Below, piece after piece: positions 1 through 34,532 of a stretch of DNA of 34,532 nucleotides; positions within the stretch are counted from its first letter, which is position 1, and each line of letters starts with the position of its first letter. Below the pieces are notes generated by a model. The model was not told where the DNA came from. It searched no databases and saw only the letters and a list, made by a program, of their open reading frames with translations. The translations under genes and the position numbers were made by a program. The stretch comes from an uncultured bacterium (GTDB taxonomy: Bacteria > Lernaellota > Lernaellaia > Lernaellales > Lernaellaceae): the NCBI GenBank assembly GCA_964534375.1, contig CAZHPN010000051.1, forward strand, positions 1 to 34,532. The letters are read 5' to 3'.

Positions 1-39
1 GCCGACCGCGGAAAGGGGGCGATCAAGAAGAAAAATTAG
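1..39 (+). CDS. possible 3' end of a gene entering from the left (..ADRGKGAIKKKN*)
   Basis: Open frame from base 1 to TAG at 37-39, converging on the rSAM gene; too short to identify. Confidence 0.3.
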   Translation, partial: ADRGKGAIKKKN

Positions 40-70
40 ATGCGTTTACCCTGGGCGCCGCCGCCGAATT

Positions 71-1111
71 TCACTCGCGCAATTGCCGCAAATGGCTCGC
101 CAATTCGTCGGCGCGCAGCGGGCACATCCGGCAATGCTCGGGCGGCGGCTCGCCCCGCAAAAAGGCGCGGCGCAGCGCCCGGTAGGGCTCGCCGTTCCAG
201 ATCGCGCGCAACGACGCGTTGTGCACGTTGCCGGCCGGAAAACTGTAACGCTCGTTGCGGAACACCGCGTTGCAGCAGGGCCACACCTCGCCGCCCGCGC
301 GCGTGAAAAAGAGGCGCAGCGGGTGCGGGCAGCGGCCGCCGACGATCGCCTCGTACGGCAGCAGCGCCTTGACGCCGCGGTGGGCCGCCAGCGCTTGCGC
401 GTCGGCCAAAGCGCGCGACAGCCGCTCCGGCTCGTGGTAGGCGCTGCGCGCGTGCAGCGAAGCGTCCCACGCGACGAGGTGATTGAGCAGCAGCGTTTTG
501 ACGTTGAGGTCGGCGGCGAACTCGATCAAGCCGGGCAACTCGTCGAGGTTGTCGCGGTCGATGGTCGCGGCGATGCCGGCTTCCGGAACGCGCACGCCCA
601 TCTCGTATTTTCGCCGCGCCAGGTAGGCGAAGGCGTGTTCCGCGTCGGACACCGCCAGCCCGCGCCGGCGCGCCAGCGCCGCGGGCTCGATCGCGTCCAT
701 GCTGACGTTGAGGATCTCGACGCCGGCCGCCAGAAAGCGGTCGAGCAGCGCTTCGTCGAGCGTCAGGCCGTTGGTCGTGACTTCCACGCGGCAGCCGCAG
801 CTTTTCGCCGCTTCGACCAGCGGCCAGAAAAGCGGCGCGATCGTCGGCTCGCCGTGGCCGAAGGCGAACACCGTGTCGGCGGTGATGAAGAATTCGCGCA
901 GCCGTGCCAGGGTGTCGGCTTCCAAATCCGCCGGCGGGTTTTGTTCCGCATTCCAAAAATGGCGCGCGCAGATTGCGCAAACCCCGTTGCAGCGGTTGGT
1001 CGGCTCGACCGCGATCTGGCTCGGGTTGGCGCGAAACCGGGCCCGGCGCCAATAGATGTCCTGCGCCAGCGTGACGCGGTTGAGCCACTTGCGCCACGCG
1101 TGCGGCTTCAT
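71..1111 (-). CDS. radical SAM protein with C-terminal SPASM/twitch domain (346 aa)
   Basis: CxxxCxxC (CNGVCAIC), FGHGEP, TTNG; C-terminal CPHP...GEVWPCC...GNV...IWNG...CRMCP. ATG at 1111 overlaps the upstream TGA (ATGA, 1108-1111), so the track's extension to 1432 is not used. Confidence 0.9.
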   Translation of the reverse strand: MKPHAWRKWLNRVTLAQDIYWRRARFRANPSQIAVEPTNRCNGVCAICARHFWNAEQNPPADLEADTLARLREFFITADTVFAFGHGEPTIAPLFWPLVEAAKSCGCRVEVTTNGLTLDEALLDRFLAAGVEILNVSMDAIEPAALARRRGLAVSDAEHAFAYLARRKYEMGVRVPEAGIAATIDRDNLDELPGLIEFAADLNVKTLLLNHLVAWDASLHARSAYHEPERLSRALADAQALAAHRGVKALLPYEAIVGGRCPHPLRLFFTRAGGEVWPCCNAVFRNERYSFPAGNVHNASLRAIWNGEPYRALRRAFLRGEPPPEHCRMCPLRADELASHLRQLRE

Positions 1112-3948
1112 CGACGCGTTCCCGGCAGGTCGAGTTCCGCCAGCGTTCGCCGCAGCCGTTCGACGCCCTCGTAATTCGGGCAGCGGCGGCAAACGTCGGT
1201 CCACAGCGCGCCGCCGTCGCGCATACGCGTATCGCCGCGCCGGCGCATGTCGCGCGCCGCGAGCCGCAGCCGGTCGTATTCGTCGCTGCGCCACCACGCG
1301 GCGAACGAGCGTTCCGCCAGATTGCCGACCGGGCGCGGCGCGCAGCAGAAGCTCACTTCCCCGTCGGCCCACGCGCGGCTGAACACCCAGCCGGCCAGAC
1401 AGCCGACGTCGCGATAGCGTTCGCCGGTCCAATTCGCGCCTTCGCCGTGGCCGCCGGTCTGGAAGTCGATGTTTTCGACCACGGTCGCCCCGGTCGCCTC
1501 GACGATCCGTCGCGCCTCGGCCAACGCGCCGGGCAGGGCGGCCCGTCTCGCCGGCGGCACGGCGAGTTCCGCGTTGTAGGACTCGATCGCGGCGAGTTGA
1601 TAACGGACGTGATCGGCGCCGACGCCGGCGGCAAGGCGCGCAAAATCGACTATTTCATGGTCGTTGAGCGCGGTGACCACGTCGACCAGCACCAGCCGCG
1701 GTTTTTCTTTTTTCGCCGCGCGCCGCAAGTCGACCAGCCGCCGGGCCGCGGCCGCAAGCCGGCCGAACGCGGCGGGCGAAAGTTTGTCGTGCAGCCGGGC
1801 GAAGGTCGTTTCGCTCGCCGCGGAAAGCGAGATGTAAAGCATGTCGAGTTCGGCATCGACCAGGGCGCGGATTGTTTCCTCGGTCAGGCCGAGCCCGCCG
1901 GTGAACAGCGTGACGTTCATGCGCCGGTCTTTCAGCGCGCGCACCATGTCCAGCAGGCGCGGGTGCGTCAGCGGGTCGCCCTTGCCGGACAGCACGACGT
2001 CTTCCGTCGCGCCGAGCTGCGCCAGATCGTCGGCGAGCGCGAGGAAGGTGGGCCAGGCCATCGCGGCGTCGCGGTTGGCCGCCGTCAGCCGGTGCGGGTC
2101 GTCGCGCGCCGCGGCGAGCGGGCTGTGAAACCAGCAATACCGGCACTCGGCGTCGCAGCGGTTCGTCACATCGAGATGAAACGTGCGCGGGCCGACAAAC
2201 ACGCCGCCGGTGGCAGCGCCCAACGCGCGCAGCAATTCCGCCTCGTTGTCGCCGCGCGCCGCCGCCGCGAATTTCCACAGCGTCTGGCGCCAGCCGTCGT
2301 CGGCGAGGTCGAGCGCGACGCCCGCCGCCGCCGCCCGCTCGCGCGCCTGCGCCAGCGTCGCCGGCCAGCGCAGATGGATTTCCGCCAGCGGCCGCGGTTC
2401 GAGATGCGCCCACGCCGGATCGAGCGCGCGGCCCGTCGTGTCGCGGATCAATGCGAACAGCCGTTCGAGCCGGGCGATATTTTGGATCGTCGCCGGAACG
2501 CGAATCGTCGCCGTTGGCGGCAGTTCGCCGAGCCGGCGCATGACCGCGCGCCATGGTTCGGCGCCGTCGGCAGCTTCGTGGACGATTTCGTTGTCGCCAT
2601 GAAGGCGGAGTTCGGAATTGAACTTTAACACAGAGGCTTCGGATTGCGGATTGCGGATTGCGGATTGCGGATTGGGAATCCCAAATCCCGAATCCCGAAT
2701 CCCGAATCCCGAGCCCTGAATCCCGCCCCCCGCCTCCCGATAAACCGCCTCGACTTCCGCCAGCGCCGCGCCCCGCCGCGCGGCCTGCGCCATCCCCTCA
2801 ACGATCGCGTTCTCTTGCGGACTGAGGCTGCCGGCCAGGCGCATGACGGCCTGATTGCCGCCGAGGTTGTCGCAGATGCGGAAGCAGCCGGGCAGGGCGA
2901 AATCGATGTCGTGGCCGATGTTGCGCAGCCACGGGTCGTCGTAATTCAGGCGCAGTGTGCGGCGGCGAAATTCGTTCTGGCGCTCGCCGAACCAGACGGC
3001 GGGAAAATCCTGCCGTCGCAGGTCGCCGGCGGCGATGCGGTGCGACTTGAGGCAGCCGTGCACCTGGCCGACCGTCGTGATGCGCGTGAAAAACCAGCCG
3101 GCCGCGCAGGGGATCGAGCCGACGATGCCGTTGTCGAACACGCCCTTGACCGCGTCGATGTTTTGCAAGCGCCGCACGAACTGCTCGCGGTGCACGAACG
3201 GCCGGCCGTTGGTCGCCGACCCCGCGGCCAACCGGATGGCGCGCGCGATCTGCTGTTTGTCGAGCGTGAACACGTCGGTGCGGCGCGGGATCGGATCGAG
3301 GACGGCGAACTCGACTTCCTCGGCGCCGACCGCGCGGCCGTGCGCGATCATCTCGGGGATTTCCTCGAAGTTGAGCGCGCAGATCACCTCGTACAGCTTC
3401 ACGCGTGGCGTGGCCGAGCCGCGTTCCCGTTTGCGCTCGGCCAGCCGCGCCAGCAGCCGCGTCAGGTGGTGGAACGTCGCCTCCGTTTTGTTCGGATGCA
3501 GCCGCGCGTACGTGGCGCTGCGGCCCGCCCACAGCGAGACGATCAAGTGATCGAGGCCCGCGTCGATGAGCGACTCGACGAGCGCCTCGTCGGCCAGCGT
3601 GAAATTGGTGTTGAGGGTCACCGCGAAGCCGGCCGCCTTGGCCTCGCGGATCGCCGCCGGCAAATCCGCAAAACACAGCGGGTCGCCGCCGCCGCCGAGA
3701 AACAGTTCCTGCACGCGCGCCTCGCGCAGCGCCGGCAGCAGCCGGCGCACGAACGCGAGGTCGTGCGCGCCTTTTTCCAGCGTGTCGTAATGGTCTTCGT
3801 CGCGCAGCAGCGGGCTGCGCGCCCAGCAGCCGAGGCAGTTGTTGGTGCAGGCGTCGGTCAGATCGAGTTGCGCGACCTGCGGCCCGATCAGCGCCCGATC
3901 GCCCAGCCGCATGCCCGCAAGACGAAGCGCGGTGTCCAGATTCAGCAC
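1108..3948 (-). CDS. tandem double radical SAM/SPASM protein (946 aa)
   Basis: Two CxxxCxxC motifs (LDLTDACTNNCLGCW; LDVTNRCDAECRYCW), each followed by GGGDP/GKGDP and a Cys-rich SPASM-like segment (CAAGW..GQVHGC..CFRIC; CLAGW..GEVSFCC..CRRC). GTG start with GAGGGG SD. Confidence 0.9.
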   Translation of the reverse strand: MLNLDTALRLAGMRLGDRALIGPQVAQLDLTDACTNNCLGCWARSPLLRDEDHYDTLEKGAHDLAFVRRLLPALREARVQELFLGGGGDPLCFADLPAAIREAKAAGFAVTLNTNFTLADEALVESLIDAGLDHLIVSLWAGRSATYARLHPNKTEATFHHLTRLLARLAERKRERGSATPRVKLYEVICALNFEEIPEMIAHGRAVGAEEVEFAVLDPIPRRTDVFTLDKQQIARAIRLAAGSATNGRPFVHREQFVRRLQNIDAVKGVFDNGIVGSIPCAAGWFFTRITTVGQVHGCLKSHRIAAGDLRRQDFPAVWFGERQNEFRRRTLRLNYDDPWLRNIGHDIDFALPGCFRICDNLGGNQAVMRLAGSLSPQENAIVEGMAQAARRGAALAEVEAVYREAGGGIQGSGFGIRDSGFGIPNPQSAIRNPQSEASVLKFNSELRLHGDNEIVHEAADGAEPWRAVMRRLGELPPTATIRVPATIQNIARLERLFALIRDTTGRALDPAWAHLEPRPLAEIHLRWPATLAQARERAAAAGVALDLADDGWRQTLWKFAAAARGDNEAELLRALGAATGGVFVGPRTFHLDVTNRCDAECRYCWFHSPLAAARDDPHRLTAANRDAAMAWPTFLALADDLAQLGATEDVVLSGKGDPLTHPRLLDMVRALKDRRMNVTLFTGGLGLTEETIRALVDAELDMLYISLSAASETTFARLHDKLSPAAFGRLAAAARRLVDLRRAAKKEKPRLVLVDVVTALNDHEIVDFARLAAGVGADHVRYQLAAIESYNAELAVPPARRAALPGALAEARRIVEATGATVVENIDFQTGGHGEGANWTGERYRDVGCLAGWVFSRAWADGEVSFCCAPRPVGNLAERSFAAWWRSDEYDRLRLAARDMRRRGDTRMRDGGALWTDVCRRCPNYEGVERLRRTLAELDLPGTRR
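2641..2724. repeat. 12 tandem heptamers: 5x GGATTG(C/G) then 7x GAATCCC-like, inside the CDS
   Basis: Read directly; 84 bp, in frame, encodes GIQGSGFGIRDSGFGIPNPQSAIRNPQS. Confidence 0.95.
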
Positions 3949-3980
3949 AGAAACCCCCTCGCGGCAACAATACCAGAAAA

Positions 3981-4077
3981 TGCGGATTGCGGATTGCGGA
4001 ATGCGGCGTTTCGGGCCTCACACGCAGGACCCGCGCCGGTACATTCCGCAATCCGCAATCCGCAATCCGAAATCTGC
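3981..4077. repeat. inverted heptamer arrays (TGCGGAT)n / (ATCCGCA)n forming a long hairpin
   Basis: 3981-4003 is the exact reverse complement of 4042-4064; the 38-nt interior also pairs partially (CGGCG/CGCCG, CGGG/CCCG). Confidence 0.9.
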
Positions 4078-4168
4078 TTGCGGCTCTTCCGATGCCGGCC
4101 GGAACGCCGGCGTGGGTTGCATGTCGTCCATCTCGCGCGATAGGTTGGCGGCGACGGAGTCAATTACG

Positions 4169-4582
4169 ATGAAGCAGCGGCGCCCGGCGATCATTTTTGT
4201 CGCGATATTAATGGCTGGCGTTGCGCTTGCGCAAACGCCGCGCTTGTTGACGCAGTTCGACGCCGGATCGACGATCTATCTGAAAAGCGGCGAAGGTTTT
4301 CAAATCCAGTTGGAGCGGCGCGCCGACGAGACCAAGGCGTGGCGCTGGCCGTTCATCGACGAAAAGGTCGTCAAGGTCGCCGCGCCGATGCGCGAATCGC
4401 GCCCGGCGGACAAACCGAATACGGTGCTCGAAATCCATTCGTTCATCGCCGTAGCGCCCGGCGCGACAAATCTCTACGCCGAACTCACGGAGGCCGGCGA
4501 CCCGACGAAAGTCTTCGCCCGGTTCCCGGTGACCGTGCAGGTCACGATCGCCCCGGCCGGCGCCCCGGCGTCTCCGCCGTAA
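4169..4582 (+). CDS. secreted chagasin/inhibitor I42-like protein (137 aa), divergent
   Basis: GGAG SD + ATG; signal peptide ending VALA; pattern DAGSTIYLKSGEGFQIQL..W..F.AVAPG.T.L..F.VTVQV resembles the chagasin Ig-like fold, but the NPTTGY and RPW loops are absent. Confidence 0.6.
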   Translation: MKQRRPAIIFVAILMAGVALAQTPRLLTQFDAGSTIYLKSGEGFQIQLERRADETKAWRWPFIDEKVVKVAAPMRESRPADKPNTVLEIHSFIAVAPGATNLYAELTEAGDPTKVFARFPVTVQVTIAPAGAPASPP

Positions 4583-4607
4583 CCCGCGGCTCGCTCGGAC
4601 AAGGATA

Positions 4608-4642
4608 AGGGCGCGACAGCTCCCTGCATGCGCGCCCTATTT
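4608..4642. terminator. hairpin between convergent genes
   Basis: AGGGCGCG (4608-4615) / CGCGCCCT (4631-4638) followed by ATTT; long loop and weak U-tract. Confidence 0.3.
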
Positions 4643-4668
4643 CGTCGCACTCTGCTTCGGGTCGCGGT

Positions 4669-4806
4669 TTATCGGCTCCCCGACTCGCGTACCCCGGCAG
4701 GCGTCGGTTTGCCCGCCGGACGGACCGCCGTCACACGGTAGCCGAGGTAACGCAAGGCTAGGAAAAGCCCGGCCGCGACCCCCAGATTAACTGCTGTTTC
4801 GACCAT
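4669..4806 (-). CDS. small single-pass membrane protein (45 aa), hypothetical
   Basis: Strong AGGAGG SD upstream of ATG at 4806; MVETAVNLGVAAGLFLALRYLGYRV.. hydrophobic N-terminal segment. Confidence 0.45.
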   Translation of the reverse strand: MVETAVNLGVAAGLFLALRYLGYRVTAVRPAGKPTPAGVRESGSR

Positions 4807-5006
4807 CTCCAATTCCCTCCTAAGCAGATCCTCGCCATGACTGAAAATTAGCCACGGCTCTCCTGCGATCAACGAAAAAATTTTTCAGATGTGCGGTTGC
4901 CATACAAACGTAGTGTAATAACTAATGTTTCCCGCAATAAACCATTGGAAAAATATGGGAATATTCCGCGGAATGCGGCCCGTGCAACGGCGAAAATGGC
5001 GGCGCG

Positions 5007-5489
5007 TTACGGGTGCGGCGGCGCCGGCTTGCGCGGCGCCTCATCGGTCGCCGACGGCTTGCCGACGACGAACGGCACAAGCGCCAGCGCCTGGCCGCTA
5101 TCGTTCTGCACCTCGACGCGCCACGATCCGGCCTGCGCGGCGGGAATCTGCATCATGGCGCTCGCCCGCGGCTTAGCCTTCGTCAACATGAGTTTGGCGC
5201 GCGAACGCTCGTCGCCTTCGCGAAACCAGACGACCGTCACCGTTTGCGGGTCTTCGAGCCCGATGCCGTCGACCCGGCAAAAGACGGCGCCGACGTTTTC
5301 CGGGAATCTCGTGGCCTGGCCTTCCAATTCGCCGGAATCCTTGACGCCGGTTCCGACGGCGGCCTCGATTGTGAAGCCCGGAATGGAAAGCCAATCGGAC
5401 AGGGCGCCGGTTGGGTTGGCGGGCTCGCCCGCCGACGCCGCAACACACCACAGCAACACGGGCAGCAGTACCGGCCAGCGGCGCAACAC
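5007..5489 (-). CDS. exported DUF2914-like protein (160 aa)
   Basis: GGGAGG SD + GTG at 5489; signal peptide; AAVGTGV..F..V.AVFC..VTVVWFREG..AGSWRVEV..G..L..F.V pattern typical of DUF2914. Confidence 0.7.
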   Translation of the reverse strand: MLRRWPVLLPVLLWCVAASAGEPANPTGALSDWLSIPGFTIEAAVGTGVKDSGELEGQATRFPENVGAVFCRVDGIGLEDPQTVTVVWFREGDERSRAKLMLTKAKPRASAMMQIPAAQAGSWRVEVQNDSGQALALVPFVVGKPSATDEAPRKPAPPHP

Positions 5490-5629
5490 CTTCGTTTCCT
5501 CCCATTTCTTGATTGCCGTCAATGTACGTCGGCGGGCGTTGCGATGCAACAGGAAAGGAGAGGAAATTAAATGCCGCCTCCGACGAGACGCGCACTCATC
5601 CGGCGCGGGATCGACCGTCGGCGCGTCGC

Positions 5630-6913
5630 CTATTCGGCGGGCGCGAACCGGTCCAGCGCCATTGACGCCACGTTGAATTTCAGCATGCCGTCGAATTCGG
5701 CCATCGCCTGGGCGATGAGATTCTTGCGCTGGCCGGCGAGGTAATCGAGCAACGTCGTGTTGAACTCGTCGACGCCCGCCACCGTTACGCAAGCCGCGGC
5801 GCCGGCCGCCAGCGCGGCGTCGACGTCGGTGTCTTTCGGAGCGACGGCGACGACGGTCGGCCCGCCGAGTTTCTTCAGCGTCGCGGCGAGGGCGGCGAAG
5901 TCCTTCGGCTCGACGCTATTCTTGCCGAGCGCGAACAAATACGGCTTGCCGTCGTACAGCGCGGCGAGCAATTGCAGGCCCGCGATGGAGTCGAGCTCGC
6001 GAATGTCCTCGGCCGGCAGGCCGAGTTTGAGCAGGAGGTCGAGCAGGGCGACGCGGGCGGCCCAGCTTTTCACCAGATACGGCCGCTTGTCCTTCGGCAG
6101 GATGAGCAGCCGGCGAACGTTTTCGATATCCAGTTCGTCGCCGTTCACGTCGCGAATGCCGGCGCTTTTCAGCGCTTCCAGGCCGGCGCGATCTTTCGCG
6201 CGGATGACCGGCTGGCCGGTGTGCTGGCTGTAGACGACGATTTCCTCGTCGAAGAAATCCGCCTCGAACAGTTTGTCGATGAAGTATTCGATTTCCTCGG
6301 CGTCCGTGCGCTCGGCGAGCCACTGGTCGAGCAGCAGTTCGCTTTTTTTCTCTTGAATCGCGGCGAGGAACGGCTGGAGCGCCTTTTCCCGCAGGATGGC
6401 GCTCAGTTCGAGGTCGGCCGGCGTCGGTCGTTCGACCGCCTTGCCGCCGATTTCGGCCATCGAGCCCTTCGGCGCCCCGGGTTCGGACCATTTCAGTTCG
6501 GCGCAGTTGCACTCGATTTCGAGAATCGTCGAAAGCGCCTGGCAAAGGCGATCCAGATCGGCGGCGTCGGCGGCGCCGACCGGCGCGATCTGGCCGACTT
6601 CCAGCGCCATTTCCGTCAACGCGGCGGCGCGGCCGGGATCGGCGAACGGGTCGCCGGATTCTTCATGTCGGGGCTCCCAGCGGCACTTGAGGAACAGCAA
6701 CTTGGCGTCGCCGGCCAAGAACAAATCGCCCCCGGCTTGGTCGAATGCGGGCGAGACCTTCTCGATCGGGGCGCCGAACAGACCCGCGGCGTTCTCGCGC
6801 AGTGTGTGAAAGACGCCGGTGAAACCTTCCTTGGCCAGCCGATCCATCAATTGCAGGAAATGAAAATCGGCGGCCGAAGTGCTGCTCCGTTTGAGCACCA
6901 GTTGCAAAAGCAT
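5630..6913 (-). CDS. hypothetical protein (427 aa)
   Basis: Protein-like composition, GGGAGG SD and a promoter upstream; no confident family assignment. Confidence 0.8.
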   Translation of the reverse strand: MLLQLVLKRSSTSAADFHFLQLMDRLAKEGFTGVFHTLRENAAGLFGAPIEKVSPAFDQAGGDLFLAGDAKLLFLKCRWEPRHEESGDPFADPGRAAALTEMALEVGQIAPVGAADAADLDRLCQALSTILEIECNCAELKWSEPGAPKGSMAEIGGKAVERPTPADLELSAILREKALQPFLAAIQEKKSELLLDQWLAERTDAEEIEYFIDKLFEADFFDEEIVVYSQHTGQPVIRAKDRAGLEALKSAGIRDVNGDELDIENVRRLLILPKDKRPYLVKSWAARVALLDLLLKLGLPAEDIRELDSIAGLQLLAALYDGKPYLFALGKNSVEPKDFAALAATLKKLGGPTVVAVAPKDTDVDAALAAGAAACVTVAGVDEFNTTLLDYLAGQRKNLIAQAMAEFDGMLKFNVASMALDRFAPAE

Positions 6914-6957
6914 TGCTCCCTCCCCGTTGATGCTGCTTCTGTTGCGCTGACTGCCGG

Positions 6958-6987
6958 ACTATAGTCTCCGGCATTTTCTTTTGTCAA
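6958..6987 (-). promoter_or_regulatory. sigma70-type promoter for the 427-aa gene
   Basis: TTGACA (6987-6982) - 18 nt - TATAGT (6963-6958) on the minus strand, in an AT-rich divergent gap. Confidence 0.55.
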
Positions 6988-7002
6988 CAAAACCTCTTTT
7001 GC

Positions 7003-7031
7003 TTGACAAAATCCAACGGTTACTTAAAACT
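7003..7031 (+). promoter_or_regulatory. possible divergent sigma70 promoter
   Basis: TTGACA at 7003-7008 followed after 16 nt by TAAAACT; imperfect -10. Confidence 0.35.
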
Positions 7032-7164
7032 AGAGCCGATCCTGTGGTTTCGCCAACAGTGCTGTGTCGTGGTTTCGCCGGTCAACGTGCAGGCGTCGCC
7101 ATGGAGCGCGGCCCGCAGCCGACGGCGGTTCAACAGGCGGCGGCCGCCGGAGAAGCTGAACGAA

Positions 7165-8022
7165 ATGATGTATGTCGGGTTCGCCATCGGTTGTTTGGCG
7201 CTCGCGGCCGCAATCGGCCGGTTCGGCGCCGGCCGCAGCCGCTCGCCGCTGTTTCTGGCAGCGATGGCGTTGCTGGCCGCCGCGGCGGGGGCGGGCATTT
7301 ACACCGCGGCGACGGAACAATTCGGCGCGTTCGAGTTGTTCGCCGGGCTGATCGGCGTCGGCATCGGTCTCGCGCTGGCGGCCGCAGGCTATTTCCTGGT
7401 CCGCGCCGTCGAAGAAGCGAGCCTGCTGGTCGCGCCCGCGGCCATCGGCGTCTCCTTCGCGTTGCCGATCGCGGCGGCGGTGTTTCTCTTCAACGGCTTA
7501 TCTTCGGTGACGCGGTATGGCGCGCTCGGTTTGGCCGCCGGCGCGGTCGCGTTCGCCCTGTTGATCGTCGGCTGGCGGGTTCGCGCGAGCGGTCTGCCGC
7601 TGAACAACCGCTTGCTGAGCACGTTGCTGTTGCTGGCGCTGGTCGGCTTCGTGTTCTTCGGTTTGCTGTTTTTCGATGCGATGGCGGGGTCGCGCGCGCA
7701 GGACGGTCCGTTCTTGCTGACCGTCTTCGCCGTCGGCGGCATCGCCTTGCAGATTCTCGGCTACGCGCGCCGCGAACGTTTCGGCGCGTCCGAGATTCTC
7801 TTCGGCGCCGCCGCCGGCGTGCCCTTGTTCGGCGGCTTCCTGTGCCTGTTGCTGCCGCTGGGAGGACTGCCCGGCTGGCAGATCGTCGGTCTGGCGGCGT
7901 TCGGCGCCACGCCGGCCGTCGCCTTGGTTTTCATCGGGGCGTTCGGCGAACGCTGGCGCATCCCGGGTTACCTCGGTCTGGCGGGTCTCGCCGCCGCCGC
8001 CGCGCTCCTGGCCCTCGGTTAG
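7165..8022 (+). CDS. polytopic membrane protein, DMT/EamA-like (285 aa)
   Basis: About 10 Gly/Ala-rich hydrophobic segments in two similar halves; ATG at 7165 chosen because the residues upstream are not membrane-like. Confidence 0.65.
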   Translation: MMYVGFAIGCLALAAAIGRFGAGRSRSPLFLAAMALLAAAAGAGIYTAATEQFGAFELFAGLIGVGIGLALAAAGYFLVRAVEEASLLVAPAAIGVSFALPIAAAVFLFNGLSSVTRYGALGLAAGAVAFALLIVGWRVRASGLPLNNRLLSTLLLLALVGFVFFGLLFFDAMAGSRAQDGPFLLTVFAVGGIALQILGYARRERFGASEILFGAAAGVPLFGGFLCLLLPLGGLPGWQIVGLAAFGATPAVALVFIGAFGERWRIPGYLGLAGLAAAAALLALG

Positions 8023-9140
8023 TTGCCGCGATAGAACGCCGCGATCGCGCGCGCCACTTCGAGTTGCTGCGCCGCCGTCAACTCCGGATAAACGGGGATC
8101 GACAGCACTTCGCGCGCCGCCCGCTCCGCCTCCGGAAACGCGCCGTCTTTCCAGCCCATGCCGGCCAGGCACGGCTGCAAATGCATGCAATGCGGGTAGT
8201 AGACCGCCGCGCCGATGTTTTGTTGGCGCAAATGCGCCAGCAGGCCGTCGCGGTCGGCGCAACGCAGGGTGAACTGGTTGAAGATGTGCCGCCCGGCGCC
8301 GGGCGTGGGCAGCGTGACCTTGTCGGTGGGAACGCGGGCCTCGGCAAACGCGTCGGCGTAGCGTTCGGCGTTGGCGCGCCGGCCCGCATGCCAACCTTCG
8401 AGATAACGGAGTTTCACGGACAGAATCGCCGCCTGCAGCGCGTCCAACCGGAAATTGCCGCCGACGACATGATGCAGATACGGCGGATTCATGCCGTGAT
8501 TGCGCAGCAGTTTGACGCGCGCCGCGGTCGCCGCGTCGCGGACCGTCAACAAGCCGCCATCGCCGCACGCGCCGAGATTCTTGCTCGGGAAAAAACTGAA
8601 CGCGCCGTAGTGGCCGACGCTGCCGGCGCGCCGGCCCTTGGCGTCTTCGCTGCCGATGGCTTGCGCCGCGTCCTCGATCAGCACGATGCCGCGCTTTTCG
8701 CAGACGGCCAGCAGGCGGTCCAGCGGGCACCAACGGCCGAAGAGGTGCACCGCGATGACGGCCTTCGTCCGTTCCGTGATCGCCGCAATTGCCGCGTCTT
8801 CGTCAAAGTTGAAGGTGGCCGGGTCGATGTCGGCGAACACCGGCTTCGCGCCCAAGCGGATGATTGCGCCGACCGTCGCGAAAAACGTGAAGGTCGTCGT
8901 CAGCACCTCGTCGTCGCGCCCGACGCCGGCGTCCATCAGCGCCATCAGCAGCGCGTCGCTGCCCGACGAGACGCCCAGCGCCGCGCCGGCGCCGCAATAG
9001 GCGGCGGCCTCGCGTTCGAATCGTTCCACGGTTTCGCCGAGGATGTATTTGCCCGAGCGGCACACGGCGAGCGCCGCGGCTTCGAGTTCGTTCTTGATTT
9101 GTTCGTATTGCTTGTTCAAGTCGAGAAGCGGGACGGACAT
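8019..9140 (-). CDS. DegT/DnrJ/EryC1/StrS PLP-dependent sugar aminotransferase (373 aa)
   Basis: VPLLDL..QY, YILG..V..FE, SGSDAL, TFFAT, VHLFG, IEDAAQAIG, FSFFPSKNLGACGDGG, NFRLDALQAA; GGAG SD before ATG at 9140. Confidence 0.95.
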   Translation of the reverse strand: MSVPLLDLNKQYEQIKNELEAAALAVCRSGKYILGETVERFEREAAAYCGAGAALGVSSGSDALLMALMDAGVGRDDEVLTTTFTFFATVGAIIRLGAKPVFADIDPATFNFDEDAAIAAITERTKAVIAVHLFGRWCPLDRLLAVCEKRGIVLIEDAAQAIGSEDAKGRRAGSVGHYGAFSFFPSKNLGACGDGGLLTVRDAATAARVKLLRNHGMNPPYLHHVVGGNFRLDALQAAILSVKLRYLEGWHAGRRANAERYADAFAEARVPTDKVTLPTPGAGRHIFNQFTLRCADRDGLLAHLRQQNIGAAVYYPHCMHLQPCLAGMGWKDGAFPEAERAAREVLSIPVYPELTAAQQLEVARAIAAFYRGN

Positions 9141-9202
9141 GATCTGCTCCATTGCGGGTTCGGGCCGTACCTTAACAGAGACGTTGCGCCGATGCCACGG
9201 GG

Positions 9203-9237
9203 CAGCGAACAGCGAACAGGGAACAGTGAACAGTGGC
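9203..9237. repeat. 5x heptamer CAG(C/G/T)GAA
   Basis: CAGCGAA CAGCGAA CAGGGAA CAGTGAA CAGTGGC. Confidence 0.85.
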
Positions 9238-9392
9238 CGGCGACCCCTTTTTCGAATCGAGAACCGCGAGCCCGCCCCCGTTCCTCTCACTGTCGCTCCC
9301 TTCAGAAGTCGGGAAGCCGACCACCGTTGACTATCGCGCGCACTGGCCACTGGCTCTTGGTTAGCGTTTCCGAGATGGGTGGCCAACCACTC

Positions 9393-9462
9393 TTCACTGT
9401 TCACTGTTCGCTGTTCGCTGTTTGCTGTTCGCTGTTCGCTGTTCACTGATCGCTGTTCACTT
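9393..9462. repeat. 10x heptamer TTC(A/G)CTG
   Basis: Read directly; reverse complement of the arrays at 9203 and 10153. Confidence 0.95.
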
Positions 9463-9489
9463 CGCCCCGCCCGCGCGGTACACTGGCGC

Positions 9490-10155
9490 ATGCGTTGCGT
9501 GTTGATCTTCGTGATGCTCCTCCTTCTGTGTGTCGCGGCTGGTTGCGCGACGCGGCCGAATGCGCCGGAACGCAGCGGGTCGGTCGGCCGCACCGACAAT
9601 GGCTGCCTGATGGGCGGCGCGCGGCTCACGCCGAGCGACGACCTGCTCGTGCTCAATCCCGATTGCTCCTGGGGCACGCAGGAACTGGTCGACCTGATCG
9701 AGGCCGTCGCGCACGAAATGCGGCAGGCGTACCCCGACGCGCCGCCGCTGGTCGTCGGCGATCTGTCGCGCGAAGGGGGCGGACGGCTGGCCCCGCACGC
9801 CAGCCATCAGAGCGGCCGCGACGCCGACGTGGCGATGTACGCGCTCGACAATCGACCGCACCGGCGGTTTGTCGACATGACCCGCGGCGAGTTGGATGTG
9901 CCGAAAACGTGGTCGCTGATCCAGACGTTTCTCGAGAAGGGCCACGTTCAATATGTGCTGCTCGATACGGCCGTGCAAAAAATCATCTACGACGAAATCT
10001 CGCTGTTCGTTCCCGAGCGGCAGCTCGCCGAGATTTTTCAATACCCGCGCCAGCGGCGGGCCCGCGAAGCGATCATCCGCCACGCGGCCGGGCATCGCGA
10101 CCATATTCACGTGCGCATCCATTGCCCGCGCGACGACGCGTACTGCGTTGAATAG
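9490..10155 (+). CDS. penicillin-insensitive murein endopeptidase (MepA/M74-like), predicted lipoprotein (221 aa)
   Basis: SVG...NGCL.GG, WGT..LV, VGDLS..GGG, HASHQSGRDAD, HRDHIHVRI.C; hydrophobic leader with AAG-C lipobox. Confidence 0.85.
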   Translation: MRCVLIFVMLLLLCVAAGCATRPNAPERSGSVGRTDNGCLMGGARLTPSDDLLVLNPDCSWGTQELVDLIEAVAHEMRQAYPDAPPLVVGDLSREGGGRLAPHASHQSGRDADVAMYALDNRPHRRFVDMTRGELDVPKTWSLIQTFLEKGHVQYVLLDTAVQKIIYDEISLFVPERQLAEIFQYPRQRRAREAIIRHAAGHRDHIHVRIHCPRDDAYCVE

Positions 10156-10194
10156 TGAACAATGAACAGTGAACAATGAACAGTAAACAGTGAC
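10153..10194. repeat. 6x heptamer CA(G/A)TGAA starting at the mepA-like stop codon
   Basis: TAGTGAA CAATGAA CAGTGAA CAATGAA CAGTAAA CAGTGAC. Confidence 0.9.
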
Positions 10195-10239
10195 CACCCG
10201 TCGGGGGCCAGCGCGAAGCCGGACGAAGGGCGCGCCCAG

Positions 10240-10281
10240 CTTCTGGCTTCTGACTTCTGACTTCTGACTTCCGCCTTCTAA
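10240..10281. repeat. 6x heptamer CTTCTGA-like
   Basis: CTTCTGG CTTCTGA x3 CTTCCGC CTTCTAA. Confidence 0.85.
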
Positions 10282-10354
10282 CCCCGCGCGCCCTGCGTTA
10301 TGATTCGTCGTCGCGACGGGCCGCCGAGGCCCGCGCGGGCTACGGAGGTTGCGC

Positions 10355-13351
10355 ATGGCCGGCCCGTTGCCGCAAATCGTCAAGTACCGGAAGTTTTTCG
10401 ATTTGATGCCGCACCGCGTGCGCGAGGTGCTGCTGGTGTCGTCGCTCTACGACGCGTTCATCCTTCAGGAAGACGGGCACCTCACCGAGCAGGTGTTTCT
10501 CGAATACAAATCGTTGGCGCTGTCGAGCGCGCCGCGGTTTACGCACGTGACGACGGGCGAGGAAGCGATCGCGGCGTTGCAGCGGCGGCGGTTCGACCTG
10601 GTGCTGGTGATGCCGCGGCTGGCCGACGTCAACCTGCTGGATTTCGGCCGGCGCGTGAAGGAACTGCGCACGGGCCGGCCCGTGGTCGTGCTGGCGTTCG
10701 ACAACCACGAAATCGAGGATCTCCGGTCGCTGGCCGACACCGATTGCATCGACGGCGTGTTCAGTTGGAACGGCGACGCGACGATCTTGCTGGCGATTAT
10801 CAAGTACATCGAGGATCGCCAGAACATCGACCACGACATCGAGTTGGCCGACGTGCGCGCGATTTTGCTGGTCGAGGATTCGATCCGTTACTTCTCGGAG
10901 TTTCTCGCCGATTTGTATCCGGTGATGATGAAGCAGTCGCAAAGCCTGTTCGCCGAGGGCCTCAACACGCTGCAAAAGCTGATGCGCATGCGCACGCGGC
11001 CGAAAATCCTGCACGCGGCGAACTACGAAGCGGCGATGGCGCTGTACGAGAAATACGCCGACAACATCATCGCGCTGATCACCGACGCCGGCTTTCCGCG
11101 CGACGGCAAACACCGGATGAACGCCGGCCTGGAACTGGCGGCCGAGATTCGCCGGCGCGCGCCGGATATGCCGATTCTCTTTCAATCGGCCAACGAGGAT
11201 TTCGCGTCGGCGGCCCGCGTGTTGGGCGCAATTTTCCTCAACAAGAACTCGGCTTCGTTGCTGCACGAGATCAACGAGTTTTTGCAAAACTACCTCGGCT
11301 TCGGCGAGTTCGTCTTTCGCATGCCCGACGGCGAGGAGATCGCCCGCGCGACCGATTTGCGCGAGTTCGAGCTGGAGTTGGAGACGATCCCGCTCGAGTC
11401 GTTCGAATATCACGCGCGGCGCAACCATTTTTCCAACTGGCTGATGGCCCGCAGCGAATACGAGTTGGCCGCCAAGCTGCGGCCGAAGAAGGTCAGCGAC
11501 TTCCTCACGCTCGACGAGGTGCGCCGGTACGTGGTCCGCGAAGTGCGGCTGCTGCGCCGCGGCGGCGGCGAGGGCGTCATCTCCGATTTTTCGCTCGAAC
11601 GCTTTGAGCCGGACAACCTGTTTCAGCGCATCGGGACCGGCTCGCTCGGCGGCAAGGCGCGCGGCTTGGCGTTCCTCAATTTGCTGCTGACGTCCGATCC
11701 GTACAAAGGCGCGCTCGCCGGCATGCCGGTCGAGATTCCGCAGAGCTTCGTCATCGCCACCGATTTGTTCGACCAGTTCATGGACGAAAACTCGTTGTAC
11801 GATTTCGTTTACCATTGCGACGACGACCAGGAAATCAATCGCCGTTTCTTCGGCGCCCGCCTGCCGATGCGGTTGATGGACGCGCTGCAGAAGATCCTCG
11901 ATTACGTCGATTGTCCGCTGGCCGTCCGTTCGTCGAGCCTGCTCGAAGACGACATGTCGCACCCGTTCGCCGGCATCTATCGCACGCTGATGCTCGCCAA
12001 CAACTCGACCAATCCGCTCAAGCGGCTGATGCAGCTTTCCAACGCGCTGAAGATGGTTTACGCCTCCACCTTCCACGCCGACGCCCGCGCGTATATCGAG
12101 AACACCGGCCACCGCATCGAACAGGAAAAAATGGCCGTGGTCGTCGAGCGCGTCGTCGGCCAGCGCTACGGCGGGCGCTTTTATCCGCATTTCGCCGGCG
12201 TCGCGCAGTCGTACAACTACTACCCCGTCGCGCCGCAAAGGGCCGAAGACGGCGTGGTGCAGATGGCGCTGGGCCTGGGCCGCATCGTCGTCGACGGCGG
12301 GCGATCGTATCGCTTCAGCGCGAAGCATCCGAACGTCGCGCCGCTGCTCGCCTCGCCCGCCGCGGCGATGAAGAATTCGCAGCACCGCTTTTATTCGCTC
12401 GACCTCGAAACCGCCGGCGACGATCCGCTCAACGTCGGCCCGGGCCACTTGAAGGTCTTCGACCTGGCCGCGGCCGAGGCCGACGGCACGCTGGCCCTGG
12501 TCGGCAGCCGCTACAACGTCAACGACGACGTGCTGACCGAGAACACCGACGCCGCCGGCCCCTGGGTCATCACCTTCAGCAATCTGCTGAAATACAACAG
12601 CGCGCCCGTCGCCGCGGCGTTAAATGAATTGGTCGACCTGGCCGCCGCGGGCATGGGCTGCGCGGTCGAGATCGAGTTCGCCTGCGACATGGGCGATTTC
12701 GGCCGGCGCTTGCGCCGCGGCGAAACACCGCGGCCGCCGACGCTGTACGCGCTGCAATTGCGCCCGATCGTGACCAAGTCGGAGTTGACGGCGGTCGAGG
12801 CCGGCGCGTTCGCGGAAGACGAGGTGATTTGCCGCTGCAAACGCGCGATGGGCCACGGCAGCTATTCCGCCCTGCAGGATATCGTCTACGTCAAACGCGG
12901 CGAGTTCGATCCGGCGCAATCGCCGGCGATTGCCCGCGAGGTCGGCGCCGTCAACCAGTTGCTGACGCGCGAAAAACGGCCGTACGTGCTGATCGGGCCC
13001 GGCCGCTGGGGCAGCAGCGACTTCTGGCTGGGCATCCCGGTGACCTGGGCGCAGATTTCCGGCGCGAAGATCATCGTCGAGGCCTCGCCCGGCGATTACC
13101 TGGTCGACCCGTCGCAGGGCGCGCACTTTTTCCACAATATCACCTCGCTCGGAATTGGGTATTTCACCATTCCGCCGGGCGCGCACAAAGGCAACGGGAA
13201 CGAGGAATTCGTCGATTGGGCCTGGCTCGACGCCGCGCCGGCCTTCCAGGAGACGCCGCACCTGCGGCATGTGCGCCTGACGCATCCGCTGGCCGCGATG
13301 GTCGACGGCCGCAAGGGCCTGGGCGTCATCGCCGATTCAACCCCGGAATAA
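10355..13351 (+). CDS. receiver-like domains fused to PEP/pyruvate-binding (PPDK_N, ATP-grasp) domain protein (998 aa)
   Basis: GGAGG SD; ILLVEDS..Y.S and ITD receiver-like segments; GSLGGKARGLAF, PLAVRSSSLLED..PFAGIY.T, EKMAVV, ALGLG, VEIEFA, LQLRP; C-terminal GPGRWGS and SQGAHFF. Confidence 0.9.
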   Translation: MAGPLPQIVKYRKFFDLMPHRVREVLLVSSLYDAFILQEDGHLTEQVFLEYKSLALSSAPRFTHVTTGEEAIAALQRRRFDLVLVMPRLADVNLLDFGRRVKELRTGRPVVVLAFDNHEIEDLRSLADTDCIDGVFSWNGDATILLAIIKYIEDRQNIDHDIELADVRAILLVEDSIRYFSEFLADLYPVMMKQSQSLFAEGLNTLQKLMRMRTRPKILHAANYEAAMALYEKYADNIIALITDAGFPRDGKHRMNAGLELAAEIRRRAPDMPILFQSANEDFASAARVLGAIFLNKNSASLLHEINEFLQNYLGFGEFVFRMPDGEEIARATDLREFELELETIPLESFEYHARRNHFSNWLMARSEYELAAKLRPKKVSDFLTLDEVRRYVVREVRLLRRGGGEGVISDFSLERFEPDNLFQRIGTGSLGGKARGLAFLNLLLTSDPYKGALAGMPVEIPQSFVIATDLFDQFMDENSLYDFVYHCDDDQEINRRFFGARLPMRLMDALQKILDYVDCPLAVRSSSLLEDDMSHPFAGIYRTLMLANNSTNPLKRLMQLSNALKMVYASTFHADARAYIENTGHRIEQEKMAVVVERVVGQRYGGRFYPHFAGVAQSYNYYPVAPQRAEDGVVQMALGLGRIVVDGGRSYRFSAKHPNVAPLLASPAAAMKNSQHRFYSLDLETAGDDPLNVGPGHLKVFDLAAAEADGTLALVGSRYNVNDDVLTENTDAAGPWVITFSNLLKYNSAPVAAALNELVDLAAAGMGCAVEIEFACDMGDFGRRLRRGETPRPPTLYALQLRPIVTKSELTAVEAGAFAEDEVICRCKRAMGHGSYSALQDIVYVKRGEFDPAQSPAIAREVGAVNQLLTREKRPYVLIGPGRWGSSDFWLGIPVTWAQISGAKIIVEASPGDYLVDPSQGAHFFHNITSLGIGYFTIPPGAHKGNGNEEFVDWAWLDAAPAFQETPHLRHVRLTHPLAAMVDGRKGLGVIADSTPE

Positions 13352-13362
13352 ATTTTTGTCTC

Positions 13363-13452
13363 ACGCGGCGACGCGGAGAACGCGGAGAAGAACACCTCTT
13401 CCTTTGGGAGACGTCGCCACGCGCCAAGTAAGCACCTCTCCCAACGGGAGAG
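13363..13452. repeat. ACGCGGAGA 9-mer repeats plus CTCTCCC-AAC-GGGAGAG hairpin and a degenerate copy
   Basis: ACGCGGCG ACGCGGAGA ACGCGGAGA at 13363-13388; perfect 7-bp stem at 13436-13452 between convergent genes. Confidence 0.6.
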
Positions 13453-13456
13453 CCGA

Positions 13457-14644
13457 CTATTTCATCGCCCGCTGATACTCCTCCATCATCCTCGTCGTCG
13501 CGGCCCGCTGCGTGAACAGCGCTTCGGCGCGGGCGCGGCCGGCTTCGCCGGCGCGGCGGCGCAGTTCCGGATCGGCGAGCGCGGCGCCGACCTTGTCGGC
13601 GAGGTCGTCCGGATCGTTCGGGCGAATCAGCCAGCCGACGACGCCGTTCTCGATCAACTCGGGCACGCCGCCGGCGGCGGTCGCCACGACCGGCCGCCGC
13701 ACGGCCATCGCTTCGATCACGACGCGGCCGAACGCCTCGACCATGCCGTCGTGCGGGTCGGCGTAACAGCTCGCGTGCAGCAGCAGGTCGCAGGCTGCGA
13801 GCACCTGCGGTGCGTCGTCGCGGTGGCCGAGGAACCGCACCGCGTCGCCGACGCCGAGTTCCGCCGCGCGGTGCTTGCACCATTCGAGGTAGGTCGCGTC
13901 GCCGGCGCCGACGATCGCCAGGACCGCCCGCGGCGCCATCTCGCGCACCTTCGGCCACGCCGCGATCGCCACGTGCTGCCCTTTGCGCGCCGTGAGGCGG
14001 CCCAGCAGGCAGGCGACCGGCGCGTCGTGCGGCAACCCCAGGGCGTCGCGCAATCCGGGGTCGGGCGCGACGCGGAACATCTCGTCTTCGAGGCCGTCGA
14101 AGACGACGACGAGCTTGTCGTTGAGCGATGGCAGCCGCTCGGCGAGGCAGCGGCGCACGGCGTCGCTCATGCAGATCACCCGCCGCGCCCGCCGCGCGAA
14201 CGGCGTCAGTTCGCGCTTGCCGAACAGCCGGATTGCGCGCCCGTGGGCGACGACGGCCGCGCCGGCTTCCTGCGCCGCGATCAGCGCCGGGATTTGCGCG
14301 AGGTTCATGTTGTTCAGCGCGGCGACGTCCGGCCGGAACAGCCGCGTGATGCGCCGCATTTCGGGCAGCAGCCGGGCGCTGAAGCGCCGGACGGCGAGCC
14401 ACTGGCCGACGACGGGCAGGCCGCCGCCGGTCAAATGGTGCTCGGCGTCGAAGACGTTGCGGAAGCCGATCCAAGCGACGGGGTAGACGCGCACCTTGTC
14501 GCCGAGCAGCGGCGCCCACAAATCCGGCCGCGACGCCGACAAGCCGACCTCGTGCCCGTTTTCCGCCAGATCGCGCAACAGCGACGCGGCGCAGCGGATG
14601 CTGCTGCCCATCTGCGGAGAGTTGTCGACCATGAGAATGCGCAT
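13457..14644 (-). CDS. glycosyltransferase family 4 (GT-B) (395 aa)
   Basis: MRILMVD start with GGAGG SD; GRL..RKG, FLGHRDD, EAFGRVVIEAMA..RPVVATAAGGVPELI. Confidence 0.93.
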   Translation of the reverse strand: MRILMVDNSPQMGSSIRCAASLLRDLAENGHEVGLSASRPDLWAPLLGDKVRVYPVAWIGFRNVFDAEHHLTGGGLPVVGQWLAVRRFSARLLPEMRRITRLFRPDVAALNNMNLAQIPALIAAQEAGAAVVAHGRAIRLFGKRELTPFARRARRVICMSDAVRRCLAERLPSLNDKLVVVFDGLEDEMFRVAPDPGLRDALGLPHDAPVACLLGRLTARKGQHVAIAAWPKVREMAPRAVLAIVGAGDATYLEWCKHRAAELGVGDAVRFLGHRDDAPQVLAACDLLLHASCYADPHDGMVEAFGRVVIEAMAVRRPVVATAAGGVPELIENGVVGWLIRPNDPDDLADKVGAALADPELRRRAGEAGRARAEALFTQRAATTRMMEEYQRAMK

Positions 14645-14685
14645 CGGGCGTCCTCCGTCAGGTTGAGGCGTCGGCCGCGGTCCCG

Positions 14686-16959
14686 TCACGGCAGCAGGCA
14701 CGCCGCGACGTACGACAACAAGCCGGCCGTGATCGCGCCGGCGAACCCCCAGTGCAAAGCGATCGCCGTCGCCGCCGCCGAACCGAGCACCGCCCCGGCC
14801 GAGGCGATCGCGTACATCCACGGCACGGCCCGCGGATGGTCGGCGCCGACCAAACGGACGCCGAGCGGAAACGGCATGCCCATCAGCAGGCCGAGCGGCG
14901 CGAGCAGCGCGACGCTGATCCCGATCCGTTCGCTCAGCGGCGCCGCCAGCGTGTCGAAGAACAAGCGCGGGCTGAGCGCCATGAACGCCGCCGCGTAAAA
15001 GGCGATCGCCGCGATCAGCAGCCGCACCCGCGACGCGGCCTTGTCCGCCGACGCCGCCTCGGAGAGCGCCGCGCCGACGCCCGACGAGAGCAGCAGCGTG
15101 AACAGCACGACGGCGAGCGCGTAGGTTGGGCGCCCGAGGTACAGGATGAATTTCTGCACGGTCGCCACTTCGACGAGCAGGCAGCCCATGCCGAGCAGGG
15201 CGAAATACGCCGTCCAGCGCAGCGGCGCCCGGGCCTGTTTGTCGCGCGTCGACCAGACCGGCAGCAGCATCAGCGCCGCCACGAACAACGCCGTCAGGCC
15301 GACAAGGGCCAGCAGCATCGCCGGGCCGATGTTGTGGGCGCGCACGCCGGCCGCCTGCTTCATCACCTGCGGCAGGTCTTTCAACCGCACCGTATAAAAA
15401 AGGAACGGGCGGTCGTCGGTCGGCGGCGAGAGGTCGTACGGCTGCTTCGCGAGCCAGCGGTTGAGATCGGCCTCGCCGAGCAAATCGGCGAAGCCAGGGT
15501 CGTCGCCGGGGTGAAACGGGCTGTAGGCGATCGCCAGGTTGAGCCGGGCGCACTGTTCGACCAGATCGCCCATCTCGCGAAGCGTGAACGGCTCTTTTTT
15601 CACCATCAGGTTGACGAATTCGTTGTCGTGCGCGATGAAAAAATGCCGCTCCGGCTCGCGCGCCCCACGCGCCTGCAGGACGGCCTTCAGCAGCACGACC
15701 AGCCGCAGCGCCACGTCGCGGCCGGCCGACCAGCGCTTGATGCTCAGCAATCCGCCGGGCCGCAGATGGTCGAAATATTCGTTCATCGCCTCGACGGTGA
15801 AAACGTTGTTTTCGGTCAGCGAGAACGCCCCGGCCGCCGTCGCCGCCCACGTGTCGATCAGCGTGAATTGGATGATGTCGAACTTCTCCGGCGTGCGGCG
15901 GATGAAGCTGCGGCCCTCGTCCACCGCAACGCGCACGTTCGGCAGACTGAACAGTCCGCCCGCGACGCTCGCAAACCGCCGGCGCACCATGTCGACGACG
16001 ATCGGGTTGTACTCGACGCCCATGATTTGCGAGGCGCCGGCGTCCAGCGCCGTCAGGACATTCTCGCCGCCGCCTGCGCCGAAGATCAGCGTCGAAGCGC
16101 TCGGCCGCAAGATGTACGGCAGCCGCTGAAGATTCGCCTCGGCCGTCTGCGTGCTCGCCGCATCGCCGGTGAACGGCGTGATCCGGGTGTGCGCGACGCC
16201 GTCAGCAGTCAGCAGGATGTCGCCCACGTCGGGCCGCAATTGGGCGGTCACGCGCGAGAAACTGTTCCACGCCACGGCCAGCCGCGGCGGCTCCACGGCG
16301 TTTTTCACGTAGCGCGGTTCGAGCAATTGGCCGTTTTGCGCCAGATGCACGCCGACCACCGACAGCAACACCGCGGCGACGACCAAGCCCACGCCGAAGC
16401 GCAGCGGCTTGAACGGTTGCCCGGCGACGACGCCGCCGAGCGCCGCGAGCGCGCCGGCCACGAGCACGGCGGCCGGGCCGCCGACGAACTGCAACAGCGG
16501 AATCGTCAGCAGACAGCCCAGGCCCGCGCCGACCAGGTCGAACAGGTAAACGAAACCGGCGCGTTTCTGCCCGGCGCGCAACGTCAGGGCCACGAAAAAG
16601 CCGGCCGCGACGAATGGCGCCGCCGAGGCTAGGCAGACGGCCGCGAGTTGCAGCAAGCTGTGCCGGCTCCAGTCGAACGGGTTGAGCCGCAACGTCAGCA
16701 GCAAAACGACGAGCAGGCCGTTCGCCGCGCCCATCGCCGCGCCGGCGTACGTCAACAGCGCGTCGTCGAAGTCGTCCAGCCGCCGGCCGAGAATGTGCAG
16801 CGCCAGGCCGCCGAACCCGAGCCCGAACAGGCTCACGCTGACCGCCAGAAACGCAAAGTGATACGACAGCACCACCGAATAAATGCGGGTCAGGACGATT
16901 TCCGTGGTGAGCGCGGCGGCGGCGAGCAGCGAGAGGCCAAGCAACCGGGTGAGCCGCAT
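14686..16959 (-). CDS. integral membrane protein with spermidine-synthase-like SAM-binding domain (757 aa)
   Basis: N- and C-terminal TM bundles (EIVLTRI.S, Y..DL.GAGLG, MG.PFPLG); central WNSFSRV, IFGAGGG, VEYNP, DEGRSFIRR, FDII, E...FTVEA, PTDDRPF. Confidence 0.85.
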   Translation of the reverse strand: MRLTRLLGLSLLAAAALTTEIVLTRIYSVVLSYHFAFLAVSVSLFGLGFGGLALHILGRRLDDFDDALLTYAGAAMGAANGLLVVLLLTLRLNPFDWSRHSLLQLAAVCLASAAPFVAAGFFVALTLRAGQKRAGFVYLFDLVGAGLGCLLTIPLLQFVGGPAAVLVAGALAALGGVVAGQPFKPLRFGVGLVVAAVLLSVVGVHLAQNGQLLEPRYVKNAVEPPRLAVAWNSFSRVTAQLRPDVGDILLTADGVAHTRITPFTGDAASTQTAEANLQRLPYILRPSASTLIFGAGGGENVLTALDAGASQIMGVEYNPIVVDMVRRRFASVAGGLFSLPNVRVAVDEGRSFIRRTPEKFDIIQFTLIDTWAATAAGAFSLTENNVFTVEAMNEYFDHLRPGGLLSIKRWSAGRDVALRLVVLLKAVLQARGAREPERHFFIAHDNEFVNLMVKKEPFTLREMGDLVEQCARLNLAIAYSPFHPGDDPGFADLLGEADLNRWLAKQPYDLSPPTDDRPFLFYTVRLKDLPQVMKQAAGVRAHNIGPAMLLALVGLTALFVAALMLLPVWSTRDKQARAPLRWTAYFALLGMGCLLVEVATVQKFILYLGRPTYALAVVLFTLLLSSGVGAALSEAASADKAASRVRLLIAAIAFYAAAFMALSPRLFFDTLAAPLSERIGISVALLAPLGLLMGMPFPLGVRLVGADHPRAVPWMYAIASAGAVLGSAAATAIALHWGFAGAITAGLLSYVAACLLP

Positions 16960-17240
16960 GTCAGTTTCCGCCCGGCCGCGCCAGGGTCAACATGAAAGGA
17001 AAATCTTCCCGGCCAATTGGGACCGCGATTTTCGGCGCAGGCATGCAAACCCTTTCGCCGCGAGCTACGTTTTTCGAGCGACGGCGCAGAATACCGCCCG
17101 CACGGCGAACGGTCAAGAAAACTCGCCGTCTTTTTCGGCGCGTGATCGCGTTTCCCCAACTTTTTCGCGCGACCAAAGGCGTGTTGTGCGTGGGCCCAAC
17201 GAATTGCGTCGCGGCGCCGAGTAACCTATTCTCGCAGGCA

Positions 17241-18725
17241 ATGGCGCGGGGGCGGGTTTTGGCGCAGCACGCGAAATATGCGATTTCGCTTTTTCTTCTG
17301 GGCGTGGCCCTGTACGCCCGCAGCCTGAGCGCGCCGTTTTTCTTCGACGACACCTCGTTCGTGCGCGACAACCCGGCGGTCAAAAGCCTGGGGGCCGCGT
17401 TCCGCACCTTTGGCGAGCCGAGCGCCGTCGCGGCCACGGCGGCGCTGCAGCGGCATACCTTCCGGCCGCTGCTCCCGGTGTTTTACGCGCTGCAAACCGC
17501 AATCTTCGGCGCGGGGCCGTTCGGCTATCACCTAACGGTCGTGCTGCTGCATGCGCTCAACGGCGTGTTGTTCTATTTCGTCTTTCTGCGGTTGGGCGCG
17601 GGGCGCGAATGGGCCTGGTTCGGCGCGGCGCTCTTCGTCGCGCACCCGGTCAACGTCGAATCGCCGGCGTGGATTTCGGGGCTGGACGACATCTCCTGGG
17701 TGACTTTTTTCCTGCCGGCGGTGCTCGTCTACCTGCGCTGGCGCGACACCGGCGGCGCGTGGCGCTTGGTCGCGGCGCTGGCGCTCTACGCCGTCAGTTT
17801 GCTGCTCAAGGAGACCGCCTCGTCGATGGCGGCGACGTGGTTGCTGCTCGAATTTGTCCAGCCGGCGCAACGCAAAGGAGCGCGCGTCGCGGCCGCGCTG
17901 TTTTTCGTTCCGGCGCTGCTGTACGTCGGGTGGCGGGTGCACGCCGTCGGCGGCGTCACGCAACTCGACCATTACCTCGCCGGTTCGCTCAAAAACACGC
18001 TGCTGACGACCGCGGTCATCTTCGCCGATTACCTGCGGCTGTTGTTTCTTCCGGTCAACCTGATGCTCGAATACAATCCGACGTTCCGCCAATCCATTTT
18101 CGATCCGTGGGTCGTCGGCTCGGCGTTGCTGCTCTTCGGCGTGGTTCTCCACTTCGGCGTGCGCCGCTGGAAAACACCGGCGTGGTTCTTCTTTTGCCTG
18201 GCGCTGTGCTCGCTCGCGCCGGCGGCCAACCTGCTGCCGATCAACTCGCTGCAAAACGAGCGGTTCCTTTATTTCGCGACCGGCTCATTCGGCTTTCTCG
18301 CGGCGACCGCGCTCGGTCGCGCGGCGGCGCAACGCCCGCGCGCGCGTTTCGCCGGCCACTTCGTGCTGGCGATGTTTTGCATTCTCACGCTGGCGCGCGT
18401 GGAAATCTGGCGCTCGCCGATCGCGCTATGGGCCGATGTCGTCGCCAAGAACCCGGACAGCGTGATCGGCCATCGCAATTTCGGCGTCGAGCTGCTGTGG
18501 CGCGGCGACCTCGAACGCGCCGAGACCGAGTTTCGCCGGGAACTGGCCTGCGACGGCGGCCGCTCGCAGTCGTATCAAAGCCTCGCGTATGTGCATTTGC
18601 TGCTGCGGCAGTGCGCGGAAGCGGCGCGCGAGTTCGCCCTGTACCTCGCGGACAACCCGGGCGACCCGGCGACCCTCGAGCAATATCGGCAGGCGCTGGC
18701 GTGTGCGGGGACGCCGCCGCCGTGA
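17241..18725 (+). CDS. TMTC-like GT-C glycosyltransferase with C-terminal TPR (about 494 aa; start uncertain)
   Basis: FFFDD, FRPL, GYHL..VLLH..N, ALF..HPVNVE..AWISG, LLKE, YLRLLFLP..L, ERFLY, W....LW....KNP, then TPR-like helices. Confidence 0.8.
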   Translation: MARGRVLAQHAKYAISLFLLGVALYARSLSAPFFFDDTSFVRDNPAVKSLGAAFRTFGEPSAVAATAALQRHTFRPLLPVFYALQTAIFGAGPFGYHLTVVLLHALNGVLFYFVFLRLGAGREWAWFGAALFVAHPVNVESPAWISGLDDISWVTFFLPAVLVYLRWRDTGGAWRLVAALALYAVSLLLKETASSMAATWLLLEFVQPAQRKGARVAAALFFVPALLYVGWRVHAVGGVTQLDHYLAGSLKNTLLTTAVIFADYLRLLFLPVNLMLEYNPTFRQSIFDPWVVGSALLLFGVVLHFGVRRWKTPAWFFFCLALCSLAPAANLLPINSLQNERFLYFATGSFGFLAATALGRAAAQRPRARFAGHFVLAMFCILTLARVEIWRSPIALWADVVAKNPDSVIGHRNFGVELLWRGDLERAETEFRRELACDGGRSQSYQSLAYVHLLLRQCAEAAREFALYLADNPGDPATLEQYRQALACAGTPPP

Positions 18726-18765
18726 CCTGACGCCGCTTGGCGCCTGGCGCGGGCCGCGGGCCAAC

Positions 18766-19524
18766 CTATTCCCTCAGGACATCGACCAAATCGGCGACCT
18801 CATCGCCGCCGGTGAGCTCCAGAAAAATGGACTCCAGCCGGCCGTCGTCGGCCTGATTGGCGCGGCGAATTTCCGCCATCGTGCCCAGGGCGATGATCCG
18901 CCCTTGGTGAATGATCGCGATGCGGTCGCAGACCTCTTCGGCGACCTCGAGCGTGTGTGTCGACATGAAGATCGTCCGGCCGGCGCGGACCAGTTCGCGG
19001 AAGAGGCGCTTGACCAGCCGGGCGCCTTTCGGATCGAGGCCGACCATCGGCTCGTCGACGATCAGCGCCTTGGGGCGGTGGAGCAGCGCCGCCGACATGA
19101 TCAGCCGCTGCTTCATGCCGTGCGAGAAGTTTTCGACCAGCTCATTGGCCCATTTGTCGAGCTCGAACATCGTGAGCAACTCGGCGCCGAACTTCGCGGC
19201 CTCGTCGGGCGGCATGCTGTACAGCCCGCCGACAAACCGCAAAAATTCGGCGGCGGTCAGCTTCTCATACAAATAGGGCCGGTCCGGGATGTAGCCGATC
19301 ACGCGCTTGGCGGCCAGCGGGTCGGCCAGCGCGTCGATGTCGTTGATGAAAATGGCGCCCGCCGTCGGCGCCAACATGCCGACCAGCATCTTGATGGTTG
19401 TGGTTTTTCCCGCGCCGTTCGGGCCGAGAAATCCAAAAATCTCGCCGGCGCCGACTTCCAGATCGAGATTGTCCACAGCCGTCAGCGCGCCATATTTCTT
19501 GGTGAGTTTTTCCGTGCGAATCAT
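18766..19524 (-). CDS. ABC transporter ATP-binding protein (252 aa)
   Basis: Walker A GPNGAGKTT, signature FSHGMKQR, Walker B LIVDEP, H-loop STH. Confidence 0.95.
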   Translation of the reverse strand: MIRTEKLTKKYGALTAVDNLDLEVGAGEIFGFLGPNGAGKTTTIKMLVGMLAPTAGAIFINDIDALADPLAAKRVIGYIPDRPYLYEKLTAAEFLRFVGGLYSMPPDEAAKFGAELLTMFELDKWANELVENFSHGMKQRLIMSAALLHRPKALIVDEPMVGLDPKGARLVKRLFRELVRAGRTIFMSTHTLEVAEEVCDRIAIIHQGRIIALGTMAEIRRANQADDGRLESIFLELTGGDEVADLVDVLRE

Positions 19525-19622
19525 TTCAATCCCGGGTGCAAGCGCGCGCCATCATACACGAAGGCCGCCAGCGGGGTGAGCCGGAAGTTTTCGACGGCGC
19601 CGCGCCGCATCGCGCCCCGCGG

Positions 19623-21113
19623 TCACTTCGCTTCGAGCGCGTCGATCTTCACGGCGCCGATCATGCGCAAGATATCGACCTGTTTGTCGAGGCCGCCGTT
19701 GACGATGCGCAAGTGCGTGGCGTCGGCGGGATATTGATCGAGTGTGGAGTCGACCGCCACCCATTCGCCGACGTAGACGCCGTTCCAGGCGTGGTAATAG
19801 AACGAGCCGTTGGCGTACACCAGGCCCGCGTACGTTTGCGCCGGCAATCCGGCGGCCCGGGCCAGCGCGGTGAACAGCGAAGCGTGTTCGTTGCAGGCCC
19901 CGCGGCGCAGCAGCAGCACTTCCCGGGCGCTGGTGATCGAGACGACCGCTTTCTTTTCCAGGTTCTTGTAAATCCAATCGTTGATCGCGCGCGCGGCGGT
20001 CACCGCGTCGGCGCCTTCCGGCACGATTTTCCGGGCCTGCTCGACGATCGCCGGGTCGTCGCTTTCGATCAGCGGCTCCGGCTTCATGAATTTCCACAGC
20101 GCCGCGTCGTCGCCGCGGTACGGAATCTTGAACGCGCCCTTGCTTGGCGCCGGTTTGACCTGCACCGTCAGCACGCCGTCGGCGAAAGTCTGGCGGTCGT
20201 CCGCGAGCGGCAGGTCGTCGAACTTGACGCCCGTCAGACGCACCTTGACCAGCTTGGCGTCGCGGGCGTTCGGTATCGGCTTCTCGACGCGCACCTGCGC
20301 GAGCTCCGGCAGGTCGGGCGGTTTCGCGCTCCAGTTGGCGGTGAGCGCCGTCTGGCGCGGCTCGCGGATCAGCGTGAAGGTGGCCATCGTTTCTTCGAGC
20401 ATGCGGCCGCGTTCGTCGACGATGGCGACACTCGTCATGCCGAAGACCTCGACCTCGACCCGGTAGGCGACCAATTTCCCCCCGGACGGCGTCGGGCGCT
20501 CCAGGCGCTGCGTCACGCGAACCTTGGCTTTCTCGTAACGGCGCGTGGTCGGATCGAAAAACGGCGCATCGGCGGTCGCGCCGACGTGAAGCCCGCCCTC
20601 GTGGACGAGCAAGAGGGCGATGTCGTCTTGCATCATCGGCGGTTCGGGCAGGTGCAGCGTCTGCTTCTGCACGCCCGCCGCGGTTTCGATTTCGAGGTTG
20701 ATGTCGCTGCCGCGAACGGTGGCGATGATCTTGAATTTCATCTTGTCCGAACTGGTCACCAGGTCGATGTATTGCAGCTTGTGGTCGGGCCCCGTGAGGA
20801 TCTTGCTCTCGGTGCGAATTACCTGCTCCTCGCCCAGCTTGCCGAGTCGCATGTACGTCGATTCGTCGGTCTGGAAGCCGACCGAGGTCTCGGTGCGTTT
20901 CGAGACCGTGTAGCCGATCTTGGTCTTTTCGCCGTTCGGCATCGCGATGTAGATGCCGAACCATTCCTGCGCGTTCTCGTCGTTGTCCTCGGTTGCGGCG
21001 ACCGCCGTCGCCAGCCCCGGCGTTTCCGCGGCGGCCGTCGTTTGCCGATACGTGAAAAAGCCGAGCAAGCCCAGCCAGACCGCCAGCACCATCCAGCGCA
21101 CAGGTTTTCTCAT
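19623..21113 (-). CDS. exported transglutaminase-like domain protein (496 aa)
   Basis: GGAGG SD, N-terminal signal/TM; GACNEHA..F.ALARAAGLPA, YHAW, WVAVDST (Cys-His-Asp triad). Confidence 0.9.
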   Translation of the reverse strand: MRKPVRWMVLAVWLGLLGFFTYRQTTAAAETPGLATAVAATEDNDENAQEWFGIYIAMPNGEKTKIGYTVSKRTETSVGFQTDESTYMRLGKLGEEQVIRTESKILTGPDHKLQYIDLVTSSDKMKFKIIATVRGSDINLEIETAAGVQKQTLHLPEPPMMQDDIALLLVHEGGLHVGATADAPFFDPTTRRYEKAKVRVTQRLERPTPSGGKLVAYRVEVEVFGMTSVAIVDERGRMLEETMATFTLIREPRQTALTANWSAKPPDLPELAQVRVEKPIPNARDAKLVKVRLTGVKFDDLPLADDRQTFADGVLTVQVKPAPSKGAFKIPYRGDDAALWKFMKPEPLIESDDPAIVEQARKIVPEGADAVTAARAINDWIYKNLEKKAVVSITSAREVLLLRRGACNEHASLFTALARAAGLPAQTYAGLVYANGSFYYHAWNGVYVGEWVAVDSTLDQYPADATHLRIVNGGLDKQVDILRMIGAVKIDALEAK

Positions 21114-21272
21114 CGCGACCTCCGTTGCGTCGTAAATTATCGTAATATGCGATTGCCGCGGGCGCAATCGGCGCAGCGTTCGCCGAACTGGATTTTCCGT
21201 GAATCGCGCACCCTGGGCGGCGACGCCGCCCAGGGTGCGTCGCGCTTGACTGGCCTTTTGCCCGTGTAGTAG

Positions 21273-21563
21273 ATGCTGGTTGCCGGCGAAAAAATGTCGG
21301 CGGAAAGGGCCGTCAGGGTCGCGGGAGCGGTCACGTTCAAGAAAGCGGTCGGCGCCGTGCGGCGGCTGGGGCGTGGCCTCCAGACGCTCGTGGTGCAATT
21401 TCTGCTCGCGTTCCTGTACGTGTTCGGTTTTGGTCTGACGAAAGCGTGGATGCTGATTTTTCATCGCCGCCTTTACCGTTTCGGCGCGGCCGAGGCGGCG
21501 TCGTTTTGGTTGACGCCGAAGGACGGCGAATTCGACGCCCGCGACAGCGAGCGCCAGAGCTAA
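21273..21563 (+). CDS. SxtJ-like small membrane protein (start 21273 or 21294)
   Basis: LG..QT....LLAFLY..GFG.T...SFW......ERQS pattern and position upstream of a DUF5989-like gene and a carbamoyltransferase. Confidence 0.7.
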   Translation: MLVAGEKMSAERAVRVAGAVTFKKAVGAVRRLGRGLQTLVVQFLLAFLYVFGFGLTKAWMLIFHRRLYRFGAAEAASFWLTPKDGEFDARDSERQS

Positions 21564-21581
21564 CCGGAGAGGAGTGACGCT

Positions 21582-21743
21582 GTGAGCCGGGTATGGTTGA
21601 TCTTGCGCGAGACGTGGCGGCTGATTCGTCGCAACAAGGTGTATTTTCTCATCCCGATCTTCATCGCTTTGGGAATCATCGCCTTTCTCGTCTACACGGT
21701 CGGACCCGCGACCGTCATTGCGTTCATGTACGCCGGCATCTGA
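21582..21743 (+). CDS. DUF5989/SxtK-like small membrane protein (53 aa), not in the ORF track
   Basis: AGGAG SD + GTG; MSRVWLILRETWRLIRRNKVYFLIPIFIALGIIAFLVYTVGPATVIAFMYAGI*; stop lies 1 nt before the next ATG. Confidence 0.85.
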   Translation: MSRVWLILRETWRLIRRNKVYFLIPIFIALGIIAFLVYTVGPATVIAFMYAGI

Positions 21744-21744
21744 C

Positions 21745-23442
21745 ATGCACGTGCTGGGTCTGTCGTGCTACTACCACGACGCGGCCGCTTGCCTGGTGCG
21801 CGACGGCGCGGTCGTCGCAGCCGCGCAGGAAGAGCGGTTCAATCGCCGCAAATACTCGCCCGATTTCCCGCTCGCGGCGATCAACTATTGCCTGCAAGCC
21901 GGCGAGATCACGATCGACGATGTCGACCACGTGGCGTTTTACGAAAAACCGTTTCTCAAGCTGGAGCGCGTCCTGCTCCATCACGTCCGCGCCTACCCGC
22001 GATCGTTCCGCCTTTTCCTGCAAACGTTGCCGGGCTGGCTGCGCGAGCGTTTGACCCTGCCGATCACCCTGAAGAAAACCCTCGGCTACGGCGGCCGCGT
22101 TCATTTTCTCAGCCACCATTTGGCGCATGCGGGCAGCTCGTTTCTCGCGTCGCCGTTCGAGGAAGCGGCTATCCTGACCGCGGACGGCGTTGGCGAATGG
22201 GCGACGACCACGGTCGGCCACGGGCGCGGAAGCGGGATTCAGTTTCTTCGCGAACTCCGCTACCCCGATTCGCTCGGCCTCTTGTACACCGCGGTCACCA
22301 CGTACCTCGGCTTCGAAGCCCTCGCCGGCGAAGGCAAGGTGATGGCCCTGGCCGATTTCGGCGAGCCGGCGTTTCTCGACCGGTTTCGCGCGCTCGCCCG
22401 TCTGCGCGCGGACGGCAGTTTTCGCCTGGACCGGCGGTATTTCCCATTCTACGAGGGAACGCGCATGTTCGGCCGGCGCTTCGTCGCCGAATTCGGACCG
22501 CCGCGCGAGGCCGGCAGCGAGCTGACCCAGCGCCATCGAGACATCGCCGCCAGCTTGCAGCGCTTCCTCGAAGAAGCGTTGCTGAACATGGCGCGGACGG
22601 CTTTCGAGGCGACGCGTTCGCGTCATTTGTGCTTGGCCGGCGGCGTCTGCCTGAACGTCGCCGCGACCAGCCGCATCCGCGAGGAAACGCCGTTCGCCGA
22701 CCTGTTTATCCAGCCGGCGGCGGGCGACGCCGGCGGGGCGCTGGGGGCGGCGCTCTTCCTGTACCACGCGCTGACCGGCGCGCCCCGCGCGGCGGCGCTG
22801 GCCAACGTGTACGTCGGCCCGAACTTTTCGGCGGCCCACATTCGGCGGGCGTTGCGCAGCAGCGGGATAAAGTTCGCCGAGTGCGCGACCGACGAGCTGG
22901 TCGACCGCGTCGGGCGCCGCATCGCCGCGGGGAAGATCGTCGGGTGGTTCCGCGGGCGCATGGAATTCGGCCCGCGGGCGTTGGGTTGCCGCAGCATTCT
23001 GGCCGATCCGTCGCGCGCGGATATGAAAGACAAGCTCAACGCCGAGGTCAAGCACCGCGAGAGCTTTCGGCCGTACGGCGTGAGCCTGCCGCGGGAGGAC
23101 GTCAACGCCTATTTCGAACTGGACCGTCCGTCGCCGTTCATGCTGCAGGTCGCGCGGGTGCGGCCCGAGCAGCGGGCGCGGATCCCGGCCGCGCTGCACG
23201 TCAACGGCACGTCGCGCATCCAGACGCTGACGGCCGAGCAGGATGGCGCGTTCTATGCGCTGGCGAAAAAAATGGGCGAGTTGAATGGCGCGCCGCTCGT
23301 GCTCAACACCTCGTTCAACGACCGCGGCGAGCCGATCGTTTGCACGCCGGAAGACGCGCTTCGCAGTTTCCAAAACATGAGCATCGATTGCCTGGCGCTC
23401 GAAAACTTCCTGCTCGAGAAAGACGCGTCCGGCGGCGCGTGA
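21745..23442 (+). CDS. carbamoyltransferase, NodU/CmcH/TobZ family (565 aa)
   Basis: LGLSCYYHDAAACL, QEERF.R.K, HHLAHA.S.F, DGVGE, SLGLLY, EGKVMALA, LAGGV.LN, PAAGDAG, GRMEFGPRALG.RSI, KHRE.FRP, HVNGT.R.QT, LNTSFN. Confidence 0.95.
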   Translation: MHVLGLSCYYHDAAACLVRDGAVVAAAQEERFNRRKYSPDFPLAAINYCLQAGEITIDDVDHVAFYEKPFLKLERVLLHHVRAYPRSFRLFLQTLPGWLRERLTLPITLKKTLGYGGRVHFLSHHLAHAGSSFLASPFEEAAILTADGVGEWATTTVGHGRGSGIQFLRELRYPDSLGLLYTAVTTYLGFEALAGEGKVMALADFGEPAFLDRFRALARLRADGSFRLDRRYFPFYEGTRMFGRRFVAEFGPPREAGSELTQRHRDIAASLQRFLEEALLNMARTAFEATRSRHLCLAGGVCLNVAATSRIREETPFADLFIQPAAGDAGGALGAALFLYHALTGAPRAAALANVYVGPNFSAAHIRRALRSSGIKFAECATDELVDRVGRRIAAGKIVGWFRGRMEFGPRALGCRSILADPSRADMKDKLNAEVKHRESFRPYGVSLPREDVNAYFELDRPSPFMLQVARVRPEQRARIPAALHVNGTSRIQTLTAEQDGAFYALAKKMGELNGAPLVLNTSFNDRGEPIVCTPEDALRSFQNMSIDCLALENFLLEKDASGGA

Positions 23443-23450
23443 GGCGCTCG

Positions 23451-24449
23451 TCAGTCGATCGCCGCGCCGAGCATGGCGCCGACGCGGTCCAGCAACGCCT
23501 GGTCGAAATTGATCGCCAGCATCTCCAGCGCCTCGGCGCGCGACAGCAGACCCAGGCGAATCAGCCGGCTCGCCTCGGCGTGGTAGTGCGAATATCCGAA
23601 ATCTTTGATCGTCCGGTGGACGGAAAGAAAATTGAGATAACAATTGGTCGTCTTCGCCGGGTAGCTCAGGCGCGGATACCGCCACTTCAGTTCCCGCGAA
23701 ATCAGCGCGACGTACTCTTCGGGTTCGGAATTCAGGAACCAATGCGGCGACAGCACCAGGCATTTGTGCCGCTTCTTCGCGCGGGTCAGCGCTTCTTCCA
23801 TGCTCCGCGGAAAATCGCGATATTGCGGATCGTCCTTCAGCGAGGCGAGGAATTCCGCCGTCGCCTTGCCCATCGCCGCGAATTCCGGCGAACTGATGCT
23901 GCACGCGCATTTGGACATCACATCCTGCCGCGTCGACTGGCCTTTGGTCCAGCCGGCGATGATCATGGGAATGTCATAGCGCGCCGCCACGTCGAAGGCG
24001 AGTTGCATGTACCAGATCGAGCAGGGGTGGCACAGCACCGCCCGCGAACCGGAGCGCACGATGTTCGCGAACATGTTGCGCATATACGTCGACCGGAAGA
24101 AGAGAAAATCGACGCCCAGCGCCTCGACGGCGCGCCGTACGTTGTCCAGCGCGTCTTCGGTCTCGAAGCCGTGGTCGAAAGTGAAGGCCAGCACCCGCTG
24201 TTTGTAGCGCTTCACCATGTAGTAGAGACTCGACGTGCTGTCCTTGCCGCCGCTGCACATGACGAGGCAGTCGTAGGCGCCGCGGCCCTGATGTTGTTTG
24301 AGGATCTTTACAAAATCGGTCTCGAGCAAATCGCGTTCCGCCGGCCGCGACGCGGCGGCCTCGGCGGCGCGGCAGAGGTTGCAGACGCCGGCGTCATCCA
24401 GCCAAATATCCGGTTTGCTTTCCGGCAGCACGCACCTTTGGCAGAGCAT
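23451..24449 (-). CDS. PP-loop ATPase, N-acetyl sugar amidotransferase (WbpG)-like (332 aa)
   Basis: N-terminal CQRCVLP...GVCNLC, YDCLV..SGGKDS, LAFTFDHGF, CHPC, NC, IR.G..SR.EAL; ATG at 24449, 11 nt after the tusA-like stop. Confidence 0.85.
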   Translation of the reverse strand: MLCQRCVLPESKPDIWLDDAGVCNLCRAAEAAASRPAERDLLETDFVKILKQHQGRGAYDCLVMCSGGKDSTSSLYYMVKRYKQRVLAFTFDHGFETEDALDNVRRAVEALGVDFLFFRSTYMRNMFANIVRSGSRAVLCHPCSIWYMQLAFDVAARYDIPMIIAGWTKGQSTRQDVMSKCACSISSPEFAAMGKATAEFLASLKDDPQYRDFPRSMEEALTRAKKRHKCLVLSPHWFLNSEPEEYVALISRELKWRYPRLSYPAKTTNCYLNFLSVHRTIKDFGYSHYHAEASRLIRLGLLSRAEALEMLAINFDQALLDRVGAMLGAAID

Positions 24450-24460
24450 GAGTTTGCACC

Positions 24461-24712
24461 TTATGGGAGGTTGGCCCGGCGCACCAGCAGCCGCCATTGG
24501 CGGCCGACCGGTTCGCGGGCCAGGAGTTCGTGGCCGTCGGCGACGACGCCGTCGGCGACGTTCGTCGCCGGTTCGCCGTCGTCGACGAGGATCGCCAGCA
24601 CCGCGCCGGACGCCAGACCTTCCAGCCGCACGAGGGCGCGCGCGACGTTGTTCGGGCAGGGCACGCCGGTGAGATCGAGCGTTTCGTCGAGCGGGGGCGC
24701 TGCGCCGTTCAT
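24461..24712 (-). CDS. tusA: TusA/SirA-family sulfur carrier (83 aa)
   Basis: LDLTGVPCP motif, L..L..G.VL.ILVDDGEP..NV, WRLLVRR; ATG overlaps the desulfurase TGA (ATGA). Confidence 0.9.
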   Translation of the reverse strand: MNGAAPPLDETLDLTGVPCPNNVARALVRLEGLASGAVLAILVDDGEPATNVADGVVADGHELLAREPVGRQWRLLVRRANLP

Positions 24713-25911
24713 GACGCGGCTCCCCGGGGCTCGTTGCGCAGGCGGCGAACGGCCAGCGCCAGAAGCGCGGCCGCTTCGTCGAGTTCCGCCGCCGTCGTCC
24801 AGCGGCTGAGGCTGAAACGGACCGCGGCCAGGGCGTCGTCGTCGGAGCGGCCGATCGCGCGCAGGACGTGGCTCGGATCGCTCGTATCCGACGAACAAGC
24901 CGAGCCCGCGCCGACCGCAATTCCGTCCTCGTCGAGTTCGCGAACGAGCCGCCGGCCTTCGACGCCGCGGAACGAGACGTTGAGATTGTTGCAGAGCCGC
25001 CGCTCGTGCGGGCCGTTCAGCAGCACGTCGGGAATCGTCCCTTCCATGTTTCGCCAGAACGCCCACCGCAAGCGATCCATCTTCGCGGCGTCGGCGTCCG
25101 CGGCGATTTCCACCGCCTTGCCGAATCCGACGATGCCCGGCGTGTTAAGGGTTCCCGCACGCCGATGCCGTTCCTGGCCGCCGCCGTGAAACAGCGGCAT
25201 CAGCCGCACGCTGTCGCGGACGTACAACGCGCCGACTCCTTTCGGGCCGTGCAGCTTATGGGCGTTGAGGCTCACCAGATCGAGATGCTGTGCGGCGACG
25301 TCGAGCGGTTCCAGCGTCAGGCATTGGCAGGCGTCCGTATGAAACGCGACGCCGTGTTCGCGGCACAAGCGGCCGATGTCGGCGATGGGCTCGATGCTGC
25401 CGATCTCGTTGTTGGCGTACATCACGGAAACCAGAATCGTTTCCGCCGACAGGGCGCGTTCGACGTCCGCCGGATCGATGAGGCCGGCGCCGTCGACGGG
25501 GAGGCGGGTGACGCGGCAACCGAGACTTTCCAACCAATCGGCGGCGCGCAAGACGGTCGCGTGTTCCACCGCCGACACGATCACGTGCCGGCGGCGGTCG
25601 CCGTGGGCGAAGAAGACGCCCTGCAGCGCCAAATTGTTCGCTTCGGCTCCGCCGGAGGTGAAGACGATTTCATCCGGCGCCGCGTGGATCCGGCCGGCGA
25701 CGATTTGCCGCGCGCGCTCGACGCCCTTGGCGGCGGCGACCCCGTCCCGGTGGACTGAGGACGCGTTTGCCGACGATTCGGAAAAATACGGGGCCATGGC
25801 CGCGATGACTTCCGGCGCGGTTTTTGTCGTCGCGGCGTTATCGAGGTAAATTCTCACCGGTCCGGTCGCGCGGGCAAGGCTGACGGCGGTGTTTCGCGTC
25901 TCGTTCGACAT
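24709..25911 (-). CDS. iscS: cysteine desulfurase (IscS/NifS group I) (about 400 aa)
   Basis: IYLDNAATT, FTSGG.EANN, EH..V, MYANNEIG, HTDACQ, AHKLHGPKGVGALY, GGGQE..RAGT.N, catalytic GSACSS. Confidence 0.93.
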   Translation of the reverse strand: MSNETRNTAVSLARATGPVRIYLDNAATTKTAPEVIAAMAPYFSESSANASSVHRDGVAAAKGVERARQIVAGRIHAAPDEIVFTSGGAEANNLALQGVFFAHGDRRRHVIVSAVEHATVLRAADWLESLGCRVTRLPVDGAGLIDPADVERALSAETILVSVMYANNEIGSIEPIADIGRLCREHGVAFHTDACQCLTLEPLDVAAQHLDLVSLNAHKLHGPKGVGALYVRDSVRLMPLFHGGGQERHRRAGTLNTPGIVGFGKAVEIAADADAAKMDRLRWAFWRNMEGTIPDVLLNGPHERRLCNNLNVSFRGVEGRRLVRELDEDGIAVGAGSACSSDTSDPSHVLRAIGRSDDDALAAVRFSLSRWTTAAELDEAAALLALAVRRLRNEPRGAAS

Positions 25912-25971
25912 CCGGCCACGGTTATAACATCGCGGCACGACGGAAAACAACCGCTGCGGCCAACGACGGCA

Positions 25972-27021
25972 TTATTGCAGCACGTCGAACTTCGCCAGTT
26001 CCTCGGCCAGTTTGGTCGCGACCACGCAATTTCCGCTGGCGGTCGGATGCGTATTGTCGATTTTTTGAATGCACGGCTCGCCGCCGCATCGTCCGTCCAG
26101 CAGACCGCGCAGGTCGAGGCAATGAATGCCGAGTTCGGTCAACGAAGCGGCCATGGGACGGGATCGACTCTGTTCGTGAAGAAAGACCGTGAAAAAACCT
26201 TGCGAATTGAACCGTTTTTCAAACTCCGCCTTCGCCTGGGCGAGAATCCGGACGGTCAGCCGGCGATGCGCCGCATCCGACGCCCGCCATAACACGCCGT
26301 CGGAAAAAACATCAAAATGACTCGGCCCGGCGCGGCCGAATTTCGCGCCGTCCCCCGCCGATTTTTTCCCCTCGGCGTACATGCCGGCGCGTTGCAGTTT
26401 TCCGTCCTCGGTCGGCACGTAACGCGGATACGGTCGCAGATGCAAATCCGTCAGGAACGGCCAGCCGGCGGCGCGGTCGATGTGGCAATCGAAGAAAAAA
26501 TAGATGACGAAGCCCTGTCGCTCGGCGATGCCCGGCGGAAAACGCGGGTCCGTCATCAGCGCCAGGAAATTGCCGGGACCCCACCCGGGCACCGCGTAGT
26601 TGTAGACTTTGATTTTCTTGCCGCCGATCACTTCGGCAAAGAACGACGGAATAGTTTCATCGTCCGCCACATTGATGCCGTACACCATCGAATCCACGGC
26701 AAAAAGCGCGAAGGATCGATACTCGTTCTCCGCCGGTTGCACCGTGACGCGCCGGCCGAACTCGTCCGTGCGCTGGACGACGTCGGGGTCGCCGGGGAGC
26801 CCATCGCGAAACCGAATCCGGAGTTCCGCATTGGCGCGTTGATTGCAGCCGAGCCAGTCGTCCCGCTGCTCGAATCGTTGCCCGATGACGGTCATGAACG
26901 ACGGGACGTAGGCGACGACGCGTTTCGCCGCCGACACCAAGCCCACGGCCACGACCGCGCCCAACGCCAAGGCGATGAGCGGCTCGGGAACTCTGCGATG
27001 CCAAAGGCTGAACCGCGCCAC
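25972..27021 (-). CDS. membrane-anchored SGNH/GDSL-like hydrolase (about 349 aa; start uncertain)
   Basis: N-terminal TM; block I-like FAVDSMVYG, block II YNYAVPGWG, C-terminal DNTHPT..GN; GTG at 27021 preferred over the track start. Confidence 0.7.
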   Translation of the reverse strand: MARFSLWHRRVPEPLIALALGAVVAVGLVSAAKRVVAYVPSFMTVIGQRFEQRDDWLGCNQRANAELRIRFRDGLPGDPDVVQRTDEFGRRVTVQPAENEYRSFALFAVDSMVYGINVADDETIPSFFAEVIGGKKIKVYNYAVPGWGPGNFLALMTDPRFPPGIAERQGFVIYFFFDCHIDRAAGWPFLTDLHLRPYPRYVPTEDGKLQRAGMYAEGKKSAGDGAKFGRAGPSHFDVFSDGVLWRASDAAHRRLTVRILAQAKAEFEKRFNSQGFFTVFLHEQSRSRPMAASLTELGIHCLDLRGLLDGRCGGEPCIQKIDNTHPTASGNCVVATKLAEELAKFDVLQ

Positions 27022-27296
27022 GAATCGTTTCCACCCCGCAAATTGTCGCCGGCCGCAAAAAAACGCCCCGAAATCATGCGCTCTTCGCGACGAGAACGTC
27101 AACGGCCGGAACGCGCCCGAACACGGCGGGGCAAACCACGGGATTTCTCTCGAGCGGTCGCCCGCGCCGCCGCGACGCGCGAATCCCGGCGACTGCCGGC
27201 CGAATGTTCTGTTTCTGCCGGGAACTCCTTGAACCTGTTGTTTCGCCCGCGGTTCTGTTACCATCGCCAACTTCAAAAACCGCAACCGGGTTGTCG

Positions 27297-29018
27297 ATGA
27301 AGCGAAAAACCAGCGGCCCGAAAAAAATCTCCTGGCAGGAGTACGCCTTCGCGCACTGGCCGGGGCTGCTGGCGGTCGCCGCGTATCTGGCCGCGTTCGC
27401 GCTATTCCCGTTCTGGCGCTGGCTGATTTTGGCGCCCCTGGTCCCGGTGCTGTTCCGCTTGCTCAAGGCCGACGATTGGCCGGCCCTGCTGACGGCGCTG
27501 CTCTACGTCCTTTGTTTTCCGCATGCGCGCCTCGGCTTCCTCGGGTTCATCTGCCTGACGCCGGTCGTGCTGTCCGTCTGGGGCGACGACCCGCGGCGGG
27601 CGTGGCGGCTCGGTTGGCTCGCCGGCACGTTCGGCAATCTCGGCAAGCTGTACTGGCTCGTGCACACGATCTCGTATTTTTCGCCGATTCCGTTCCCGGT
27701 CGCGGTGTTGATTTTGCTGTTGCTGTGCACGACGCTCGGCCTCTTTTGGGCGATTCATTTTCGCGCGACGCATTGGCTGGTGAATCGCTATCGTCTGCCG
27801 TTATGGTTCGTTTTTCCGGCCGGCTGGGTGTTCTGGGATTATTGGCTGACGTACTTTCTCGGCGGCTTTCCGTGGGAGGTTCTCGGCGGCGCGGCGTTCC
27901 ATATTCCGCTGCTCAACCAGACCTTCGACCTGCTCGGCGAATTCGCCCTGTGCTGGCTGCTCGCCTTCGGCAACGTCGTCGCGGCCCAGTGGGTTCGGTT
28001 CGCGCGCAAGCAGGCCGCCTTCCCGGTCGCGGCTACCGCGGTTCTCGGCGCCGCAACCGTCGCCGGCCTGATTTACGGCGCGCTGCGGACCGACCAGATC
28101 GACGCGCTGATGCGCCAAGGCAAAGAGATCAAGGTCGGCTTGCTGCAGGCGAACGTCGACCAGAACCGCAAGTGGAGCGGCGGTTTCCGCGAGCAGATCA
28201 TCGACGATTACGCGAACCTGGCGGTTTCGGCGGCCGACAACGGGGCGGACTTGATCGTCATGCCCGAGACGTCGAATCCGATGATCCAGCCGCGGTGGAT
28301 GCCGCTCGACGTCGACGTCACCCGCTACCCGTTGGCGGCGAAACGTTACGTGCTTGCCGGCGTGCCGACGGAGGTCAAGCGCCTCGACCGGACCGACCCG
28401 CGCGGCCTCGAGGCGCGTTACAACAGCGCCGTGCTGCTCGCGCCGGAGGGCGAAGACCTCGCGTGGTACGACAAGAACCGTCTGGTGCCGTTCGGCGAGT
28501 ACATACCGAAAAAGCACTGGTTGCAGAAGATCGCCGGCAAGGCGCTCAAAGGCACGTTCAACTTCGAGGAAAGCGGCCGCTACACGTTGATGCCGTACCC
28601 GCCGGCGCAATTTGCGGTGTTCATCTGCTACGAGTCGATTTATCCTTCGACGGTGCGGCGGCTCAACCGCCTGGGCGCGAAATTTCTGGTGACCATCACC
28701 AACGACGCTTGGTTCGGCAACACCAGTTCGCCGCAACAGCATTGGGCCCAGGTGGCGATGCGGGCGATCGAGAACCGCCGTTGGATCGCCCGCGCGGCGA
28801 ACACCGGCATTTCCGGGATCATCGACCCGCTGGGTCGCACGGTCGTCGCCACGCCGCTGGAAGTGAAGACGATGGTGGTCGGTTCCGTGCACACGATGGA
28901 TGTCCACACTGTTTACGAAACCGTCGGCGACGTCGCCGCCTGGCTCGGCTCCGCGCTCTATCTCGCGGCGGTCGGCTACGGGCTGGCGCGCCGGCGCAAG
29001 GAGAAAAAGTCCGCATGA
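27297..29018 (+). CDS. lnt: apolipoprotein N-acyltransferase (573 aa)
   Basis: TM region with GGFPW; nitrilase domain QANVDQ..KW, MPET, YDKNRLVPFGEYIP, ICYES, TNDAWFG, RAIENRR, RAANTGIS; adjacent to prfB. Confidence 0.95.
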   Translation: MKRKTSGPKKISWQEYAFAHWPGLLAVAAYLAAFALFPFWRWLILAPLVPVLFRLLKADDWPALLTALLYVLCFPHARLGFLGFICLTPVVLSVWGDDPRRAWRLGWLAGTFGNLGKLYWLVHTISYFSPIPFPVAVLILLLLCTTLGLFWAIHFRATHWLVNRYRLPLWFVFPAGWVFWDYWLTYFLGGFPWEVLGGAAFHIPLLNQTFDLLGEFALCWLLAFGNVVAAQWVRFARKQAAFPVAATAVLGAATVAGLIYGALRTDQIDALMRQGKEIKVGLLQANVDQNRKWSGGFREQIIDDYANLAVSAADNGADLIVMPETSNPMIQPRWMPLDVDVTRYPLAAKRYVLAGVPTEVKRLDRTDPRGLEARYNSAVLLAPEGEDLAWYDKNRLVPFGEYIPKKHWLQKIAGKALKGTFNFEESGRYTLMPYPPAQFAVFICYESIYPSTVRRLNRLGAKFLVTITNDAWFGNTSSPQQHWAQVAMRAIENRRWIARAANTGISGIIDPLGRTVVATPLEVKTMVVGSVHTMDVHTVYETVGDVAAWLGSALYLAAVGYGLARRRKEKKSA

Positions 29019-30116
29019 TGACCGAAGACCACAAAGAAGGCGTCGCCGCGATTCGCCGCAAACTCGAAGACCTTCGGGGGTATCTTTGATTTAGCTCCGC
29101 GGCGCGCGCGGCTGGCCGAGTTGGAAAAGCTGACGGCCGTCGAAGGCCTGTGGAGCGACGCGGCCAAGGCGAAGGCCATTCTTAAAGAGAAAAGCGACAT
29201 CGAAAAAGAACTGGCCGAGTGGGCGGGCCTCGAAGCGCAAATCGAGGAACTCGAAATCACGCTCGAACTCGCCCTGGAGAGCCAGGATGCGGACCTCGCC
29301 GCCGAGCTGCCGGCCAAACTCGACGCGGCCCGGGACCGGCTGCGCGCCGCCGAGCTGCAAATGCTGTTTTCCGAGGAGACCGACGCCGCCGACGCGATTC
29401 TCGAAATTCATTCCGGCGCCGGCGGCACCGAATCGCAGGACTGGGCGCAGATGCTGCTGCGCATGTACCTGCGTTACGCCGAGCGGCAGGGCTTTGCCGT
29501 CGATTCGATGGACGAGCAGCCCGGCGAAGAAGCGGGCATCAAGGGCGCGACGGTCGAGATCCATGGCAAGAACGCTTTCGGCCTGCTCAAGGCCGAGAAC
29601 GGCGTGCACCGGCTGGTGCGCATTTCGCCGTTCGACGCCAACGCCCGCCGGCACACCTCGTTCGCCAGCGTTTTTGTTTATCCGGACATCGAAGAGACGA
29701 TCGAGATCGAGATCGACGAGAACGACCTGCGCATCGACACCTACCGGGCCGGCGGCGCCGGCGGTCAGCACGTCAACAAGACCAGCAGCGCCGTGCGCCT
29801 GACGCACCTGCCGACCGGCATCGTCGTGCAGTGCCAAAACGAACGCAGCCAGCATCGCAACAAGGCGCTGGCGATGAAGGTGCTCAAGGCGCGGCTCTAT
29901 CAGATGAAAGTGCAGGAAAAAGAGGCCGAGAAGCAGGCCGCCCACGACCAGAAAACGGACATCGCCTGGGGCCACCAAATCCGTTCCTACGTGCTGCACC
30001 CGTACCGCATGATCAAGGATCTGCGCACGGGGGTCGAAACCGGCAATGTCGACCCGGTGCTGGACGGCGATTTGCAGAAATTTATTGAAGCGTATCTGCT
30101 GTCGCAGAAAAAGTGA
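29015..30116 (+). CDS. prfB: peptide chain release factor 2, +1 programmed frameshift (about 366 aa)
   Basis: First frame MMTED..LRGYL ends CTT TGA at 29084-29089; +1 frame continues DLAPRR..; [17 protein letters not shown]. Confidence 0.97.
29075..29090 (+). promoter_or_regulatory. prfB autoregulatory frameshift site
   Basis: CGGGGG TAT CTT TGA T: internal SD-like run followed by the slippery CTT-TGA. Confidence 0.93.
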
Positions 30117-30125
30117 GATTGGCCG

Positions 30126-30202
30126 CGTCCCCGACGGGACGGTCAGTTACGCGCGAATCGAAAGAAATAGGACATATAGGTCCTATAGGTCCTATAGGTC
30201 CC
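30126..30202. repeat. CGTCCC-CGAC-GGGACG hairpin and 4x 9-mer ATAGGTCCT-like array
   Basis: ATAGGACAT ATAGGTCCT ATAGGTCCT ATAGGTCCC at 30167-30202, in the convergent prfB/parC gap. Confidence 0.85.
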
Positions 30203-30266
30203 ATCGAAACTTTCGCGACGGATTATCTCGGCAATTCGTAAAAACTCTGCGCCCGGCCGGGCCTGC

Positions 30267-32336
30267 TCAGGCTTCCGCGTCGCCGTTTGGTTCGTCGCCA
30301 TTCGCTTCGGCGGCCACGGTCTCGGCTTCGCCGGCGTGCTTGGCGTATTGCTCGGCGGATATCGCTTTCACCGTAAGGATGCGGTGTTTGCTGATGACGT
30401 TGCCGCCGGCGTCGCGGCCTTTGACGAGCAGGCCGCCGAAGTTGAACCAGCGGTCGGTTTGAATGCGCGGCTTTTTGCGCAGCTTGATGTGCACGAATTT
30501 TTCGGCGCCGGGTTCGCAGAAAAGGATGCGCGGTTTCTGGGCATGCCGCCCGAGGTTGTAAATTTTTTCGCGCGTCACGCCGCCGACTTGAATGCGTTTC
30601 ACCCACGCCTTGCCGGTCAGCGCATCCTCATAAATGATATTGAACACGGTCTCGCGATCTTCGGCGGCGAACAACTGCGCATGGATGATTTTTTCGCCGA
30701 CGTAGACTTTTTCGGCGACCCGGACCACCTGCATGCCGCCGTTTTCGACGACGACGATCACATCGTCGAGCGTCGAGCAAGCGCCGAGTTCCTCGGCGTT
30801 TTTCAGATCCGTGCCTACAAACCCGCCCTCGCGGTCGACGTAAAGTTTGGCGGTGCGTTCGACAACTTCGACTGCCTTGATCGCGTCGAACGACTCCATG
30901 ACCGAGCGGCGCTCGCGGCCCGGGCCGTAGACTTTTTGCAGGTGGTCGAACCACTCGATCGTAAACGCCACCAAATTGCGCAGGTTTTTCTTGACCTGCT
31001 TGATTTCCTCGTCGATGGCCAGCAGTTCGTCGCGGGCGCGCTGGGCGTCCCACGCGCTGATGCGGCGCATTTTCACTTCGGTCAGCATCACCAGATCGTC
31101 GGGCGTGACCTCGCGGCGCAGCGTCTTTTTGAACGGCTCCAGGCCGGCGTCGATTTCGCCGAGCACCGATTCCCACGTTTTGCTTTTCTCGATGCGCAGG
31201 TAAATGCGGTTCTCGACGAAAATCTGCACCAGGCTCTTGTTGTGCCAGCGCTGCTCGAGCTGCGAAAGCTGATATTCGAGATCGCGCTTGAGCAGGGCCT
31301 TCGTCCGGTCGGCGGCGACGGCGACCATTTCCATCGCGCCCATCGTCTCGGGTTTGCCGTCGACGATGACCATGCCATTCGGGCTGTGCGACAGCTCGCA
31401 TTCGGTGAATGCGTAAAGCGCGTCGATCGCCTTGTCCATTTCCACGCCGCGCTGGAAGACGACGTGGACCGCCACCTCGGCGGCCGTGTTGTCGTCGATC
31501 CGCGCGAGCTTGATTTTGCCCTTGTCGGCGGCGGCGAGAATCGAATCGATGAGCGAGGCGGTCGTCGCGCCGAAGGGGATTTCGCGGATGACGATCGTCT
31601 TGCCGTCGCCCTTTTCCAGCTTGGCGCGGACCTTAACGCGCGACCCGGGCCGGCCGTCGTTATAGGCGGAAACGTCGAGCAATCCGCCGGTCGGGAAATC
31701 GGGGAACAATTCGAACGGCTCCTGCCGCAGGTACGATTTCACTGCTTCGCAAATTTCGATGAAATTGTGCGGCAGAATCTTCGTCGAAAGGCCGACCGCG
31801 ATGCCCTCGGCGCCGGTCAGCAACAAAATCGGGAACCGCGCGGGCAGGGTGAGCGGCTCGCGCCGGCGGCCGTCATACGACAGCTTGTAGTCGGTCAGGT
31901 GCGGCGCAAAGAGCACCTCTTTGGCGAATTTCGTCAGCCGGGCTTCGATGTACCGCGGCGCCGCGGCGGCGTCGCCGGTCGCAGGATCGCCCCAGTTGCC
32001 CTGCGGGTCGACGAGCAGGCCGCGTTGGCCCATGCCGACCAGGGCCGCGCCGATCGAGGCGTCGCCGTGCGGGTGGTATTGCATCGTGTGGCCGATGATA
32101 TTGGCCACTTTGTGATATCGACCGTCGTCCATTTCCCACAGCGAGTGCATCAGGCGGCGCTGCACAGGCTTGAAGCCGTCGGCAAGATCGGGAATCGCGC
32201 GGTCCGTGATGACGTACGACGCGTACTGCAAAAAATAATCGCGGTAGGTGTCTTCGAGGCCCAGCTTGGCCGGCGGGCGCGGCGCGGCGAGCGGCAACTC
32301 GGTCTGGCCGGCGCCTTTTTTTCGCCGCGGCGTCAT
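30267..32336 (-). CDS. parC: DNA topoisomerase IV subunit A (type IIA, GyrA/ParC family) (689 aa)
   Basis: YASYVI.DRAIP..DGFKPVQRR, YHPHGDASI, QGNWG, AAAPRYIEARL (catalytic Tyr), GIAVG; no GyrA box seen; ATG overlaps the parE stop. Confidence 0.9.
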   Translation of the reverse strand: MTPRRKKGAGQTELPLAAPRPPAKLGLEDTYRDYFLQYASYVITDRAIPDLADGFKPVQRRLMHSLWEMDDGRYHKVANIIGHTMQYHPHGDASIGAALVGMGQRGLLVDPQGNWGDPATGDAAAAPRYIEARLTKFAKEVLFAPHLTDYKLSYDGRRREPLTLPARFPILLLTGAEGIAVGLSTKILPHNFIEICEAVKSYLRQEPFELFPDFPTGGLLDVSAYNDGRPGSRVKVRAKLEKGDGKTIVIREIPFGATTASLIDSILAAADKGKIKLARIDDNTAAEVAVHVVFQRGVEMDKAIDALYAFTECELSHSPNGMVIVDGKPETMGAMEMVAVAADRTKALLKRDLEYQLSQLEQRWHNKSLVQIFVENRIYLRIEKSKTWESVLGEIDAGLEPFKKTLRREVTPDDLVMLTEVKMRRISAWDAQRARDELLAIDEEIKQVKKNLRNLVAFTIEWFDHLQKVYGPGRERRSVMESFDAIKAVEVVERTAKLYVDREGGFVGTDLKNAEELGACSTLDDVIVVVENGGMQVVRVAEKVYVGEKIIHAQLFAAEDRETVFNIIYEDALTGKAWVKRIQVGGVTREKIYNLGRHAQKPRILFCEPGAEKFVHIKLRKKPRIQTDRWFNFGGLLVKGRDAGGNVISKHRILTVKAISAEQYAKHAGEAETVAAEANGDEPNGDAEA

Positions 32337-34216
32337 GGGTGCACGCCTTGTTCGGCGGCCAGGTCGGCGGGCTCGATGATCAGATTTTTGACAATGTCGT
32401 CGCGGCGCTCGGGCGTGTTTTTGCCCATGTAATAGCGCAGCACGTCTTTGAGGTGCGCGGCGGCGGGCCACTGGACCTGATCGAGCCGGATGTCGCGGCC
32501 GATCATCCCGCCCAGTTCGTCGGGTGAAATTTCGCCGAGGCCTTTGAACCGCGTGATTTCCGCGTGGGGGCCGAGTTCGGCGATCGCGCGCTGCCGTTCG
32601 GGGTCGCTGTAGCAATAGTGCGTCGTTTTTTTGTCGCGCACCCGAAAGAGCGGCGTCTGCAAAATGTACAGGTGGCCGCGGCGCGTGAGTTCCGGATAAA
32701 ACTGCAGGAAAAACGTCAGCAGCAGCAGCCGGATGTGCATGCCGTCGACGTCGGCGTCGGTGGCGATGATCACCTGGTTGTAGCGCAGGCCGTCGAGTTC
32801 GGTTTCGACGCCGAGCGCGTGCTGCAGCAGGTTGAGTTCCTCGTTCTCGTAGACGATCTTGCGCGACAGGCCGTAGCAGTTCAGCGGCTTGCCCTTGAGC
32901 GAAAAAACGGCCTGCACTTCCGGGTTGCGCGACTTGGTCATGCTGCCCGAGGCGCTGTCGCCTTCGGTGATGAACAGTTGCGTTTCCTCGCGCTGTTTGG
33001 CGGCCGGCTCGTTGAAGTGGGCGCGGCAGTCGCGCAGCTTTTTGTTGTGCAGGTTGGCCTTTTTTTGCCGTTCGCCGGCAAGCTTCTTGATGCCGGCCAG
33101 TTCTTTGCGCTCGTGCTCGTTTTGTTGGATCTTCTGCTGCACCGCCTTGGCGATATCCGGGTTTTTGTGCAGGTGCTTTTCCAGCATGTCGCGGACATAA
33201 TCGACGACCCAACTGCGCAGCGGCGGGCCCTCGGGCGTGACCATCGTCGAGCCGAGCTTGGTCTTGGTCTGCGATTCGAAAACCGGCTCGTGCAAGCGCA
33301 CCAGCACCGCCGCAACGACGCCGCCGCGAGCGTCCGCCGGGTCGAAATCTTTCTTGAAATACTCGCGGTACGCTTTAAGCACTCCCTCGCGGAACGCGGC
33401 CTGGTGCGTGCCGCCGTCGGGCGTGTACTGGCCGTTGACGAACGACAGATATTCCTCGCCGTAGTTGGCCGTGTGCGTGATCGCGAATTCGATTTCGTCG
33501 CTGACGACGTGGATCACCGGGTAGAGCGCCTCGTCGTTGACCTCTTTGGCCAGCAGGTCGGCCAGGCCGTTGTCGCAGGCGATGACCTCACCGTTGAACA
33601 GCAGCTTGAAGCCGCGGTTGAGGAAGGCGTACATCCAGAGCCGCTCGCGCACGTGCTCGGCGCGGTACTGATACTTGCTGAAAATCTCGTTGTCCGGCGA
33701 GAACCGCACCAGGGTGCCGTTCGGCTCTTTCGTCGGCTCGGGCCGGTATTCCTTGAACAGCACGCCGTGCTTGAATTCGGCGCGCTTGACCTGGCCCTCG
33801 CGGTACGATTCGACGAGGAAATGCTCCGACAGCGCGTTGACCGCCTTCGTGCCGACGCCGTTGAGGCCGACCGACCGATAAAAGGCGCCCTTGTCGTATT
33901 TGGCGCCCGTGTTGATCTTCGCCACGCACTCGATCAGTTTGCCGTGCGGGATGCCGCGACCGTAATCGCGCACCGTAACGTTGGGGCCGTCGATCTGGAT
34001 CAACACCCGCCGGCCGGCGCCCATCAGGAACTCGTCGACCGCGTTGTCGACCACTTCTTTGAGCAGCACGTAAATGCCGTCGTCGTATTGCGTGCCGTCG
34101 CCCAGTTTGCCGATGTACATGCCCGGCCGCGTGCGGATGTGCTCGCGCCAGTCCAAACTGCGGACGTGTTCTTCCGTGTAGTCGGCGAGGCCGGTTTGAC
34201 CATTCTTACGGATCAC
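32333..34216 (-). CDS. parE: DNA topoisomerase IV subunit B (627 aa)
   Basis: HIRTRPGMYIG, EVVDNAVDE, VRDYGRGIP, GLNGVG.KAVNALS, FESQTK.KL, TEGDSA, SLKGKPLN, ATDADVDGMHI, RFKGLGE; GTG at 34216 with AGGAG SD. Confidence 0.93.
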   Translation of the reverse strand: MIRKNGQTGLADYTEEHVRSLDWREHIRTRPGMYIGKLGDGTQYDDGIYVLLKEVVDNAVDEFLMGAGRRVLIQIDGPNVTVRDYGRGIPHGKLIECVAKINTGAKYDKGAFYRSVGLNGVGTKAVNALSEHFLVESYREGQVKRAEFKHGVLFKEYRPEPTKEPNGTLVRFSPDNEIFSKYQYRAEHVRERLWMYAFLNRGFKLLFNGEVIACDNGLADLLAKEVNDEALYPVIHVVSDEIEFAITHTANYGEEYLSFVNGQYTPDGGTHQAAFREGVLKAYREYFKKDFDPADARGGVVAAVLVRLHEPVFESQTKTKLGSTMVTPEGPPLRSWVVDYVRDMLEKHLHKNPDIAKAVQQKIQQNEHERKELAGIKKLAGERQKKANLHNKKLRDCRAHFNEPAAKQREETQLFITEGDSASGSMTKSRNPEVQAVFSLKGKPLNCYGLSRKIVYENEELNLLQHALGVETELDGLRYNQVIIATDADVDGMHIRLLLLTFFLQFYPELTRRGHLYILQTPLFRVRDKKTTHYCYSDPERQRAIAELGPHAEITRFKGLGEISPDELGGMIGRDIRLDQVQWPAAAHLKDVLRYYMGKNTPERRDDIVKNLIIEPADLAAEQGVHP

Positions 34217-34299
34217 GGCGCACACTCCTCTCCGCATCCTCTTAAATCAACATTTTGTGCCACAGAAGGGCCAAAACGTCAAGATATAGCGCGAATCGG

Positions 34300-34451
34300 T
34301 AGTGTTTCAGTTCGCTCTTGCATTTTTCGCCGCCGCTGCCGTGTCGTCGATCAACCGCTTTCTTCGAGAAGGCGTTCGTCCGGGTCACGCCGACCAGATC
34401 CTCGAAAAACTCAAAAGATATTGTTGGCGTATTTCTGACTCAGAACCCTAG
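34300..34451 (+). mobile_element. IS630-family remnant (transposase C-terminus and right end)
   Basis: 34389-34451 reads ADQILEKLKRYCWRISDSEP*, preceded out of frame by KAFVRVT, resembling IS630 C-termini (KPFVWT..AD.IL.K....ISDSGH*); ends in a TA within CTAG; possible left end TAGTGTTTC at 34300. Confidence 0.55.
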
Positions 34452-34531
34452 AAGCGAGCCTCGACGCCCACGCGGAGCTGCAGCGGCTCGGTGGGGTGCA
34501 GGTGCACCTGGAACGCGGGCGCCGCGGTGGG
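34448..34531 (-). CDS. 3' end of a probable TonB-dependent receptor/outer-membrane beta-barrel
   Basis: ..PTAAPAFQVHLHPTEPLQLRVGVEARF*: alternating terminal beta-strand ending in Phe, with an H.HP.EP motif; truncated by the window edge. Confidence 0.55.
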   Translation of the reverse strand, partial: PTAAPAFQVHLHPTEPLQLRVGVEARF

Positions 34532-34532
34532 G

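Follow-up and report, generated by a model that had tools for sequence, protein, structure and literature searches.

The Escherichia coli sulfur relay IscS-TusA-TusBCD-TusE-MnmA carries persulfide sulfur from a class-I cysteine desulfurase to the cysteine of TusA and on to a PP-loop thiolase. PP-loop enzymes of the TtuA, TtcA and NcsA type instead receive their sulfur from TtuB thiocarboxylate or sulfide, not from TusA. The N-acetyl sugar amidotransferases combine an SGGxDS PP-loop with a tetracysteine CXXC...CXXC zinc site (PMC10607449).

CtaC is the closthioamide thioamide synthetase of Ruminiclostridium cellulolyticum. It binds a [4Fe-4S] cluster, whose ligands C154, C157 and C284 were identified by mutation, and performs ATP-dependent O-for-S exchange on a non-tRNA amide, with a carrier-protein-bound peptide as its substrate. 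It occurs mainly in anaerobes, and homologs lie near nonribosomal peptide synthetases (NRPSs). The CtaC gene cluster contains no sulfur-mobilising enzyme, and the authors left the native sulfur source open (PMC6772006). In cyanobacterial saxitoxin gene clusters, the sxtI-sxtJ-sxtK-sxtL genes encode a carbamoyltransferase and a GDSL-type protein together with two small hypothetical proteins (PMC2679770, PMC2684587).

The locus described here lies in a window, meaning the whole stretch of DNA analysed, of 34,532 nucleotides (contig C51). It encodes a cysteine desulfurase, a TusA protein, and a PP-loop enzyme beside a carbamoyl-transfer module. This cassette, which occurs in many uncultured anaerobes, probably makes an undescribed sulfur-for-oxygen modification on a substrate other than tRNA. 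Its features are as follows.

25972..27264, minus strand: putative membrane-anchored SGNH/AlgX-like protein (structure search), first gene of the minus-strand operon
24709..25911, minus strand: class-V (NifS/IscS-like) cysteine desulfurase, 400 aa (PF00266)
24461..24712, minus strand: TusA-family sulfur carrier, 83 aa (PF01206)
23451..24449, minus strand: PP-loop ATP pyrophosphatase, 332 aa (SGGKDS; sub-cut-off TIGR03573)
21745..23442, plus strand: NodU/CmcH/TobZ-type carbamoyltransferase, 565 aa (PF02543, PF16861)
21582..21743, plus strand: DUF5989 small membrane protein, 53 aa (PF19451)
21273..21563, plus strand: small membrane protein "c3small", 96 aa (about 89 aa if started at the ATG of 21294; HMM of cassette homologs)

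The desulfurase, TusA, and PP-loop genes are co-directional. The desulfurase gene runs from its ATG at 25911 to a TGA at 24709, and the TusA gene, from the ATG at 24712 to the TAA at 24461, shares an ATGA with that stop. The PP-loop gene begins 11 nt after the TusA stop, with its ATG at 24449 and TGA at 23451. The overlap, spacing, and coordinates all match the initial annotation, and so do the missing neighbors it reported: a Pfam scan of the 27 window ORFs detects no NifU, MnmA, HisF, class-I GATase, ThiI, or dnd genes, and the contig as a whole carries no match to the first four. The same gene order is found again in other phyla, and the arrangement is far beyond chance.

The carbamoyltransferase operon, overlooked in the initial annotation, converges on the sulfur operon, with its stop codon 8 nt from that of the PP-loop gene. 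A 707-aa transglutaminase ORF was rejected as a gene in its full extent; the upstream third of the ORF runs into both small genes of the plus strand, and the transglutaminase gene probably starts at 21113. In two metatranscriptome libraries, a few short contigs match the cassette genes exactly; they could derive from DNA, do not demonstrate transcripts, and are not counted as expression.

The cassette desulfurase matches PF00266 at E 5e-76 and contains, by eye, both the HK stretch with the PLP lysine and the GSAC stretch with the active-site cysteine. It is not a named orthologue, because it falls below every NCBIfam equivalog cut-off, including those for IscS, NifS, and DndA (best NifS, 437 vs 530.75). 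TusA scores 50.3 bits against PF01206 (cut-off 28.6) and likewise fails to reach the NCBIfam equivalog cut-offs for TusA and YedF. Its residues C19, P20, N22, D44, and G46 are invariant in an alignment (A3) of 17 cassette TusAs, which places Cys19 in a CPxN motif; the usual TusA motif is CPxP.

Both proteins represent dedicated cassette lineages, each nearer to cassette copies from other phyla than to the paralogs that its own genome encodes. The desulfurase scores 303-412 bits with 25 cassette-linked desulfurases of other genomes and 293 bits with its best own-genome paralog, while TusA scores 46-85 bits with 24 cassette TusAs and 24-26 bits with two own-genome paralogs. Housekeeping sulfur genes, which the initial annotation had proposed to look for, are present on other contigs as a desulfurase-NifU pair (C26) and a desulfurase-MnmA pair (C159). 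The genome also encodes a TtcA-like protein (C8) and TilS (C129).

On sequence grounds, the PP-loop protein belongs to a sister clade of the canonical N-acetyl-sugar amidotransferases and is not a canonical member. It scores 143.9 bits against TIGR03573 (N-acetyl sugar amidotransferase; WbuX/WbpG/PseA), under the cut-off of 203.2, and the likeness reaches part of the C-terminal region. A scan of 38 relatives places all of them under this cut-off (best 191.6), and a true family member in genome G013 scores 361. In the tree, six canonical amidotransferases stand apart (SH-aLRT 100) from a 48-row clade comprising the window family together with stand-alone relatives and domains embedded in NRPSs; the relatives that sit within NRPS modules share about 30% identity with the PP-loop protein. 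The family itself is conserved at 53% identity or more across phyla and is patchily distributed, with the gene present in 3/17 genomes of the phylum. Public annotation labels family members "QueC", and this label is probably wrong.

The AF2 model of the PP-loop protein (pLDDT 85) finds its best fold match in the amidotransferase 8WEX (Foldseek E 6e-15, TMq 0.64), followed by the Fe-S sulfurtransferases TtuA and NcsA (TM ~0.39). The nitrile synthetase ArtA, QueC, and argininosuccinate synthase are also among its matches. These hits, together with best family and fold matches to a nitrogen-transferring enzyme, favor a reading in which no sulfur enters the product. The PP-loop protein would then be a dehydratase, forming a nitrile or cyanate from a carbamoyl group (cf. 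QueC, HypE), or an ammonia-dependent amidotransferase, converting carbamoyl to guanidino or acetamido to acetamidino, and the desulfurase and TusA would merely build or repair a metal site or serve another enzyme. We regard this reading as unlikely in either form. HisF and HisH lie directly upstream of the one canonical locus examined (L094, from a genome of the same family), whereas contig C51 has no match to PF00977 or PF00117 that could supply such partners, a contrast the initial annotation had anticipated. TusA is not known to act as an Fe-S assembly factor, which also counts against this reading.

The cysteines of the PP-loop protein set it further apart. An N-terminal zinc ribbon (C3, C6, C23, C26) and SGGKDS at residues 66-71 are invariant in 81/81 family members, as are three extra cysteines, C140, C143, and C270, in a CxxC...C arrangement. 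The latter are also invariant in 20/20 diverse relatives and are absent from canonical amidotransferases, which is at odds with an enzyme that transfers only nitrogen. The CxxC after the PP-loop is found in 45/48 clade rows vs 0/6 canonical proteins and, with the branch support given above, bears out the initial annotation in separating this enzyme from the canonical ones. C140, C143, and C270 are putative [4Fe-4S] ligands, though they could alternatively bind zinc or be structural. The 130-residue spacing from the CxxC to the third cysteine equals that of the CtaC ligands (PMC6772006), and none of the representatives listed has CtaC's exact residue numbering. An hhalign comparison aligns the CHPC of the PP-loop protein with CFLC in the TtcA-like protein of the same genome (40% probability, third cysteine outside the match). 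A further pair, C181/C183, forms a CxC in a flexible loop.

The shared PP-loop and CxxC...C logic, with TtuA and NcsA as second-best fold matches, is what one would expect of a TtuA/TtcA-like thiolase that modifies tRNA or rRNA and has a sulfur relay to itself, and identity this high across phyla would suit a macromolecular substrate. Such an enzyme is nevertheless very improbable here: its TM to TtuA and NcsA is far from the 0.64 obtained with the sugar amidotransferase, its distribution is patchy, its nearest relatives sit within NRPS modules, and MnmA, a TtcA-like gene, and TilS are already in the genome. Its operon partners across loci are carbamoyltransferases, membrane microproteins, SGNH/TPR proteins, and glycosyltransferases, which also argues against an RNA substrate.

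Linkage was assessed in 80 related loci of many phyla, drawn from at least 179 PP-loop loci. Counts were made by tblastn because greedy ORF picking failed in high-GC loci, the window included. TusA lies directly upstream of the PP-loop gene in 49/78 eligible loci and the desulfurase does so in 34/72; the 32/72 loci with both are scattered over the whole family tree. The association of the enzyme with a dedicated desulfurase-TusA lineage, which the initial annotation had put forward for checking, is thus conserved. Neither gene is adjacent in 25/72 eligible loci, nor in 14 of the 16 loci with a PP-loop gene in a sample centered on the carbamoyltransferase. The closest relative of the PP-loop protein (L002, 77% identity) also lacks both. 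Of the initial proposal that a nitrogen-donor module had been swapped for a sulfur-donor module, the conserved dedicated relay stands, whereas the absence of sulfur genes from about one third of related loci indicates an accessory supply and not an obligate part. The same absence favors the reading without sulfur in the product.

The loop cysteines co-vary with TusA. C181 and C183 are kept in 51/51 enzymes with an adjacent TusA; of the 30 enzymes without an adjacent TusA, 11 have lost at least one of the two cysteines. On the tree this pattern needs at least 9 changes; among 7 independent pairs, about 6 change in the same direction and 0 in the opposite one (sign test median p 0.03). Co-variation of this kind points to a direct hand-over of sulfur and speaks against a product free of it.

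The carbamoyltransferase matches PF02543 at E 2e-72 and PF16861 at E 8e-65. Homologs are present in 56/80 PP-loop loci and in 37 of the 48 loci having at least 4 kb on both sides. Among the 18 closest carbamoyltransferase relatives (51-60% identity), 15 have a PP-loop gene; among 62 more distant ones, a single locus has it and many keep the small membrane proteins. The module is widespread in Omnitrophota, Elusimicrobiota, Planctomycetota, Bacteroidota, and others. The 53-aa protein belongs to DUF5989 (PF19451 at 29.0 bits, cut-off 27), which presumably corresponds to SxtK. Its gene stops 1 nt short of the carbamoyltransferase start and is the genome's only match with E <0.001 to an HMM of cassette homologs (E 3e-21).

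The c3small protein contains one hydrophobic helix with GFG(L/I)T and a conserved tail ending W..A.GY..D....RQS (alignment A5). It is the genome's only significant match to an HMM of 30 cassette homologs (E 4e-16), and no Pfam family is found in 24/24 members. A weak Atlas lead points to SxtJ (0.89); the Pfam SxtJ model matches 0/24 members. NCBIfam has no model for c3small, the DUF5989 protein, or the SGNH-like protein.

A protein substrate for the PP-loop enzyme, with a thioamide or thiocarboxylate formed on the C-terminal tail of c3small (...RQS), would recall the protein-tethered substrate that CtaC requires (PMC6772006). The c3small C-terminus is nearly invariant (Q in at least 90%, S in 19/24), and its gene is often directly beside the PP-loop gene, as this reading would have it. 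It is nonetheless improbable, since c3small has neither a leader/core organisation nor a carrier-protein fold and occurs in 45/80 carbamoyltransferase loci, only 16 of which have a PP-loop gene. Its presence in many loci without that gene makes a carbamoyltransferase accessory subunit the better fit.

The remaining partner, the SGNH/AlgX-like protein, ends at 25972, 60 nt before the desulfurase start. Its ORF reaches 27285 and its start is uncertain: a hydrophobic segment comes first, and homology sets in near residue 86 of the long ORF. It has no Pfam or NCBIfam match; in an Atlas structure search it resembles eight clusters at TM 0.69-0.76, and in five of these some members are assigned to SGNH/GDSL or AlgX families. 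This structural likeness suggests the SGNH/AlgX identity. Homologs adjoin the PP-loop gene in L002 (two copies) and L065, and SGNH-TPR proteins of other loci match Lipase_GDSL_2.

The PP-loop protein is, with somewhat better than even confidence, an Fe-S-dependent enzyme that exchanges O for S, draws on a sulfur supply of its own, and acts on a carbamoyl or amide carbonyl and not on tRNA. Alongside the observed gene content, motifs, fold, linkage, and co-variation, we infer the cluster binding and sulfur transfer steps. The enzyme's mechanism would follow that of the [4Fe-4S] enzymes TtuA, TtcA, NcsA, and, most closely, CtaC: the carbonyl oxygen would be adenylated, and sulfide on the free iron of a cluster held by C140, C143, and C270 would displace AMP. 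The desulfurase would draw sulfur from cysteine and form a persulfide on TusA Cys19, and TusA would deliver it to the PP-loop enzyme, probably via C181/C183 of the flexible loop.

The convergent, co-inherited module of carbamoyltransferase, two small membrane proteins, and SGNH/AlgX-like protein would partner the PP-loop enzyme, and these partners make a carbamoyl or amide carbonyl the likeliest target. The conserved carbamoyltransferase also points away from an N-acetyl-sugar substrate. Such a carbonyl, whether in a carbamate, a urea, or an amide, would sit on an envelope glycan or an exported metabolite, and the product would be a thiocarbamate, thiourea, or thioamide. The carbamoyl group as substrate is the weakest step, a tentative guess from the gene neighborhood. 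Similarly speculative is a thiocarbonyl modification new to biology, in which the carbamoyl group installed by the carbamoyltransferase on an envelope glycan or exported metabolite is thionated to thiocarbamate or thiourea, with sulfur passing from the desulfurase through TusA Cys19 and the mobile CxC loop to become sulfide on the cluster.

Enzymes that exchange O for S on substrates other than tRNA are rare, and the cassette would link this chemistry to a widespread carbamoyltransferase module of no assigned function. The C181/C183 loop, co-varying with TusA presence, provides a residue-level prediction. Literature on TusA, cysteine desulfurase, and PP-loop proteins holds no mention of a carbamoyltransferase among the matches listed, and literature joining thioamide synthetase, AANH, NRPS, and iron-sulfur yields only the CtaC paper. 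PMC13185837 (TfuA/YcaO) was rejected as a precedent, being irrelevant to the cassette.

Compared with the E. coli Tus relay, the cassette lacks TusBCDE, and its acceptor appears from sequence to be an Fe-S-type, amidotransferase-like enzyme and not MnmA. TtuA, TtcA, NcsA, and [4Fe-4S] LarE share the PP-loop with three-cysteine cluster chemistry, and a TtcA-like protein has its CxxC at the aligned position; however, fold similarity to TtuA/TtcA/NcsA is low and the cassette's gene context is not RNA-related. WbpG/WbuX/PseA (8WEX, PMC10607449) are the best family and fold match, with an N-terminal zinc tetracysteine ribbon and a PP-loop, whereas the window protein falls below the family cut-off, has CxxC...C, and lacks a HisH/HisF partner. 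The cyanobacterial sxtI-J-K-L genes resemble the carbamoyltransferase module in architecture only, through a comparable gene set with DUF5989 above cut-off; the sxt gene tables of PMC2679770 and PMC2684587 list no PP-loop or sulfur genes.

CtaC, so far the single characterized peptide thioamide synthetase of its type, is the closest precedent. The initial annotation knew of no such system, and this claim falls to CtaC, an Fe-S PP-loop thioamide synthetase with a non-tRNA substrate published in 2019 (PMC6772006). The two enzymes share the PP-loop/AANH domain, SGGxDS, and three same-spaced cysteines, and their kinship rests on motif numbering and NRPS-embedded relatives. Unlike the CtaC system, the cassette has no carrier protein or NRPS and possesses a dedicated desulfurase-TusA relay and a carbamoyltransferase module. 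It thus offers a testable answer to the CtaC sulfur-donor question. If the proposal is true, NRPS-embedded relatives would be in-line thioamide-forming domains that could guide thioamide natural product mining, and the relay would show for the first time how sulfur natively reaches a thioamide synthetase of the CtaC type.

The minus strand, read directly, carries four co-directional genes in the order SGNH-like ORF, cysteine desulfurase, TusA and PP-loop enzyme, and the plus strand carries two small-protein genes and a carbamoyltransferase:

Genes of the cassette (coordinates, strand, description)
21273-21563, plus: small membrane protein, located by HMM
21582-21743, plus: DUF5989 protein, located by HMM and passing the DUF5989 cut-off
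21745-23442, plus: carbamoyltransferase, immediately 3' of the two small-protein genes
ATG 24449 to TGA 23451, minus: PP-loop protein, 332 aa (TIGR03573, 143.9 bits; cut-off 203.2)
ATG 24712 to TAA 24461, minus: TusA, 83 aa (PF01206, 50.3 bits; cut-off 28.6)
ATG 25911 to TGA 24709, minus: cysteine desulfurase of the class-V aminotransferase fold, 400 aa (PF00266, E 5e-76)
25972-27285, minus: SGNH/AlgX-like ORF, 437 aa, first gene of the operon

With the small proteins and carbamoyltransferase on the plus strand and the SGNH-like gene heading the minus-strand operon, the two convergent operons, whose stops lie 8 nt apart, together make up the full cassette. The desulfurase stop and TusA start overlap (ATGA), and the PP-loop gene begins 11 nt past the TusA stop; the initial annotation had described these three genes base-exactly. 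The desulfurase is NifS/IscS-like, yet lies under each equivalog cut-off in Pfam and NCBIfam, where the sole full-length match of the PP-loop protein is TIGR03573, 'N-acetyl sugar amidotransferase', below cut-off. The 437-aa protein has no Pfam match and is structurally akin to SGNH/AlgX-type proteins (TM 0.69-0.76, Atlas search). Short contigs from two wetland metatranscriptome libraries (X5, X6) match exactly at 21200-21734, 23233-23426, 23981-24248, 25698-25898 and 25984-26190, on the small-protein genes, the carbamoyltransferase end and the PP-loop, desulfurase and SGNH-like genes; because DNA carry-over is possible, they are no proof of cassette transcription.

Long spurious ORFs abound because the window is about 65% G+C. 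At its full 707 aa, the transglutaminase-like ORF (19623-21746, minus) is probably too long. The two small plus-strand genes overlap its upstream third, and from an in-frame ATG at 21113, which a signal-peptide-like segment follows, it would encode 496 aa and still retain Transglut_core. Four related loci (L002, L028, L046, L065) likewise have short matches of transglutaminase type on the flanks of the cassette. Radical-SAM/SPASM ORFs with overlapping boundaries lie at 71-1432 and 1108-3948 (both minus); the larger, of 946 aa, has two radical-SAM stretches, and in L027, L032 and L078 its relatives lie a few kilobases away from the PP-loop gene (E-values of 5e-53 to 1e-78 by tblastn). In a glycan-biosynthesis region with DegT, GT1/GT4 and an ABC ATPase, a 1000-aa ORF (10349-13351, plus) is an unusual fusion of a receiver-like segment, of the response-regulator type, and a PEP-utilising (PPDK_N) domain.

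PF00266 matches 14 times in the 6.3-Mb assembly (381 contigs, 94% complete), strongly in five cases (contigs C26, C159, C38, C43 and the window copy), and the assembly has three TusA genes. NifU lies directly 3' of the C26 desulfurase and MnmA directly 3' of the C159 desulfurase, so housekeeping genes exist elsewhere, as the initial annotation required, and with other TusA genes also outside the window, its desulfurase and TusA are extra copies. The genome also has a TtcA-like gene, TilS, and hisF/hisA/hisH together on C17; the window contig itself matches none of the NifU, MnmA, TtcA-like, TilS or hisF/hisA/hisH families. A second desulfurase-TusA neighbourhood lies on C43 (579-1667 and 2076-2276, both minus), its desulfurase distant from that of the window (30% identity, 89 bits). 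The window PP-loop gene is the genome's only WbuX-like gene.

At E <= 0.001 the PP-loop enzyme has 2363 homologs, and identity is 59% or higher for each of the top 120. Among these 120, the entries with a name derive from metagenome-assembled genomes, and most are labelled '7-cyano-7-deazaguanine synthase' (QueC), as in P0029, P0040, P0055, P0083, P0088 and P0095. This name is probably a misannotation: QueC models match only the N-terminal PP-loop part, weakly (25.8 bits). Modelled by AlphaFold2 from 17 sequences (pLDDT 85, pTM 0.86), the enzyme has the Legionella amidotransferase 8WEX as its top Foldseek match (E 6e-15, TM 0.64), followed by the [4Fe-4S] sulfurtransferases TtuA and NcsA (TM about 0.39), then LarE, YcfA and QueC.

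Invariant in 81 family members are C3, C6, C23, C26, C65, SGGKDS, C140, C143 and C270. In the alignment, the first four cysteines are common to the PP-loop protein and the canonical TIGR03573 amidotransferases, and they correspond to the zinc ribbon described for 8WEX (PMC10607449). C140-x-x-C143 and C270 are substituted in all four canonical sequences aligned and invariant in 20 diverse non-canonical relatives. A CxxC beyond the PP-loop motif occurs in 125 of 149 representatives and in none of six canonical enzymes. A maximum-likelihood tree, run as 'quick' without a mixture model and with some long-branch joins flagged, sets the six canonical proteins apart from 48 others (support 100); the window protein's clade (support 99) contains seven family rows and the long-branched stand-alone P0133. 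When profiles of the enzyme and of the TtcA-like protein encoded in this genome are compared, CHPC aligns with CFLC and the following AGWTKGQ with TGHHRDD (probability 40%).

CtaC, the closthioamide thioamide synthetase, is an Fe-S-containing PP-loop enzyme that uses ATP and sulfide to thioamidate a carrier-bound peptide; the available text of its report (PMC6772006) gives D77/S78 as ATP-site residues and C154, C157 and C284, each mutated to alanine, as predicted cluster ligands. These correspond to D70/S71, C140, C143 and C270 of the window protein, and CxxC and third cysteine lie 130 residues apart in both. As the comparison runs through published CtaC residue numbering, not sequence, we infer that the two are kin.

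The tight family collapses to a single representative in a 50%-identity library, the remaining full-length representatives being 26-49% identical; none of 38 in this range reaches the TIGR03573 cut-off. Among 11 long relatives scanned, eight (P0150, P0151, P0154, P0177, P0180, P0182, P0188, P0197; about 30% identity) are NRPSs with the PP-loop domain among condensation, adenylation and carrier domains. P0193 and P0209 are further examples, and all ten domains, once excised, show both SGGxDS and CxxC. Such embedded domains may form thioamides in line within the NRPS; the available text of the CtaC report places stand-alone homologs near NRPSs and does not mention embedded ones (PMC6772006). P0156 and P0152, both with CxxC, are fused one to a B12-binding radical-SAM domain, the other to an N-terminal PilZ (c-di-GMP receptor) domain, and one of the 11 has no Pfam match.

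A pattern scan of one-genome-per-species contigs found 179 relatives. The best 80, at least 53% identical and all from metagenome-assembled genomes, include Omnitrophota, Elusimicrobiota, Planctomycetota, Bacteroidota, Desulfobacterota, Myxococcota, Patescibacteria and one Thermoplasmatota. By tblastn with the window proteins at author-set thresholds, TusA ends on the same strand within 200 nt upstream of the PP-loop gene in 49 of the 78 loci that offer 300 nt or more of upstream sequence. The desulfurase is adjacent in 34 of the 72 loci where this sequence extends for 1600 nt or more; of those 72, both genes occur in 32, TusA alone in 13, desulfurase alone in two and neither in 25, lower bounds since divergent copies could escape tblastn. 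Absence of the sulfur genes from one third of loci, including the closest relative (L002, 77% identity), is a weak point of the sulfur-donor reading. On the family tree they occur in nearly all major branches, with scattered absences; the desulfurase-TusA linkage is conserved. The window desulfurase scores 303-412 bits against 25 cassette-linked desulfurases and 293 against its best same-genome paralog; its TusA scores 46-85 bits against 24 cassette TusAs and 24-26 against same-genome paralogs. Both are therefore dedicated lineages travelling with the enzyme.

Loop 168-183, disordered in the model, holds C181-x-C183. Both cysteines are kept in all 51 enzymes with an adjacent TusA; 11 of 30 enzymes without one lack one or both. 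On a tree built without the loop columns, the loop state changed at least nine times, and across seven independent contrasts on supported branches TusA followed in the same direction in about six and the opposite in none (sign test, median p 0.03). This co-variation suggests that TusA would hand sulfur directly to the C181/C183 loop. Enzymes that have lost these cysteines would use sulfide directly, like CtaC in vitro.

Neighbour clustering revealed a recurrent gene set, overlooked initially, around the PP-loop gene. Its members are a membrane protein of about 75 aa ending in RQS (30 loci), a microprotein of the DUF5989 family, a carbamoyltransferase of NodU/CmcH type (56 of 80 loci, and 37 of the 48 that extend 4 kb or more on each side) and between one and three SGNH/GDSL-TPR proteins (36 loci), with glycosyltransferases, epimerases and radical-SAM enzymes as frequent neighbours. 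In Bacteroidota-type loci, desulfurase and TusA lie within the module, between small protein and PP-loop gene. The HMM of each small protein has exactly one strong match genome-wide, both in the window. The membrane protein matches no family in Pfam, the SxtJ model included. A GFG(L/I)T motif lies in its helix, and its C-terminus is nearly invariant (Q in 90% or more, S in 19 of the 24 members); conservation of the last residue suggests that this end is recognised or modified. The module resembles sxtI-sxtJ-sxtK-sxtL (carbamoyltransferase, two small hypothetical proteins, GDSL lipase; PMC2679770, PMC2684587) in architecture only.

The carbamoyltransferase family, with at least 564 relatives, is much bigger than the PP-loop family. 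Among its best 80 loci, the small membrane protein occurs in 45, DUF5989 in 42, the PP-loop gene in 16, and TusA with desulfurase in only two. Of those 16, 15 belong to the closest 18 relatives (51-60% identity) and just one to the 62 that are more distant. Being nearly confined to the closest relatives, while the small proteins spread far wider, the PP-loop enzyme is a later addition to a carbamoyl module that predates it, and on that ground a carbamoyl carbonyl is proposed as its target, a speculative assignment of low confidence. Ureido and amide carbonyls are adenylated by PP-loop enzymes including argininosuccinate synthetase, MnmA/TtuA, CtaC and the amidotransferases.

At the level of sequence, motif, phylogeny, linkage, lineage and co-variation all favour the initial proposal that a sulfur donor has replaced the nitrogen donor, on a non-tRNA substrate. 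Its claim that no such system had been described was wrong, because CtaC is already an enzyme of this kind. Full-text literature searches, with subscription journals outside their coverage, did not meet the present combination. The apparently novel elements are the dedicated supply by desulfurase and TusA, the predicted sulfur-acceptor loop, the coupling with a carbamoyltransferase, membrane-microprotein and SGNH module, and how broadly the family is spread among uncultured anaerobes.
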